DNA from: Candidatus Avispirillum sp.
Lineage (GTDB): Bacteria; Bacillota; Clostridia; Oscillospirales; CAG-272
Length of the DNA: 64,000 nt
Reading direction: 5' to 3'
Assembly: GCA_045656825.1 (NCBI GenBank)
Contig: JAZORY010000031.1
Location: 477-64,476 of the forward strand
The translations under genes and the position numbers were made by a program. This document shows, piece after piece, positions 1 through 64,000 of the stretch (within the stretch, counting starts at the first letter, position 1; each line of letters opens with the position of its first letter). Below the pieces are notes generated by a model. It did no database searches and was not told the origin of the DNA. It saw only the letters and a program-made list of their open reading frames with translations.

Positions 1-799
1 GGATAACAACCTTGCAAATTCCTGTAAGGGGAGCGATTTCTCGAACAAAACCGATTCCGTCAGGGGTTTTAACCTTGCTGTCAACAGGAGGAGTTCTTTT
101 GAGCTCTTCCTCGTAAACGTCGTTTTCGTATCTAAGGCAACACATAAGTCTGCCGCAAGTGCCTGAGATCTTAGCGGAGTTAAGGCTGAGGTTTTGTTCC
201 TTTGCCATTTTTATTGAAACCTGAACGAAATCAGAAAGGAATGTGGAGCAGCAGAAAGGTCTGCCGCAAACGCCGATTCCGCCCATCATTTTTGCCTCAT
301 CACGAATACCTATCTGGCGAAGCTCAATTCTTGTATGGAAGATAGCTGCAAGATCCTTAACAAGCTCTCTGAAGTCAACTCTTCCTTCTGCTGAAAAATA
401 GAAGAGAAGCTTGCTGTTGTCAAATGTGTATTCAGCCTCAATAAGCTTCATTTCAAGATTGTGCTTTGAAATCATCTGAAGGCAGGTGTCAAATGCCTGC
501 TTTTCAAGCTGCTTATTTGATTCGTAGCGCTGAACGTCGTCCTTTGTGGCAAGTCTTTCAACCTCACGAAGAGGGGGGACGATTTCAGAGGAGGAAACCA
601 TCTTGTTTTCAGCTGCTACAAAGCCGAATTCAATTCCTCTGGAGGTTCGAACGATGATTTTATCATCGAGATTAAACTTCATGCCCTCCGGAGAAAAATA
701 GTAGGTTTTGCCGGCTGACTTGAACTTAACTCCGACAACCTCAACCTCTGAGGGAAGCTCTTCTTCCAGTTCTATATCTTTATTGTTCTGATTTTCCAT
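1..799 (-). CDS. yaaT: PSP1/YaaT (RicT) family protein, 3' end runs off the window
   Basis: Manual translation from ATG at 799 gives MENQNNKDIELEEE...VVGVKFKSAGKTYYF...LLFYFSAEGRVDFRELVKDLA...IELRQIGIRDEAK..GGIGVCGRPFCC...KISGTCGRLMCCLRYE. It follows holB, as usual in Firmicutes. Confidence 0.93.
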   Translation of the reverse strand, partial: MENQNNKDIELEEELPSEVEVVGVKFKSAGKTYYFSPEGMKFNLDDKIIVRTSRGIEFGFVAAENKMVSSSEIVPPLREVERLATKDDVQRYESNKQLEKQAFDTCLQMISKHNLEMKLIEAEYTFDNSKLLFYFSAEGRVDFRELVKDLAAIFHTRIELRQIGIRDEAKMMGGIGVCGRPFCCSTFLSDFVQVSIKMAKEQNLSLNSAKISGTCGRLMCCLRYENDVYEEELKRTPPVDSKVKTPDGIGFVREIAPLTGICKVVI

Positions 800-824
800 T
801 GTGAATATATATCCTTTGTTTTAA

Positions 825-1856
825 TTATCTGTTTTCTTTCCATGCGTTAGCTGCAAGAGTGCATAAAACCGTTGAAACGGAAGCGTTTCTGCGGCAGATG
901 TCTTCCTGAGCTGATTCCAGCAGCTTGTAAATACTAAGCAAACGTGGAATCGTTGTTTTAACTGCTTCTGAACGAGCTTTTTCAATGTCCGTGTAGAAAA
1001 GGGTTGATTCATTTCCGTTTTTAAGAGCAATATAATCTCTTACAGCTGTCATAGAAAAGTATAGAATACTTTCAAATTCAGCTCTTTTATAATCAAGTCC
1101 GCGGCAGAAGCTGACAGCATCGGCTGATCCTGCATATAACAGGTGATATACGAGACGATCTGCTATTTCTCTGAATTTGAGAATCGGAGAGCCTTCGGAT
1201 TTGTTGCATAGCGTTATTGCACAGCCAAGGGAACCGGATGATGCTGATGCTGCAATTTTAAGCTTTTCTTCATCGCGCTCGGTTATTTTGCCGCTTGATC
1301 GGAGCTTTTTCAGGTTTTCGAGAATAAACGGAGCAGACAAGCTTTCTGTTTTAATAATATGAGCTCTGCTTCGGATAGTTTCAAGAAGCGAAAGTGCATC
1401 AGTTGTAAGCAGGATGAATATGACGTGAGCGGGAGGCTCCTCCAATGTGAGAAGTAGAGCGTTCTGTGCTTTGTCGTTCATTTTTTCGGCTTCTTCGATT
1501 ATGTATATTTTATAGTCTCCGTCATCGGGAGGATAGCTGACGCCTTGAAGCATATTTCTTATAACGTCAACCTGAATAGTAGCAGCGCTGCCTCTGTTAA
1601 CGTACTGGACGTCGGTGGAATATCCTGCTTCGATTTTAGAGCAGGAAGGGCACGATCCGCAAGGGAGTGTCTCGTCGTTTTTTCCTTTTTTTGCACATAG
1701 AATAGCCATAGCGATCTGAAGCGCAGCTGTGTGCTTGCCGCTGCCCTCAGCGCCTTCTATAATATATGCATGAGAGTGCTTTCCTGAAAGGATATCTTTG
1801 CCGCAAAGCTCTTTTATTGCATGGTTGCCAAGGAGTCTTGGGAAAATATTATTCAT
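825..1856 (-). CDS. holB: DNA polymerase III delta' subunit
   Basis: HAYIIEGAEGSGK P-loop, C..CGSCPSC zinc motif, AQNALLLTLEEPP, ETIRSR. Confidence 0.92.
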   Translation of the reverse strand: MNNIFPRLLGNHAIKELCGKDILSGKHSHAYIIEGAEGSGKHTAALQIAMAILCAKKGKNDETLPCGSCPSCSKIEAGYSTDVQYVNRGSAATIQVDVIRNMLQGVSYPPDDGDYKIYIIEEAEKMNDKAQNALLLTLEEPPAHVIFILLTTDALSLLETIRSRAHIIKTESLSAPFILENLKKLRSSGKITERDEEKLKIAASASSGSLGCAITLCNKSEGSPILKFREIADRLVYHLLYAGSADAVSFCRGLDYKRAEFESILYFSMTAVRDYIALKNGNESTLFYTDIEKARSEAVKTTIPRLLSIYKLLESAQEDICRRNASVSTVLCTLAANAWKENR

Positions 1857-1889
1857 AAAAAACTCCTTTCAAAAAACACATTACAAAAT

Positions 1890-1918
1890 ATTATATCAAA
1901 AATATCTGTGATTGTCAA
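1890..1918 (-). promoter_or_regulatory. sigmaA-type promoter for holB-yaaT
   Basis: TTGACA-N17-TATAAT on the minus strand. Confidence 0.75.
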
Positions 1919-2018
1919 ACAAAACATATATAAGAATATCGCCCTCAATATAACTTGTTTGCTTTTGTGAAAATCAAGAGAAAATAATATTGCTTCCGTT
2001 TGAAAATAGGAGTGGTAT

Positions 2019-2591
2019 ATGAGGAGAAACAGGATTAAAAACCGAGCGGCAACAGTGCTGGTATTTCTTATGTTGTGTTCTATCTATGGTGCTGGCAAAA
2101 TTTACGCAATTGCAGAAAATATTGCATTTAATGCGGATGTATTTTCGGCAGATACAGATCAGGATTATGGTGGCGTAAAATATAACGAAAGAAAGCAAAA
2201 TGATGCAAAAAAGGCAGTAAAATCCATATTAGACAGCGGTGTAAATACCAGAGTATCCCGATTTAGCGGAGAAGAGGGTGTTATCGTGTGCTATACGAGA
2301 AACGTTTATATTGAGCTGGATGCTTTTAGTATGCATCCAACCTATCTGATATATGAGTGCAAAGCGGAAAATCCTAAATATACTCTTGATGATTGTCAGC
2401 GAATAGCGCTCAGGTTCGCCTTCAGAAATATGCCGAGAAGGATGAAGGCAAACGATTCAACCGTGCAATCGGAAGGTGTGGAAAATAACGTTGCCCTGTA
2501 TCAAATAAATTTCAGCAACGGAAGACTGAATGTTGCTGTGAGAATGGACACGGGAAGTGTTGTTTTTTATGACGTATCTGAAGATTTTTAG
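2019..2591 (+). CDS. Secreted or membrane-anchored protein with a YpeB/PepSY-like C-terminus
   Basis: AGGAG RBS and N-terminal hydrophobic segment. C-terminal VAVRMDTGSVVFYD resembles the YpeB PepSY repeat (V.VALD.GEIVGFDA). Confidence 0.45.
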   Translation: MRRNRIKNRAATVLVFLMLCSIYGAGKIYAIAENIAFNADVFSADTDQDYGGVKYNERKQNDAKKAVKSILDSGVNTRVSRFSGEEGVIVCYTRNVYIELDAFSMHPTYLIYECKAENPKYTLDDCQRIALRFAFRNMPRRMKANDSTVQSEGVENNVALYQINFSNGRLNVAVRMDTGSVVFYDVSEDF

Positions 2592-2631
2592 TGAATGTAT
2601 TATTTATTATGTATATTTAAGCTTATAATGC

Positions 2632-2660
2632 TTGAAAAAATATCAAAAGTATGGTATCAT
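2632..2660 (+). promoter_or_regulatory. sigmaA-type promoter for the 2704-11039 operon
   Basis: TTGAAA-N17-TATCAT with TG extension. Confidence 0.55.
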
Positions 2661-2703
2661 AAATAGGATGGCTAAGTATGCATAAATAAAATGGAGGACA
2701 GTT

Positions 2704-3813
2704 ATGAAGATAGGTATTCTCGGATTTGGAAGTATGGGTAAAACCCATGCATATTCTATTGCAAATCTTAAATATTTTTATAGTCCCCTGAGCTTTGAGG
2801 CTGAGGTGAAGGGCATTTGCACAAGAAATATTTCGAGAGCGGAAGAGCTGTGCGCTCAGTATGGCGTTGGCAAGGCCTATGCGAACGAGGACGAAATGAT
2901 AGCTGATCCTGAAATAGACGTTATTGATATATGTACTCCAAATATAGCTCATTATGAAACGCTTAAGAAGGCAATTGCGGCAGGAAAGCATATATATTGC
3001 GAAAAGCCTCTGTGCACAACTGCGGCTGAAGCTGCTGAAATAGCAGAGCTGGCCAAAGAAAAGGGAATAACAAATGCAGTTGTTTTCAACACCAGATTCC
3101 TTCTTCCCGTGATAAGAGCGAAGGAGCTTGTTGAGGCAGGGAAGATAGGAGAGGTTCTTTCTTTCCGTGGAGCATTTCTGCATAGCAGCTCTGCTGATCC
3201 CAATAAGCCTGCAGGCTGGAAGCAGAATAAGGACATCTGCGGAGGCGGAGTTTTGTTTGACCTTGGTTCGCATATAATTGACCTTATCTATTATCTTTGC
3301 GGTGAATTTGAAGCAGTTTCAGGAATGTCCCAGATCGCATATAAAACAAGAGCAGGAATGGACGGAACAACTTGGGAAACAAACGCCGATGAAGCATTTT
3401 ATATGACTGCACGTCTGAAATGCGGTGCATGCGGAACAATTTCCGTTGGCAAAATAATGCACGGCACAAACGATGACCACTCATTTGAAATATTTGGAAC
3501 AAAGGGAAGCATCAAATTCGATCTTATGGATCCTAACTTCCTTTGGTTTTACGATGCAACAGCACCTGAAAACGTTCGTGGATATACGAAAATCGAGTGC
3601 TGCGGAAGATATGCCGCGCCGGGAGGAGTTTTCCCCGGAGTTAAGGCGCCTATCGGATGGCTCAGAGGCCACGTTGGAAGCATGTATAATTTCCTTTCTG
3701 CCGTTGCTGAAGGCAAGAAGTGTGTTCCGTCATTTGACGATGCTGCGCATATTCAGGCAGTAATGGAGGCAGCATATCGTTCTGCTGAAACAGGAAAGCT
3801 GGAGACTGTATGA
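2704..3813 (+). CDS. Gfo/Idh/MocA family oxidoreductase
   Basis: GILGFGSMG Rossmann motif, HIYCEKP, GGGVLFDLGSHIID. Confidence 0.92.
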   Translation: MKIGILGFGSMGKTHAYSIANLKYFYSPLSFEAEVKGICTRNISRAEELCAQYGVGKAYANEDEMIADPEIDVIDICTPNIAHYETLKKAIAAGKHIYCEKPLCTTAAEAAEIAELAKEKGITNAVVFNTRFLLPVIRAKELVEAGKIGEVLSFRGAFLHSSSADPNKPAGWKQNKDICGGGVLFDLGSHIIDLIYYLCGEFEAVSGMSQIAYKTRAGMDGTTWETNADEAFYMTARLKCGACGTISVGKIMHGTNDDHSFEIFGTKGSIKFDLMDPNFLWFYDATAPENVRGYTKIECCGRYAAPGGVFPGVKAPIGWLRGHVGSMYNFLSAVAEGKKCVPSFDDAAHIQAVMEAAYRSAETGKLETV

Positions 3814-4433
3814 TTATAAACGGGTTGAAGGTTATCGGAGTTTGCGGCAGAAGCGGATCAGGCAAGGGATACGTCAGTCGTATGTTTTCTCTTTTCGGGA
3901 TTCCCTCTGTTGATACCGATGCAGTGTACAGAGATATAATCTCAGGCGGCGCCAGAACAGAATGTGTCGGAGAGCTTGTATCAGCCTTTGGTTCTTCAAT
4001 CGTTGATGAAGAAGGAAATCTTATTAAAAGAAAACTGGCAAATATGGTATTTGCCGAGGGCGCAGGATCAAAGCTTCAGATGCTTAATCAGATAACCCAT
4101 AAATACATACTTGCAGAAACTCTGCGAATTCTTAGTGAATATAAAAAGATGGGCAAGAAAGCAGCAATAATAGATGCTCCCGTTCTTTTTGAAAGCGGAT
4201 TTGATTATTATTGTGATATCAAGCTTTGTGTAACAGCGCCTGAAGAAATCCTGATAGAGCGAATCGTCAGCCGTGATAATATTCCCGAGTTTGAAGCACG
4301 ACGTCGCCTTTCAACTCAGATTACGGCGGAGCGCCTTCGAGAGCTGTGCGATTGCGAGATAGTAAACGACGGCAAAGCAGATATAATAAAGCAGATCAAG
4401 GAAATAACAGAACGATTTGAGCTTGATAAATAG
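3810..4433 (+). CDS. coaE: Dephospho-CoA kinase
   Basis: GVCGRSGSGKG P-loop, LNQITH, IDAPVLFESG; coaE-slt synteny. Confidence 0.9.
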   Translation: MIINGLKVIGVCGRSGSGKGYVSRMFSLFGIPSVDTDAVYRDIISGGARTECVGELVSAFGSSIVDEEGNLIKRKLANMVFAEGAGSKLQMLNQITHKYILAETLRILSEYKKMGKKAAIIDAPVLFESGFDYYCDIKLCVTAPEEILIERIVSRDNIPEFEARRRLSTQITAERLRELCDCEIVNDGKADIIKQIKEITERFELDK

Positions 4434-4452
4434 AAAATAAAGGAGATTTGAT

Positions 4453-5028
4453 ATGAGATATAAGGATGCGCTGATGCGAAGCGTAGTTATAGTAGTCATA
4501 TTGATATTATCCATCATTTGCGGGCTGCTGTTTGATTTCTTTTATGATAAGTATGAGCGAAAAGCTTATCCTAAGGAGTTTGAAGAATACGTTGAAAAAT
4601 ATGCCTCTCAGTATGGTGTTCCGGAAAGCGTAGTCTATGCAGTTATAAAAACTGAAAGCGGATATAATTCCGGTGCCGTATCCGAGGTGGGCGCGGTTGG
4701 GCTTATGCAAATGATGCCGGACACTTTCAACTGGCTTACAACGCTTACGAAGGAAACTCTTGATAAAGGAATGTTATACGATCCTGAAACAAATATAAAA
4801 TACGGAACGTATTATCTTTCTTATTTGTATTTGAAATACGGTAGCTGGGACACGGTATACGCCGCGTATAATGCAGGCGAAGGAAACGTGGATGATTGGC
4901 TCGGTGAGGCTGTGGATGCAGACGGGGCGAAAAAGCTGACGGATATTCCGTTTAAGGAAACGAAGAACTACGTTAAAAAAGTAAACAAAGCGGCCGAAAT
5001 CTATGATAGGCTGTACTATAAAGTATAA
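4453..5028 (+). CDS. Lytic transglycosylase (SLT domain) with N-terminal anchor
   Basis: AVIKTESG, GAVGLMQMMP, AAYNAG, ETKNYV motifs. Confidence 0.92.
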   Translation: MRYKDALMRSVVIVVILILSIICGLLFDFFYDKYERKAYPKEFEEYVEKYASQYGVPESVVYAVIKTESGYNSGAVSEVGAVGLMQMMPDTFNWLTTLTKETLDKGMLYDPETNIKYGTYYLSYLYLKYGSWDTVYAAYNAGEGNVDDWLGEAVDADGAKKLTDIPFKETKNYVKKVNKAAEIYDRLYYKV

Positions 5029-5033
5029 AATCA

Positions 5034-6464
5034 ATGGAGGTAATAAAAATGGAAATGGAAAACAAAACAAAGGGCGAAATGCTTCGTGAGGAGCTTTTCT
5101 ATACTAAGAAAAATGTTTTTGACGTTAGAACTCTTGAGGAGCTTGACGAAGCAAGAGAATATGCTAAGGGTTATGCAGAATATCTTGACAACTCAAAGAC
5201 AGAAAGAGAAGCTGTAATTACAACGATCAAGATGCTCAAGGATAGAGGATATACAGAATATTCTCTCGGCGATAAGGTTGTAGCAGGCGGTAAATATTAC
5301 CTTAACAATCGTGGCAAAGAGATTTTTGCGTTCAGAGTTGGTAGCGAAAGCCTTAATAATGGCGTTCGTATCAGCGCAGCTCATATTGATAGCCCCCGTC
5401 TTGACCTCAAGCAGCACCCTCTCTTCGAGGATAGCGGTTTTGGCTATCTTAAGACACACTACTATGGCGGTATCAGAAAGTATCAGTGGCCCACGATCCA
5501 GCTTGCACTTCACGGCGTAGTAACAAAGCGTGGAGGAGAAACGATCGAGATCAATATCGGTGAAGAGCCCGGCGATCCCGTATTCGTTATTACAGATCTT
5601 CTGCCTCATCTCAGCGCTGATCAGAATAAGAAGCCTCTCGGAAGCGCATTCTCAGGCGAAGGCCTCAATCTTCTCGTTGGTTCTACACCCTTCTATGAAG
5701 AGGATGGCACAGTAACTAAGGTTGACGAAAAGGTTAAGCTCAATATTATGGCTATGCTCAATGAAAAGTATGGCATCGTAGAAAGCGACTTTATCTGTGC
5801 AGAGCTTTGCGCAGTTCCCGCAGGAAAGAGCGTTGACGTAGGTCTTGACAGATGGCTTCTCGGTGGCTACGGACACGACGACAGAGTTTGTGCATATCCT
5901 GCGCTCACAGCTCTCTGGGCAACAGATGACAGCGAGCATACAGTAATTTGCGTTCTTGCAGATAAGGAAGAAACAGGCAGCGATGGCCCCACGGGTATGC
6001 AGTGCTGGATCCTTTCTGACCTTATCGATGAGCTTTGCGCTGTAACGGGAGCTGATTCTTACGTTTGCCGTTCCAAGTCTATGTGCCTTTCTGCTGACGT
6101 TAGCGCAGCATACGATCCCCTTTATCCCGAGGTGTATGAAAAGCGTAATTCCGCAATTGTAAACTGTGGCGTGGTTATGAATAAGTACACAGGTGCTGGC
6201 GGTAAGTATTCCACAAATGATGCAACAGCTGAGTTTGTCGGTACTATTAGAGATCTCTTTGGTGATGACGTTCTCTGGCAGACAGCCGAGCTTGGTAAGA
6301 TAGACGTTGGCGGCGGCGGAACAGTTGCTAAATACATATCCAACTGCAATATTGATACAATTGACGTTGGTGTTCCCGTTCTTTCTATGCACGCTCCCTT
6401 TGAAGTTATCTCCAAGGGCGACCTTTACGAAACACATAAGGCCTTCGTTGCTTTTTGTAAGTAA
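5034..6464 (+). CDS. M18 family aminopeptidase (start may be 5049)
   Basis: AHIDSPRLDLK, THYYGGIRKYQW, GHDDR, DKEETGS, SMHAP. Confidence 0.92.
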   Translation: MEVIKMEMENKTKGEMLREELFYTKKNVFDVRTLEELDEAREYAKGYAEYLDNSKTEREAVITTIKMLKDRGYTEYSLGDKVVAGGKYYLNNRGKEIFAFRVGSESLNNGVRISAAHIDSPRLDLKQHPLFEDSGFGYLKTHYYGGIRKYQWPTIQLALHGVVTKRGGETIEINIGEEPGDPVFVITDLLPHLSADQNKKPLGSAFSGEGLNLLVGSTPFYEEDGTVTKVDEKVKLNIMAMLNEKYGIVESDFICAELCAVPAGKSVDVGLDRWLLGGYGHDDRVCAYPALTALWATDDSEHTVICVLADKEETGSDGPTGMQCWILSDLIDELCAVTGADSYVCRSKSMCLSADVSAAYDPLYPEVYEKRNSAIVNCGVVMNKYTGAGGKYSTNDATAEFVGTIRDLFGDDVLWQTAELGKIDVGGGGTVAKYISNCNIDTIDVGVPVLSMHAPFEVISKGDLYETHKAFVAFCK

Positions 6465-6473
6465 TTAAAACGA

Positions 6474-7547
6474 ATGTTAAATAAGCTTAAAGAAGTTAAA
6501 GAGAATTTCCTCTCTATCGAAGCTAGACTTGCATTGCCAGAAACGGCTTCCGATAACAATCTTTATAAAAAGCTGATGCGAGAGTATAAGCACCTTTCAC
6601 CCATAGTAGAGAAGTATGCTGAGTATGAAAAGACCTTAGCAGACGTTGAGGGTGCTAAGGAGATTATGGAAGAGGAAACCGACAGCGAAATGCGCGAAAT
6701 GGCCGCAGAGGAGTATTATAGCGGTAAGGATGAGCTTGTCCGAATTGAAGAGGAATTGAAGATATTGCTTCTCCCTAAGGATCCAAACGACGATAAAAAC
6801 GTTGTGGTTGAGATCCGTGCAGGTGCAGGCGGTGATGAAGCAGCCCTTTTTGCAGGCGTTCTTTATCGTATGTATTCTATGTACGCTGAAAGTAAGCGAT
6901 GGAAAACAGAGCTTATTTCCGCAAATGAAACGGGCCTTGGAGGATTTCGCGAAATATCCTTTATGATAGATGGCGAAGGAGCATATTCCCGTCTTAAATA
7001 CGAGTCAGGCGTTCATAGAGTTCAGCGAGTTCCCGAAACGGAATCTTCAGGAAGAATTCATACGTCAACTGCAACGGTTGCAGTTCTTCCCGAAGCCGAG
7101 GACGTTGAGGTTGAGATCAACCAGAGCGATCTGGACATTGAAACCTGTAAATCAAGCGGAGCAGGTGGACAGCATATCAATAAAACAGAGTCCGCAATCA
7201 GAATCATTCATAAGCCCACGGGCATTGTTGTTGAATGTCAGGACGAGCGCAGTCAGCTTAAAAATAAGGATAAGGCAATGAAGCTTCTTCGTGCAAAGCT
7301 CTTTGATATCAAGCAGAGAGAGCAGGCTGATAAGATCGCAAGCGAGCGTCGTTCTCAGGTTGGAACGGGAGACCGCAGCGAGCGCATCAGAACGTATAAT
7401 TTCCGCGAAAACAGAGTTTCCGACCATAGAATCGGACTTACGGTGTATACCCTTGATTCCTTTGTAAACGGAGATATAGAGTCAGTTATAGATGCCCTTG
7501 CAACAGCTGACACAGCTGAAAAGCTGAAGGGCGAGTCAAACGCTTAA
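6474..7547 (+). CDS. prfA: Peptide chain release factor 1
   Basis: GVHRVQRVPET (PxT motif), GAGGQHINKT, RSERIRTYNF. Confidence 0.97.
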   Translation: MLNKLKEVKENFLSIEARLALPETASDNNLYKKLMREYKHLSPIVEKYAEYEKTLADVEGAKEIMEEETDSEMREMAAEEYYSGKDELVRIEEELKILLLPKDPNDDKNVVVEIRAGAGGDEAALFAGVLYRMYSMYAESKRWKTELISANETGLGGFREISFMIDGEGAYSRLKYESGVHRVQRVPETESSGRIHTSTATVAVLPEAEDVEVEINQSDLDIETCKSSGAGGQHINKTESAIRIIHKPTGIVVECQDERSQLKNKDKAMKLLRAKLFDIKQREQADKIASERRSQVGTGDRSERIRTYNFRENRVSDHRIGLTVYTLDSFVNGDIESVIDALATADTAEKLKGESNA

Positions 7548-7559
7548 AAATTTATTATG

Positions 7560-7581
7560 GGGCGGAGAATCCTCTCCGCCC
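7560..7581 (+). other. Intra-operon GC-rich hairpin between prfA and sua5
   Basis: GGGCGGAGA-atcc-TCTCCGCCC with no U-tract. Confidence 0.55.
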
Positions 7582-7601
7582 TCATACTAAAGGTGAAAAA
7601 A

Positions 7602-8624
7602 TTGAGAACAGAATTAGTAACCCCCTCAAAAGAAGTTTATGAAAAGGCAGGAGAGATCCTTCGTTGCGGAGGGCTTGTTGCATTTCCTACGGAAACCGTG
7701 TACGGTTTGGGCGGAAACGCCCTTGATCCTGATGCGGGAACAAAAATATTTGCAGCAAAGGGCAGGCCAAGCGATAATCCTCTCATAGTTCATATATCCT
7801 CTCCTGAGGATGCGGAGAAAATTGCATATACAAATGAAGACTATTATAAGCTGGCAAAGGCTTTTATGCCCGGTCCACTCACAGTAGTTCTTCCTAAAAA
7901 GGACGTAGTCCCCGATTCTGTAACGGGCGGAATTAAAACCGTTGCAGTCCGTTGCCCCGCACATCCGGTGGCAAGGGAGCTTATCCGTGTGTCAGGTGTG
8001 CCGATTGCCGCACCCTCTGCCAACCTTTCAGGCTCTCCCTCTCCCACAACAGCAGAATACGTTATGAGAGATATGGACGGACGAATTGAAATGATAATAG
8101 ATGGCGGGCAGTCTGAGATCGGAGTTGAAAGCACAGTCGTTTCTCTCACAGGAGAGGTTTGTACAGTACTTCGTCCCGGAGATATCATCCCGCGAGAGCT
8201 TTACGAGGTGGTTGGTGATGTTGCCGTGGCAGAGGCGGTAAAGGTTCCGTCAGCTGCGGGTGAAAATCCCGAATCTCCCGGAATGAAATATAAGCACTAT
8301 GCCCCCGAAACAGAGCTTGTGCTCCTTTCAGGTACAAGAGAGGACGTTATAAGCTTTGTCAATAAAGAAACGAAAAAAACTGCCGTTCTCGCTTATTCTG
8401 AGGACGCAGATAAATATAAAAATGCATACGTTATAGATATAGGCCCCGCAGACGATGCTAAGGGTCAGATGCATAATCTTTTCAAGGCCCTTCGCGACGT
8501 TGAAAATGCAGAGGCTGATATCATCTATGCAAATCTTCCCGCTGAAAGCGACGATTTTCTCGCGCTTTATAACAGAATGATCCGCGCTTGCGGTGGTGTT
8601 GTTATAAACGTTAGTGATAAGTAA
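7602..8624 (+). CDS. sua5: L-threonylcarbamoyladenylate synthase (Sua5/TsaC2); TTG start inferred
   Basis: VAFPTETVYGLG, KGRPSDNPLIVH, AAPSANLSG, SPGMKYKHYAP plus SUA5 C-domain; AAGGTG RBS before TTG 7602. Confidence 0.93.
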   Translation: MRTELVTPSKEVYEKAGEILRCGGLVAFPTETVYGLGGNALDPDAGTKIFAAKGRPSDNPLIVHISSPEDAEKIAYTNEDYYKLAKAFMPGPLTVVLPKKDVVPDSVTGGIKTVAVRCPAHPVARELIRVSGVPIAAPSANLSGSPSPTTAEYVMRDMDGRIEMIIDGGQSEIGVESTVVSLTGEVCTVLRPGDIIPRELYEVVGDVAVAEAVKVPSAAGENPESPGMKYKHYAPETELVLLSGTREDVISFVNKETKKTAVLAYSEDADKYKNAYVIDIGPADDAKGQMHNLFKALRDVENAEADIIYANLPAESDDFLALYNRMIRACGGVVINVSDK

Positions 8625-8668
8625 AGGGAAGAGAATTTTATAACTATAATTTAGGAACGGTAAAGTAA

Positions 8669-10903
8669 ATGGCAAAGAAGAAAAAGGTGGAAAAGATAGA
8701 ATTGCCGCAGGCTCCTGCTATTGATCAGCCTATCACGGAAACAATTGAAAAAAACTATATGCCCTATGCTATGAGCGTTATAGTTTCCCGCGCAATTCCC
8801 GAAATCGACGGCTTCAAGCCCTCCCACCGTAAGCTGCTTTATACAATGTATAAAATGGGACTTCTAAGCGGAGCCCGTACAAAAAGCGCGAACATTGTTG
8901 GTCAGACTATGCGTCTTAACCCACATGGTGATGCTTCTATATATGAAACAATGGTGCGACTCACACGCGGTAACGAGAGCTTGCTCCATCCCTTTATAGA
9001 TTCAAAGGGTTCATTTGGTAAGCAGTATAGCAGAGATATGGCTTTTGCCGCTTCACGATATACGGAGGCAAGACTTGATCCTATCTGTAACGAGCTCTTC
9101 TCAGGTATAGATAAAAATGCAGTTGATCTTGTTCCAAACTACGACAACTCAACAACAGAGCCTGCCCTCCTGCCTACAACTTTCCCTAACGTTCTTGTAA
9201 CACCCAATATGGGTATTGCAGTTGGTATGGCATCTCAGATATGCTCGTTTAATCTTGGCGAAGTTTGTGACGGAACGATCGCCCTCTTGAAAAATCCTAA
9301 GCTGACAACGGATAAGATGCTTGATCTTATCAAGGCTCCCGATTTTGCAGGCGGAGCGATGCTCATTTATGATAGAGAGCAGCTTAAAAGCATATATGAA
9401 ACAGGCCGCGGAAGCGTTCGTCTGCGCTCAAGATATAGCTATGATAAGGAAAACAACTGCATCGATATTCTTCAGATCCCTTATTCAACGTCCATTGAGG
9501 TTATCATAAAAAAGATAGTTGATCTTATTAAAGAGGGTAAGCTTAAGGAGGTAACTGATATCCGAGACGAAATCGGACTTGACGGATTCAGACTTACGAT
9601 CGATTTGCGCCGCGGAGTTGATCCCGATGCTCTTATGGCAAAGCTGTATAAGCTTACAACGCTTCAGGATGATTTCTCCTGCAACTTCAACGTGCTTATA
9701 GATTCCTCTCCTCGCCAGCTTGGTGTTGTAGATATTCTTCGTGAGTGGATACGATTCAGAATGAATTGCTTGTCCCGCGAGCTGACCTTTGAGCTTGGCA
9801 AGAAAAAGGATAAGCTTCATTTGCTGAAAGCCCTCAGTAAGATACTTCTTGATATTGATAAAGCCATAAAGATCATCCGTGAAACAGAAAAAGAGGCAGA
9901 CGTTGTGCCTAATTTGATGGCAGGCTTTGATATTGATAAAATGCAGGCAGAATACGTTGCAGAGATCAAGCTGCGCCACCTTAACCACGAGTATCTTATA
10001 AATCGAGTTAAGGAAATAGAAAATCTCCGCGCTGAGATTAAGGAGATTGAAGAAATCCTTGCTGATGAGATCAAGCTTAAGGCAGTTATTGCTGAGCAGC
10101 TGAAGAATATCAAAAAGAAATATGCCAAGCCCAGAAAAACTCAGCTTATATTTGCTGATGATATCGTTGAAACTCCCAAGGAAGAAGAAATCGAGAATTA
10201 TAATTGTCGAATAGTGCTCACGAGAGACGGATATTTCAAAAAGGTAACTCATCAATCACTAAGAGGCAACGACGAGCATAAACTGAAGGATGGAGACGAG
10301 ATCATCTGCAGCGAGGATGCACAGAACGTAGACGATCTGTTTGTTGTAACTGACAGATGCCACACCTATAAGGTGAAATTATCTATGTTTGAGCCTGTAA
10401 AGGCGTCGCTTATGGGTGATTATCTTCCCGCAAAGCTTGACTTTGAGGATGGAGAGAAGCCGCTTCTTATAAAGGCTGTAAATGATAGCTTCAAGCCTGA
10501 GCATCATATTATTTACGTGTTTGAAAATGGTAAGGGTGTAAGAATTCCCGTTTCAGCATACGAAACAAAATCAAACCGTAAAAAGCTCACCAATGCATAT
10601 AGCGGAGCATCTCCTATCGTAGCAGCGCTTTATGAGGGTGAGACGTGCGAGGTTCTTATCGGTAGTGATGCAGGAAAGGGAATCCTTATTAAATCCTCGC
10701 TCATTCCCGAAAAGACAACGAGAACAGCAGGAGGCGTAACGCTGTTCACTCTTAAGAAAAATCAGAAGGTCATTCTTGCAGTTAGCGGAGAACGACTTGG
10801 AAAATATGAGGGAGCATCAAAATGCAGAAAGATTAAAATTCCTGCAACGGGCAATCCCTTAACGATTCCCGATATTGCAGAAATGCAGATCGGTATAGAA
10901 TAA
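8669..10903 (+). CDS. Type IIA topoisomerase subunit A (GyrA/ParC family, probably topo IV-like)
   Basis: YAMSVIVSRAIPEIDGFKP, NPHGDASIY, catalytic AASRYTEARL, GIAVGMA; no recognisable QRRGGKG GyrA box. Confidence 0.9.
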   Translation: MAKKKKVEKIELPQAPAIDQPITETIEKNYMPYAMSVIVSRAIPEIDGFKPSHRKLLYTMYKMGLLSGARTKSANIVGQTMRLNPHGDASIYETMVRLTRGNESLLHPFIDSKGSFGKQYSRDMAFAASRYTEARLDPICNELFSGIDKNAVDLVPNYDNSTTEPALLPTTFPNVLVTPNMGIAVGMASQICSFNLGEVCDGTIALLKNPKLTTDKMLDLIKAPDFAGGAMLIYDREQLKSIYETGRGSVRLRSRYSYDKENNCIDILQIPYSTSIEVIIKKIVDLIKEGKLKEVTDIRDEIGLDGFRLTIDLRRGVDPDALMAKLYKLTTLQDDFSCNFNVLIDSSPRQLGVVDILREWIRFRMNCLSRELTFELGKKKDKLHLLKALSKILLDIDKAIKIIRETEKEADVVPNLMAGFDIDKMQAEYVAEIKLRHLNHEYLINRVKEIENLRAEIKEIEEILADEIKLKAVIAEQLKNIKKKYAKPRKTQLIFADDIVETPKEEEIENYNCRIVLTRDGYFKKVTHQSLRGNDEHKLKDGDEIICSEDAQNVDDLFVVTDRCHTYKVKLSMFEPVKASLMGDYLPAKLDFEDGEKPLLIKAVNDSFKPEHHIIYVFENGKGVRIPVSAYETKSNRKKLTNAYSGASPIVAALYEGETCEVLIGSDAGKGILIKSSLIPEKTTRTAGGVTLFTLKKNQKVILAVSGERLGKYEGASKCRKIKIPATGNPLTIPDIAEMQIGIE

Positions 10904-10931
10904 TCAGAATAGAAAGGTAAGTGAAGTTGAA

Positions 10932-11039
10932 ATGCAGAAAAAATCAGTTAAAACAGTAATTCGCGTTATCGCTATTGTATTAGTAGCGTTGATGGTGCTC
11001 AGCTGCGCTTCAGTGGTGGTTCCGTTCTTGTTTGGCTGA
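10932..11039 (+). CDS. Small (35 aa) single-pass membrane peptide, DUF4044/Prli42-like architecture
   Basis: MQKKSVKTVIRVIAIVLVALMVLSCASVVVPFLFG: basic N-terminus plus hydrophobic helix; AAAGGT upstream; not in the ORF track. Confidence 0.65.
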   Translation: MQKKSVKTVIRVIAIVLVALMVLSCASVVVPFLFG

Positions 11040-11072
11040 TTTTCAATATCCTCATATGGAGTTTGATTTTCA

Positions 11073-12245
11073 GTGAATTATCAAAAAACCAAATCGGCGT
11101 GTTATATGGGATTTGTAACTCACGCCATAGCAGTAAACCTGGCTCCGCTTTTGTTCGCTTGTTTTAGGCGTACATATGAGGTGAAGCTGGGTTTTCTTGC
11201 TTTTTTAACTTTTATGACTTTTGCGGTTCAGATATTAGTGGACCTTTGCTGTGTAAAAATTATGGGAAAGCTTAGCCTAAGAACGCTTGCGGTTGCAAGT
11301 CAGTATTTGTGTGCAGTCGGACTTATAATGCTTGCTGTCTTGCCCGATATGATGATGCCGGAGGCGGCGTTTCTTTTATCAGCGCTTTTTTATTCAGTTG
11401 GAAGCGGAATGGCTGAAGTGGTGATGTCTCCTCTGATTGAAGCAATTCCAAGCGAAAATCAAAGAGGCTCGTCGCTTTCGTTACTACATTCTTTTTATTC
11501 ATGGGGGCACGCCCTTGTTATCATTGTAACAACCTTGCTGTTGTATGCATTGGATGATGACTTGTGGTTTTTGATTCCGTTGGCTTGGTCCGCCGTTCCA
11601 CTTTCTTGCGCGGTAAAATTTAGTAAAGTTCCTGTTCCTGACTTGGCGTACGAGGTGCAGGAGGATATAGATTCTGTTTTTATTAAGAGCAAAGGTTTTG
11701 TGGCATTTATGGTGCTGATGCTGTGCTCAGGAGCAAGCGAGCAGATAATGGCACAATGGTCGTCATATTATGCTGAAGTGGCACTTGGTGTTTCAAAAAT
11801 GTCCGGTGATCTGCTCGGACCGCTGTTATTTGCGGTAACTATGGCTTTGGGAAGAACTGTTTATGGAATAATAGGATCGAAAATCAAGCTTGGAAAATGG
11901 CTTTTGATATTTTCTTTGTTTACAGCTGGATGCTTTTTAACGGCGGCTCTCAGTCCATTTCCGATAATAAGCCTTCTGGCAATAGGAGCATCAGGTGTAG
12001 GTATTAGTATTTTGTGGCCCGGTGTGCTATCTGTTGCAAAAACAAAATATTCCGGCAGAGCATCAATATTTGCTTTCCTTGCTTTCGGTGGCGACGTTGG
12101 ATGTGCTCTTGGCCCATTTATGTGCGGATATGTATCGGATATTTTTGCAGGTGATCATTCGCTTTCGATAGGGATACTTTCTGGGGCTCTTTTTCCGATT
12201 GCTCTCATTATCGGCGTTATAGCTATAAATAAAAGAAATAAGTAA
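11073..12245 (+). CDS. MFS transporter (FucP/YfkF-like)
   Basis: About 12 hydrophobic segments, LLHSFYSWG, SGASEQIMAQW, GDVGCALGP; GTG start with GGAG RBS. Confidence 0.85.
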   Translation: MNYQKTKSACYMGFVTHAIAVNLAPLLFACFRRTYEVKLGFLAFLTFMTFAVQILVDLCCVKIMGKLSLRTLAVASQYLCAVGLIMLAVLPDMMMPEAAFLLSALFYSVGSGMAEVVMSPLIEAIPSENQRGSSLSLLHSFYSWGHALVIIVTTLLLYALDDDLWFLIPLAWSAVPLSCAVKFSKVPVPDLAYEVQEDIDSVFIKSKGFVAFMVLMLCSGASEQIMAQWSSYYAEVALGVSKMSGDLLGPLLFAVTMALGRTVYGIIGSKIKLGKWLLIFSLFTAGCFLTAALSPFPIISLLAIGASGVGISILWPGVLSVAKTKYSGRASIFAFLAFGGDVGCALGPFMCGYVSDIFAGDHSLSIGILSGALFPIALIIGVIAINKRNK

Positions 12246-12250
12246 AAATA

Positions 12251-12287
12251 AAAAATCTTGCACAGCAGAAGGCTATGCAAGATTTTT
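12251..12287. terminator. Bidirectional intrinsic terminator
   Basis: AAAAATCTTGCA...TGCAAGATTTTT between convergent genes. Confidence 0.75.
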
Positions 12288-12290
12288 ATT

Positions 12291-12443
12291 TTATTCTTTG
12301 TGGCAGCTTTCTTTGAAAGCACAGCCTCCGCATCCGCAAGAGCAGGAGTGCTTGCCGTTTTTCTTTTTGATGATTTCGTTAACCACGATAGCTATGAATA
12401 TAATTGCAACTATCGATGCAACGATGATTGTTGGAGCGTTCAT
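12291..12443 (-). CDS. FeoB-associated Cys-rich membrane protein
   Basis: MNAPTIIVASIVAIIFIAIVVNEIIKKKNGKHSCSCGCGGCAFKESCHKE directly after feoB. Confidence 0.88.
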   Translation of the reverse strand: MNAPTIIVASIVAIIFIAIVVNEIIKKKNGKHSCSCGCGGCAFKESCHKE

Positions 12444-12454
12444 ATGTAACCTTT

Positions 12455-14599
12455 TTATTTGTTGAATTTGTTGGGACGGACAAGAAGCCAGATAAGAACT
12501 GCAAGAACGATAAATGCAAAGGCTGTTGCAATATTGAACGTGCCGCCTGCAATAAGAGATCCGATCTGGAAAACCATAAGGGAAACAGCGTAAGCGAAAA
12601 CGCACATATAGGCAATTGCTCCTGCAGACCATTTCCAGTTGTTCATTTCGCGTCTGATAGCACCCATAGCTGCAAAGCAGGGAGCGCAGAGAAGATTGAA
12701 TATCATAAATGAGAAGCCTGCAAGCTTGTTTCCGCCGAAAATTTCATAGCCTATAAGAGCAAGCTTGGATGATTCTCCTGATTCGATCAGCTCAAATGCA
12801 AGATCAGAGCTTGCCATAGACGTGAGAGATCCGAACACACCTGCAACCTCTTCCTTAGCAACAAGACCAAGAATAGTTGCAACGGCTGCCTGCCAAGTGC
12901 CAAATCCAAGGGGCTTGAAGATAAGGGCAATTGCTGAGCCTATAACGTTCAGAACGGAAGCTTCGTCTCCTGTGATATAGTGGAGCCCACCTTCGAAGGA
13001 AAGGCTGTTAAATATCCAGATGAGCATACTTGCTGCAAGAATAACAGTTCCTGCGCGCTTGATAAATGACCATCCGCGATCCCAGGTCGTTCTGAAAACA
13101 TTGCTTGCAACGGGAGCGTGATAGGAAGGAAGCTCCATAACGAAGGGAGCTGGATCTCCTGCAAAAAGCTTAGTTTTCTTGAGTATAATACCTGAAACAA
13201 TAACAGCAGCAATTCCTATAAAGTAAGCAGCTGTTGCAACCCAGGAGCTACCGCCGAAGAGAGCGCCTGCAATAAGACCAACAATGGGCATTTTAGCGCT
13301 GCAAGGGATGAATCCAGTTGTCATAATTGTGATCTTTCTGTCGCGGTCCTGTTCGATAGTGCGGCTTGCCATAATGCCGGGAACTCCGCATCCGCTTGCG
13401 ATAAGCATAGGGATAAAGCTTTTTCCTGAAAGACCAAACTTGCGGAAAAGCTTATCCATAATAAATGCCACTCGGGACATATATCCGCAGTCCTCAAGAA
13501 GAGAAAGCATAATAAATAGAATGATCATCTGAGGAACGAATCCAAGAACAGATCCAACTCCGGAGAGAATACCGTCAGCAATAAGGCTGATAAGCCACTG
13601 AGCGCATCCTGCGCCCTCAAGCATAGTAACTGCGGAGGGAATTATCCACTCTCCGAAGAGCGTGTCGTTCATAAATCCAACCGTCCAATCACCGATCGTG
13701 CCGATAGAAAGAGTGTAAACGAATAGCATTATTGCCGCAAAAATAGGAAGGGCAAGTATTCTGTTGGTAAGCACGCGGTCTATTTTGTCCGAAACAGAGA
13801 GCTTACCTGCATTCTTTTTAACGTGGCACTGGGCAACGATCTTTGTAACGTATTCGTAGCGTTCGTTTGTGATAATTGCTTCGGCGTCATCATCAAGCTC
13901 TTCTTCAACTGCAACGATGTCGGCCTCAATGTGCTCAAGACGTTTAGCATCGAGGGAAAAGTCCTCAAGAAGCTTGTAGTCGCGTTCAAATATTTTGATA
14001 GCATACCATCTCTGCTGCTCCTCGGGGAGTGAGTGAACAGTTGCTTCCTCAATGTGAGCGATGGCGTGTTCAACGGTACCCGAGAATATGTGGCGGGGAA
14101 TGATCTTTCCAAGCTTAGCCGCTTCAATAGCAGCTTCAGCAGCTTCGTGAATTCCGTCGCCCTTAAGAGCTGAAATTTCAACTATTTTGCAGCCCATTCT
14201 CTTGCTGAGCTTTTCTATATCAATGATATCTCCGTTCTTGCGTACGATATCCATCATATTGATAGCAATAACAACGGGAATTCCCAGCTCCATAAGCTGA
14301 GTTGTGAGATAAAGGTTTCTCTCAAGATTTGTACCGTCAACTATGTTAAGAATAGCGTCGGGACGCTCTCCTATAAGATAATTTCTGGCAACAACCTCTT
14401 CAAGAGTGTAGGGGGACAGGGAATAGATGCCGGGCAGGTCGGTTGCAATAACGTCATCGTACCCTTTGATCTTTCCTTCCTTTTTTTCAACCGTAACACC
14501 GGGCCAGTTACCAACGTATTGGTTTGAGCCGGTGAGCGCATTGAACATTGTAGTCTTGCCGCAGTTAGGATTGCCTGCAAGTGCAATTGTTATTTTCAT
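12455..14599 (-). CDS. feoB: Ferrous iron transport protein B
   Basis: GNPNCGKT, GNWPGVTVEKK, DLPGIYSL GTPase motifs plus membrane gate domains. Confidence 0.97.
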   Translation of the reverse strand: MKITIALAGNPNCGKTTMFNALTGSNQYVGNWPGVTVEKKEGKIKGYDDVIATDLPGIYSLSPYTLEEVVARNYLIGERPDAILNIVDGTNLERNLYLTTQLMELGIPVVIAINMMDIVRKNGDIIDIEKLSKRMGCKIVEISALKGDGIHEAAEAAIEAAKLGKIIPRHIFSGTVEHAIAHIEEATVHSLPEEQQRWYAIKIFERDYKLLEDFSLDAKRLEHIEADIVAVEEELDDDAEAIITNERYEYVTKIVAQCHVKKNAGKLSVSDKIDRVLTNRILALPIFAAIMLFVYTLSIGTIGDWTVGFMNDTLFGEWIIPSAVTMLEGAGCAQWLISLIADGILSGVGSVLGFVPQMIILFIMLSLLEDCGYMSRVAFIMDKLFRKFGLSGKSFIPMLIASGCGVPGIMASRTIEQDRDRKITIMTTGFIPCSAKMPIVGLIAGALFGGSSWVATAAYFIGIAAVIVSGIILKKTKLFAGDPAPFVMELPSYHAPVASNVFRTTWDRGWSFIKRAGTVILAASMLIWIFNSLSFEGGLHYITGDEASVLNVIGSAIALIFKPLGFGTWQAAVATILGLVAKEEVAGVFGSLTSMASSDLAFELIESGESSKLALIGYEIFGGNKLAGFSFMIFNLLCAPCFAAMGAIRREMNNWKWSAGAIAYMCVFAYAVSLMVFQIGSLIAGGTFNIATAFAFIVLAVLIWLLVRPNKFNK

Positions 14600-14614
14600 T
14601 AAAATCTCCTTATT

Positions 14615-14630
14615 GTTAGCGGATGCTAAC
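14615..14630. promoter_or_regulatory. Palindromic operator, copy 3 (between feoA and feoB)
   Basis: GTTAGC-ggat-GCTAAC. Confidence 0.7.
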
Positions 14631-14662
14631 CGATATCCAAAAATAAAGTATGAGAGGGTAGA

Positions 14663-14884
14663 TTATTCAACCTCAATCATCTCGGCATCAGCTTTTCTGA
14701 TAGAAAGCTCGTATCCGCGAACAGTTATTTCAAGAGGGTCTCCGAGGGGAGCAACCTTGCGGATGCAAAGCTCAACGCCCTTTGTGATGCCCATATCCAT
14801 AATTCTGCGCTTGACAGCTCCTTCGCCGTGAAGCTTGATAACCTTAACGGGCTTTCCGATTTTTATATCCTTAAGAGTTTTCAT
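14663..14884 (-). CDS. feoA: Ferrous iron transport protein A
   Basis: KRRIMDMGITKG, VAPLGDPLEITVRGYELSIRK. Confidence 0.96.
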   Translation of the reverse strand: MKTLKDIKIGKPVKVIKLHGEGAVKRRIMDMGITKGVELCIRKVAPLGDPLEITVRGYELSIRKADAEMIEVE

Positions 14885-14913
14885 TTTGAAAACCTCCTTT
14901 AGTTTGGTTTGTT

Positions 14914-14965
14914 GGTTAGCGTGTGCTAACCGAACCGCCTATTAAAAGGTTAGCCTGTGCTAACC
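14914..14965. promoter_or_regulatory. Two tandem palindromic operators (DtxR/IdeR-like) upstream of feoA
   Basis: GGTTAGC-gtgt-GCTAACC (14914-14931) and GGTTAGC-ctgt-GCTAACC (14948-14965). Confidence 0.75.
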
Positions 14966-14971
14966 ATATTT

Positions 14972-15000
14972 ATGATACTACTAAGAGAAAGTTTTGTCAA
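14972..15000 (-). promoter_or_regulatory. sigmaA-type promoter for feoA-feoB
   Basis: TTGACA-N17-TATCAT on the minus strand, immediately followed by an operator palindrome. Confidence 0.75.
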
Positions 15001-15048
15001 TAAAATTTTCGGCAGTTTTCCTTTTTTGGTAAATTGTACAAATGAATG

Positions 15049-15077
15049 TTTACAAAAGTCGAATATTGTGGTATACT
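15049..15077 (+). promoter_or_regulatory. sigmaA-type promoter abutting the start codon
   Basis: TTTACA-N17-TATACT with TG extension; ATG 7 nt after the -10. Confidence 0.65.
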
Positions 15078-15084
15078 TTTTCGT

Positions 15085-15861
15085 ATGAAAAAAGGAATAT
15101 TTTTGTATTTTGGTTTTGATTTAGACGCGTATGAGCGAATCGATATGATCTGCGAAGCAGGCTTTGATTCAGTAATGATGTGGGCTGCCGACGAGGATCT
15201 TGCAGATACAGTATCATATGCAAGAAGCAAAGGGCTGTATGTTTCAAATGCCCATCTGCCTTTTAGGAATATCAACTGCATTTGGGAGGAAGGAGAAGCA
15301 GGGGATATAATGGCAGAGGAGTTCTGCCGACTTATCAGAGTATGCGGAGAGCTTCTGATTCCGACAGTCGTTTATCATGTTTCCAGCTCTTTCACTCCAC
15401 CTCCATATAATATGAAGGGGATCGAGAGAATCAGAAAGGTTGTTCAGGTGGCAGAGGAGTCCGGTGTTGACGTTGCGTTTGAAAATCTTCGTCGAATTGA
15501 TTATTTGCAGTACGTATATGATAACGTTCCCTCAGTCAGAGCGAAGTTCTGCTACGATTGCGGACATCATAACTATCTTTGTCCTGAGCTTGATTTGCTT
15601 GAAATGTTTGGAGACAGATTGGTTGCAGTCCATCTGCATGATAATTTTGGAGACTACGATTGGCATATGCTGCCTTTTGATGCAAAGGTTGATTACAATA
15701 GGGTAACCAAAGGTCTAAAGTCTGTGGGATATAACGGTCCTGTGTCCTTGGAGGTACATCAGGACGTGCACGAGATGTATAAGGATTATACAGCGGAGCA
15801 GTTTGTGAGTGAAGCTTTTGAAAAAGCGATTACACTTGAAAAAATGGTCGAAAGTTGGTAA
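15085..15861 (+). CDS. Sugar phosphate isomerase/epimerase (xylose-isomerase-like TIM barrel)
   Basis: VAFENL, CYDCGH, VHLHDNFG..D.H..PFD, SLEV metal-binding motifs. Confidence 0.85.
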   Translation: MKKGIFLYFGFDLDAYERIDMICEAGFDSVMMWAADEDLADTVSYARSKGLYVSNAHLPFRNINCIWEEGEAGDIMAEEFCRLIRVCGELLIPTVVYHVSSSFTPPPYNMKGIERIRKVVQVAEESGVDVAFENLRRIDYLQYVYDNVPSVRAKFCYDCGHHNYLCPELDLLEMFGDRLVAVHLHDNFGDYDWHMLPFDAKVDYNRVTKGLKSVGYNGPVSLEVHQDVHEMYKDYTAEQFVSEAFEKAITLEKMVESW

Positions 15862-15877
15862 AAATAAGCAAAGTTTG

Positions 15878-15906
15878 TTGACATTACAACTGGTTTAATG
15901 TATAAT
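15878..15906 (+). promoter_or_regulatory. Consensus sigmaA promoter for the DMT transporter
   Basis: TTGACA-N17-TATAAT. Confidence 0.8.
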
Positions 15907-15937
15907 TACCAAAGAAATTTAATCCTTGTGAGGAAAT

Positions 15938-16009
15938 ATGAAGAATAGTTTGGCATTTTGTGAAACCCGAATTCAGAAATGCTATCCTTATTTTTATCTG
16001 AGCGGCTGA
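15938..16009 (+). CDS. Candidate leader peptide/uORF (23 aa)
   Basis: GAGGA RBS then MKNSLAFCETRIQKCYPYFYLSG* within the ~150 nt leader of the DMT gene. Confidence 0.4.
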   Translation: MKNSLAFCETRIQKCYPYFYLSG

Positions 16010-16067
16010 CTTTGATTATTGAATATCATCGCAGTTAAAACAGTATAAATTTAAGGAGATTATAATA

Positions 16068-16991
16068 ATGAATTGGTTTTGGTTTGCAATTTTAGCACTT
16101 ATTTGTTGGTCAGGATCTGACCTGTTTTCAAAGATTGGTTGTCGTGATAGCGATGACAAAACAAGCCATCTGAAGATGGTAACAGCAGTTGGTGTTGTAA
16201 TGGGTCTTCACGCAGCGTATGAGATTTTCATCGGCGGCGTTGAGATTTCATGGGACGTTATCTTTACGTATCTTCCCGTTTCTGCTCTTTATATCCTTTC
16301 CATGACTATCGGTTATATGGGCCTTCGCTATATCGAGCTTTCCATTTCATCCCCCATCTGCAACTCTTCCGGCGCACTTGTAGCAGTTATGGCTATCGGT
16401 ATGTCTCTTATCACTCGTGATACAGCGGGCATCAGCGTTCCTCAGATAATTGCAACAGCGCTTGTTTGTATCGGTGTAATCAGCCTTGGCTTTGTAGAAG
16501 CCAGAGAGGACGAGGAGGCTCGTCTTGCTCGTCAGTCAGCTTCAAACTATAAGTATTCCAAGTCTGTTCTGGCGATTCTTCTTCCTGTAATATATTGTGT
16601 GCTTGATGCAGCAGGAACCTTTGCAGATAGCCTTGTTCTTGAGAAGCTCAATGAAGATAGCGCAAACGTTGCATACGAGCTTACGTTCCTTGCTTGTGGT
16701 CTTGTTTGCCTTGCAATTCTTCTCATCAAGAGAGAAAAGTTCCAGACAAAGAGAGAAGCTCCCAAGTACGTTGGTGCGCTTTTCGAAACAGCAGGTCAGT
16801 TTGCATATATCTATGCGCTTGCAGATGAAGAGCACGTAGCAATGTCTGCTCCCATCATTTCCGCATATTGCCTTGCATCAGTTCTCTGGAGCCGTATTTT
16901 CCTCAAGGAAAAGCTTTCCTGGAAGCACTACGTTTCTATCGGAATTGCCGCAGTTGGTATCGTTGTACTCGGTGTGCTTGACGAATTATAA
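16068..16991 (+). CDS. EamA/DMT family transporter
   Basis: Two hydrophobic repeats, ELSISSPI, IFLKEKLS; AAGGAG RBS. Confidence 0.85.
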   Translation: MNWFWFAILALICWSGSDLFSKIGCRDSDDKTSHLKMVTAVGVVMGLHAAYEIFIGGVEISWDVIFTYLPVSALYILSMTIGYMGLRYIELSISSPICNSSGALVAVMAIGMSLITRDTAGISVPQIIATALVCIGVISLGFVEAREDEEARLARQSASNYKYSKSVLAILLPVIYCVLDAAGTFADSLVLEKLNEDSANVAYELTFLACGLVCLAILLIKREKFQTKREAPKYVGALFETAGQFAYIYALADEEHVAMSAPIISAYCLASVLWSRIFLKEKLSWKHYVSIGIAAVGIVVLGVLDEL

Positions 16992-17002
16992 TATGTTAAA
17001 CG

Positions 17003-17032
17003 AAAAAGTCCGCGTTAAGCGGACTTTTTTTT
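17003..17032. terminator. Bidirectional terminator overlapping the convergent stop codon
   Basis: AAAAAGTCCGC-gttaa-GCGGACTTTTTTTT. Confidence 0.75.
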
Positions 17033-17482
17033 GAGCTTATATTTAATTGCAAATAAGAATTTAACGAGAGAAGAAACCGCGATAATTCCCATTGCAAGAG
17101 CGAGAGCAAGCTCAACCGTGTAAAATGCTTTTGAGAAGAATGCGTACCATTCCTGATTTAAGGCAAATTTCATTGTGTAGTAAAGAGAGCCGCCGGGCAC
17201 GTGAGGAATGATTGCGGGAACGAGAAAGGTTGTTGTGGGAGTTTTCATAACTCTAGCAAGAACCTCAGCATAGGCTGCAACGAACGCTGCCGATAAGAAA
17301 TATCTGATAACCTCACTGTCAAACCATATCTGCAAAATAAGGCATAGACTCCAGGCGAATAATCCTCCAAGTCCAGCAAAGACAAGCTTTTTGCCGCGGA
17401 TATTATAGAGGATAGAAAATCCAAATGAGCCAATGGCGCCCATCAGGACCTGAATTATGCTGTTTATAATAATATCTTTCAT
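17015..17482 (-). CDS. Threonine/serine exporter ThrE family, small subunit (YjjB-like)
   Basis: KTPTTTFLVPAIIPHVPGGSLY; overlaps the stop of the upstream partner. Confidence 0.85.
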   Translation of the reverse strand: MKDIIINSIIQVLMGAIGSFGFSILYNIRGKKLVFAGLGGLFAWSLCLILQIWFDSEVIRYFLSAAFVAAYAEVLARVMKTPTTTFLVPAIIPHVPGGSLYYTMKFALNQEWYAFFSKAFYTVELALALAMGIIAVSSLVKFLFAIKYKLKKKSA

Positions 17483-18240
17483 AGTCCCAGACCTCCGATC
17501 ACCAGAGCTGAAAGGAAATATCCGGCTGCAATAGATAGCGCGATAAGAATAACCTCGCATAGTCTGAGCATGCCCGCCATAATATCTCCGCTGATTAGAT
17601 CGCGAAGGGAATTGGTAAGACCAACTCCGGGAATCAGTAGCATGATATTGCCGATAACAATGTTGTCGATAGAATCACCGCAAATGTGATTAACACAAAT
17701 AAAGGCAAGGAAGCACATAGCAAAGGATGCTATGAGACTTGAAAATACCTGATTTACCTTTGATGCATTTATCAGATAAACTATCATTCTGAGGATAAGA
17801 CCGATAATAAATGAAACGGCTCCGTCAGTAAAGCTTCCGCCGAAGAAAACTGTAAAAGCTCCTGCTGTTGCGCCGTATGTTAGACATTCAAACCAGAAGG
17901 GATACCTTTTGGAGCTTTTAATTTGCTTTATTCTTTCGTGAACCTCTTCGAGAGGCGGTCTTTTGGTGCACATTTCTCTTGAAAGCTGATTCAGCTTGTC
18001 AAGCTTTGATAAGTCCGTTTTGTAGGACGAAATGCGGCGTGTCTGAGTAATATTTCTGTGTTCATTATCTTCAACGGTTGCAACGATGCTTGACGTTATT
18101 GTAAAAACGTCGATTCGCTTCATTCCGTATGAAGTGCAAATTCTTTTGATGCAGTCTTCAACTCTGTAAATTTCAGCGCCGCCGATAAGCATCTGCTCGC
18201 CGATATCAAGAGCGCAAGACAAAAGGAAGCTTGAATCCAT
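17479..18240 (-). CDS. Threonine/serine exporter ThrE family, large subunit (YjjP-like)
   Basis: GEQMLIGGAEIYRVED, LNQLSRE, LLIPGVGLTNSLRDLISGD; GGAGG RBS before ATG 18240. Confidence 0.88.
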   Translation of the reverse strand: MDSSFLLSCALDIGEQMLIGGAEIYRVEDCIKRICTSYGMKRIDVFTITSSIVATVEDNEHRNITQTRRISSYKTDLSKLDKLNQLSREMCTKRPPLEEVHERIKQIKSSKRYPFWFECLTYGATAGAFTVFFGGSFTDGAVSFIIGLILRMIVYLINASKVNQVFSSLIASFAMCFLAFICVNHICGDSIDNIVIGNIMLLIPGVGLTNSLRDLISGDIMAGMLRLCEVILIALSIAAGYFLSALVIGGLGL

Positions 18241-18309
18241 ATAACCTCCCGAAAAAAGTTTATAGGACAATTGTATCACGATTTGATTTTTTTCGCAATA
18301 GAAATATAA

Positions 18310-18336
18310 AAAACGAGGTGTTGAACACCTCGTTTT
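18310..18336 (-). terminator. Intrinsic terminator after the DUF3048 gene
   Basis: AAAACGAGGTGTT-g-AACACCTCGTTTT. Confidence 0.7.
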
Positions 18337-18341
18337 ATAAA

Positions 18342-19499
18342 TTATTTTTCAAAAGAATCAGTGTTGTCGTCGAAAACAACCTCATCCATATTAGCCTTGT
18401 TAACTACGTTGATCATAGTCTTACCGCGGTTGAATTCAACCTCAGTGCCGTCTTCGTAGTAGTACTTGATGGGAGAATCTGTTGTTTCCTTTTCCCACTT
18501 GATAGATGCATATGTACCGTTTGTGATGTAATAGCCTTCGCCTTCGCCTGTTGTATCCATCCAGAGTCTGTTCTTTTCATCGCCGTTGATAATACCGGAG
18601 TCGTTGAACATAAGGATAACGTTTGTGAAAGAAAGCTGTGTTTCTGTATCGCAGTCCATGTGCTTGTCGCCGTGATACTGATAGCGGAGGTATGTGGATG
18701 TTGCTTCATCATAAACGTAGTCAACGTACTGGTAGTTGGAAACGTTTACGCCGATGTGAGTTGCAGTTGAGCCAAGTGTTGTAACTTCATCCCAGGGCTT
18801 GAATACCATAGGTGCTTCAGCGTCCTCTTCCTTCTCAGTTCTGTACTTGAGAGAGTCGATAGCAGCCTTAAGAGCTTCGCCGCCCTGCATGAAGAGAGTG
18901 TGCTCACTGGCAACGCCTGCTGCAAGACGCTCAGCATCGCGAGCGAAAGTGCCCTTAGGAGAGGGACCGTTTACGCCGTCAATGTGATCTGTGTTTCTGC
19001 TGGCAAGTGTGTCGTAAGCGTATGTGCTTCCGCCTGCATGAACGAAGATGGAGTCAAAGCCGTCAGCAAAGTCGATGTAGTAGTCTCTTGCGCTACGAAC
19101 GGAGCCAACCTTGGGAAGAAACTCGTATTCTGTGGAGAGCATCATAAGTCTTGTGATACCGCCTTCAGCAAGACATTCAAAAAGGATGTCTGCCTTGGAA
19201 ATACCGGACTGGGGAAGACTTGCCTTAACGTTGTTAACCATAATGGCAACGGGGCGTCTGTTGTTAACGTCAACGCCTGCTGCAAGACCTGTCAGGGGAT
19301 TGATGTATTCAGGCTCGCCTGTTGAGGGATCTGTTTCAGGTGCTTCTGTAACGGGTTCTGTTTCGGGAGCTTTAGTTTCAGGAGCTTCTGTTGTTTCGGG
19401 AGCTGTTGTTTCATCAGTCTGGTCGTCTTTTCTACAAGCACAAAGAGAGAAAAGCATAACAGCTGCAAGAACAAAAGCAATAATTCTTACTTTTTTCAT
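18342..19499 (-). CDS. DUF3048 (YerB-like) lipoprotein
   Basis: Lipobox LCAC, then a TE/AP linker, NPLTGL, RPVAIMVNN, PQSG, EGGITR, GSVRSAR. Confidence 0.88.
   Translation of the reverse strand: MKKVRIIAFVLAAVMLFSLCACRKDDQTDETTAPETTEAPETKAPETEPVTEAPETDPSTGEPEYINPLTGLAAGVDVNNRRPVAIMVNNVKASLPQSGISKADILFECLAEGGITRLMMLSTEYEFLPKVGSVRSARDYYIDFADGFDSIFVHAGGSTYAYDTLASRNTDHIDGVNGPSPKGTFARDAERLAAGVASEHTLFMQGGEALKAAIDSLKYRTEKEEDAEAPMVFKPWDEVTTLGSTATHIGVNVSNYQYVDYVYDEATSTYLRYQYHGDKHMDCDTETQLSFTNVILMFNDSGIINGDEKNRLWMDTTGEGEGYYITNGTYASIKWEKETTDSPIKYYYEDGTEVEFNRGKTMINVVNKANMDEVVFDDNTDSFEK
19325..19415 (-). repeat. Degenerate (T/K)EAPET linker repeats
   Basis: TTAPETTEAPETKAPETEPVTEAPETDP. Confidence 0.6.
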
Positions 19500-19531
19500 A
19501 AGACTATATTTCCTTTCTATGTTGTTTGATT

Positions 19532-19852
19532 TTAGTTTGCAATAAGTCTTTCGAGCCAGATCATACCAAGCTCAAAGGCTTCGTAAAGACCGTTTTTAAG
19601 GTCCTGCTTAACAATTTTTTCACCATCGGAAAGTGAGGGATCTGTTTTCATAACCTGAACGATAACCTTATCGGGAACTGCTTTGCCCATATATTCCTTT
19701 TCGTTCATAATAATGAGGGAAAGAATATATTCATCGTCCATATTACCATAGATTATAGTATTTCCTTCGCGAACCAGAGGACGATCCTTATACATAAGGA
19801 ATTTTCCGTTAACAGTTGCTTCGCTGAGGATATCTTTTGTTACTTCACTCAT
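19532..19852 (-). CDS. Conserved hypothetical protein
   Basis: AGAAAGGA RBS before MSEVTKDIL...; own TTGACA-N17-TATTAT promoter at 19890-19918 on the minus strand. Confidence 0.7.
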   Translation of the reverse strand: MSEVTKDILSEATVNGKFLMYKDRPLVREGNTIIYGNMDDEYILSLIIMNEKEYMGKAVPDKVIVQVMKTDPSLSDGEKIVKQDLKNGLYEAFELGMIWLERLIAN

Positions 19853-19986
19853 GTTGATTTTCCTTTCTGTGTAAGTATATGCTTTTACTATAATACTACA
19901 AAACTTTGCCAATGTCAAGATACAGTTTGGTATACTTATGCCAAACACAACATATATTGTTATAAATAATTTAAGGAGAATATACA

Positions 19987-21135
19987 ATGAAAAGGATAAT
20001 CACCCTGATTTTGACAGGAAATTTGATTTTTTCACTAATTTCTTTCAGTAGTTATGCAGTTGAAGACAATACGCCTTTTGATCTGAAAGCCAAGAGCGCG
20101 GTCTTAATGGATGCAGACAGCGGTGAGATTATTTATGCTAAAAATGCAGAAAAAGCGCTACCACCCGCATCTGTAACTAAAATTATGACGTTGCTTCTCG
20201 TTATGGAAGCCATAGACCGTGGTGAGCTTAAGCTGAATGATATGATATCTGTCAGTGAAAATGCAGCTTCCATGGGAGGATCGCAGGTTTTTCTTGAGCC
20301 GGGTGAGGAAATGAGCGTCGACGAGCTACTCAAATGTGTTGTTGTTTCAAGTGCAAACGATGCGGCTGTCGCCCTTGCAGAGAGAGTTGCAGGAAGCGAG
20401 GCTTCCTTTGTAGCACGAATGAATGAAAGAGCTGATGAGCTTGGAATGAAAAACACTCATTTTGAAAACACAACGGGACTTGATGATAAGGTTGCAAATC
20501 ACACCATAAGTGCGCAAGATATTGCAATAGCATCCAGAGAGCTCATAACAAAGCATACGAAAATATTTGATTATACAACAATCTGGATGGATTCTATCAG
20601 AGGCGGTGAGTTCGGTCTTTCAAATACTAACAGGCTGATAAGATTTTATAAAGGCGCAACGGGGCTAAAAACGGGATCGACCTCAAAGGCTGGCTTTTGT
20701 ATCAGCGCAACAGCCAAGCGGGATGGGATGCACCTAATTGCAGTTATAATGGGATCATCCACAAGGGATGAAAGAAATGCTGCCGCAGCAACTCTGCTTG
20801 ATTGGGGATTTGCCACGTATTCAACGTATAAAGCGGAAGGCGGAAGTGCAGGTGAGATTAAACTTACAGGCGGAGAGGTAGAAACAATAAAAACGGAATA
20901 TCCGGAATTTTCAAAGCTTCTCGGAAGGGGTAAAGAGAAGAAAATCTCAAAGGAGATAAATTTACCTGATGCAGTTGCTGCTCCTATAAAAAAAGGAGAT
21001 AAAATAGGCAGCGTTAAATACCTTTGCGATGGTCAATTGATAGGAGAAATTGATATAATTGCATCAGAGGATGCAGATAAAATCTCGTACTGGGGAGTAC
21101 TTTGCAGATTTTGGCAAAATTACTGTATATTTTAG
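19987..21135 (+). CDS. dacF: D-alanyl-D-alanine carboxypeptidase (DacF-like, peptidase S11)
   Basis: PASVTK (SxxK), SAND (SxN), GLKTG; GGSQVFLEPGE and TIWMDSIRGGEFGLSNTNRL typical of DacF. Confidence 0.8.
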   Translation: MKRIITLILTGNLIFSLISFSSYAVEDNTPFDLKAKSAVLMDADSGEIIYAKNAEKALPPASVTKIMTLLLVMEAIDRGELKLNDMISVSENAASMGGSQVFLEPGEEMSVDELLKCVVVSSANDAAVALAERVAGSEASFVARMNERADELGMKNTHFENTTGLDDKVANHTISAQDIAIASRELITKHTKIFDYTTIWMDSIRGGEFGLSNTNRLIRFYKGATGLKTGSTSKAGFCISATAKRDGMHLIAVIMGSSTRDERNAAAATLLDWGFATYSTYKAEGGSAGEIKLTGGEVETIKTEYPEFSKLLGRGKEKKISKEINLPDAVAAPIKKGDKIGSVKYLCDGQLIGEIDIIASEDADKISYWGVLCRFWQNYCIF

Positions 21136-21226
21136 CAAAATAAATCGTTAAAAGACCTTGAAAAAATGATAAAAATGTAGTAATATAAAAATGATGAGTT
21201 AAAACACGTAAACGGAGGACCCCATA

Positions 21227-22573
21227 ATGGCTCTTAAACTTAATAATGAATTTGTTCGCGGCTTTGTAGCAGATGCGGATGTAGAGGCTATTCGCCCCGA
21301 GGTAGAAAAGGCTCTTGCAACAGTACAGAACAAGGATGGCGCAGGTAACGATTTCCTTGGCTGGTACGATCTTCCTGTAAACTACGATCGTGAAGAATAT
21401 GATAGAATAAAGGCAGCGGCAGAAAGAATCAAGAATATGTGCGACGTTCTTATCGTTATCGGTATCGGCGGCTCATATCTTGGTGCACGTGCTGCAATTG
21501 AATATATTCAGGGCAATCTTTATAACAACGTTGCAAAGGACACTCCTGATATCTATTTCGCAGGTAACAGCATTTCAACTTCAGCTCTGAACGACCTTCT
21601 CAAAATCTGCGAAGGCAAGGACGTTTGTGTAAACGTTATTTCAAAGTCAGGCACAACAACTGAGCCTGCTGTTGTTTTCCGAGTTTTCCGCGATCTTCTT
21701 GTTAAGAAGTACGGCGAAGAGGAAGCAAAGAAGAGAATTTTTGCAACAACTGATAAGGCAAAGGGTAAGCTCAAGGAGCTTTCCGATAAGATCGGCTATG
21801 AAACCTTTGTTGTTCCTGATGACGTAGGCGGAAGATTTTCCGTTCTTACAGCAGTAGGTCTCCTTCCTATCGCTGTTGCAGGTGTTGATCTTGATGAGCT
21901 TATGAAGGGCGCTCAGGATGCAAGAAGCGAATATACAACAAAGCCTTTTGCTGAAAACGAATGTCTCAAGTATGCTGCATATAGAAACGTGCTTGAAAGA
22001 GGCGGTAAGACAACTGAGATTCTCGTTGCATACGAGCCTTCTGCACAGATGCTCTGCGAATGGTGGAAGCAGCTTTACGGCGAAAGCGAAGGCAAGGATA
22101 ATAAGGGCCTTTTCCCCGCATCCGTAATCTTCTCAACAGACCTTCACTCTCTTGGTCAGTATATCCAGGAGGGCCAGAGAAATATCTTTGAAACTGTTCT
22201 TGATATTCAGGGCTCAAATGACACGATTTGCGTTCCCTTTGATGAAGCAAACTCTGATGGACTTAATTTCCTTGCAGGCAAAGAGATCCACGATATCAAC
22301 CGTACAGCAATGAAGGCAACACTTTATGCTCATATGGACGGCGGTGTACCCAATATCGTTGTTGAGGTTCCCGACAGAAGTGCATATTCATTTGGTTATA
22401 TGGTATACTTCTTCGAGCTTGCATGCGCAGTTTCCGGCTATACACTCGGAGTTAATCCCTTCAACCAGCCCGGTGTAGAAGAGTATAAGAAGAATATGTT
22501 TGCTCTTCTTGATAAGCCCGATCCTTCTCTTGACGCTCTTAAGGCTGAGCTTAAAGCAAGAATGGCTAAGTAA
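21227..22573 (+). CDS. pgi: Glucose-6-phosphate isomerase
   Basis: [43 protein letters not shown]. Confidence 0.97.
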
Positions 22574-22585
22574 TAATGAGTATAT

Positions 22586-22617
22586 AAAATCCTGCATCTA
22601 TGATGCAGGATTTTTTT
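22586..22617 (+). terminator. Intrinsic terminator after pgi
   Basis: AAAATCCTGCATC-tat-GATGCAGGATTTTTTT. Confidence 0.8.
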
Positions 22618-22796
22618 CGTTTTCATAAAGATACTAAAATAGTATTGTTGATAATCTATTACGAAACATATGCAAAAGCTAATCTTTTTTATAAATATTT
22701 CATAAAAACTATTGCAATTTTTGTTAGGGTAATGTATAATAAGCACATCAGTAGTAATGCTGAAAGGCAATAATAGATTAAACGGAGGACTTACCC

Positions 22797-23198
22797 ATGC
22801 TGAAAGTTATTATCGGCGTAAAAGGAACAGGCAAAACAAAACAGCTTATTGAGATGGTTAATCAGTCACTTGATTCAACAAAGGGTGATGTGGTTTGTAT
22901 AGAAAAAGGCGATAAACTCCGATTTGAGGTTAAGCCCCAGTGCAGACTTATTAATACAAAAGAATATGCTATTGACGATGCTGAGGATCTGTACGGTTTC
23001 GTAGCAGGTATTCTTGCAAGCAACAACGACGTAACTGATCTTTACGTAGACTCCGCGCTTAAGATCTGCCGCGATGACGTTGCAAAGTTTGATATCTTCC
23101 TTGATAAGGTAGCAGCTCTCGTTAACGACGTAAATTGCTTCATGACAATTTCCATGCCCGCAGAGAACGCAACAGACGTTATCAAGAAGTATCTCTAA
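22797..23198 (+). CDS. Conserved small clostridial P-loop protein
   Basis: IIGVKGTGKTK Walker A-like motif; GGAGG RBS; TTGCAA-N17-TATAAT at 22712-22740. Confidence 0.7.
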   Translation: MLKVIIGVKGTGKTKQLIEMVNQSLDSTKGDVVCIEKGDKLRFEVKPQCRLINTKEYAIDDAEDLYGFVAGILASNNDVTDLYVDSALKICRDDVAKFDIFLDKVAALVNDVNCFMTISMPAENATDVIKKYL

Positions 23199-23209
23199 TA
23201 CTTAAAATT

Positions 23210-23238
23210 AAAAGCACTCCGAAAGGAGTGCTTTTTTT
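23210..23238. terminator. Bidirectional terminator
   Basis: AAAAGCACTCC-gaaa-GGAGTGCTTTTTTT. Confidence 0.8.
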
Positions 23239-23248
23239 GTGCTTAAAC

Positions 23249-24376
23249 TTACTCTTCAGTGATATTGATGCTAACGCCGTTTACGGTAACCTCATCCTCT
23301 GCGCGAATCATTATGTATTTTGTTCCGTCGATGATCTCGGTTTTAATAAGATCGGGACGCTCGGGATTAACCTTTATAACAACGTCGGGAGTTTTAACCT
23401 CAAACTGTTTTGTGTTGATGATGTTTTTGGGAGGAACCTCGGCTCTTTTGCCGAAGCTTTTATCAAACTGTTCGTCGAATGCAGTTATTTTTTCTTCTGC
23501 AACACCGCAGTCGGTAAGCACGTTTTTAACTGTTGCCTTGGAAATAAGAAGGGGCTCACGCACCTTTGCTGCCTTGTGCTCGTCAACCATAGTGCAGATC
23601 TTTTCGTGAACTGCCTGAACAATTTCCATATTACATTCGTTTGCAACGGTGTCTCCAAGGACAGCCTCAAAGGTTTCCTTCTGGATTGATGCTGGCATAG
23701 GGGGCTCACTTTTGAAAACCTTGTCTATAAATTCGTCCTGGCTGTCGGAAGTATTTCTTGTATAAAGAAGAGCACCGTAAATATTGGCAGCTCTGTCATC
23801 AAAGGCAGGGAACATAAAGCCAAGCTCAGGATTTGAGATAACGGAATTTGCCGCAACTGAATGAAATTCATCGCCATAATAGCTGAGAGCAGGCTTGGTC
23901 AGCTTTATAGGGCAGATGGAGCAAAGGAAATAGGAGAAAACAGTAGCTGAATCCTCGTCCTTGGAGCCGTCTCCGCCGTAGCTGAAAACGTCGTATTTAT
24001 CGCTTGCAAGCAGAATCAGATAGCTGCCTTCAATTTGAACGCTTTCAATAATGGCTTTGTAAAGCTTGTCAACTGCTTCGTCATTTTCAAGGGAGCTTGA
24101 ACGAAGCTCTGAAAGAAGCTTGTGCTCATCTCCTGAAACAACCTGATGAGTGGAAAATTCAATATCTATAAGATTCTTTCCGAGACCTCCGGAAAGGGTC
24201 TTTTTTATTATGGCCAGAAGCTCTTCCGTTTCGATTTCATTGAGCATAGCAAGAGAAGAGTTAAAAGTAGAAAGAATTTCTCTCTGCTCTGTAACGTAGC
24301 AACCGCGGATTCTCTGGATACTTGTCTTGTCGGGCGTTATTCTTCGGCGAAGCTCGCCTATTTCTTTTTCGTTCAT
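23249..24376 (-). CDS. DUF4317 family protein
   Basis: MNEKEIGELRRR, IRGCYV, KKTLSG, LCSICP, GFMFPAFDDRAANI; AGGAGG RBS. Confidence 0.82.
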   Translation of the reverse strand: MNEKEIGELRRRITPDKTSIQRIRGCYVTEQREILSTFNSSLAMLNEIETEELLAIIKKTLSGGLGKNLIDIEFSTHQVVSGDEHKLLSELRSSSLENDEAVDKLYKAIIESVQIEGSYLILLASDKYDVFSYGGDGSKDEDSATVFSYFLCSICPIKLTKPALSYYGDEFHSVAANSVISNPELGFMFPAFDDRAANIYGALLYTRNTSDSQDEFIDKVFKSEPPMPASIQKETFEAVLGDTVANECNMEIVQAVHEKICTMVDEHKAAKVREPLLISKATVKNVLTDCGVAEEKITAFDEQFDKSFGKRAEVPPKNIINTKQFEVKTPDVVIKVNPERPDLIKTEIIDGTKYIMIRAEDEVTVNGVSINITEE

Positions 24377-24482
24377 TGTGTGCCTCCTACCCTTAAGTAT
24401 GGACTTATATTCTATCATTTTTTTCATAGGTTTACAAGTGTTTTCAGGAGAATGATGCAAAAGTGCAACAAAGCATCAATAT

Positions 24483-24534
24483 GGGGAGAAATGAAGAAAA
24501 GAGAAGGCTATAATGTGCACAGACTTTGCAAAGT
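24483..24534 (+). promoter_or_regulatory. Candidate promoter/operator of the virion-gene operon
   Basis: TATAAT at 24509-24514 with a non-consensus -35 region (GGGGAGAAA); perfect palindrome ACTTTGCAAAGT at 24523-24534. Confidence 0.45.
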
Positions 24535-24562
24535 TCAAAAATACAGCAGAAAGGCACGGTTT

Positions 24563-25117
24563 ATGAAAGAAAACGAAACATTTGCAGAAGAGAAGGAGAG
24601 CAACGTAGAGAGAACGGCGCTCGAAGATCTTTTGCAGGAGCTTTCCGAGGAGCTTGACTGTAAGGACAGTTCTCCCGAGGAAATTCGTCGTGCGATTAAG
24701 AAAAGAAAGCTCAAAAAAATGCTTCAGGAGAAGGCGAAAGAAAATTCAAATCAAAAAAGATGCAGGTCTCGTCTTTTGGAGGCGAAGTCATTCGAAGAAG
24801 CAAATCCCAAGTTTGAGCTTCAGACAGAGCTGAAAAATCCTCTTTTTGCAGAGCTGCTCAGGTGCGGAGTTGATCTGGAGAGTGCATATAGCTTTGTTCA
24901 TCGCGACGAGATTATTGAAAAAATCAAGCTGGAGGCTGAACAAACAGGCTACGAAAAAGCTGTTGCGCATCTGCGCTCCGGCGCTCTTCGTCCGGAAGAA
25001 AACGGACTCAGAGAGCAAGGCGGAATATCGGAAAAGAAAAACGTTGCTAATTTAACAGGTGGCGGAATCAGGGATATTCTTCGCAAGGTTGAAAAAGGAG
25101 CAAAAGTTAAATTCTGA
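24563..25117 (+). CDS. Putative capsid scaffolding protein
   Basis: AGAAAGG RBS; charged helical protein directly before the capsid gene, with PKFEL..ELKNP.FA.LL..GV...AY..VH.DEI...RPEENG...KVEKGAKVKF C-terminus. Confidence 0.65.
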   Translation: MKENETFAEEKESNVERTALEDLLQELSEELDCKDSSPEEIRRAIKKRKLKKMLQEKAKENSNQKRCRSRLLEAKSFEEANPKFELQTELKNPLFAELLRCGVDLESAYSFVHRDEIIEKIKLEAEQTGYEKAVAHLRSGALRPEENGLREQGGISEKKNVANLTGGGIRDILRKVEKGAKVKF

Positions 25118-25134
25118 AAATGAAAGGAAAAATT

Positions 25135-26481
25135 ATGGAAAGAAACACTATGGTTGATCTTCAGCTTTTTGCAGCAGGCGAGATTGTAAACGGAACCGAG
25201 GCATATGTAAATGCCAATACAGCATCATCTGATGCTTATACGGAGGGTAATGCAGGACTTTCTGCGGAAATGAAGACCTTCTACGATAAAACACTTATTG
25301 AGCTTGCAAGCCCTAATCTTGTGTTTGATCAGTTTGCCCAGAAGCGTCCTATTCCCAGAAACGGCGGTAAGTCTATTGAATTTAGAAGATTCAACAGTCT
25401 TCCCAAGGCCATTCGCCCTATAACAGAGGGTGTAACTCCCACAGGCAGCAAGCTTACAGTAACACCCGTCAGCGCAACTGTTGACCAGTACGGAGACTAC
25501 GTTGAGCTGACAGATATGCTTGAGTTAACAAGTGTTGACCCCGTTGTAGTAGAAGCAACAAGACAGCTTGCCGATCAGGCTGGCAGAACTGTCGACACAG
25601 TAGTACGTAATCAGATCATGGGCGGAACTAACGTAAATTATTGTCCCTCAGTAGATGAGAACGGTGTTGAAACAGAGGTTACAAGCCGAGCTCAGCTTGA
25701 CGAGTCCTGTAAGCTGCGTGTGCGCGACGTATTCAAGGCAGCAGCACAGCTCAGAGCAATGAATGCGCCTACAATTGATGGCTCATACGTAGCCGTTATC
25801 CATCCCTACGTAGCTTTTGACCTTATGCAGGATGCAGAAGGTCAGTGGGTAGATATTCAGAAGTATGCAAAGCCTGAAAATATCCTTAACGGTGAGATCG
25901 GCACTCTCGGTGGTGTACGCTTTGTTCAGTCCTCCGAGGCAAAGATCTTCTATGGTAAGGATCTATCTGAAAACTCCAGAAACCTTACAGTTTCTGCATT
26001 TAAGTCTGATGCAAACGATGGTCCTGCCACTGCTGGTGAGTCTTCTCCTTACAGAGTAACAGTTAACGAGACTATTTCAAATGATCTTGTTGGCAGAAAG
26101 ATCATCTATAAGGGCAAGAATGGCAATGTTACAGCAACGATCGTTGGCGTAATTTTTGGTGCAAAGTATATCTATCTTGATCATTGTGATGGTATTACTT
26201 ATACAGCAGGTGATACAATTTGTCCCGGTGAGGGTGCCGCTGACGGCGGAGCCGCATTTGCAACTCTCTTTATCGGCGCTAACGCTTACGGTACAACCGA
26301 TATCGCAGGTGGCGGTATTGAGCATATTGTGAAGCAGAAGGGTTATGGTAACGACCCCCTTAATCAGCGCTCTTCCGTAGGCTGGAAGGCTTCCAAGGTT
26401 GCTTGTCGTCTTGTAGAGGAATATATGCTCAGAGTAGAAAGCTCTTCTTCTTTTGCGGCATCCGTAATGGAGGAAAACTGA
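25135..26481 (+). CDS. Major capsid protein, N4-gp56 family
   Basis: LQLFA N-terminus, LSAEMKTFYDKTLI, K.IEFRRF, TEGVTP, QYGDY, YVAVIHP, GEIG..GGVRFV, DPLNQRSSVGWK. Confidence 0.9.
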   Translation: MERNTMVDLQLFAAGEIVNGTEAYVNANTASSDAYTEGNAGLSAEMKTFYDKTLIELASPNLVFDQFAQKRPIPRNGGKSIEFRRFNSLPKAIRPITEGVTPTGSKLTVTPVSATVDQYGDYVELTDMLELTSVDPVVVEATRQLADQAGRTVDTVVRNQIMGGTNVNYCPSVDENGVETEVTSRAQLDESCKLRVRDVFKAAAQLRAMNAPTIDGSYVAVIHPYVAFDLMQDAEGQWVDIQKYAKPENILNGEIGTLGGVRFVQSSEAKIFYGKDLSENSRNLTVSAFKSDANDGPATAGESSPYRVTVNETISNDLVGRKIIYKGKNGNVTATIVGVIFGAKYIYLDHCDGITYTAGDTICPGEGAADGGAAFATLFIGANAYGTTDIAGGGIEHIVKQKGYGNDPLNQRSSVGWKASKVACRLVEEYMLRVESSSSFAASVMEEN

Positions 26482-26482
26482 T

Positions 26483-26680
26483 ATGGATAAGATGATGGAG
26501 ATTTTTATTCCCAGAAGAAACAAAGCAGACACTGAGCGTTACGTTGCGGTAAATGGTGAGAATATGCTTGTTCAGACAGGAAAGGTTGTCAGTATTCCTG
26601 CGCGCTTCGCAGAGGTGATTCTTGAAAGTCAGCGTTGCGATATGCTTGCAGAAAGATTTATTGAAGCAAATTCAAACTAA
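26483..26680 (+). CDS. Small phage-like protein following the capsid gene
   Basis: GGAGG RBS; YVAVNGEN..V..GK.V.IP..FAEVI; translationally coupled to the capsid gene. Confidence 0.7.
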   Translation: MDKMMEIFIPRRNKADTERYVAVNGENMLVQTGKVVSIPARFAEVILESQRCDMLAERFIEANSN

Positions 26681-26695
26681 ATCACGTAATAAAAG

Positions 26696-26724
26696 AGCTG
26701 CCTGCGGTTTTCCCGCAGGCAGCT
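26696..26724 (+). terminator. Post-capsid hairpin (attenuator or mRNA stabiliser)
   Basis: AGCTGCCTGCGG-ttttc-CCGCAGGCAGCT, 12-bp stem without a long U-tract. Confidence 0.65.
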
Positions 26725-26743
26725 TCATAGGATAGGAGGAAAT

Positions 26744-27106
26744 ATGAAAGTCAGCGAAATAATAACGCTTATTGATAAATATACCGGAGAGCCTATCGAA
26801 AATGAATTGAAATACAGATGGCTTCAGCAAATCGAGGATATTATATACAATGAGGTTATATTAACTCATAAAAGTCCGATGCAGAAGCCATCACCGGTAA
26901 TAAAATCGGATAGAGAGCTTCTTTGTCCCGAGCCTTATAGTGAGCTTTATATTCACTATCTGAATGCGCAGAACGATCTGATGCTGCGTGATTCGCGTAG
27001 CTTTGAAAATAGCGCCTCCGCCTTTGCATCGGCATTTAATTCATATATAGATTGGTATAACAGAACGTACTCTCCCAAAGAGTTGGCAGGTGAGATAAAT
27101 ATATGA
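26744..27106 (+). CDS. Putative head-tail adaptor protein
   Basis: AGGAGG RBS; helical 120 aa with LL.PEPY.ELY..YL.A..D motif; position between capsid and tail genes. Confidence 0.55.
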   Translation: MKVSEIITLIDKYTGEPIENELKYRWLQQIEDIIYNEVILTHKSPMQKPSPVIKSDRELLCPEPYSELYIHYLNAQNDLMLRDSRSFENSASAFASAFNSYIDWYNRTYSPKELAGEINI

Positions 27107-28857
27107 GGATACCGTATCAAAGGAAAAGTGCCGAAAAGAAAAAAGTAGCTTACAGCTTCAAGGGATTGGACAGAAGAATAGGGGCTAAGGAAGAAAGCTT
27201 TTATGAGATGACGAATATGAGCGGTCGTGAAGACAATTGTATTTCGACAAGGCTCTTGCGAGGGAAAATAGATCTTGATGCAAATAAAATCACCTCATTT
27301 ATTTCAACCGATATTAAGCTTGAGGGAAAAACAATAGAAAATGCCTTTATTGTGTCCAGTGGGTCTAATTTGAAAGCGTATTATTACGATAATGGAGTTT
27401 TCAAAAGTAAGCTGCTGCTAACGTATTCCGGAATAACAAACGAAAAGAATAAAATAATCGCATCAGGCGGATATCTTTATTTTTTTCCTGATAACGTATA
27501 TATAAATTTGATGGACCTGACGGATAAGGGAAGATTGAATTCAAACACGGAGCTCCCCTTTGGTGCTGTGGACGATACGTTTTATGAAATTGAAATAACG
27601 TCTGTTGATAAAAAGGGTCAAGTTGCTGAGAGCGGTTCGGGCTACGTAAGGCTTATGTCAAAGAAATATAAATATTATAATGCTGAAAAGGGTGAATTTC
27701 TTTCAAATCATCATTTTGCTTATAATCTGAAAGTCGGCGATTACGTTAAGGTTGAAGGCAATCCCATAATTAACGGGCTTCATAAAATAGAATACGTGTC
27801 AGAATACTTTGATTATATAGTTGTTTCTGCATTTATTGAATCTGACGTTATACAAAGCGATAAAGCGCTTTTTATCAACCGGGATATTCCTCAGATGGAC
27901 TACGTAACAGCCGCAGGCAATCGTCTGTGGGGATGCAGATACGGAGCTGATAAGGACGGTAAGCCCATAAATGAGATATACGCCAGTAAGCTGGGGGACG
28001 GAAGAAACTGGTATACCTTTGAGAATATATCAACAGATTCCTACGTAGCCTCCTTAGGTGTTGACGGTGTATTTACGGGCGCAGTAACCTTCGAGGGTGA
28101 TCCTGTATTTTTCAAGGAGGACCACCTGATAAGAATATATGGAAGCACTCCCTCAGATTTCACCGTAATTACAAGTAATATAAGAGGTATTGAAAAGGGC
28201 AGCTCTGAAAGTGCGGTTATCGTAGACGACACACTTTATTATAAAACTTATAACGGAATTGTAGCGTATAACGGAGGGCTTCCATATAACGTTGATGAAG
28301 CGCTTGGCAGCGAGGAATATAAAAACGCGGTTGCAGGATGCAGAAACGGAGATTATTACGTTTCAATGAAGAATTCCAAAGGAGAATACGAGCTTTTTGT
28401 TTACAACACGGCAAACAGAGAATGGTATCGTGAGGATAATACAAGGGCTCTGGAGTTCTGCAGAAATGGCAGCGAATTATATATGCTTGTTGAAGGCGAT
28501 GATGGAAAGTCGCTCGTCAGTATGGGCGGTACGGGAGATACTGCCGGAGAAAAGGACGTAGAGTGGAGCATTAGCACGAGGATGGATTATATGATTCCGT
28601 ATAGAAAAGCTGTTAAAAGGCTTGAATTTAAGATGAGGCTGGATGAGGGAGCATTTTTTGTGGCAGAGATAAGCTATGATGAGGAAAATAAATGGCATAA
28701 AATATGCTCAGAGTACGGTAAAAAGGGAATAGTGTCCATTCCGATACGGCCGCGTAGATGTAACAGCTTCAGCATCAGATTCAGAGGGCGCGGCGGTTTT
28801 AAGCTAATATCTGTGGTAAGGACTATCACCGCAAACGGAGATAACGTAGGAGATTGA
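27103..28857 (+). CDS. Putative podovirus tail nozzle/DNA-stabilisation protein (P22 gp10/T7 gp12-like role)
   Basis: F.GLD start, beta-rich, NRLWGC...NEIYASKLGD..NW, DSY..S.G.DG.FTGA, FFKE, C-terminal IPIRPRRC. Confidence 0.6.
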   Translation: MRIPYQRKSAEKKKVAYSFKGLDRRIGAKEESFYEMTNMSGREDNCISTRLLRGKIDLDANKITSFISTDIKLEGKTIENAFIVSSGSNLKAYYYDNGVFKSKLLLTYSGITNEKNKIIASGGYLYFFPDNVYINLMDLTDKGRLNSNTELPFGAVDDTFYEIEITSVDKKGQVAESGSGYVRLMSKKYKYYNAEKGEFLSNHHFAYNLKVGDYVKVEGNPIINGLHKIEYVSEYFDYIVVSAFIESDVIQSDKALFINRDIPQMDYVTAAGNRLWGCRYGADKDGKPINEIYASKLGDGRNWYTFENISTDSYVASLGVDGVFTGAVTFEGDPVFFKEDHLIRIYGSTPSDFTVITSNIRGIEKGSSESAVIVDDTLYYKTYNGIVAYNGGLPYNVDEALGSEEYKNAVAGCRNGDYYVSMKNSKGEYELFVYNTANREWYREDNTRALEFCRNGSELYMLVEGDDGKSLVSMGGTGDTAGEKDVEWSISTRMDYMIPYRKAVKRLEFKMRLDEGAFFVAEISYDEENKWHKICSEYGKKGIVSIPIRPRRCNSFSIRFRGRGGFKLISVVRTITANGDNVGD

Positions 28858-28860
28858 TGA

Positions 28861-29058
28861 ATGAAGATAAGAGTTAGTGCGCCTCCGATTATGAAGGGCG
28901 ATAAATATGACGGCGATAAGCTGACCGCATGGCTTTATCAGCTTTCACTTGCTGTCAATATGGGCTTTGCCAATATCAATTATGATAATCTTAACGAGCA
29001 ATTAAGATCGGATATAGAAAGGGTGATAGATAACAAGGATGGCAACGAACAAGCTTGA
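28861..29058 (+). CDS. Small phage-like protein
   Basis: GGAG RBS; 65 aa, coupled to its neighbours; LTAWLYQLS..VN..FANI...N helical motif. Confidence 0.55.
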   Translation: MKIRVSAPPIMKGDKYDGDKLTAWLYQLSLAVNMGFANINYDNLNEQLRSDIERVIDNKDGNEQA

Positions 29059-29605
29059 ATATAGCACAGAGCTTAAAAATGATGCTGAAAAGTCCTATGA
29101 CGAATGGAAAAAGGATAAAGAGCCGAAGTTCAACGGAACCTATAAGGATGAAATTGATAAAACAAGAATAGCTCTTGAAAACAGAAATTTTGTCTATGAC
29201 GTCGATTCAGATGAAGCGTATAAAAAATATAAGGAAAGCGTTAAAAGCAGCGCAGAGCTTGCTTTAGCTGATGCGATGGGTGAGGCGGCATCACTCAACG
29301 GAGGCTATTCAACGTCATATGCGCAGCTGGCGGGGCAGGCAGCATATACCAACACTATGAAAAGTGCTGATGAAAAGGTGCTTGAGTTTTACAAAGAGGC
29401 ATACGATAGATTTTCAGATGAAACCGATAATATTGAGGACCGGTTGGATATTCTTCTGGAGATGGATGATGCCGAATGGGATAGATACGTTGATATGCTT
29501 GAGGAGTATAATGAAGAGGGTGAACGCCTCTTTGATCAGCTTAGAGAAATGTCTGACGAAGAATTTGATCGTTTCTATTCAATGTATAAGCTTTCAGTTA
29601 AATAA
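29039..29605 (+). CDS. Putative internal virion/DNA ejection-like protein
   Basis: Acidic helical protein with F.YD...D.AY..Y and AMGEAASLNGGYSTSYAQLAGQAAY; last gene of the module. Confidence 0.45.
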   Translation: MATNKLEYSTELKNDAEKSYDEWKKDKEPKFNGTYKDEIDKTRIALENRNFVYDVDSDEAYKKYKESVKSSAELALADAMGEAASLNGGYSTSYAQLAGQAAYTNTMKSADEKVLEFYKEAYDRFSDETDNIEDRLDILLEMDDAEWDRYVDMLEEYNEEGERLFDQLREMSDEEFDRFYSMYKLSVK

Positions 29606-29631
29606 AAAAACGCCCGATCGGGCGTTTTTTT
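29604..29631. terminator. Bidirectional terminator closing the virion module
   Basis: AAAAAAACGCCC-gatc-GGGCGTTTTTTT. Confidence 0.8.
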
Positions 29632-31327
29632 AAGGCTGAGCTATTTTGACAGAATCAATAAACTTCATAATAATATCTTCTCTTTCAAGCTCGTCTTCTA
29701 TGTACAGATGGACTATGTAATCAGGGGATATCTGTATAAGCACAGAATAATAGCCTTCTATTCCGCGAGGCTCTTTTTGCAGAAAATAAGAATAACGGTT
29801 TCCCTTTGAGGTGGTGCCTGTGAAGAATTCACTCATATATAATTCTCCGCCAATGAGCCTCCTTGAATTAGCTTCATCAAGTGTAACGTCAGCCTGAATC
29901 AATCTCATAACAGTCATTGCGCTTATGTAGCCCGGATAATCTGATTTGTCAAAATACTTAAAATATCTTCCGTCAGCACCGTTCCAGTGCTCAGGGATAT
30001 CAAAGCTTATGGTGATGGGCTCAAAATTAGTGAGAATTTCCTGATCTTGATAATCTGCATCTTCATCATAACCATAGCAAAATACAATTTTGTAGTTTTC
30101 GTTAGTAAATAAGAGATTATCAAAATCAACGACCTTAACGGGAGTTACGTTTATGATATCAACCTCGCCGGATTCTTTTCTAAGATGTAGGATGTATTCC
30201 GTTCCTGTTTTATCCTTGATGATAGTTTTGTTGTACGAAAGGAATTTTTCGGCTTCGTTAAAATTTTTGAACTTGATATTCAGGGCATATTCGTAGGCGT
30301 TTTTAGCTAATACCTCAAGCTTTGTTTGCTTGATAATTTCAATAACCTCGTCAGCAGTTTCATACGAGCTCACATTGTTTTGCCACTGTTCAGTCATAGG
30401 AGTCTGCATTTTGTCCATATCATTTCGGTAGAAATAATAGGGGAGATCATTATACAGCATAAGCTCGTCAATATTCAAAAACAGCTCTCCCGAATCAAAC
30501 CATACAGGATGAAGCTTTGACAGATCAAGACTGTACCATTTATTCCAAAGGCATAGATAATTCCAATAGTGTCTCGGCTCGGGAATAGTATACGTGATGG
30601 AGCTTGTATTTGTCGTGTAATCATATTCGTGATTTTCCGTGTACCCGTAAACCACAAAGGAGGGAATCCCTGCTTTTTTCAATAGAAGATCAAAGGACTT
30701 TGCCAAACCCTCTGAGTCGGAAACACCTTCTGTCAGGGTAGTGTAGATCGTTGTTGCTTCACTGTCATCAACCAGTCTGGTGTTTGCTATAAGATAGTCA
30801 ACTATTTCAAAAACGATTTCTTTGTCAGAAAGACCTGTTGGGATAGCAGAGATGATATCGTCTGCTCTTTTTATTATAGTATTATATTCCTTTTCGAAGT
30901 TCTCAGAATTAAAATCATCCGAAATCATAACGGCAGCAATTTTGTCTGCATCAGCGGTAAAGGTGATATTATCAAGTACATCGCTGTGTGTCGCAAAGTT
31001 GCCTCTGAAAATGTCCATAGCTATGTCAAAGGCTTCAACTTTTACACTCTGTTTAAGAGCTATTGATTTTGATGCCTCAGGTGAAGAGATCAACTTTGCA
31101 ATAGCTTCGTATATGACTTTCTCGCTGTTTGTAAGAAGATTATAAGAAGGGATACTCAGTGCATTTGGATAAGCCTTGCTTTTCCTCGTTTCCACCTCTG
31201 GAATTTTTTGAGGTTCAGTGTCGGCGGTTGTTGTATCTGTATCCGTATTGGAATTGGTGTTATCACAAGCGCCAAGCATTGAAAAAAGCAGAGCACACGT
31301 GATCAGGGCGATGATCAATCTTTTCAT
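29630..31327 (-). CDS. Lipoprotein with a degenerate transglutaminase-like domain
   Basis: AAGGAGG RBS, lipobox LGAC, T/D linker; DSEGLAKSFDLLLKKAGIPS...HYWN....NKWYSLD. Confidence 0.7.
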   Translation of the reverse strand: MKRLIIALITCALLFSMLGACDNTNSNTDTDTTTADTEPQKIPEVETRKSKAYPNALSIPSYNLLTNSEKVIYEAIAKLISSPEASKSIALKQSVKVEAFDIAMDIFRGNFATHSDVLDNITFTADADKIAAVMISDDFNSENFEKEYNTIIKRADDIISAIPTGLSDKEIVFEIVDYLIANTRLVDDSEATTIYTTLTEGVSDSEGLAKSFDLLLKKAGIPSFVVYGYTENHEYDYTTNTSSITYTIPEPRHYWNYLCLWNKWYSLDLSKLHPVWFDSGELFLNIDELMLYNDLPYYFYRNDMDKMQTPMTEQWQNNVSSYETADEVIEIIKQTKLEVLAKNAYEYALNIKFKNFNEAEKFLSYNKTIIKDKTGTEYILHLRKESGEVDIINVTPVKVVDFDNLLFTNENYKIVFCYGYDEDADYQDQEILTNFEPITISFDIPEHWNGADGRYFKYFDKSDYPGYISAMTVMRLIQADVTLDEANSRRLIGGELYMSEFFTGTTSKGNRYSYFLQKEPRGIEGYYSVLIQISPDYIVHLYIEDELEREDIIMKFIDSVKIAQP

Positions 31328-31382
31328 TTGAACCTCCTTATAAGCATTAGGGCGTGGAAATAAAATTCCCACGCCCTTAATA

Positions 31383-31757
31383 TTATTCTGAGTAAGCAGC
31401 TGCAAAAAGCTCTTTTATTCGATTTTGTTCACCCATCAGATGAAGATAGGCAAACAAACATTCAAAGCCTGTTGCGCGGCTATACTGCGCGTGGGTTGCG
31501 CTTTTTGGGGCAGAGTGCGTATTGTTTCTACCCCTTTTATAAACGCTCAGCTCATCGTCGTTCAGCATATGCTCAATTTTGGTGAATGCCTCACTCTGAG
31601 CAACAGCGGTAACGTATGTCAATGCCTTTGCATTTATCTCGCCGATGCCGCCAACGTTGCCTAGGATAAGCTTTTCTCGAACGAGCAGCTCGAGCACACA
31701 GTCTCCGAGATAGGCAAGGTAAGTTGTTGGCAGGTTAATTATTTCTGTTTTAGTCAT
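31383..31757 (-). CDS. mrnC: Mini-ribonuclease III
   Basis: LAYLGDCVLEL.VR, YVTAVAQS, KRGRN, YSRATGFECLFAYL. Confidence 0.9.
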   Translation of the reverse strand: MTKTEIINLPTTYLAYLGDCVLELLVREKLILGNVGGIGEINAKALTYVTAVAQSEAFTKIEHMLNDDELSVYKRGRNNTHSAPKSATHAQYSRATGFECLFAYLHLMGEQNRIKELFAAAYSE

Positions 31758-31758
31758 A

Positions 31759-34700
31759 TTATATCTTTCTCTTGATATATCGGTATTTAATCTTCTGGAA
31801 GCGGTTAAGACCTGCATAAACAGAAGCTGTTATATCAGCAAGGTATTCGGCAAGCATTGCATTTTCTTCAAATGTAAGTCCGTGTCCGAATTCTTCCTTC
31901 TGGATAATATTGAAAATTTCCTCTGCCTTGATTTTAGAAAGATCGCCATACGTGTTGGCAATTCGTCTGCCGTAATCGGTTGACAGCTCGCCTTTTTCAG
32001 GGGCAGCGCCGATAACCTCAAGGATATCAAAAATCTGGTCGTTGATCCTTCTTGCCATAGAATGTTTATCTGTCTTGGGATCATTCCAAACGTCAACGTC
32101 TCTTGCTCTTCTTATAAGATCGTATCTGTCTGCAAGCATGTTGACGCCTCGGCGTATAAATCGTTTGATCAGCAGTCTGACGATAAAGCCGATAAGGATA
32201 GCTGCGGCAACAGAGGATACAACAATAATAAATTTCTGAATCTCCGTAATCTCATCAACGTATTCGTCTTCGAAGTCATCACCGATATGGTCGTCTTCAG
32301 TAGGAGGCGGAGGCGGTGTAGAGTTGCTTTGATCATTGGGGTCAACGGGTTCGATCGTAGCACTGTCGGGATTGTACATATCGTCGTAATAAGCAGGTGT
32401 TGTTTCATAGGGAAGCCAGCCCATTCCGTCGTAGTAAACCTCTATCCATGCATGAGCGTTACTGTCAAGAACCGCAGCGTTGTAAGCACCGTATTTATCG
32501 GTGAAGTCCGTTGCGATATACCCTTCAACAAATCTTGTAGGGATACCCATTTCGCGCAGAATAGCGCAAGCAGCCGTTGCGAAGTGAGAGCAATATCCCT
32601 CGCGCACGTCAAATATAAACGCGTCAAGTATGCTTCCTGCTCCGGGATAAAGGGCTTCATTGGGAGTAATTGTATATTTGCAGTTGTCCTTTAAGTAGTT
32701 TATAACCCTTAGAATAAGCTGATGCTTTTCTGTTTCAATCTCAACCTGAGCTGCTTCATAAATCTCAGCTGCAAGATTCTCGATTTTTTCGCTGCCAAAG
32801 GGGGTTAGGTAGTTGCTTGCAACGAATTCTCTGTATGAAAGCTCAGTCTGAACACTTGAATCAAAGGATGCTCTTTCAGATTCTGACATAACGTTGAAGT
32901 ATCTGTCAACCAAGCTTGTTCCGATATAGGTGATGCCGTTTTCCTGAAGAGAAAATTCGTATTCAAGAATTCCGCTGTCGATTGTTTCCTTATCAGCATC
33001 GCGGAGCTTTTCAATAGCTGAGAGAGAAGCGTTGTAATAGGCAATCGCATTTTCAAGCTCTGCCGAAAAACCTTCTCTGTTCATTCTGGTGATGTAAGAG
33101 ATTGAAGCATAAGCATCGCCTGCTTCGAAAAATCTTGATGAATAAATTCCCTCATAGTAGTTGGAATATTTCTTCATTATGGGGTCAAGCGTTTGCTTTT
33201 CGAGAAGACCGTGATCAATATCCATTGAATAGGGAACAAACATCAGTCGGCTGTAACCAAGATTTCTGAAAACTGAAACGGACTGCATGGTAAATCCGAA
33301 TTTGCTGAAATTTTTGTAGATTTCAGCTTCTGTGATTTCCGCCGTGGAAGGATAAACGTATTTTTTGAAGGACGTGGAGATCATATCCGGAGTAAAGCTC
33401 TCTCCGAATTGCTGCCTATATGTAAGAACCTTGTCATAATCGGCACCGGTCCAGGTGTCTGAATAATAATCAAAGGAGTCAGCTGACCATCCCTTCAAAT
33501 ATACGTTATTGTCAGACGTGGTAGTAACAGAAAACGTTTGCACGTCCTCGTATTCCAGCGGGGCAAAGGAGAGCTTTCTTGGAGTCAGCTCTTCAATACC
33601 GTAGCCTGAAAGGTCGTTTAAGTCGATGTCGTTACCGGAAAGATATGCAGTAACGTAGTAGTTTGCGATATTGACCTTGTTGTAAACAGGCTCGATCTTA
33701 GCAAAGGGTCCATTAACAGCCAATGCGGGCAGACCTGCAATGAGCAGAGCGAGAACTGCTGTTCCTATTCCCGCAATACCACCTGCTGCTGAAACAAGAT
33801 CGCTGCGATGTCGAGCTTCTTTCTTTTTAGCCTTGGCATCAGCCTTTGCGGCTTTTTTGAGAGATTTAAGATTTTGCTTGCTTTCAATTCTTGCATTTAG
33901 CTGAGATTTGGCGTTAAGATCGTTTTTTGATAACGATTTAAGCCTTTTGAGCTCAGCTCTGTCGGCTTTTCTGTCAAGCTTTTTCTGCTTCTTTTCTGCC
34001 TTACGACGTCGCTTTTCGGATTTTTTATCATTCTTTTTTGCAAGCTTGTGAGCTTTGAAAACAGCTTTTCCTGCAAGTCTTGATTTTTTTGCACCCATGT
34101 CAGCCTTGAGAGCCGCCATAAGCATTTTGTCAGCTTCCTCACGAAGAGCCTTCTTTTCTTCTTTTATCAAAGCTCGCTTAGCCTTTTTAGCCTCGCGCTT
34201 TTCAATACGAAGTCGTATTCTTTCGTTTTTTCTTTCAAGTCCACCGGCAAATCTGTAATCGTAAATGTAAAGCGTAAGCGTTGCAACGATGAAGGCTACG
34301 CTGAATACAAATCCGATTGTGCCTTTTGATAGATTAAACATCAAGGTTGGTCCGAGGAATAAAACACAAACGGGAGCTATCAGAAACAGGCGAACTTTTT
34401 TCATCATTGAGAAGCCTATCATAGCTCCGATAACAAACGTTAGTATGAAAACTCCGCCGAGACGCAGATTGTCGCTTGAAACGTAAGCTGCATTGGAGTA
34501 ATCGTAGGCTTCCTTTATCATATAGTCGCTGAAATACATATACCCTCTGGAGATCATAGTGTATATGCAGTAGTTGTAAATTCTTACAACAGAATCGATG
34601 ATATAATCAAAGGGATTTCCGTATGATATAGCACATATGCCGAGGTATGCTGCAACAAACGAAGGGAAGGCTATAAACGGCGCTGCTCTGTTGTATGAAG

Positions 34701-35004
34701 CGAACCCAAAAACGGCGGATATAATAAGAGCTGCGAGAGCAATCATACCAACGGGAACGTAATAACCGCTCCAGTAGATTTCGTTATATGTCAGCGCAAA
34801 GAAATCCGCAACAAAAGCGCTGATACCGAAGGTACCCATAAACATAATAATTGCTCTGAGGGATATGCCAATGATCCGTGAAGCTGTTGTACTTATCTCC
34901 GCAGGAGAATAAATGATATCCGTAGGGGGCGTTCTCTTGGGTCTTTTGTTTTTAACTTTAGAGCCTTTTATGGTGCTGAGGAGCTTGTTAATAAAATTTC
35001 TCAT
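31759..35004 (-). CDS. Multi-pass membrane transglutaminase-domain protein (TgpA-like)
   Basis: N-terminal TM helices; GYCSHFATA...MGIPTRFVEGY...HAWIEVY..GMGWLPYETTP with the catalytic Cys and His intact. Confidence 0.88.
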   Translation of the reverse strand: MRNFINKLLSTIKGSKVKNKRPKRTPPTDIIYSPAEISTTASRIIGISLRAIIMFMGTFGISAFVADFFALTYNEIYWSGYYVPVGMIALAALIISAVFGFASYNRAAPFIAFPSFVAAYLGICAISYGNPFDYIIDSVVRIYNYCIYTMISRGYMYFSDYMIKEAYDYSNAAYVSSDNLRLGGVFILTFVIGAMIGFSMMKKVRLFLIAPVCVLFLGPTLMFNLSKGTIGFVFSVAFIVATLTLYIYDYRFAGGLERKNERIRLRIEKREAKKAKRALIKEEKKALREEADKMLMAALKADMGAKKSRLAGKAVFKAHKLAKKNDKKSEKRRRKAEKKQKKLDRKADRAELKRLKSLSKNDLNAKSQLNARIESKQNLKSLKKAAKADAKAKKKEARHRSDLVSAAGGIAGIGTAVLALLIAGLPALAVNGPFAKIEPVYNKVNIANYYVTAYLSGNDIDLNDLSGYGIEELTPRKLSFAPLEYEDVQTFSVTTTSDNNVYLKGWSADSFDYYSDTWTGADYDKVLTYRQQFGESFTPDMISTSFKKYVYPSTAEITEAEIYKNFSKFGFTMQSVSVFRNLGYSRLMFVPYSMDIDHGLLEKQTLDPIMKKYSNYYEGIYSSRFFEAGDAYASISYITRMNREGFSAELENAIAYYNASLSAIEKLRDADKETIDSGILEYEFSLQENGITYIGTSLVDRYFNVMSESERASFDSSVQTELSYREFVASNYLTPFGSEKIENLAAEIYEAAQVEIETEKHQLILRVINYLKDNCKYTITPNEALYPGAGSILDAFIFDVREGYCSHFATAACAILREMGIPTRFVEGYIATDFTDKYGAYNAAVLDSNAHAWIEVYYDGMGWLPYETTPAYYDDMYNPDSATIEPVDPNDQSNSTPPPPPTEDDHIGDDFEDEYVDEITEIQKFIIVVSSVAAAILIGFIVRLLIKRFIRRGVNMLADRYDLIRRARDVDVWNDPKTDKHSMARRINDQIFDILEVIGAAPEKGELSTDYGRRIANTYGDLSKIKAEEIFNIIQKEEFGHGLTFEENAMLAEYLADITASVYAGLNRFQKIKYRYIKRKI

Positions 35005-35018
35005 AAGATCTCCTCCGC

Positions 35019-36797
35019 TTAAAAGTCAGCTGAAATCAGCGTGGAAACGCCGTTGTCAGTTGTAATGTATTTGAATTCTGTCATATGTATTCCGCAGCCA
35101 ATGAGGCGCTCCTTGCAGGTTGCGCCGTATTCGCGTCTGGCGGCAGGATTTGTGTATCTTTTTTCGGGATTAAAGAGCATAATCTCGCATGTGCATCCTG
35201 CTCCGGCGCCGCCAAACATCGCAGGCACAGCGCAATATTCGGAGAGGGAAATGGGATCTATGTTGGACGTAACAAATTTGATCGTAACGTTCATGGCTTC
35301 CGAAACGATTCTTATAAGATCAGTGATCTTTTTGTCGTTTTCAACTGTTGGTGCAGATGCAAATTTGTTAAAGGCTGCCTCAAGCTCAACGGGAGAGGAT
35401 ATGCTGTAATAGGAAAAACCTCTGTCCTCGCGGGGATCATACCAAACAAGAGTACATCTGTTTCCTCTGGAGAGCTCACGTTTGATTGCGGATAGTGTTA
35501 TTTCAACTATTCCGTCAGCGCAGAACTCAGCCATATCGTCCTCATATTCGCTTTTGGGTTTTCCGCCCCACGACATTACAGCATCGTCGAGCAAAGGAGA
35601 GTCTTCGTCTCCGGTCAGTTCATTGATGCTTTCATAAAGCTTGTCAATAACGGCTTTTTCGGCTGCTTCCTCTGCTGCGAGTTTTTCGAGAATAGACTCT
35701 TTTTTCTGAAGGAATTCAGCATTTCTTTCCTTCTTCTGCGCTTCCTTAAATGCTTTTCTGCGCTTAGCTGAGGCAAAGGCTGTGTCGCTGATAAGACGGT
35801 CGATCGCATCAATGGTTTCCATTGTGCTGTCATCTGCTCTTGATCTGCGTCTGCGTTCCTTTTTTGCTTTTTTGGTAAACAAGCCTTTGAGTCCGATTTT
35901 GAGTTTTTTGCCGATTTTTTCAGCCTCGTCTAAAGCCACTACGAAGGCAGCATCGCGAAGTCGAATTTTTTTCTTTTCTTTAAGCTTAAGCGATTTTTTC
36001 ATCTGCTTGATAGCAGTTTGGCGCTTTATCTCGGGACATGGTGTGGCAGCTGCAAGGTCTGCGAAAATATAAACGTTGCGATCGCGATTTATGCTGAAGT
36101 CCTTGACCTGCAATTCCTCTGTTTTGGAGGAAAGCTTCCAGTGAATAGTTTTCTGAGAGTCTCCCTGCCTGTATTCGCGAATATTTGCTGCCTCTGCCAT
36201 TTCAGCAGTTACAGTTGGCGCGTGTACAGAGGGCATTTCGGTGTAGGCGTGATGGTCTTCGCTTGAAACGTTTAACATTCTCGGAAAAACAAGAACGTTG
36301 CTGTAATTATCGATTACAACTCTCATTCTCACAAGTCTGAGCATATCGCAAACGTAAATGTCGCTGACGCCTATTTCATAAAGACCTCTGTATCTGAAAG
36401 AAATCTGCTTGTTGATAATATAGCCGCCAAAGGGTGCAAGTGAGAGATAAATTTTTCTCTTAAGGCAGCGAATTCCGTCATCTCTCGGTTGAGTTATATA
36501 AGCCTCAACAAAGGGATAGGGAATGGGCGCATTGTTTATAACTCTGATTTCGTATCCTACCAATTGATCCTTTTCAACCCTTGCAGCATCACTTGAAACG
36601 TATACCTGAATAGCTGAACAGCCGATACGCGCACAAATAATAGACACTATGGGCAAAAGGAACAAAAACCAGAAGAGAATTGCGGAAATCGGATGGCGCA
36701 TAGCCTGAGTGGCAAGAAAAGAAATAATAAGGAGAATTGCATATAGCCACGATCCGCCAAGAAGCTGAAAATGTCGTCCGCTTTCTTTGTTATTCAT
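35019..36797 (-). CDS. DUF58 domain protein
   Basis: YRGLYEIG, IREYRQGDSQKTIHWKLSSK..L.VK; downstream of MoxR. Confidence 0.88.
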   Translation of the reverse strand: MNNKESGRHFQLLGGSWLYAILLIISFLATQAMRHPISAILFWFLFLLPIVSIICARIGCSAIQVYVSSDAARVEKDQLVGYEIRVINNAPIPYPFVEAYITQPRDDGIRCLKRKIYLSLAPFGGYIINKQISFRYRGLYEIGVSDIYVCDMLRLVRMRVVIDNYSNVLVFPRMLNVSSEDHHAYTEMPSVHAPTVTAEMAEAANIREYRQGDSQKTIHWKLSSKTEELQVKDFSINRDRNVYIFADLAAATPCPEIKRQTAIKQMKKSLKLKEKKKIRLRDAAFVVALDEAEKIGKKLKIGLKGLFTKKAKKERRRRSRADDSTMETIDAIDRLISDTAFASAKRRKAFKEAQKKERNAEFLQKKESILEKLAAEEAAEKAVIDKLYESINELTGDEDSPLLDDAVMSWGGKPKSEYEDDMAEFCADGIVEITLSAIKRELSRGNRCTLVWYDPREDRGFSYYSISSPVELEAAFNKFASAPTVENDKKITDLIRIVSEAMNVTIKFVTSNIDPISLSEYCAVPAMFGGAGAGCTCEIMLFNPEKRYTNPAARREYGATCKERLIGCGIHMTEFKYITTDNGVSTLISADF

Positions 36798-36812
36798 ATA
36801 ATGATCCTTTGC

Positions 36813-37778
36813 TTATCTACCTGTTTTGAAGGGAACCTCAACACCCTTGAACGCTTCCTTAATAGCATCCTCAGCGCTAACGCGATTAAGACGTGCATCC
36901 TGGCTGAGAACGATTCTGTGAGTGATGGCGCTTGCAAACAAAGCTGCAACGTCCTCTGCAATAACGTAATCGCGTCCGTTAATAAGAGCGTATGCCTGGC
37001 TGAGTCTCATAAGAGCGAGAGAAGCTCTGGGAGAAGCGCCGAGAGAGATTGATTTTGAATGTCTTGTGGCATTGATCAGCTGAACGATATATCGGCTGAT
37101 CTCTCCTGAAACGCGAACCTCGGAGGCCTCTTTGATCATAGCCTTGATCTCATCTGCATCAGTAACGGAAACGACGTCATCTATGGGGTTAACACCCTTT
37201 CTGGCAGAAAGGATCATCATTTCCTCAGTTTCTGTGGGATATCCCATAGAAAGTCTGAGAGAGAATCGGTCAAGCTGCGCTTCAGGAAGCGGATATGTAC
37301 CAACGTATCCGCTGGGGTTCTGAGTTGCGATAACCATAAAGGGCTGAGGAATAGCATAAGTGCTTCCGTCAACAGTTACCTTTTTTTCTTCCATAGCTTC
37401 AAGAAGGGCAGACTGAGTTTTAGGTGAAGCACGGTTGATCTCGTCTGCAAGCATAATGTTGCACATAACGAGACCCTCTCTGAATTCAAAATTTTCTTTT
37501 GCGCGGTTGTAGATGTTAAAGCCTGTAATGTCGGAGGCCATAACGTCAGGGGTGAACTGAGCGCGGTTGAATTCAAGTCCGCAAGCCTTGGAAAGCGCGG
37601 AAGCAAGTGTTGTTTTGCCTGTACCGGGAACGTCTTCAATAAGAACGTGTCCGCCTGCAAGGAGTGCACAGATCAGCATAGTGATCTCGTTTTTCTTACC
37701 AACAACTACTTTTTCAACCTCTGCAATAAGGCGAGAGATGGTTTCTGTTGTTTTTGTTGTAACCTGATTGTTTTCCAT
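36813..37778 (-). CDS. MoxR family AAA+ ATPase
   Basis: GHVLIEDVPGTGKT, QFTPD, ADEINRASPKTQSALLEAMEE, GTYPLPEAQLDRF, GASPR. Confidence 0.95.
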   Translation of the reverse strand: MENNQVTTKTTETISRLIAEVEKVVVGKKNEITMLICALLAGGHVLIEDVPGTGKTTLASALSKACGLEFNRAQFTPDVMASDITGFNIYNRAKENFEFREGLVMCNIMLADEINRASPKTQSALLEAMEEKKVTVDGSTYAIPQPFMVIATQNPSGYVGTYPLPEAQLDRFSLRLSMGYPTETEEMMILSARKGVNPIDDVVSVTDADEIKAMIKEASEVRVSGEISRYIVQLINATRHSKSISLGASPRASLALMRLSQAYALINGRDYVIAEDVAALFASAITHRIVLSQDARLNRVSAEDAIKEAFKGVEVPFKTGR

Positions 37779-37829
37779 AAATATAACTCCGTTCTGCTTT
37801 TAAGCACGAATATACAAATATACACAGTA

Positions 37830-37858
37830 ATTATAACATTGTGGCAAGCTAAATGCAA
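37830..37858 (-). promoter_or_regulatory. sigmaA-type promoter for the moxR operon
   Basis: TTGCAT-N17-TATAAT with TG extension on the minus strand. Confidence 0.6.
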
Positions 37859-37970
37859 CAAAACGAACAAATTAAGAGAAGTCAAAATGTTAATTTTTAT
37901 CATTTCATGTGAATAATCCTCTGAATGAGGTTAAATAATGACGTATAGAACAGAGAAAGGAGATCAAGAA

Positions 37971-38498
37971 ATGGAATTAAAGGGGTCAAGAACAGAAGCG
38001 AATCTTCTTGCTGCATTTGCAGGAGAAAGTCAGGCAAGAAACAAATATAATTTTTATGCAGCAAAGGCAAGGGAAGAGGGGTATCGCCATATAGCTGATA
38101 TTTTTGAGGAAACAGCTTATAACGAAACCGCTCATGCTGAAATATGGTTTAAGCTTCTTCGAGGGATAGGTACAACGTCGGAAAATCTCCAAAAAGCTCT
38201 TGAAGGAGAAAATTTTGAATGGACGGATATGTACGCTCAGTTTGAGCGTGAAGCGAGGGAAGAGGGATTTGATTATATTGCTGATCTTTTCAAAGGGGTT
38301 GCTGAAATAGAAAAGCAGCACGAAATCAGATACAAAGCATATCGTGATGCGATTGAAAATAATAAGGTTTTCGCAAGCGAAGCTGAAATCGAATGGCAGT
38401 GTATGAATTGCGGACACGTTCATAAGGGAACTCTTCCTCCGGAGGTCTGTCCTGTCTGCTCTCATCAAAAAAGCTATTTTAAGAAAAATGAAATGTAA
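37971..38498 (+). CDS. rbr: Rubrerythrin
   Basis: AFAGESQARNKY, NETAHA, EKQHE, C-terminal CMNCG...CPVC. Confidence 0.94.
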   Translation: MELKGSRTEANLLAAFAGESQARNKYNFYAAKAREEGYRHIADIFEETAYNETAHAEIWFKLLRGIGTTSENLQKALEGENFEWTDMYAQFEREAREEGFDYIADLFKGVAEIEKQHEIRYKAYRDAIENNKVFASEAEIEWQCMNCGHVHKGTLPPEVCPVCSHQKSYFKKNEM

Positions 38499-38524
38499 AA
38501 AAGAGGCCACAAAAGCCTCTTTTT
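38497..38524 (+). terminator. Terminator after rubrerythrin
   Basis: AAAAAAGAGGC-cacaaaa-GCCTCTTTTT. Confidence 0.65.
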
Positions 38525-38594
38525 CGTTGTAAGCTATTGCATTTTGTAAAACAATATCTTATAATGTATGAATAATTACTTTCCAGGAGTTTTT

Positions 38595-39521
38595 ATGAGA
38601 GAATATATAAAGAATTTCTTTGATGAATTCGAATATCCCGAGGAAGCTAAAGCAGTTCTTTTTGATGCGTTTGAAAAAATATACAACTGTGAGTCCGCAT
38701 GGGCATATTTTGATGCGCTGATAAAGAATTATGAGGAAACAGATAAGTTCAGCGGCGGTCAGACTCTAAATGATGCAACTCTTGCCGCAAGAGAAGCCGG
38801 AGTTCTTGACGATCAGGGAACGCTTCTCATTTTCTGCTGCTATTCAAAGCATCTTCGTGAAATGTACATAAAGAATGGAATCGACACAAAGATCTGGTAT
38901 GATTCTATGTGCGATCTTAGATATAAAGCAATCGAATGTTTCAAGGTAAGAGGCTATTGGGGAAGCTTTGTTTCAGGCTGGTTCCCCGGATTCTTCAGCC
39001 TTGACCGCTTTGCCCTCGGCAGACTTCAGTTTGAAAAATCTGCTTATGGCGAAGAAAAGATTGTATATGATAAGCACGGTCTGAATATCAAGCACGGAGA
39101 TCCTGTGCTTGAGGTACACATTCCCTCAAGCGGCAGAATGCCCTATGAGGAGGTTATGGCATCCTATAAGATGGCATATGAGTTTTTCCCGGAGTTTCAT
39201 ATGAACGGGCTCCTTCCCATCTGCGGCGCATCCTGGCTTTTCCATAAGGGAGTGTTCGGATCTGTTAAGAAGGGAACAAACGTTGATAAGTTCATAAACG
39301 ATTATGAGGTTATCACAGCGTGGGACACACCTGATTTCCCTGACTGTTGGAGAATTTTTGATAAAGGTTATACAGGCAATCCCGATGATCTTCCCAGCTC
39401 AGGCAGTCTTCGTCAGGGTATCGTAGATTACCTTAAGGCAGGCGGCGTTATGGGTGAAGGCTTTGCAATTTTGATTTTTGACGGCGAAAAATGCGTTAAT
39501 AACGGAGGATATAATATATGA
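38595..39521 (+). CDS. DUF5596/GNAT-like acyltransferase-domain protein
   Basis: FALGRLQFE, LEVHIPS, C.SWL, GSLR motifs; AGGAG RBS. Confidence 0.7.
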   Translation: MREYIKNFFDEFEYPEEAKAVLFDAFEKIYNCESAWAYFDALIKNYEETDKFSGGQTLNDATLAAREAGVLDDQGTLLIFCCYSKHLREMYIKNGIDTKIWYDSMCDLRYKAIECFKVRGYWGSFVSGWFPGFFSLDRFALGRLQFEKSAYGEEKIVYDKHGLNIKHGDPVLEVHIPSSGRMPYEEVMASYKMAYEFFPEFHMNGLLPICGASWLFHKGVFGSVKKGTNVDKFINDYEVITAWDTPDFPDCWRIFDKGYTGNPDDLPSSGSLRQGIVDYLKAGGVMGEGFAILIFDGEKCVNNGGYNI

Positions 39522-39787
39522 GAGCAATTGTTTCAGTAATCGGTAAGGATACGTACGGTATTCTTGCAAAGGTAAGCGCTGTTTGCAGCGAAAATAAAGC
39601 AAATATCATTGACGTAACACAGTCTGTTCTTCAGGAAATGTTCGCAATGGTAATGATGGTTGATATTTCTGCACCTGAATGTGATTTCTCCGCATTCAAG
39701 GCTTCTCTTGAGAAAACAGGCGAGGAGATCGGTATGCAGATCAATATTATGCACGAGGATATCTTCAACTCAATGCACCGCATCTGA
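39518..39787 (+). CDS. ACT domain protein (UPF0237)
   Basis: SVIGKD..GILAKVS, NIIDVTQ, HEDIFNSMHRI. Confidence 0.92.
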   Translation: MRAIVSVIGKDTYGILAKVSAVCSENKANIIDVTQSVLQEMFAMVMMVDISAPECDFSAFKASLEKTGEEIGMQINIMHEDIFNSMHRI

Positions 39788-39814
39788 GTGATCTGAGGTT
39801 AAAGGAGAAGAACA

Positions 39815-41170
39815 ATGCTTAATATTGGCGATATTATGGAAACTATCAAGATGATCCAGAACGAGAATCTTGATATCAGAACAATAACAATGGGAATCTC
39901 TCTGCTTGATTGTGCCGATCCCGATATTGATCGCGCTTGTGAAAAGGTCTATAACAAGATCGTAACAAAGGCAGGAAAGCTTGTTGAGGTTGGTGAGGAA
40001 ATTTCCAAGCTCTACGGTATTCCGATCATCAATAAGAGAGTTTCTGTAACCCCTATTTCAATGCTCGTTGCGTCAAGCGGCGGCGACCCTGTGAAGTACG
40101 CGCTCGCACTTAACCGCGCGGCTGAAGCAATCGGCGTAAACTTCATCGGCGGATTTTCCGCTCTCGTTCATAAGGGCTTTTCCGCAGGCGATAAGGAGCT
40201 TATTGCGGCAATCCCCGAAGCTATGGCAAAAACAACAAGAGTTTGCTCCTCTGTAAACGTTGGCTCAACAAAGGCTGGTATCAATATGGATGCCGTTGCT
40301 ATGATGGGTCATATCGTTCGTGAGGCGGCAGAAAAAACTGTAGATGCTGATTGTATGGGCGCCGCAAAGATCGTAGTTCTTTGCAATGCTCCCGAGGATA
40401 ACCCCTTTATGGCAGGAGCATTCCATGGCGTTGGTGAACCTGACTGCGTTATTAACGTAGGTGTTTCCGGCCCCGGTGTTGTAAGAAGCGTTCTTGAAAA
40501 GCATCCCGATGAAGATTTAAACCAGGTAGCAGATCTCATTAAGAAAACAGCATTTAAGATCACAAGAGTTGGTCAGCTTGTAGGTACAGAAGCATCCAAG
40601 AGACTTGGCGTGCCCTTCGGTATTATCGATCTTTCTCTTGCACCCACCCCCGCAGTTGGCGACTCCGTTGCTCACATTCTTGAGGCAATGGGTCTTGAGC
40701 AGTGCGGCACACACGGCACAACAGCATGCCTTGCAATGCTTAACGACGCAGTTAAGAAGGGCGGCGTAATGGCTTCTTCTAACGTAGGCGGTCTTTCCGG
40801 CGCATTTATCCCTGTTTCCGAGGACGCAGGTATGATCGACGCTGCAAGAGCAGGCACACTCACTCTTGAAAAGCTTGAAGCAATGACAAGCGTTTGCTCC
40901 GTAGGTCTTGATATGATAGTAATCCCCGGCGAAACACCTGCTGAGGTTATCTCAGCAATCATTGCAGACGAAGCTGCCATCGGTATGGTAAACTTTAAGA
41001 CAACAGCAGTAAGAGTTATCCCCGCAATCGGCAGAAAAGAAGGGGAAGAGCTTGAATTCGGCGGCCTCTTCGGTAGCGGCCCCGTAATGAAGATCAACGA
41101 TAAATCTCCTGCAAAGTTCATTGCCCGCGGCGGCAGAATCCCTGCACCTATGCAGGCACTTAAGAACTAA
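39815..41170 (+). CDS. PFL-like protein UPF0210/DUF711
   Basis: [49 protein letters not shown]. Confidence 0.93.
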
Positions 41171-41180
41171 ATGACTAAAC

Positions 41181-41217
41181 AAAAATCCGACGAGATAATT
41201 TATCTCGTCGGATTTTC
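41181..41217. terminator. Bidirectional terminator
   Basis: AAAATCCGACGAGATA-att-TATCTCGTCGGATTTT. Confidence 0.8.
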
Positions 41218-41219
41218 TA

Positions 41220-42584
41220 TTATTGATATAATATCATACTGTAATTGTCTTCCTCGTAATTATACTTGCTGGTGTAAACCTTGCCATCGGTAATGTCTAC
41301 GTATAAAGTATCTCCTTCTGTAGGAACATATCCACTTGAATATCTTTCTTTGTCATATTCAATAAAATTATATGTTGTAATTTTATAATAATATTTTTCG
41401 TTGATATTTTTGAGTTGGAGAAGGCAATCATAAACGGTATCATCTTGATGCTTGTCATATACATTCATAACGTTTTCAATGGCCTTAAATGCATCAATGG
41501 TAATTTCGTTAGATGCGAGTGGTGTGTACGGCTCTATTCGTTCAGGAGTGTGTCCTGAATCATTTGTGTAGATTGGCCTATAAATTTCTCCGGTGTTTAG
41601 TGAAACATATACGTTGTTTGAGGAACTGAATTTCACTCTGAAATATTCATCACCCGCCAAATGTTCAGGATCACCTGACGTTACGTACGGTATGATATTA
41701 CAATATACGTCATTGCCTAATGTGGGTATCGTAAATGCATCATGAATTACAGTATATACTGCTTCATCTTTGGTATATCCAAATGCATCTGCAAGGATTT
41801 TTACTGCATCGTCGGGTGTATACGTTGTGTTGGGTGTTGAATCCTTACAGTAAAGGAATTTAAAACTGTTATTCTGTATTTCAATAGCGATTGTGAAATA
41901 TATATAGCATATGTCGCTGTATGATTCGGTGCCGATTGCGTCTACTATATAAACATTGTCATCGTTTTTTGTTATGTTGGAAATGTGTACAGATTGCCCA
42001 CCTCTTGCTTCAAGAGAGATATTATAATTGCCATTCCCATCGTAAAAACGCTTTGAAAGAGTATGGTCCGGGATAATGTCAAAATGTTCTTTCAACCATC
42101 CGTCTACGACATCAATTGGAATTGAGTGGTTATCGTAATAATCGTTTGAGTTTTCAGTATTGTATTGAGTGTATTTTTCGTTTACGGTATCGTTTTCTCT
42201 AACGTAAAATTCATTGAATATGAAATATTCGATGTATCCATCGGGATTTACTGTGTCGCCTTGTTCAAAATAGGGGGCGAAAATACTTGAGTAATAGTTT
42301 TTTGCACATTTTTTACATAATTCGATTGGATCAATATCGCCTTCTACAGAAGCATCAGTTTCGGTAGTTTCAGTATCAGTTGATTTTGAGTCGGATGTGT
42401 CTGCTTCGGTAGAATCGAGATTATTTGTTGTTTCTGAAATTTCTGAGGTTACTTCATTGCCTGAGTCTGTTGCTTCAGTAATGTTTGTGTCAGAATCGGT
42501 ATGTGTGCATCCAACACAAAAAGCTATCATAAAAAGTGTTGTTATAAAAATAAATATTTTTTTGATCACTTTATTTGTTAACAT
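41220..42584 (-). CDS. AT-rich hypothetical lipoprotein
   Basis: GGAGG RBS, lipobox CVGC, S/T/D/E linker, Tyr/Asn-rich body; own TTGACA-N18-TATCAT promoter at 42635-42664. Confidence 0.7.
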   Translation of the reverse strand: MLTNKVIKKIFIFITTLFMIAFCVGCTHTDSDTNITEATDSGNEVTSEISETTNNLDSTEADTSDSKSTDTETTETDASVEGDIDPIELCKKCAKNYYSSIFAPYFEQGDTVNPDGYIEYFIFNEFYVRENDTVNEKYTQYNTENSNDYYDNHSIPIDVVDGWLKEHFDIIPDHTLSKRFYDGNGNYNISLEARGGQSVHISNITKNDDNVYIVDAIGTESYSDICYIYFTIAIEIQNNSFKFLYCKDSTPNTTYTPDDAVKILADAFGYTKDEAVYTVIHDAFTIPTLGNDVYCNIIPYVTSGDPEHLAGDEYFRVKFSSSNNVYVSLNTGEIYRPIYTNDSGHTPERIEPYTPLASNEITIDAFKAIENVMNVYDKHQDDTVYDCLLQLKNINEKYYYKITTYNFIEYDKERYSSGYVPTEGDTLYVDITDGKVYTSKYNYEEDNYSMILYQ

Positions 42585-42716
42585 AATAGCCCCTCCATTA
42601 AATAAAAATTAGCGATGAAACTATCTCCAAAATAATGATACCACACCGATAGAATTATTGTCAATTGGAGGATAAAGAATATGTAACAAAAAATTAAAAA
42701 ACTTTCAAAAAGGGTA

Positions 42717-42745
42717 TTGACAAGACGGAGAGGGTAGGGTATAAT
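42717..42745 (+). promoter_or_regulatory. sigmaA promoter of infC-rpmI-rplT
   Basis: TTGACA-N17-TATAAT. Confidence 0.8.
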
Positions 42746-42754
42746 AGCGGAGTA

Positions 42755-42880
42755 AAAGGAAGAAGAACGCTCCGTTCTCACCGTGCCGAAGAAGTCGAGC
42801 ATCGGTCCAATATTTGATTTTCACCCGATTCGGGCGGAATTTGGATGTTTGCGGAGCTAAAAGCTTCGCAATTTTTATTT
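42755..42880 (+). ncRNA. Ribosomal protein L20 leader
   Basis: AGAAC-gctcc-GTTCTCACC motif upstream of infC, ending in a TTGCGGAGCT-aaa-AGCTTCGCAA-TTTTTATTTT terminator. Confidence 0.7.
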
Positions 42881-42901
42881 TATTATCGGGGGTGTTCCAC
42901 C

Positions 42902-43468
42902 ATAAGCGCTAAAGAGCTTCTCATCAATGATGACATCAGAGCTAAAGAGGTAAGACTTCTCGACTCTCAGGGCGAGCAGGTAGGCATTATGAGCCTCAAC
43001 GAAGCAAAGGACTTTGCTTACGAGCAGGGTGTTGACCTTGTTTGTATCGCACCTCAGGCAACTCCGCCTGTATGCCGTGCAATGGACTACGGTAAGTACC
43101 GTTACGAGCAGGACAAGAGAGTAAAAGAGCAGAGAAAGAAACAGCAGGTAGTTGAAATCAAAGAAGTTCAGCTTTCTTGCAGAATCGACAAGCACGACTT
43201 TGATACTAAGGCAAACAGAGCTATCAAGTTCCTTTCCGAAGGTAACAAGGTTAGAGTATGTCTCCGCTTCAAGGGAAGAGAAATGGCTCACCAGGAGCTT
43301 GGTAAGGAAGTAATTGCCAGATTCCAGGAAGCATGCGCAGAGGTTTCCACCGTTGATAAGAAACCTGCACTTGAGGGCAGACAGATGATCATGTTCCTCA
43401 CTCCCTTAAAGCAGGGTAAAAACAGCGAAAAGGCTGCAAAGCAGGAAACTGCAGAAGCAGCTGAATAA
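42902..43468 (+). CDS. infC: Translation initiation factor IF-3, non-canonical ATA start
   Basis: LINDDIRAKEVRL, PPVCRAMDYGKYRYE, FKGREMAH; GGGGTG RBS 7 nt before ATA. Confidence 0.95.
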   Translation: MSAKELLINDDIRAKEVRLLDSQGEQVGIMSLNEAKDFAYEQGVDLVCIAPQATPPVCRAMDYGKYRYEQDKRVKEQRKKQQVVEIKEVQLSCRIDKHDFDTKANRAIKFLSEGNKVRVCLRFKGREMAHQELGKEVIARFQEACAEVSTVDKKPALEGRQMIMFLTPLKQGKNSEKAAKQETAEAAE

Positions 43469-43498
43469 AAATCACAATATCGAAAGGACACACGAAAA

Positions 43499-43696
43499 AT
43501 GGGTAAGATCAAGACACATAAGGCATCTGCTAAGCGTTTCTCCGTAACAGGTACAGGTAAGGTTAAGATGCATCACAGCGCACACCGCCACAATCTCAGC
43601 ACAAACAAGACACAGAAGCAGAAGAGACATCTTCGTTCTGCTGGCTACGTTAGCCCTGCATTTGAGGCAAACATCAAGAGACTTATCATGAAATAA
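43499..43696 (+). CDS. rpmI: 50S ribosomal protein L35
   Basis: [20 protein letters not shown]. Confidence 0.96.
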
Positions 43697-43743
43697 GTCG
43701 AACGACGAAACTTTCAATTTATCAACAGAAAGGGAATATAAAG

Positions 43744-44097
43744 ATGGCAAGAGTTAAGGGCGCTATGATGACGCGCAAGAGAAGAAATAAAGTATTAAAG
43801 GCAGCTAAGGGTTACTGGGGTTCCAAGTCTAAGCACTTCAAGATGGCTAAGCAGGCTGTAATGAAGAGCGGTAACTATGCATACATCGGCAGAAAGCAGA
43901 AGAAGAGAGAATTCAGACAGCTCTGGATCGCTCGTATCTCCGCTGCAGCTAAGATGAACGGCATGAACTACTCCACATTCATGAACGGTCTCAAGAAGGC
44001 TGGCATCACTCTCAACAGAAAGATGCTCTCCGAGATCGCTATCGCTGATAAGGAAGCTTTCGCAGCTCTCGTTGAAAAGGCAAAGGCTGCTCTCTAA
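43744..44097 (+). CDS. rplT: 50S ribosomal protein L20
   Basis: [30 protein letters not shown]. Confidence 0.97.
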
Positions 44098-44110
44098 TTT
44101 GAGATTTAAT

Positions 44111-44144
44111 AAGAACCCACACGCACACGCGTGCGGGTTCTTTT
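44111..44144 (+). terminator. Terminator after rplT
   Basis: AAGAACCCACACGC...GCGTGCGGGTTCTTTTT. Confidence 0.7.
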
Positions 44145-44154
44145 CATATCCATT

Positions 44155-44178
44155 GTAGAGGCGACTATCGGTCGCCGT
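44155..44178 (+). repeat. REP-like GTAG hairpin
   Basis: GTAG-A-GGCGAC-tatcg-GTCGCC. Confidence 0.4.
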
Positions 44179-44203
44179 CTGAAGAATTTTGGAGGGTTTT
44201 ATA

Positions 44204-44992
44204 ATGAAAACATACATTTCCTCAAGAACTAACGAAACAGTTGTGGCTCTGGCCAAGCTTAAGGATAAAAAAGAAAGAGATAACACAGGGCTCTATCTTT
44301 GCGAGGGCTATAAGCTTTGCACAGAGGCATGCGGTCTTGTGCAGGTGAAATATGCGCTTGTTCGCGAGAATAAGGCTGAGAATAAAGAGTATATTTCTCT
44401 TGCAGAAAACAGCGGAGGAGAGATTATTGTTCTTTCCGAAGGCGCCTTCGATAAAATAACAACTGATAAGGCATCTGACGGAATCATTTTCATAATAAAG
44501 AAAAATCCCGATGGAAAAATCAGTGCGAGTAGTATGGAGGGCGAGCGTATTTGTGCCCTTGATAACGTGCGAGATCCCGGTAACGTAGGAACTATACTTC
44601 GTAGCGCGGCTGCATTCGGATACGACAGAGTGCTTCTTTGGGGCTGTGCAGACTTGTATAATCCCAAGACTGTGAGAGCCTCTATGGGTGCATTATTCAA
44701 GGTTAAAACAACAGTGGTAGATGAACCCGTAAAACTCATAAAAGAGCTCCAGAACGGCGGCAGAAGGGTTATAGCAACTGCTTTGTCAAAGAATAGTATG
44801 ACTCTCGGCAAGGATAAGATATACGGTAGTGATTGTGCCGTTATCGGTAACGAGGGCCACGGTATTTCGGACGAGGTTCTGAACGTTTGCGATGCCACTA
44901 TGATCATTCCTATGAGCGGAAAAACGGAAAGCCTCAATGCAGCGGTTGCAGCAGCAGTTATTCTCTGGGAATATGGGAGAGAAGAGCTGTGA
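44204..44992 (+). CDS. TrmH/SpoU family RNA methyltransferase
   Basis: DPGNVGTILRSA, PKTVRASMGA, IGNEGHG, ESLNAAVA. Confidence 0.92.
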   Translation: MKTYISSRTNETVVALAKLKDKKERDNTGLYLCEGYKLCTEACGLVQVKYALVRENKAENKEYISLAENSGGEIIVLSEGAFDKITTDKASDGIIFIIKKNPDGKISASSMEGERICALDNVRDPGNVGTILRSAAAFGYDRVLLWGCADLYNPKTVRASMGALFKVKTTVVDEPVKLIKELQNGGRRVIATALSKNSMTLGKDKIYGSDCAVIGNEGHGISDEVLNVCDATMIIPMSGKTESLNAAVAAAVILWEYGREEL

Positions 44993-46281
44993 GAGTAAAG
45001 GACACAAGAAAATATTGGATGTGGCTTTCTCATGCCTGCGGTGCAGGCAGTAAGGTTGCAGTTAGCCTTGTTAGACATTTCGGCAACGCCTTTAACGTGT
45101 ATAATGCCGACGAGGACGCTATATCTGAGTGTGATTTCAGAATAGATAAACGAATAAAATCAAATCTTCTATATAAAAATATCTCAGAGGAGGAGGATAT
45201 AATCAGATGGTGCGATGGGTGCGGAGTGCAGATCCTTTGCCCTGATGACACTTTATATCCATCATCTCTCAGAGCGCTTGTTGATGCCCCTATGGTGCTT
45301 TACGTTCTTGGTAATATGCCTGATTTTCAAAACACCTATGCTTGCGCGGTTGTAGGAACGCGTTCTATGACAGATTATGGCAAGGATATGGCATATAAAT
45401 TCGGATATGGTCTTGCAAGCGGTGGCGCAGGTCTGGTGAGTGGCCTTGCTATCGGATGTGATTCTATGGCGATGAAGGGTGCGCTTGATGCTGGAGGCGT
45501 AACTGTTGCAGTTCTGGGTTGCGGAATAGACGTAGTATATCCTAAGGAAAATGAGGCTCTTCTTTCAAGAGTTCTCCATGGCGGAGCTGTTATAACTGAA
45601 TTTTCACCCGGAGTATCTCCGCTAAGAAAGAATTTTCCAATAAGAAACAGAATAATCAGCGGCATTTCTCAGTCAGTCTGCGTAATTGAAGGCAATATGA
45701 GAAGCGGCTCGCTTATAACCGCGCGCCACGCTATTTATCAGGGAAGAGATCTGTTTGCTGTTCCCGGTAAGGTAGGCGAGACGGGCGCTGAGGGAACGAA
45801 TTTTCTTATAAAAAACGGAGCTGATGCAGTAACATCACCCGAGGATATCCTTGCTCGATATGAATTTGTTTATCCTCACACTTTGGACGTTAAAAAGGTT
45901 GTTATGCCCGCGGAATCGAGGCTTGAAGAGGAAGAAGAAATTAAAGTGTTGCCAAAAACGAAGAAAAAGGCAACGCCCAAAAATAAAAAGACTAAGGAGC
46001 CTCCCTTTGAAGAGCAGAAAAAGAGGGTTGCAACTGTTGATTTTGATAGCCTCGGAGATACAGAAAAGAAGGTTTATCGCTCGATGACCCCTGATATTCC
46101 CATGCTTGCAGAGGAGATAAGTGCTGTGTCAGGTGTACCGATTTCAAATATTCTGGCCGCGCTTACCATGCTTGAAATATCAGGAGCTGTTGAATCAGGA
46201 GCGGGCGGATATTTTATGCGCCACGCTGATGATGAAGAGGTTGGAGAGCCTGCAATAACGGAGCTTGACGAGGGTATTTGA
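44989..46281 (+). CDS. dprA: DNA-processing protein DprA
   Basis: AVVGTR, VSGLAIGCD, LGCGIDVVYP, FPIRNRIISG, SGSLITA; GTG start overlapping the upstream stop. Confidence 0.93.
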   Translation: MRVKDTRKYWMWLSHACGAGSKVAVSLVRHFGNAFNVYNADEDAISECDFRIDKRIKSNLLYKNISEEEDIIRWCDGCGVQILCPDDTLYPSSLRALVDAPMVLYVLGNMPDFQNTYACAVVGTRSMTDYGKDMAYKFGYGLASGGAGLVSGLAIGCDSMAMKGALDAGGVTVAVLGCGIDVVYPKENEALLSRVLHGGAVITEFSPGVSPLRKNFPIRNRIISGISQSVCVIEGNMRSGSLITARHAIYQGRDLFAVPGKVGETGAEGTNFLIKNGADAVTSPEDILARYEFVYPHTLDVKKVVMPAESRLEEEEEIKVLPKTKKKATPKNKKTKEPPFEEQKKRVATVDFDSLGDTEKKVYRSMTPDIPMLAEEISAVSGVPISNILAALTMLEISGAVESGAGGYFMRHADDEEVGEPAITELDEGI

Positions 46282-46376
46282 AAAAATAAACAAAAGGGTA
46301 TTGCAAAAGCTCAGCTAAATGAGTATAATCTATATCCGTGTATGATTTATATATTGAAGGGAATTTGTAACAGTAT

Positions 46377-48632
46377 ATGACAAATCTTGTAATATTGGAG
46401 TCTCCTGCGAAGATAAATACTATCAAGGGATTTCTCGGTTCAAGCTATAAGGTAGTAGCATCAAAGGGCCACGTGAGAGATCTGCCTAAGTCTTCTCTTG
46501 GAATTGACGTTGATAATAATTTCAGCGCTCATTACATCAATATAAGAGGAAAAGGAGACCTTATAAAGGAGCTGAAGAAGGAAGCAAAGAAGGCTGACAG
46601 AGTTTTCCTTGCAACTGACCCTGACCGTGAGGGTGAGGCTATTTCCTGGCATCTTGCAACAGCTCTCGGTGTTCCCGAAGAAAAGGTAAAAAGAATAACG
46701 TTTAATGAGCTGACAAAGACAGCGGTTAAAGAAGCGATAAAGAAGCCCCGTGCTATTGATATGGATATCGTAAATGCACAGCAGGCCAGAAGAATTCTTG
46801 ACAGACTTGTAGGATATAAGCTTAGCCCATTCCTTTGGAAAACTGTTAAAAGTGGCCTTTCAGCAGGACGAGTACAGTCTGTTGCAACAAGAATTATCGT
46901 AGAGCGTGAAAACGAGATCAGAGCGTTTGTTCCTCGCGAATATTGGACAATCGATGCTTCCCTTGAAACTGAAAAGGGTAATGCACTTGTTGTCCGCTAT
47001 CACGGAGATGCAGGTGCCAAGGATAAAAAGGACGTCAATTCCGCATCCGAGGCAGAGCTTATCCGAAGCAGCGTAGAGGGAAAAAGCTTCGTAGTTGCAG
47101 ACGTTAAAAAAGGAACGAGAGTTAAGCATCCCACACCTCCTTTTACAACGTCAACTATGCAGCAGGAGGCTTCCCGTAAGCTCAATTTCCAGACACAGCG
47201 TACTATGAGAGTTGCACAGGAGCTTTATGAAGGTATCCACGTTGGTAGCGATGGTGTTCAGGGTCTTATCACTTATATGAGAACAGACTCTCTCCGCGTT
47301 TCTAGCGAAGCTCAGGCGGCAGCTAAGGCTTATATCACAGAAAAATATGGCGAAGAGTATGCGCCTGCTAATTTCCGTGTTTATAAATCCAAGGCAAATG
47401 CTCAGGATGCGCACGAGGCAATACGTCCTTCTTCTATGAAGCTCGAGCCTCAGAAGGTTAAGAAATACCTTTCAAACGATCAGTATAAGATTTATAAGCT
47501 TATCTGGGACAGATTCGTAGCCAGTCAGATGCAGGATGCTGAGCTTGATACTGTGTCTGCCGATCTTGAGTGTGGCGGATGCAGCTTCAGAGCAAGCGGA
47601 TATACTGTTAAGTTCAACGGCTTTATGGCAGTATATGAGGAAACAACTGACGAGGTTGATGAAGAGAAGAACAAAAAGCTTCCCGAGCTTTCTCGCGGCG
47701 ACGTTCTTCGTAATCTTGGAGTTTCTTGCGATCAGCATTTTACAGAGCCCCCTGCAAGATATACGGAAGCATCTCTCGTAAAATTCCTTGAAGAAAAAGG
47801 AATCGGCAGACCTTCCACTTATACTCCTATTATAACAATAATTATCTCAAGAGGATACGTTTCCAGAGATGGAAAATCTCTTGTGCCCACACCTCTCGGA
47901 GAGGTTATAACAGATATTATGGTGAAGAATTTCTCCGATATCGTTGATTATAAGTTCACGTCCTCAATGGAAGATAGCCTTGACTCCATTGAAGAGGGTA
48001 ACACAGATATGGAGGAAATGCTTAATAAGTTCTACGGTATTTTCAGTGCAGAGCTTGAAAAAGCAGAATCAACTATCTCTAAGGAGGATATAACTGTTCC
48101 CGTTGAGGAAACAGATATCATCTGCGATAAGTGCGGAAGCACAATGATCCTTAAAAACGGACGCTTTGGTAAGTTTGCGGCATGTCCCAACTATCCCGAG
48201 TGTAAGAATACAAAGCCTCTTGTGAAAAAAGAGGTTGTGTTGCCTCTCGAAGAGGATGCAGATGCTCCTTGTAAGTGTGAGAAGTGCGGCTCTGATATGG
48301 TTATGAGAAGCGGACGTTACGGTTCATTTTATGCTTGCTCAAAGTATCCCGAGTGTAAATTCACAAAGCAAAAGGGTAAGGGCCTTGGTGTAAACTGTCC
48401 TGATTGCGGAAGCGAGATAGTAACAAAATACGGCAAGAACAGAACAGTGTTCTATTCCTGCTCAAAATATCCCGAGTGTAAGTTCTCCTCATGGGATATG
48501 CCCACAGCAGAAAAATGCCCTGATTGCGGCGAAATGCTTTATCGCAAGAAGGGAAAAGACAACCTTATTTGCAAAAAAGAGGGTTGCGGATATAAATCAG
48601 AAAGTATAGCTGAAACAAATGAAGAAAATTAA
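46377..48632 (+). CDS. topA: DNA topoisomerase I
   Basis: [32 protein letters not shown]-terminal zinc ribbons; TTGCAA-N17-TATAAT at 46301-46329. Confidence 0.97.
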
Positions 48633-49941
48633 TGTCATTGGAGCAGGTCTCGCGGGCTGTGAAGCCGCGTGGCAGGCAGCAGAGCGCGGAAATAAGGTAG
48701 TGCTCTGGGAAATGAAGCCCCTTAAAAAAACGCCTGCTCATCATAGCGATACATTTGCGGAGCTTGTTTGCTCCAATTCACTCAGAAGTAATGACGTAAC
48801 CAGCGGTGTAGGTCTTCTTAAGGAAGAGCTGCGCCGTATGGGTTCTCTTATAATGGAAGCAGCCTATGCAACTCAGGTGGCAGCAGGCGGTGCGTTGGCT
48901 GTCGACAGAAAGCTTTTTTCTGAGTATATAACAAATAAAATAAAGAATCATCCCAATATTGAGATTGTCGAGGCTGAGGTAACGGAAATTCCCACAGAGG
49001 ATATCAATATTATCGCTACGGGTCCTCTTACGTCAGATGCTCTTGCAGAAAAGATTTCCGAGCTTATCGGTGGTCAGAAGCTTTCGTTCTTCGATGCCGC
49101 AGCTCCAATTGTGGATTTTTCAACTATTGATATGGATAAAGCGTTCTTCGCATCAAGATACGATAAAGGAACACCCGACTATATCAATTGCCCTATGAAT
49201 AAAGAGGAATATCTTGCTTTTTATGAGGCTCTTGTCTCCGCAGAGGAGGCACAGCTTCACGATTTTGAAAAGGGTGAAAAAATCAAGGTCTTTGAGGGAT
49301 GTATGCCTGTTGAGGTTATGGCGAGACGCGGCGAGGATACACTCCGATTCGGTCCTATGAAGCCCGTAGGCCTTCATAAGCCCGGATGTGAGGATAGCTA
49401 CTATGCAGTTGTTCAGCTTCGACGTGAAAATGAAAGCGGAACTATGTATAATATCGTTGGCTTCCAGACACATCTTACGTTCCCTGAGCAGAGAAGAGTG
49501 TTCAGAATGATTCCCGGTCTTGAAAATGCTGATTTTCTCAGATACGGCGTAATGCATAGAAACACCTTCCTCAATTCTCCCGAATTGCTGAACCCTGACT
49601 ATTCTATGCGTACAAACGAGACTTTGTTTTTCGCAGGTCAGATGACAGGCGTTGAAGGGTATATCGAATCAGCAGCCTCCGGATTTGTTTGCGGTGTTTC
49701 TGCAGCTGCAAAGGCTGATGAAAAAGATCCGTATATTTTCCCTGACGTAACAATGATCGGAGCGATGGCACAGTACGTAAGCTGCGGCGGTGCTGCTGCA
49801 TTCCAGCCTATGAATGCTAATTTCGGAATTATCAGAAATCCTGAAATGAAGATCAAAGGCGGTAAAAAGCCCAGATATGAATATTATGCAAAGCGCGCTC
49901 TTGACGTGATCGACGCGGTAGTTGCAGAAAATAAAATTTGA
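48619..49941 (+). CDS. trmFO: tRNA (uracil-54) methyltransferase TrmFO
   Basis: [43 protein letters not shown]. Confidence 0.96.
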
Positions 49942-49953
49942 TTTTGGGAGGTA

Positions 49954-50679
49954 ATGAAAATGGCAAATCTTGAAAATCTTCCCCTTGAGCTTTCCGGACT
50001 TGAGAAATGTCTCGGGTATAAATTTAAGAATATAGATCTGCTTCGTACAGCAACAACACATTCCTCCTACGTTAACGAGGTAAAAACAAAGGGCGAGGCG
50101 CCTGAATGTAACGAGCGCCTTGAGTTCCTTGGAGATTCTGTCCTGTCCATTATTGTCAGCAGATATCTTTTTGCTGAATATAAGGATATTCAGGAGGGAG
50201 ATCTCACAAAAATCAGAGCAAGTGTCGTTTGTGAGAAGGCACTTGCAAAGTATTCTCGCGAGATAGGACTTGGAAATTATCTTCTTCTTGGTAAGGGCGA
50301 GGATCATAATAAGGGCAGAGAAAGAGCATCTATTATTGCAGATGCATTTGAGGCTGTTCTCGGAGCATTTTATCTTGACACAAATTTTGATAGCGAGCCT
50401 ATTGCGAAATTCCTTATGCCTTTCGTAAAGAAGGAGATCGAGTTTATCCGCTCTTCTGCTTCCTTTGTAGATTATAAAACAACTCTGCAGCAAATAGTTC
50501 AGCAGGCTAACGGAGAGCGTCTTGAATACGTTCTTGTAGCAGAAAGAGGACCTGATCATAGTAAGACCTTTACGGTTGAGGCGAGACTTAATTCCAACGT
50601 GATCGGCAGCGGAGAGGGCGCATCAAAAAGAGAAGCGGAGCAGATGGCTGCAAAGAAGGCTCTTGAAATTTTCAATTGA
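49954..50679 (+). CDS. rnc: Ribonuclease III
   Basis: NERLEFLGDSVL, ADAFEAVLGA, C-terminal dsRBD. Confidence 0.96.
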   Translation: MKMANLENLPLELSGLEKCLGYKFKNIDLLRTATTHSSYVNEVKTKGEAPECNERLEFLGDSVLSIIVSRYLFAEYKDIQEGDLTKIRASVVCEKALAKYSREIGLGNYLLLGKGEDHNKGRERASIIADAFEAVLGAFYLDTNFDSEPIAKFLMPFVKKEIEFIRSSASFVDYKTTLQQIVQQANGERLEYVLVAERGPDHSKTFTVEARLNSNVIGSGEGASKREAEQMAAKKALEIFN

Positions 50680-50691
50680 AACGGAAGTAAT

Positions 50692-51702
50692 ATGAAACAT
50701 ATTAATATACCGCTGTTTATTCAGCATATGGGCTGCCCGAATCAGTGCGTTTTTTGTGATCAACGCGCTATAACGGGGGCCCCTTCCTTTTGTTATGACA
50801 AGGTAACAAAGGACATAGAATCCGTTCTTTCAACAGCAGGTGATGCAGAATGTGAGATTGCATTTTTTGGAGGTTCCTTTACCGGTATTGACAGAAATCT
50901 GATGATAAACCTTCTTGATTTGGCAGAAGGATACGTAAAGCTCGGAAAAGTGAAGGGAATAAGAATGTCAACCCGTCCTGATTATATTTCCGAGGAAATT
51001 TGCGATATATTGGAGAGGTATTCTGTTTCTCAGATAGAGCTTGGAATCCAAAGTATGTCTCAGAAGGTTCTTGATGCTTCGAGAAGAGGACACACGGTTG
51101 AGGAGACTATAAATGCGTGTAAGCTGCTTTCTGATAGGGGCTTTTCTTTTGGAGGGCAAATGATGGTTGGTCTTCCGGCAGCTGATAAAAAAAGTGAAAT
51201 TGAAACTGCTGAGAAAATATGCGAATTGGGCGCTGATTCAACCAGAATATATCCGCTTGTAGTTTTTAAGAACACACCATTGGCTCACATGACGGAGAGG
51301 GGAGAATATATTCCTCTGTCAGTTGAAGATGCTGTTGAGAGAGCAGCTGAGGTTTATGAAATTTTTCTTAAAAACGGTGTGAAATGCCTTAAAATCGGTC
51401 TTCATGAAACAGAAAGCCTGCATAGCGAAGAAGCCTATCTTGCAGGGCCTAATCATAGTGCTATGGGAGAGCTTGTAAAGAGTGAGATTTATAGGCGTGA
51501 AATTATGAAAAAAGCTCAGCTTTTAACTGAAACCAAGGGTGGAAATTTATTGATTGAAGCACCCAAAGGAGCCACTTCAAAAATCATAGGTCAAAAAGGC
51601 GTAAATAAACGAAAAATTATTGGCGAACTGGGCGTTAAAAGCATTAAAATCCTTGAAAAATCGAATTTGAAGGAGTATAATATATCTGTTAAACTATTTT
51701 GA
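50692..51702 (+). CDS. Elp3-like radical SAM protein
   Basis: GCPNQCVFC, IAFFGGSFT, STRPD, IELGIQS; usual rnc-smc position. Confidence 0.9.
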   Translation: MKHINIPLFIQHMGCPNQCVFCDQRAITGAPSFCYDKVTKDIESVLSTAGDAECEIAFFGGSFTGIDRNLMINLLDLAEGYVKLGKVKGIRMSTRPDYISEEICDILERYSVSQIELGIQSMSQKVLDASRRGHTVEETINACKLLSDRGFSFGGQMMVGLPAADKKSEIETAEKICELGADSTRIYPLVVFKNTPLAHMTERGEYIPLSVEDAVERAAEVYEIFLKNGVKCLKIGLHETESLHSEEAYLAGPNHSAMGELVKSEIYRREIMKKAQLLTETKGGNLLIEAPKGATSKIIGQKGVNKRKIIGELGVKSIKILEKSNLKEYNISVKLF

Positions 51703-51748
51703 AAAAACGACAATTGACTAAAACGACGTATAAATAATCAGAAAGGAA

Positions 51749-54700
51749 GTGAGTGGCGTGTATCTGAAAACCCTTGAGTTGCATGGATTCAAATCGTTTC
51801 CGGAGAAAACGATTTTGCATTTCAATCCCGGTTCTACGATCATTGTTGGACCTAACGGAAGCGGTAAATCTAACGTAACAGATGCTATGAGATGGGTTTT
51901 GGGTGAGCTTTCCAGTAAGAACATCCGAGGAACCAAAATGGAAGACGTTATTTTCGTTGGCGCCGACGGACATCGCCCCATGAGCTTTGCGGAGGTATCC
52001 GTTACTTTTGATGATTCCGAGGAACCCAGAAAGCTGAATTGCCCCTATGAAGAGGTAACCGTTACCAGAAGATATTACAGAGCAGGCGAAAGTGAATATT
52101 TCATAAATCGTAAGCCTTGTCGTCTTAAGGATATCAACGAACTCTTTATGAACACAGGTATCGGCCGAGAGGGATATTCCATCGTAGGTCAGGGTAAGAT
52201 AGCTGAGATCATTTCCAAAAAGAGTGAAGATCGCCGCGGTATATTCGAAGAAACTGCCGGTATCACAAAATACAGATATAAGAAAAACGAAGCACAGAAG
52301 AAGCTTAACGAAACTGACGAGAATATGACTCGTATTCTTGATATTTTCACAGAGATAGAAGGCAGAATCGGGCCTCTTGAGCGTGAAGCACAGAAGGCGA
52401 GAAAATATCTTGAGCTTTATGACGAGAAAAAACAGCTCGACGTTTCTCTTTGGCTTCTTGATATAGAAAAAATCAGATGCGATGTTGATAAGGTAACAGC
52501 GGATTGTCGCCTTTCTGCTCACGATCTTGAAATGGCTGATGATGAATCCACACAGCTTGAAACAAAATGTCAGCGTCTGTTCGATATTTCGCAGGAAAAT
52601 AAGCAGCATAGTGCTCAGCTTTATGATGAGATTAAAGCAATTACAGAAGCTATTCACACAGCTGAAAATAAATATCGTCTGCTTGAAAACGATATTCTCC
52701 ATGCAGAAACAAGAATTTCAGCTTCTAAGGAAGCAGCAGAAAAAAATGCAGAGGCTATCAGCAAAGAAGAGCAGTATGAAGCTGCACAGACGGCGAGACT
52801 TGAGGAAAATAAAAACGAAACTGATAAGGTTCTTGCAGAGATAGATAAATTGAGCGAGGAAAAGGTTCAGTTTAGTGGAAAAATAGAAGCTCTTGAACGC
52901 GAGCTTGAGGATTCTCTGGCTGTTTTGCAGGGATATGAAAGCGAGATCGCAGATCTTAACGTTCGTCTGGAGGTTTTACGTGCAAGTATAAGCGACCAGA
53001 GCGAAAGAGAATCAACTATTCGTGTTGACGTTGCTAAATATGAGAAAAAACTTAGCGATATAACAGCCGAAGCTGACGAGTGCAGGAGAAGCGTAGAAGC
53101 GTATGAGGCTGCACTTAAAAAGTCAGACGATGCAGTTGCTGAGTGCGACCGTCAGATACTCACAATTTCTGACAAGATAGAAAATATTCGTCGGGAGCAT
53201 AGCGCAAACGTTGCTGCAGCTGAGGCTATTTCCAGCCGAATTGCAGCGCTTAAAAGAATGCAGGAGCATTTTGACGGATATAATAATAGCGTCAAGTTTG
53301 TAATGAATAAATCCTCTGAGGGCAAGCTCAGAGGAATCCACGGGCCTATTTCGAGCCTTATTAAAGTTCAGGATAAATACATAGTTGCTCTTGAAACGGC
53401 ATTTGGCTCAGCGCTCCAGAATATAGTTGTTGACGATGAAGCGTCAGCGAAAGCAGCAATTAGATCCCTTAAAGATGCAGGCGCCGGCAGAGCAACGTTC
53501 TATCCGCTTTCAAGTATTGCAGGTCAGGATAAAACGAAAGAGCTTGTAGATGCTAAGAATCATCAGGGATTTGTCGGATATGCAAACGAGCTTCTCTCAT
53601 GCGAATCTAAGTATAATAATATAATCAGCAGCGTTGTTGGCAGAATCGCAGTTTTTGATAATATTGATAACGCATCCGACGTTGCAAGAAAATCAGGATG
53701 GAGACTCCGTATTGTAACGCTTGATGGTCAGCAGATCAATATGGGTGGTTCCTTTACAGGCGGCTCGGTTCGTCGTGATTCAGGCGTGCTTTCACGCGGA
53801 TCACATATTGATAAGCTTGAAGAAGAAAAGAAAGAGCTAGATAAAAAGGTCGAGGCTTCCTCAGCAGAGCTGAAAAAATATTCTGATAAATCAGCTGAGC
53901 TTTCTGCTTACAGAAGAAAAGAAGATGAAAAGGCAAAGCTATCAGAGGTTCTTCTCAGAACAGAGAGAGCACAGCTTGACGAGCTTGAGGCTAACAGAGG
54001 AGTAACTGAAAATCTTCTTACTCAGCTTAAGAGCGATATGGATAAGCTTTCAGAGGTTGGAAAGCGTGGCGGAGCAGATGCTGTGGCGCTTGAAGAAGAA
54101 ATTGAAAAGCTTCGCGCTATGTCCAAGGCTGTTTCTGAGGAAAGAGCGGAAACAAGCATTGAAAAGGGAGCATACGAGGATAAGCTTGACGAAATTGCTG
54201 AAAAGAATAATTCAGCTCAGCTTTCTCTCGTTTCTCTTATGCGCGACGCTGAGAATATCAATGAAATGATTCTTGCCTCAAAGGAGAGAAGCAGCGCGCT
54301 CAGAGGAGATGCCGAGGGTTATAAAACTGACGTTGAGGTCCTTGTTGCATCTATCGACGATATAAGAAGTCAAATTGAGGAAAAGAAGAACGAGGCTAGT
54401 AGTCTTTCTGCTAAGCTCAAAGAAACAGAAGCAGAGAGAGAAAAGCTTGTGGATGCCTCAAACGAATATGATAAAAAGCTTAATGATATTCGTTTGCAGA
54501 TACAGGATCTTTCATCCAAAAAGGAGATACTTGTTCGTGCACATGCAGCAAACGAATCAAAGCTAGAAAGACTTGTTTCCGAGGTTGATAAGATGACAAG
54601 TCGTCTGTGGGATGACTATGAGCTTACACATTCAGCTGCTGTTGCTTTAGGATATCCTGTTATAGAACCCGAAAAGAGAGCATCAAGTGCCGCAAGGCTG

Positions 54701-55363
54701 GCAGAGCTGAGAAGTGCTGTTAAATCTCTTGGACACGTAAACGTCGGAGCAATTGAAGAGTATTCTGCTCTTAATGAAAGATACGTGCATCTTAAAGCTC
54801 AGATTGAAGACCTTACGCAGTCTAAAGCAGAGCTTGAAAAGATTGTAAACTCAATTGAAGAAGAAATGAAGAGAATGTTCTCCGAGGCTTTTGAAAAGGT
54901 CAATAAATATTTTGGAGAAACGTTTAAGGAGTTGTTTGGAGGCGGTAGTGCTCATCTGACTCTCACAGATCCCGAAAACATTTTAACGTCCGGTGTTGAA
55001 ATCAGCGCAGCGCCTCCCGGAAAAATGGTTAAGAGCCTTAATCTTCTTTCCGGTGGTGAGCAGGCTTTCGTTGCAATTGCTCTTATTTTTGCATTGATCA
55101 AGGTTAATCCTTCACCGTTCTGTATCTTCGACGAAATTGAGGCAGCGCTTGACGAAGTTAACGTAACACGAGTTGCAAACTATGTTCGTCGCTTCTCTAA
55201 GGAGCTGCAGATCATTATGATTACACACCGTCGTGGTATGATGGAAACAGCGGACACACTTTACGGTGTAACAATGCCTCGTAGAGGTATTTCTAAGGTG
55301 TTCACACTTGACGTAAATGCAGTAGCGGAAAATCGTTCAAGCGTTGATGAATTCCTTAAATAA
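51749..55363 (+). CDS. smc: Chromosome segregation protein SMC
   Basis: GFKSF, GPNGSGKSN, hinge domain, LSGGE, FCIFDEIEAALD. Confidence 0.97.
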   Translation: MSGVYLKTLELHGFKSFPEKTILHFNPGSTIIVGPNGSGKSNVTDAMRWVLGELSSKNIRGTKMEDVIFVGADGHRPMSFAEVSVTFDDSEEPRKLNCPYEEVTVTRRYYRAGESEYFINRKPCRLKDINELFMNTGIGREGYSIVGQGKIAEIISKKSEDRRGIFEETAGITKYRYKKNEAQKKLNETDENMTRILDIFTEIEGRIGPLEREAQKARKYLELYDEKKQLDVSLWLLDIEKIRCDVDKVTADCRLSAHDLEMADDESTQLETKCQRLFDISQENKQHSAQLYDEIKAITEAIHTAENKYRLLENDILHAETRISASKEAAEKNAEAISKEEQYEAAQTARLEENKNETDKVLAEIDKLSEEKVQFSGKIEALERELEDSLAVLQGYESEIADLNVRLEVLRASISDQSERESTIRVDVAKYEKKLSDITAEADECRRSVEAYEAALKKSDDAVAECDRQILTISDKIENIRREHSANVAAAEAISSRIAALKRMQEHFDGYNNSVKFVMNKSSEGKLRGIHGPISSLIKVQDKYIVALETAFGSALQNIVVDDEASAKAAIRSLKDAGAGRATFYPLSSIAGQDKTKELVDAKNHQGFVGYANELLSCESKYNNIISSVVGRIAVFDNIDNASDVARKSGWRLRIVTLDGQQINMGGSFTGGSVRRDSGVLSRGSHIDKLEEEKKELDKKVEASSAELKKYSDKSAELSAYRRKEDEKAKLSEVLLRTERAQLDELEANRGVTENLLTQLKSDMDKLSEVGKRGGADAVALEEEIEKLRAMSKAVSEERAETSIEKGAYEDKLDEIAEKNNSAQLSLVSLMRDAENINEMILASKERSSALRGDAEGYKTDVEVLVASIDDIRSQIEEKKNEASSLSAKLKETEAEREKLVDASNEYDKKLNDIRLQIQDLSSKKEILVRAHAANESKLERLVSEVDKMTSRLWDDYELTHSAAVALGYPVIEPEKRASSAARLAELRSAVKSLGHVNVGAIEEYSALNERYVHLKAQIEDLTQSKAELEKIVNSIEEEMKRMFSEAFEKVNKYFGETFKELFGGGSAHLTLTDPENILTSGVEISAAPPGKMVKSLNLLSGGEQAFVAIALIFALIKVNPSPFCIFDEIEAALDEVNVTRVANYVRRFSKELQIIMITHRRGMMETADTLYGVTMPRRGISKVFTLDVNAVAENRSSVDEFLK

Positions 55364-55377
55364 GAAAGGTTTATGTA

Positions 55378-56283
55378 ATGGGCTTTTTTGACAGATTAAA
55401 GGGAGGACTTGCAAAAACTAAAAATGCAGTTCTCGGTCAGGTTGATAATATTCTCAAAGCCTTCGTAAAGGTTGATGAAGATCTTTTAGAAGAGCTTGAG
55501 GAAATACTTATCTGTGCAGATATGGGCTTTGAAACAACAGAGGAGATTATGGATGAGCTTCGCGAGGCTGTACGTGATGGCAGACTTAAAGAAGCTTCTC
55601 AGGTTAAGGACGCGTTGAAGGATCTTCTTCGCGAAAAGGTTGGAGAGGGAAGTCCCCTCAACCTTGAAACCTCTCCCTCAGTTATTTTAATTATCGGTGT
55701 AAACGGCGTTGGTAAAACAACGTCTATCGGTAAAATAGCTGCAAATCTTAAAGCTCAGGGGAAAACTGTCGTTGTTGCAGCAGCCGATACATTCCGAGCA
55801 GCAGCAATCGAACAGCTCCAGGTCTGGACAGACAGAGCAGGCGTTGAGCTTATAAAGCAGAGCGAGGGTAGCGACCCTGCTGCAGTAGTTTTCGATGCTT
55901 GCGCCGCGGCTAAAAAAAGAAATGCCGACGTTCTTATCGTAGACACGGCAGGTAGACTCCATAATAAGAAAAATCTTATGAATGAGCTTGCTAAAATTGA
56001 TAGAGTTATCGGTCGTGAGCTTCCCGGAGCATCTCGCGAAACTCTTCTTGTTCTTGATTCTACAACAGGACAGAATGCAGTTATGCAGGCAAAAGAGTTT
56101 AAGGAAAGCGCAGATATTTCCGGACTCATTCTTACAAAGCTTGACGGTACAGCTAAAGGCGGCGCCGTGTTTAGTATTAAGAGGGTTCTTGATATTCCCG
56201 TTAAATTTATTGGAGTTGGTGAGCAGATAGACGATATGCAGCCCTTTGATGCTGATATGTTCGTTGATGCTTTGTTTGATTGA
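55378..56283 (+). CDS. ftsY: SRP receptor FtsY
   Basis: GVNGVGKTT, DTFRAAA, DTAGR, TKLDGTAKGG. Confidence 0.97.
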   Translation: MGFFDRLKGGLAKTKNAVLGQVDNILKAFVKVDEDLLEELEEILICADMGFETTEEIMDELREAVRDGRLKEASQVKDALKDLLREKVGEGSPLNLETSPSVILIIGVNGVGKTTSIGKIAANLKAQGKTVVVAAADTFRAAAIEQLQVWTDRAGVELIKQSEGSDPAAVVFDACAAAKKRNADVLIVDTAGRLHNKKNLMNELAKIDRVIGRELPGASRETLLVLDSTTGQNAVMQAKEFKESADISGLILTKLDGTAKGGAVFSIKRVLDIPVKFIGVGEQIDDMQPFDADMFVDALFD

Positions 56284-56284
56284 T

Positions 56285-56950
56285 ATGGAAATAGTACTTG
56301 CATCTAAAAATAAAAATAAAATCAGAGAAATGCAGCAGCTTGTAAATGAGCTCTGTGAAAGAGAGATTAAAATTCTGTCGCTTGAGGATATCGGCTATGA
56401 GGGCGATATCATAGAGGACGGTTCAACCTTTAAGGAAAACGCTGCAATCAAGGCGTCTGTTCCTGCTATGCTGGGTTATTACGGTATAGCCGATGATTCC
56501 GGATTGACGGTTGATTATCTTAACGGTGCTCCCGGTATATATTCTGCAAGATATTCAGGAGAGGGAGCAACAGATGCATCAAATAACGAAAAGCTTATGG
56601 CAGAAATGCAGGGCGTTCCTTATGAAAACAGAGACGCTGCATACGTTTGCGCAATAGCTTTTGCTGCGCCCAAGGAAAAACAGCTTGATGAGGGCGATAA
56701 GGAGCTTTCCGAGTTTGCAACAAAGCATAGTAATAAAGAAATAACAGTTCGTGCATTTGATGGTGAGTGTAGAGGAGTTCTTCTTGATTATTATCGCGGC
56801 AACGGCGGGTTCGGATATGATCCAATGTTTTACGTAAAGGAATTTGATAAGACCTTTGCAGAAACCACAGCAGAAGAAAAAAATAGTATAAGCCATAGAG
56901 GTAAGGCGCTCAGAGCGTTCGCAGCTTGGCTTAATAATTTGGAGAAATAA
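56285..56950 (+). CDS. rdgB: Non-canonical purine NTP pyrophosphatase (RdgB/HAM1)
   Basis: ADDSGL, PGIYSARY, GFGYDP, KNSISHRG. Confidence 0.93.
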   Translation: MEIVLASKNKNKIREMQQLVNELCEREIKILSLEDIGYEGDIIEDGSTFKENAAIKASVPAMLGYYGIADDSGLTVDYLNGAPGIYSARYSGEGATDASNNEKLMAEMQGVPYENRDAAYVCAIAFAAPKEKQLDEGDKELSEFATKHSNKEITVRAFDGECRGVLLDYYRGNGGFGYDPMFYVKEFDKTFAETTAEEKNSISHRGKALRAFAAWLNNLEK

Positions 56951-57238
56951 ATGTTAACAAGTAAACAGAGAGCAACACTCAGAGCTATGGCAAATCCTAT
57001 TGATACAATTTTTCAGGTAGGTAAAGGCGGAGTAAACGACCAGATGTGCAAGAGCATTTCAGATGCTCTTGAGGCAAGAGAGCTTATCAAGCTCAAGGTT
57101 CTTGATAATTCCGATTATACGGCAAAGGAAGCAGCAAATGAAATTGCTGAGGCAGTTGGTGCCGACGTTGTTTCGGTTGTTGGTAAGAAGTTTGTTTTGT
57201 ATAAGGAATCTAAGGAAAATAAAACAATTCTTATTTAA
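56951..57238 (+). CDS. yhbY: YhbY/CRM RNA-binding protein
   Basis: LTSKQRA.LRA, QVGKGG, ALEARELIK. Confidence 0.92.
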   Translation: MLTSKQRATLRAMANPIDTIFQVGKGGVNDQMCKSISDALEARELIKLKVLDNSDYTAKEAANEIAEAVGADVVSVVGKKFVLYKESKENKTILI

Positions 57239-57240
57239 TT

Positions 57241-57831
57241 ATGAAAATCGGACTTTACGGCGGAACGTTTTCGCCGCCACATATGGGGCATATAAGAGCG
57301 GCAAAGTGCTTTGTTGAAGGTGCTGGGCTTGATAAGCTTATTATTATGCCAGCAGGAATTCCTCCTCATAAAGCTGTGCTTGATCCAATACCCAACGAAA
57401 AAAGATTGGAAATGGCACGAATTGCTTTTTCGGACGTAGGCGAGGTTAGCGACTACGAAATGAAAAAAGAAGGTGCTTCCTATACTTATTTAACTCTCAG
57501 ATGGCTGAAGCAACAGTATTTTGGGGAAATATATCTTTGTATGGGAGAGGATATGTTTCTTTGCCTTGATAAATGGAAAGAGGCAGAGGAAATCTTTAGA
57601 GAAGCATATATAATTTGCCTTAAAAGAGAAAATTGTCCTTTTGAAGATATAGAAAATAAGAAGCTTGATTTTGAAAAGCGTTTTAATGCAAAAATAATGG
57701 TTCTCTCATATGAGCCGTTACCTGTTTCTTCAACAGAAATCAGAGAAAACGTAAAGTGCGGAAAAAGCACAAAGGGGTTATTGTCAGATGAAGTTGCAGA
57801 TTATATTTCTGCAAACAAATTGTATAGTTGA
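57241..57831 (+). CDS. nadD: Nicotinate-nucleotide adenylyltransferase
   Basis: GGTFSPPHMGH, PPHK, SSTEIR. Confidence 0.93.
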   Translation: MKIGLYGGTFSPPHMGHIRAAKCFVEGAGLDKLIIMPAGIPPHKAVLDPIPNEKRLEMARIAFSDVGEVSDYEMKKEGASYTYLTLRWLKQQYFGEIYLCMGEDMFLCLDKWKEAEEIFREAYIICLKRENCPFEDIENKKLDFEKRFNAKIMVLSYEPLPVSSTEIRENVKCGKSTKGLLSDEVADYISANKLYS

Positions 57832-57848
57832 TTGAATGGAGCGTTCGG

Positions 57849-58496
57849 ATGAAGATTGAAATAACAGAAGCAATGCTTTCGGAGCTTAGAGAGAAGGTCA
57901 AAGAGTATTTGAAGCCTAAACGCTATGCTCACACTCTTGCTGTTGAAGAGGAAGCCGCTTGTCTTGGAGAAATATTTCTTCCTGATGATATTAATCGTCT
58001 TCGCGCAGCTGCACTTCTTCACGATATAACCAAAAAATTAGATTTGTCGGAACACTTGCAAATTTGTAAGATGTTTGATATAATAATCGGTGCTTCTCCT
58101 GAAATGGAAAAGAAGCTGTTTCATTCAAAAACTGCTCCTGCAATAATAAAAAAAGACTTTGCAGGCTATTATGATGAAGATATACTTTCTGCTGTAAGAT
58201 GGCATACAACGGGCAGAGAGTATATGACAGTTTTTGAATCTTTGGTATATTTAGCAGACTATATTGAAAAAACAAGAACTTTTGAAGACTGTGTATTTCT
58301 TCGCAACTATTTTTATAACGAGCTTCAGGCAGGAAAGGAAAGTCCTATTGAAGTTCTTAGAAAAACTATGGTTGTTTCTTTTGATATGACAATTAAAAAT
58401 CTTATTGAAGAAAACGGTCTTGTTGATTTAGATACTATCTCTGCGAGAAACAGTTTTATAATGAATAATTGTTTCTCGGATTATATTAAGGAGTAA
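57849..58496 (+). CDS. yqeK: HD-domain Ap4A hydrolase YqeK
   Basis: KRYAH, ALLHDITK, HTTG, ADYIE..R.F; follows nadD. Confidence 0.9.
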   Translation: MKIEITEAMLSELREKVKEYLKPKRYAHTLAVEEEAACLGEIFLPDDINRLRAAALLHDITKKLDLSEHLQICKMFDIIIGASPEMEKKLFHSKTAPAIIKKDFAGYYDEDILSAVRWHTTGREYMTVFESLVYLADYIEKTRTFEDCVFLRNYFYNELQAGKESPIEVLRKTMVVSFDMTIKNLIEENGLVDLDTISARNSFIMNNCFSDYIKE

Positions 58497-58498
58497 TT

Positions 58499-59764
58499 AT
58501 GGAAAATAGAAGAAGAAATATTCCTGAAAACGAAGGTATGCATGAAAGCAATCTTCAGCAGACAGGTGAGGTGCAGGTAACAACGGATGATGCCATTCCT
58601 ATGCCCCCTCAGAAAAAGAAACTGAATAAAAATACAAAGAAGATAATACTTGCAATTGTGGCAGTATTTGTGGTAGCTCTTCTTGCTGTTGCAGGTTATG
58701 CAGCTAGTGTATTCTTTCTCTATGAGCCTGAGGTAGGAAATACAAATACAGTTGAAGATCTTCCTTTCGTTCCTTCAGTTGATCAGAATAACGTGGATGA
58801 GAATGGTGAAGTCATTAAGATCGAAACTGTTGATAAGCAGTATAACTTCCTTGTTGCAGCAAGAGATGATGTTTCCGGTCTTACTGACGTTATTATGATA
58901 ATTAATTACAATATCACAAAGCAGAGCCTCAGCGTTATGCAGGTGCCTCGTGATACCTATGTAGAGATCGACAACTACTCATATCACAAGATTAACGGTG
59001 CATTCGGTTATTACAAGAATAGTTATAGAGGCGATAATGCTATAAAAGACGGACTCAGAGACTTCGCAGACTATCTTGAAAAGAATCTTTGTATCAAGAT
59101 CCATTATACAGCTATGATGGACTTGGAGGGTTTCAGTAACATTGTAAATGCCATCGGCGGCGTATATATGTACGTGCCTCAGGATATGTATTATAACGAC
59201 CCTAATCAGAATCTGTATATTAATCTCAAGAAGGGATATCAGACTCTTGATGGTGTAACAGCGAAGCAGTTTGTCCGCTATAGATACGGTCTTGCTAACG
59301 GTGATATCGGCAGAGGCGATATGCAGAAGCTCTTTATGACTGCGTTTATTGAAAAGCTTCAGAGCTCTATCAGCGGTAAAAATGTTAGTAAGCTTACGGA
59401 GCTTGCAGGTAGTGTATATGAATGTCTTGAGACAGACCTTACTGTAAACGATATGGTTTATTTTGGCAAAAACTTCCTTGGTCTCACAGGCGGAGCTGCT
59501 GTTGATATGAACAACATTAATATGATAACAATGCCCGGCGGAGCTTTCTTTGATGATCTTTCATACTATTCCTTGAACCGAGAAAGCACAGTTGATATTA
59601 TCAACAAATTCTTTAACATCTATAATTTTGATATTTCATCTTCCTTTGACCCCAATAAAGTTTTCTTAAAGGAAAATAGCGAAAAATCCAAGTATATGTA
59701 TGATCTTCCTATGGATAAACTTGATACGGATATATTCAATGCAGGAGAAGATGGAAATTCCTGA
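58499..59764 (+). CDS. LCP (LytR-CpsA-Psr) family protein
   Basis: TM anchor, TDVIM, VPRDT, KINGA, FVRYR...GDIGR. Confidence 0.92.
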   Translation: MENRRRNIPENEGMHESNLQQTGEVQVTTDDAIPMPPQKKKLNKNTKKIILAIVAVFVVALLAVAGYAASVFFLYEPEVGNTNTVEDLPFVPSVDQNNVDENGEVIKIETVDKQYNFLVAARDDVSGLTDVIMIINYNITKQSLSVMQVPRDTYVEIDNYSYHKINGAFGYYKNSYRGDNAIKDGLRDFADYLEKNLCIKIHYTAMMDLEGFSNIVNAIGGVYMYVPQDMYYNDPNQNLYINLKKGYQTLDGVTAKQFVRYRYGLANGDIGRGDMQKLFMTAFIEKLQSSISGKNVSKLTELAGSVYECLETDLTVNDMVYFGKNFLGLTGGAAVDMNNINMITMPGGAFFDDLSYYSLNRESTVDIINKFFNIYNFDISSSFDPNKVFLKENSEKSKYMYDLPMDKLDTDIFNAGEDGNS

Positions 59765-59781
59765 TAGAGAGGTAGAACAAA

Positions 59782-60201
59782 ATGGCAGAATTTGAAACTA
59801 TGGAAAATATGGCTCCTTCCGCTGAGATAACACTCGCCAGCAATGAGCCTAAGGACGTTGCAGAATTTGCAGTTAAGATTCTTGATGCAAAGAAGGCAAA
59901 GGATATCAAGCTTCTCTACGTTGAGGATAAGACAAGCATTGCAGATTATTTTATTATCTGCACAGGTAACTCCAAAACACAGGTAAGCTCACTTTCTGAG
60001 GAAATTGAATTTCGTTTTTCTCAGAACGGAATTAAGCCCCTTCATATAGAAGGAAGACGTGGCGATACGTGGATCCTTTCTGATTACGGCTCTATCATTC
60101 TTCACGTTTTCAGCGCAGACCAGCGTGATTTCTATAAGATTGAAAAGCTCTATGACGAGGGCAGTGAGGTTGATATTTCTTCACTTGTTACTAACGACTG
60201 A
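59782..60201 (+). CDS. rsfS: Ribosome silencing factor
   Basis: KKAKDI, IADYFIICTG, WILSDYG, RDFYKIEKL. Confidence 0.93.
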   Translation: MAEFETMENMAPSAEITLASNEPKDVAEFAVKILDAKKAKDIKLLYVEDKTSIADYFIICTGNSKTQVSSLSEEIEFRFSQNGIKPLHIEGRRGDTWILSDYGSIILHVFSADQRDFYKIEKLYDEGSEVDISSLVTND

Positions 60202-60229
60202 TTTTAATTTAAGGATATAAACAAAAGCA

Positions 60230-62632
60230 ATGAGATACGATTTTAAGTCAATTGAACCCAAATGGCAGAAGAAGTGGGAAGATGCCAAGGTTTTTGAAGC
60301 AAAGGACCATAGCGACAAGCCCAAGTTCTTCGGTATGGTAGAATTCCCCTATCCCAGCGGAGCAGGTATGCACGTTGGACATATCAAGGCATATTCCGGC
60401 CTTGAGGTTGTTTCAAGAAAGAGAAGAATGCAGGGCTATAACGTCCTCTTTCCTATCGGATTTGATGCGTTTGGTCTCCCCACAGAGAACTATGCAATTA
60501 AGACAAATATTCATCCCCGTAAAGTAACGGATATGAATATCGAGAAATTCACAGAGCAGCTTAAGAGAGTTGGTTTTTCTTTCGACTGGTCTCGAGTAGT
60601 TGATACAACTGATGAAAACTATTATAAGTGGACTCAGTGGATTTTCCTTAAGATGTTTGATAACGGACTTGTTTTCCGTGATAAAGCCCTTGTAAATTAT
60701 TGCCCCCATTGTAAAGTAGTTCTTTCAAACGAGGACTCTCAGGGTGGTAAGTGCGATATCTGCCACAGCGATATCGTTCAGAAGTCTAAGGACGTTTGGT
60801 ATCTCCGTATTACAGAGTATGCGGATAAGCTTCTTGCAGGTCTTGAAGAAGTTGATTATCTTCCCAATATTAAGATGCAGCAGGTAAACTGGATTGGTAA
60901 GTCCACAGGTGCTTTCGTTAAATTCGGCCTTAAGAATCTTGACGAACAGCTTATGATCTACACAACCAGACCTGATACACTCTTCGGCGTTACTTTTATG
61001 GTTATCGCTCCCGAGCATCCTATTCTTGATAAGTATGCCGATAAGATCGGTAATATGGACGAGATCGAAGCTTACAGAGCAGAGTGCGCTAAGAAAACTG
61101 AGTTTGAAAGAACACAGCTTGTTAAGGATAAGACAGGCGTTTGTGTAGATGGCCTTGTAGGTATCAATCCCGTAAATGGTAAGGAAATTCCCGTATATAT
61201 CTCTGACTACGTAATGATGGGCTATGGTACAGGCGCTATTATGGCTGTTCCTGCTCACGACCAGAGAGACTATGAATTTGCTAAGAAGTTTGGCATTGAT
61301 ATTATCGAGGTTATTAAGGGCGGCGATATCTCCGTTGAAGCTTATGCAGGCGACGGTGAGATGGTAAATTCCGATTTCCTCAACGGCTATACAAAGAAGG
61401 CTGATTCTATTGATAGAATGATCGAGGAGCTCACAAAAACAGGCGCCGGAGAAAAGGGTGTGCAGTTCAAAATGAAGGACTGGGCATTTAACAGACAGCG
61501 CTATTGGGGTGAGCCCATTCCGATCGTACATTGTGATACTTGCGGTATGGTAGGTGTACCTTATGAGGAGCTTCCTCTTCGTCTGCCTCCCGTTGAAAAC
61601 TTCGAGCCCGGTGAAGGCGGCGAAAGCCCTCTTGCAAAGCTTGAAGACTTTGTAAATTGCACTTGCCCCAAGTGTGGTAAGCCCGCAAGAAGAGAAACAG
61701 ATACAATGCCTCAGTGGGCAGGTTCTTCCTGGTATTATCTCCGCTATATTGATCCTAACAATGCGGATGTATTTGCTGATCAGGAAAAGCTTAAGTATTG
61801 GCTCCCCGTAGACTGGTACAACGGTGGTATGGAGCACGTTACACGTCATATGATTTATTCTCGTTTCTGGCATCATTTCCTCTATGACCTTGGTGAAGTA
61901 CCCACAGCTGAGCCTTATGCTAAGAGAACTGCTCAGGGTCTTATTCTCGGTCCTGACGGAGATAAGATGAGTAAGTCAAAGGGTAACGTAGTTGACCCCA
62001 ACGACGTTGTTGATGAATATGGCGCAGACGTTCTCAGAGTTTACGTACTCTTTATGGGCGACTATGAGAGTGCAACTCCTTGGAATGACAGCAGCATGAA
62101 GGGCTGTAAGCGCTTCCTTGAGCGTGTAGCAGGACTTACAGAAATGGCTAAGGGCAACGGTGTAACACCTGAGCTTGAGGTTGATTTCCATAAGACTATC
62201 AAGAAGGTTTCCTCTGATATTGAAGCTATGAAGTTTAATACAGGTATTGCTTCAATGATGGCACTTATTAATAAGATTTATGAGGTTGGTAAGCTTACGG
62301 TTGATGAGCTTAAGACATTTGCAGCTCTTCTTTGTCCTTATGCACCTCATATCTGTGAAGAAATCTGGGAGCAGTGTGGTGAAGCAAGTCTTCTTGCTGA
62401 GAGTGCATGGCCCACGTATGATGAAGCTAAGACTGTTGATGCAACAATTGAAATTGCAGTTCAGATTTGTGGTAAGCTTCGTTCAACAATTACCATAGCT
62501 AAGGATGCAACAAAGGAAGAAGCAATAGCAGCGGCAAAGGCTGATGAAAAGATTGTATCCATGCTTGAAGGTAAGAGCATTGTAAAGGAAATTTATGTTC
62601 CCGGTAAGATCGTAAATATTGTTGCAAAATAA
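60230..62632 (+). CDS. leuS: Leucine--tRNA ligase
   Basis: FPYPSGAGMHVGH, TTRPDT, GTGAIMAVPAHD, RQRYWGEPIP, KMSKS. Confidence 0.97.
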   Translation: MRYDFKSIEPKWQKKWEDAKVFEAKDHSDKPKFFGMVEFPYPSGAGMHVGHIKAYSGLEVVSRKRRMQGYNVLFPIGFDAFGLPTENYAIKTNIHPRKVTDMNIEKFTEQLKRVGFSFDWSRVVDTTDENYYKWTQWIFLKMFDNGLVFRDKALVNYCPHCKVVLSNEDSQGGKCDICHSDIVQKSKDVWYLRITEYADKLLAGLEEVDYLPNIKMQQVNWIGKSTGAFVKFGLKNLDEQLMIYTTRPDTLFGVTFMVIAPEHPILDKYADKIGNMDEIEAYRAECAKKTEFERTQLVKDKTGVCVDGLVGINPVNGKEIPVYISDYVMMGYGTGAIMAVPAHDQRDYEFAKKFGIDIIEVIKGGDISVEAYAGDGEMVNSDFLNGYTKKADSIDRMIEELTKTGAGEKGVQFKMKDWAFNRQRYWGEPIPIVHCDTCGMVGVPYEELPLRLPPVENFEPGEGGESPLAKLEDFVNCTCPKCGKPARRETDTMPQWAGSSWYYLRYIDPNNADVFADQEKLKYWLPVDWYNGGMEHVTRHMIYSRFWHHFLYDLGEVPTAEPYAKRTAQGLILGPDGDKMSKSKGNVVDPNDVVDEYGADVLRVYVLFMGDYESATPWNDSSMKGCKRFLERVAGLTEMAKGNGVTPELEVDFHKTIKKVSSDIEAMKFNTGIASMMALINKIYEVGKLTVDELKTFAALLCPYAPHICEEIWEQCGEASLLAESAWPTYDEAKTVDATIEIAVQICGKLRSTITIAKDATKEEAIAAAKADEKIVSMLEGKSIVKEIYVPGKIVNIVAK

Positions 62633-62651
62633 TATTTTTCCATATTTATGC

Positions 62652-62680
62652 TTGACAAGCATAAAAGAAAACGCTATAAT
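62652..62680 (+). promoter_or_regulatory. sigmaA promoter of rpsU
   Basis: TTGACA-N17-TATAAT. Confidence 0.8.
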
Positions 62681-62742
62681 ATTACGGTAGTGTGCAAAAG
62701 GCACATTTTCATTGGCAGAAGCGAAGGGAGGGAAATTAGAAA

Positions 62743-62919
62743 ATGGCAGAAATCAGAGTTAAAGAGAATGAAACTCTTGACAGCGCGCTTCGTCGCTTTA
62801 AGCGTCAGTGCCAGAGATCCGGTATTCAGGCCGAGCTTCGCAAGAGAGAATGCTACGAAAAGCCCAGCGTAAAGAGAAAGAAGAAGTCTGAGGCAGCAAG
62901 AAAGCGTAAATTCAAGTAA
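62743..62919 (+). CDS. rpsU: 30S ribosomal protein S21
   Basis: [66 protein letters not shown]; missed by the ORF track. Confidence 0.96.
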
Positions 62920-62925
62920 TAAATT

Positions 62926-62950
62926 GGGCTGACGTAAGTCAGCCCTTTAT
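62926..62950 (+). terminator. Terminator after rpsU
   Basis: GGGCTGAC-gtaa-GTCAGCCC-TTTATT. Confidence 0.7.
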
Positions 62951-62967
62951 TCATTTCAGAGGTAAAT

Positions 62968-63912
62968 ATGAAAATAACTGTTCTTGATGCGGCAACACTT
63001 GGCGATGACGTAATGTTTGATTGTCTTGAAGCTGTCGGAGAAGTAACGATATATAAGAATTCAGATCTTTTAATTGATCCTATGCTTGCTTCGGATGCGG
63101 ATTGTCTTGTCGTTAATAAAGTTAAAATGAATAGAGAAACCCTTAGCTGTGCAAATAAGCTTAAGCTTATCTGCGTTGCGGCAACGGGATTCGATAATAT
63201 AGATCTTGATTATTGCAGAGAAAAGGGGATAGGCGTTTGCAACGTTAAAGGATATTCAACTGATAGCGTTGCTCAGATAACGTTGGCTATGGTTTTGTCT
63301 CTTGCTTCACATCTTGATGAATATACAAAATATGTCGAAAATGGAAGCTATACCAAAAGCGGAGTGGCTAATTGTCTTGTCCCTGTATATCATGAGCTTG
63401 CAGGTAAGAACTGGGGTATTGTGGGACTGGGCAATATAGGTAAAAAGGTGGCAGACGTTGCAGCGGCTATGGGATGTAACGTTATTGCTCATAAGAGAAC
63501 ACCTGATGATTACTATAATTGCGTTGATATAGATACGCTTTGCGAGACTTCAGATATTATCACTATACATACTCCCTTGAATGAAGGAACGAGAAATCTT
63601 ATATCACGCGAACGTATTGAAAAAATGAAAAAGGGTGTAATAGTTGTAAACGTTGCACGAGGAGCTGTTTGTGATGAATCGGCACTATGTGAAGCTGTCG
63701 AGAAAGGGAATATGCTCTTAGGCGTTGACGTATATACTAATGAGCCTTTTGATGAGGAACACCCTTATAATCGAATTATGGGCCTTCCTAACGTGTGCTT
63801 AACTCCTCATATGGCTTGGGGAGCGTATGAAGCAAGATGTAGATGCCTTAATGAAATATCACTGAATATAGCTTCGTTCCAAAATGGCGAAAAAAGAAAC
63901 AGAATAGTTTGA
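62968..63912 (+). CDS. D-2-hydroxyacid dehydrogenase (glycerate/hydroxypyruvate reductase-like)
   Basis: ATGFDNID, GIVGLGNIG, VNVARG, DVYTNEP, TPHMAW. Confidence 0.92.
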   Translation: MKITVLDAATLGDDVMFDCLEAVGEVTIYKNSDLLIDPMLASDADCLVVNKVKMNRETLSCANKLKLICVAATGFDNIDLDYCREKGIGVCNVKGYSTDSVAQITLAMVLSLASHLDEYTKYVENGSYTKSGVANCLVPVYHELAGKNWGIVGLGNIGKKVADVAAAMGCNVIAHKRTPDDYYNCVDIDTLCETSDIITIHTPLNEGTRNLISRERIEKMKKGVIVVNVARGAVCDESALCEAVEKGNMLLGVDVYTNEPFDEEHPYNRIMGLPNVCLTPHMAWGAYEARCRCLNEISLNIASFQNGEKRNRIV

Positions 63913-63940
63913 ATAAAACTAAATATTACGGGGAATACTA
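63911..63940 (+). promoter_or_regulatory. sigmaF/sigmaG-like sporulation promoter
   Basis: GAATA-N15-GGGAATACTA matches the G.ATA-N15-GGnnAnAnTA pattern. Confidence 0.5.
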
Positions 63941-63973
63941 CCATACCAAATGAAAGGGATGGTAGTATTTTTT
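63934..63973 (+). terminator. Hairpin with U-tract after the dehydrogenase gene
   Basis: AATACTACCAT...ATGGTAGTATT followed by TTTT. Confidence 0.55.
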
Positions 63974-64000
63974 ATGAAAACTTTAACAGCGTTGTGTGTG
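63974..64000 (+). CDS. Start of a possible secreted protein (MKTLTALCV...), truncated by the window
   Basis: ATG after AAAGGGATGG; only 9 codons visible. Confidence 0.35.

Follow-up and report, generated by a model that had tools for sequence, protein, structure and literature searches.

Among the described systems closest to the locus treated here, FpGTA of Faecalibacterium prausnitzii (Borodovich et al., Nat Commun 2026, PMC12946183) is presented, in the sections of that paper covered here, as the first gut and the first podovirus-like GTA candidate. RcGTA (Rhodogtaviriformidae) is encoded by several scattered loci and inherited vertically (PMC9662315, which also gives the criteria for GTA viriforms), while BaGTA of Bartonella has a separate phage-derived run-off replication locus tied to GTA output, according to the covered part of a preprint (bioRxiv 10.64898/2026.07.08.737213). 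We analysed a 64,000-nucleotide stretch (the window) of a Ca. Avispirillum-group MAG (G000; 76 contigs, 85% complete) together with its relatives. We put at roughly 0.7 the probability that a block of genes in this window forms the operon for head and nozzle of a domesticated short-tailed phage, that the rest of this phage is distributed over at least five further loci sharing one promoter-like element, and that together they build FpGTA-like particles packaging host DNA. The observations behind this model are the gene inventory, the common element, vertical inheritance and purifying selection.

Organization of the head-tail operon

The block and its immediate surroundings comprise the following features:

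23249..24376, - strand: left host neighbour, DUF4317 (PF14199, E 5.5e-131), outside the module
24483..24514, + strand: promoter-like element GGGGAGAAA-N17-TATAAT, also found before five other phage-derived loci of the genome
24563..25117, + strand: likely scaffold protein, 184 aa (phrog_13908, unknown function, E 1.9e-23); sits between Prp and capsid in phages
25135..26481 (alternative start 25120), + strand: major capsid protein, N4-gp56 family, 448 aa (TIGR04387, PF25209, phrog_1357)
26483..26680, + strand: 65-aa conserved virion-module protein (phrog_15239), directly after the capsid gene in all cases
26696..26724, no strand assigned: perfect 12-bp-stem hairpin between capsid and tail genes, terminator-like on the - strand
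26744..27106, + strand: likely head-tail adaptor, 120 aa, by position only (phrog_12105, unknown function); precedes the nozzle in all relatives
27103..28857, + strand: podovirus tail nozzle (P22 gp10 / T7 gp12-like), 584 aa, by fold search; nearest Atlas family PF11134
28861..29058, + strand: 65-aa protein, candidate fibre anchor (weak likeness, cluster c10 profile, E 7.8e-5)
29039..29605, + strand: 188-aa helical protein (cluster c6; phrog_5750, E 0.009)
29603..29632, no strand assigned: bidirectional terminator-like palindrome, perfect 15+15, by sequence inspection
29630..31327, - strand: right host neighbour, transglutaminase-like protein, outside the module

All seven ORFs are present and intact on the + strand between 24563 and 29605, tightly coupled as the initial annotation had described them, and each is a single copy in the genome. 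The left gap to the divergent DUF4317 gene, earlier put at about 185 bp, measures 186 bp, and the bidirectional terminator claimed for the right edge is the palindrome listed above. Neither the block nor its immediate neighbourhood has a terminase, portal, integrase, tail-fibre or lysis gene, again as first described, and the contig continues for ~25 kb to its left and ~35 kb to its right.

The capsid protein scores 267 bits against TIGR04387 (cut-off 60), which bears out the N4-gp56 type originally proposed; its N-terminus bears a DLQLF-A Prp-type cleavage motif, and an insertion of ~90 aa is missing from part of the genus. The 584-aa protein, suspected earlier to be nozzle-like, indeed has the fold of podovirus nozzles: in Foldseek its model (pLDDT 89.8) matches the Pa223 tail at E 1.9e-16 and P22 gp10 at E 1.2e-12; the assignment comes entirely from this fold search, as a sequence-profile search of the PDB gave nothing below E 0.16. 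The scaffold, adaptor and ejection labels are likely ones, drawn from position and from unnamed or weak PHROG matches. The likely scaffold is shorter than its phage counterparts and is without the N-terminal Prp motif kept by most relatives. Cluster c10, whose N-terminus the candidate fibre anchor weakly resembles, is a tail-fibre-like gene 3' of the nozzle in related phages, and the 188-aa protein is inferred to be a shortened relative of a phage internal/ejection-type protein.

Unlinked partner loci in the same genome

The initial annotation had, as one option, placed the packaging genes elsewhere and called for a genome-wide search for orphan portal, terminase and lysin genes; all three were located. 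Contig C56 carries a packaging locus of the order terS-terL-portal-Prp (TerL PF04466/PF03237; P22-like portal PF16510; Prp PF04327), which adjoins a Cys-rich host gene of unknown function; the host genes on its flanks recur in 17-18 of 21 such loci. A fibre and lysis locus on C4 encodes BppU, receptor-binding, holin and amidase genes (BppU_N, LRR_5, r1t holin, Amidase_2), and a regulator operon on C29 encodes Cro, Zn-finger and 4-Cys proteins. The genome further holds two lone phage replication-initiator genes, whose products have a C-terminal tail that is a copy of the tail of a host DnaD-domain protein; initiators ending in such an apparently copied tail are new here. No phage helicase or primase locus was identified. 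As judged from sequence, the six loci are bounded by host genes with no integrase close by; being spread over five contigs, they could form one packagable unit only if adjacent.

The TerS has 82 aa and is without an N-terminal helix-turn-helix; it is shortened in most genomes but not in all, five keeping a TerS of 142-144 aa with a helix-turn-helix-like N-terminus. Related phages have a virion protein of 1,300-2,600 aa; no counterpart was found in G000, and only five of the 25 genomes gave a match, on prophage-like contigs, which makes DNA delivery doubtful. BppU_N was detected in only 14 of 25 genomes, lone initiators occur in about half, and fibre genes differ greatly in length among relatives. 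A general conserved origin inside the lone initiators was considered and rejected, 39-bp repeats being confined to the C67 family.

The absence of packaging genes from the window, and the Cys-rich gene beside the packaging locus, would fit a DNA-free capsid or nanocompartment with a host function, which the initial annotation had offered as its second option. This is very improbable, given the conservation of terminase and portal, which stand behind the common promoter element; nozzle, holin and amidase are likewise kept under purifying selection behind the same sequence.

Inheritance and selection

Capsid and terminase each form one genus clade (SH-aLRT 97 and 96) and largely follow RpoB, the single host marker used (11-12 genomes), with 6/8, 8/8, 8/9 and 6/8 splits in common. 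The purifying selection postulated from the intact frames is likewise seen in dN/dS values mostly of 0.03-0.2 (capsid 0.00-0.05, TerL 0.015-0.07, nozzle 0.06-0.17), with the caveat that most G000 pairs are close to saturation in dS and that active phages also show low dN/dS. Frequent pseudogenisation is not seen, only 1 of the 193 head-tail copies found and 0 of 61 packaging copies being split.

The proposed synteny with DUF4317 held in part: it is kept in a subclade (4 of the 22 relatives carrying the block), whereas the remainder have other, variable neighbours, and DUF4317 is thereby ruled out as a fixed partner. The variable loci that the initial annotation had named as counter-evidence are thus seen in part, but according to the trees these varying neighbours come from relocation within the chromosome rather than repeated acquisition. 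They could also be read, along with the fragmentation of the MAG, as signs of a decaying or mis-assembled prophage, a reading to which we give almost no credence: within contigs host genes stand on both sides of every locus, split genes are rare, each gene forms one clade, and the genome's two integrase matches (C56:87.4 kb and C28) are far from all loci. The system lacks the temperate-prophage features (contiguous element, integrase, att sites, replication module), and at least five genomes of the genus carry intact prophages from the same family. Two of the domesticated loci (L031, L034) are listed as phage contigs in virus catalogues.

A promoter-like element common to the scattered loci

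A sequence of the form (G/A)GGGAGAAA-N17-TAnnnT, with a G-rich box at the -35 position and a sigma-A type -10 hexamer, stands upstream of the C56, C4 and C29 loci and both lone-initiator loci. The exact 12-mer occurs six times in 1.44 Mb, five times with the -10 hexamer in register. Across the genus the element precedes 24/26 head-tail loci, 20/20 packaging loci and 14/21 loci of a third set, as well as 11/15 BppU, 14/19 DUF6291 and 3/4 rep-organiser loci, against 19/1367 background ORFs. The 25 genus genomes hold 139 matches versus 53 with a reversed control, and 16 other genomes 27 versus 27. At the host dnaD-loader operon, a possible member of the regulon, it is present in G006 and degenerate in G000. 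A sigma-70 scan of the region gave 11 sites versus 13.8 expected and missed the element. In the literature covered, including part of the FpGTA supplement, no GTA is described in this genus and no such promoter; a putative promoter common to scattered loci is new here.

The same or a similar element precedes terS and scaffold in related phages (L036/L037, L051/L052, L075, L076), so that cross-activation is possible. The genes might then be a phage-interference or satellite-like host system, turned on by the late activator of an infecting related phage to divert its assembly or release decoys, and the intact prophages in the genus would supply such phages. We consider this distinctly improbable: the element is missing at all six prophage scaffolds tested, and no helper is needed since the host encodes its own candidate activator and a complete packaging, tail and lysis set.

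That candidate is the 70-aa 4-Cys protein of the C29 operon, encoded by 21 of 24 relatives and, in related phages, directly before the late genes; position and co-occurrence suggest the activator role. Its model found no clear match in a fold search (best Z 3.8), and Pfam, PHROGs, NCBIfam and Atlas returned hypothetical proteins only. In this subclade a GAAC-N4-GTTC box (consensus from PMC4234289) overlaps the operon promoter. The box is present at 9-12 of 21 regulator loci, nine being without it, and with one mismatch precedes recA and a DinB-like gene. The gene lexA was found in two of five genomes, with no box before it (G004, G009), and not in G000, G006 and G013 (85, 63 and 84% complete). 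A predicted SOS box on the regulator operon is also new here.

MuF toxin-immunity cassettes

MuF polymorphic toxins are said to join a MuF domain to a toxin domain, followed by an immunity gene. The same arrangement is seen in G013, G014 and G024, where the element precedes MuF-like/toxin genes and then immunity-like genes (Phage_Mu_F, barnase-type Ribonuclease, DUF6883, Barstar); here, however, the cassettes are chromosomal, away from head operons, tied to them by the element only and restricted to some relatives. Such apparent cassettes behind a shared element are new here. The DUF6883 cassette occurs in 7 of 24 relatives.

These cassettes, the missing large ejection protein and the very variable fibre lengths raise the alternative that the particles serve chiefly as weapons or for kin discrimination (PBSX/tailocin-like); the packaged DNA would then not be delivered, and a MuF-fused toxin or damage to the membrane would form the payload, an option left open by the FpGTA authors in the covered sections of PMC12946183. 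This alternative appears unlikely: no such cassette was found in G000 or in 17 of the 24 relatives, while nearly all genomes have the packaging genes.

Proposed mechanism

Under the preferred reading, that of an FpGTA-like particle, the genes are scattered, share one promoter-like sequence and are intact across the genus, from which the cell likely makes particles with its own DNA; the first option of the initial annotation, a putative GTA-like particle with packaging genes elsewhere, is supported by the C56 and C4 loci, purifying selection and host co-divergence. DNA damage or another signal would relieve repression of the C29 operon, whose promoter overlaps the GAAC-N4-GTTC box. The 70-aa protein would then activate all promoters bearing the element, its own included, and this self-activation could produce an all-or-none switch in a subpopulation. 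Proheads would form from scaffold, capsid and portal, with Prp trimming the capsid N-terminus at LQLF-A; TerL and the short TerS would package chromosome headfuls with no preferred start. Adaptor, nozzle and BppU/LRR fibres would finish the short tail, and holin and amidase lyse the cell. The lone initiators, through their host-DnaD-like tails, may engage the host helicase loader, with the DNA amplified or normal replication stalled as the outcome.

A rather doubtful extension would see a Gram-positive GTA run as a single-promoter regulon with accessory modules: initiator domains whose DnaD-tail mimic takes over the helicase loader so that the chromosome is amplified or frozen ahead of packaging, swappable MuF toxin-immunity cargo making a combined gene-transfer and kin-discrimination device, and the 70-aa protein as a new class of late-gene activator.

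Comparison with known systems

For tracing scattered members in any genome the genus offers a 32-bp element, along with a candidate activator and a full list of parts; how Gram-positive GTAs are regulated, supplied with DNA and loaded with cargo can thus be put to direct test. It also shows how a phage late operon can be split where a promoter lies inside it and nonetheless persist, and it is a caution that virus catalogues list loci of this kind among phage contigs.

Like RcGTA, the system is scattered over loci and inherited vertically; RcGTA, however, is a siphovirus-type particle of Alphaproteobacteria with unrelated capsid, tail and regulator, GafA reportedly being its direct activator. 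Where BaGTA has a replication locus, only lone initiator-domain genes with a host-like tail are found here, in about half of the genomes. Pagevirus-like podoviruses (Bacillus phages Page, Pony and Pascal; capsid 36% identical) and gut Oscillospirales phages share the gene order, and some of them also carry the element and a 4-Cys gene ahead of terS, but they have a contiguous late operon, replication genes and the large virion protein, in contrast to the dispersed, host-inherited genes described here. With respect to the viriform criteria (PMC9662315), the particle proteins are caudoviricete-derived and endogenised over several loci, as seen in sequence for a criterion that also demands experiment, and inheritance is mostly vertical with co-diversification with the host (RpoB, 11-12 genomes).

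The likeness to FpGTA, as far as the covered sections of PMC12946183 describe it, is the most extensive: both are podovirus-like and genus-wide, with TerL, portal, Prp, scaffold, an N4-gp56 capsid, a TerS without obvious DNA-binding domain, a nozzle structurally matching P22 gp10 (8eap), a BppU-like fibre and holin in a second operon, and structural loci without replication or integration genes; according to the covered part of the supplement, purified FpGTA particles contain the same protein set. The two differ in that FpGTA operon I (terS to nozzle) is one 10.5-kb block, whereas here it is two unlinked operons cut between Prp and scaffold, and in that the covered sections describe no shared promoter, activator, SOS box, lone initiators or MuF cassettes for FpGTA. 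Given the matching parts list, the Avispirillum system would represent an already described type in a new and more scattered form.

A head-tail operon with its partners dispersed

From gene content and conservation, the block at 24563..29605 is best read as a real and conserved operon, the head-tail part of a dispersed, host-kept particle system derived from a podovirus. The features first described are all present: seven ORFs, a divergent gap of 186 bp to a DUF4317 gene, a 12-bp hairpin inside the block and a palindrome at its end. The capsid belongs to the N4-gp56 family (TIGR04387, 267 bits against a cut-off of 60), with the Bacillus podoviruses Page, Pony and Pascal as its closest named relatives (36%). 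The predicted structure of the 584-aa protein (pLDDT 89.8) supports its proposed nozzle-like character, as short-tail nozzles rank top in Foldseek (Pa223, E 1.9e-16; PhiM1; T7 gp12; P22 gp10). The scaffold, adaptor and 188-aa protein bear putative names, given by gene position and by PHROG matches that are weak or unnamed. The capsid N-terminus carries a DLQLF-A motif, conserved throughout the genus, which fits the motif MLxx(D/N)LQ(F/L)F'A described for the capsid-cleaving protease Prp in extracts of PMC9405229. In some genus clades the capsid (window 25135-26481) has a beta-rich insertion of ~90 aa at about residues 275-365 (448-455 aa in all); in others it lacks it (359-364 aa).

The initial annotation had proposed a module resembling a gene transfer agent (GTA) with packaging genes elsewhere. 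Profiles derived from related phage loci located the orphan packaging genes in the same genome (G000, a 1.44-Mb MAG, 85% complete), bearing this proposal out. The packaging and head-tail operons share a G-rich 12-mer, ATGGGGAGAAAT, and its further copies led to the lysis genes and other loci.

Dispersed loci in G000
C56, 30.6-34.1 kb: TerL, portal and Prp protease, an 82-aa gene in the TerS position ahead, host genes on the flanks
C4: fibre/lysis locus, BppU_N-LRR_5-83 aa-r1t holin-amidase, behind an exact 12-mer
C67: DUF6291 gene, behind an exact 12-mer
C69: Phage_rep_org_N gene, behind an exact 12-mer
C29: Cro-like HTH, Zn-finger and 70-aa four-cysteine genes (regulator operon), behind a one-base variant of the 12-mer

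In 17 of 21 packaging loci the gene after Prp is a 280-aa Cys-rich one (L141:12219-13061), with no match in Pfam, PHROGs or NCBIfam; upstream of it is a putative likeness to a sporulation sigma-E promoter. The regulator operon (L166, G000:C29:1869-2808) lies directly 5' of tRNA-Ser(GGA) in 5 genomes and of other tRNAs in 2, and may thereby still mark where the ancestral phage integrated.

The shared promoter-like element

In the head-tail and packaging operons the common 12-mer is followed 16 nt later by a TAnnnT hexamer. G000 holds 6 copies of the 12-mer against ~0.2 expected from base composition, 5 with the hexamer in register; the sixth exact copy, on C45, has neither hexamer nor phage gene. 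Across the genus the element precedes 24/26 head-tail loci and, where assessable, 20/20 packaging, 14/21 regulator and 14/19 DUF6291 loci, along with 11/15 BppU loci (one match doubtful) and 3/4 rep-organiser loci; it was found before none of 6 prophage scaffolds. As background, it precedes 19 of 1367 G000 ORFs, three of these being the BppU, DUF6291 and rep-organiser genes themselves. Genome-wide matches number 139 within the genus versus 53 for a reversed control, and 27 versus 27 outside it. In single genomes the element also stands upstream of host genes, putatively gyrase and a dGTPase-primase-sigma factor operon; some such copies are surely chance. A near-perfect element precedes an apparent dGTPase/primase/main sigma factor operon in several subclade genomes (G000:C46:24384-24414, minus strand; L211 in G023). 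In G022 the element lies 5' of a 314-aa ricin-B-lectin and peptidase C39-like protein (L207:1268-2209), possibly further cargo or a cell-wall enzyme.

Distribution, selection and descent

Of 24 genus genomes, 23 have a capsid match and 23 a TerL match; capsid matches are also seen in 2 of 16 genomes from outside the genus. The portal-less seven-gene type is present in 22 of the 24, with no portal in the left flank of the 20 where this is visible; G014 has a prophage capsid copy only and G022 no copy. Fixed synteny with DUF4317 did not hold: it adjoins the block in only 4 of 22 relatives, and the block has moved. A right flank of MoxR AAA, DUF58, transglutaminase, Mini-III RNase and second transglutaminase-like genes (window 29630-37778) is conserved in the subclade. 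Among 21 packaging loci, the host aminotransferase neighbour is kept in 18 and the Cys-rich gene in 17. Of 300 genomes from elsewhere in the order, 35 encode a capsid relative. The portal lies alongside the capsid in 17 of the 20 such loci retrieved (2 are cut by contig ends, 1 is arranged otherwise), so the split form reads as a trait of this genus among the genomes searched. Other genera have, in several of their species, terL-to-lysis genes as one contiguous block surrounded by host genes (L343-L345, L346-L347, L349-L350, L352-L354). These may be further cases of domestication; in L346 and L347 the same element stands upstream of scaffold.

The genes are largely intact: of the 210 head-tail slots that 30 loci provide, 182 hold a whole gene, 10 a gene cut at a locus end and one, the G019 adaptor, a split gene, whereas 17 have no gene in the locus; of 63 packaging slots, 59 are whole, 2 cut, 2 missing and none split. 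Pairwise dN/dS (Nei-Gojobori, at most 11 genome pairs per gene) agrees with the purifying selection first proposed, at 0.00-0.05 for capsid, 0.015-0.07 for TerL, 0.03-0.07 for portal, 0.06-0.17 for nozzle and 0.09-0.49 for scaffold, values that are rough because two pairs are saturated and dS is near or above 1 in most G000 pairs. Low dN/dS alone is insufficient to tell a phage from a host-kept system; fixation, dispersal and co-divergence do so. In trees with dereplicated non-genus rows (163 to 52 and 104 to 42), the stand-alone capsids group on one side of a branch (SH-aLRT 97), and the stand-alone terminases do the same in their own tree (96), in both cases separate from prophage copies of the same genomes. 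Splits are shared with RpoB by capsid (6/8), nozzle (8/8), TerL (8/9) and portal (6/8), and the capsid and portal trees share 12 of 14 although the genes are unlinked. Two members of the domesticated capsid clade are IMG/VR contigs (L031, L034); on both there are host genes also seen beside the block in genus genomes, and both contigs probably come from a chromosome.

Candidate control and accessory modules

The 70-aa gene occurs in 21 of 24 relatives and, at the sensitivity used, none of 16 other genomes. In many related phages it lies just upstream of terS-terL; in several it is followed by a G-rich box and -10 hexamer identical or similar to those of the element, and in some these recur before scaffold. 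An internal promoter at that point would explain how a break after Prp left both parts of the operon usable. Gene position suggests that the four-cysteine protein is a late activator; neither family nor fold searches back this role.

The G000 regulator promoter contains GAAC-ATTT-GTTC; the genome has just one other such box, and one-mismatch copies lie upstream of recA and of a putative DinB-like gene. The GAAC-N4-GTTC type is the B. subtilis LexA consensus in extracts of PMC4234289. Among 21 regulator loci the box is exact in 9, approximate in 3 and absent in 9. SOS control of the operon is only plausible, because searches for lexA succeeded in G004 and G009 but not in G000, G006 or G013.

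Two lone phage replication initiators of different families, encoded by about half of the genomes, share a SFDTDDFFEAAL-type C-terminal tail. This tail occurs in 3 of 8165 G000 frames, the third being a host DnaD-domain protein, whose C-terminus the initiators thus copy and whose gene precedes that of a PRK06835 loader-type ATPase.

Tail carriers
L164:987-1496, on G000 C67
L165:759-1556, on G000 C69
L402:1342-1476

Four prophage-type initiators examined have neither tail nor element; one prophage has a gene with the tail in its neighbourhood. The lone initiators would engage the host loader, giving extra replication or else a replication block; the former may be likened to the run-off replication of BaGTA.

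In G013, G014 and G024 (L209, L232, L227) the element precedes tandem MuF-like toxin-immunity cassettes, each behind its own copy (Phage_Mu_F, barnase-type RNase, DUF6883, Barstar). Those of G014 adjoin recA, and a MuF-RNase gene there is interrupted by a stop. The DUF6883 cassette is shared by 7 of 24 relatives; the search detected none in G000.

Comparison with known systems

DNA delivery is the weakest step, because a profile search of G000 did not detect the large virion protein that related phages have, and its matches elsewhere (5 of 25 genomes) are on prophage-looking contigs. TerS is 79-92 aa in most genomes, without an N-terminal helix-turn-helix-like part, and 142-144 aa with it in five; short forms also occur in some non-genus loci. 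Three of the six viriform criteria, as extracted from PMC9662315, apply here. A literature search found neither a GTA in this genus nor this element; further GTA candidates in gut Clostridia are reported in bioRxiv 10.64898/2026.07.08.737213. The main points of interest are the regulon, its candidate activator and the modules that accompany it.

The system is most likely (probability about 0.72) a gene transfer agent like FpGTA of Faecalibacterium prausnitzii. FpGTA particles measure 40 nm and contain about 9 kb of DNA, their DNA delivery not being demonstrated in the available sections of that paper (PMC12946183). The system is not classed as FpGTA, because operon structure differs and orthology is only putative. 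The same sections describe the same families, namely TerL, portal, Prp, N4-gp56 capsid, a nozzle (matched to PDB 8eap), BppU-like fibre and holin; from its genes, the Avispirillum system is predicted to work like FpGTA.
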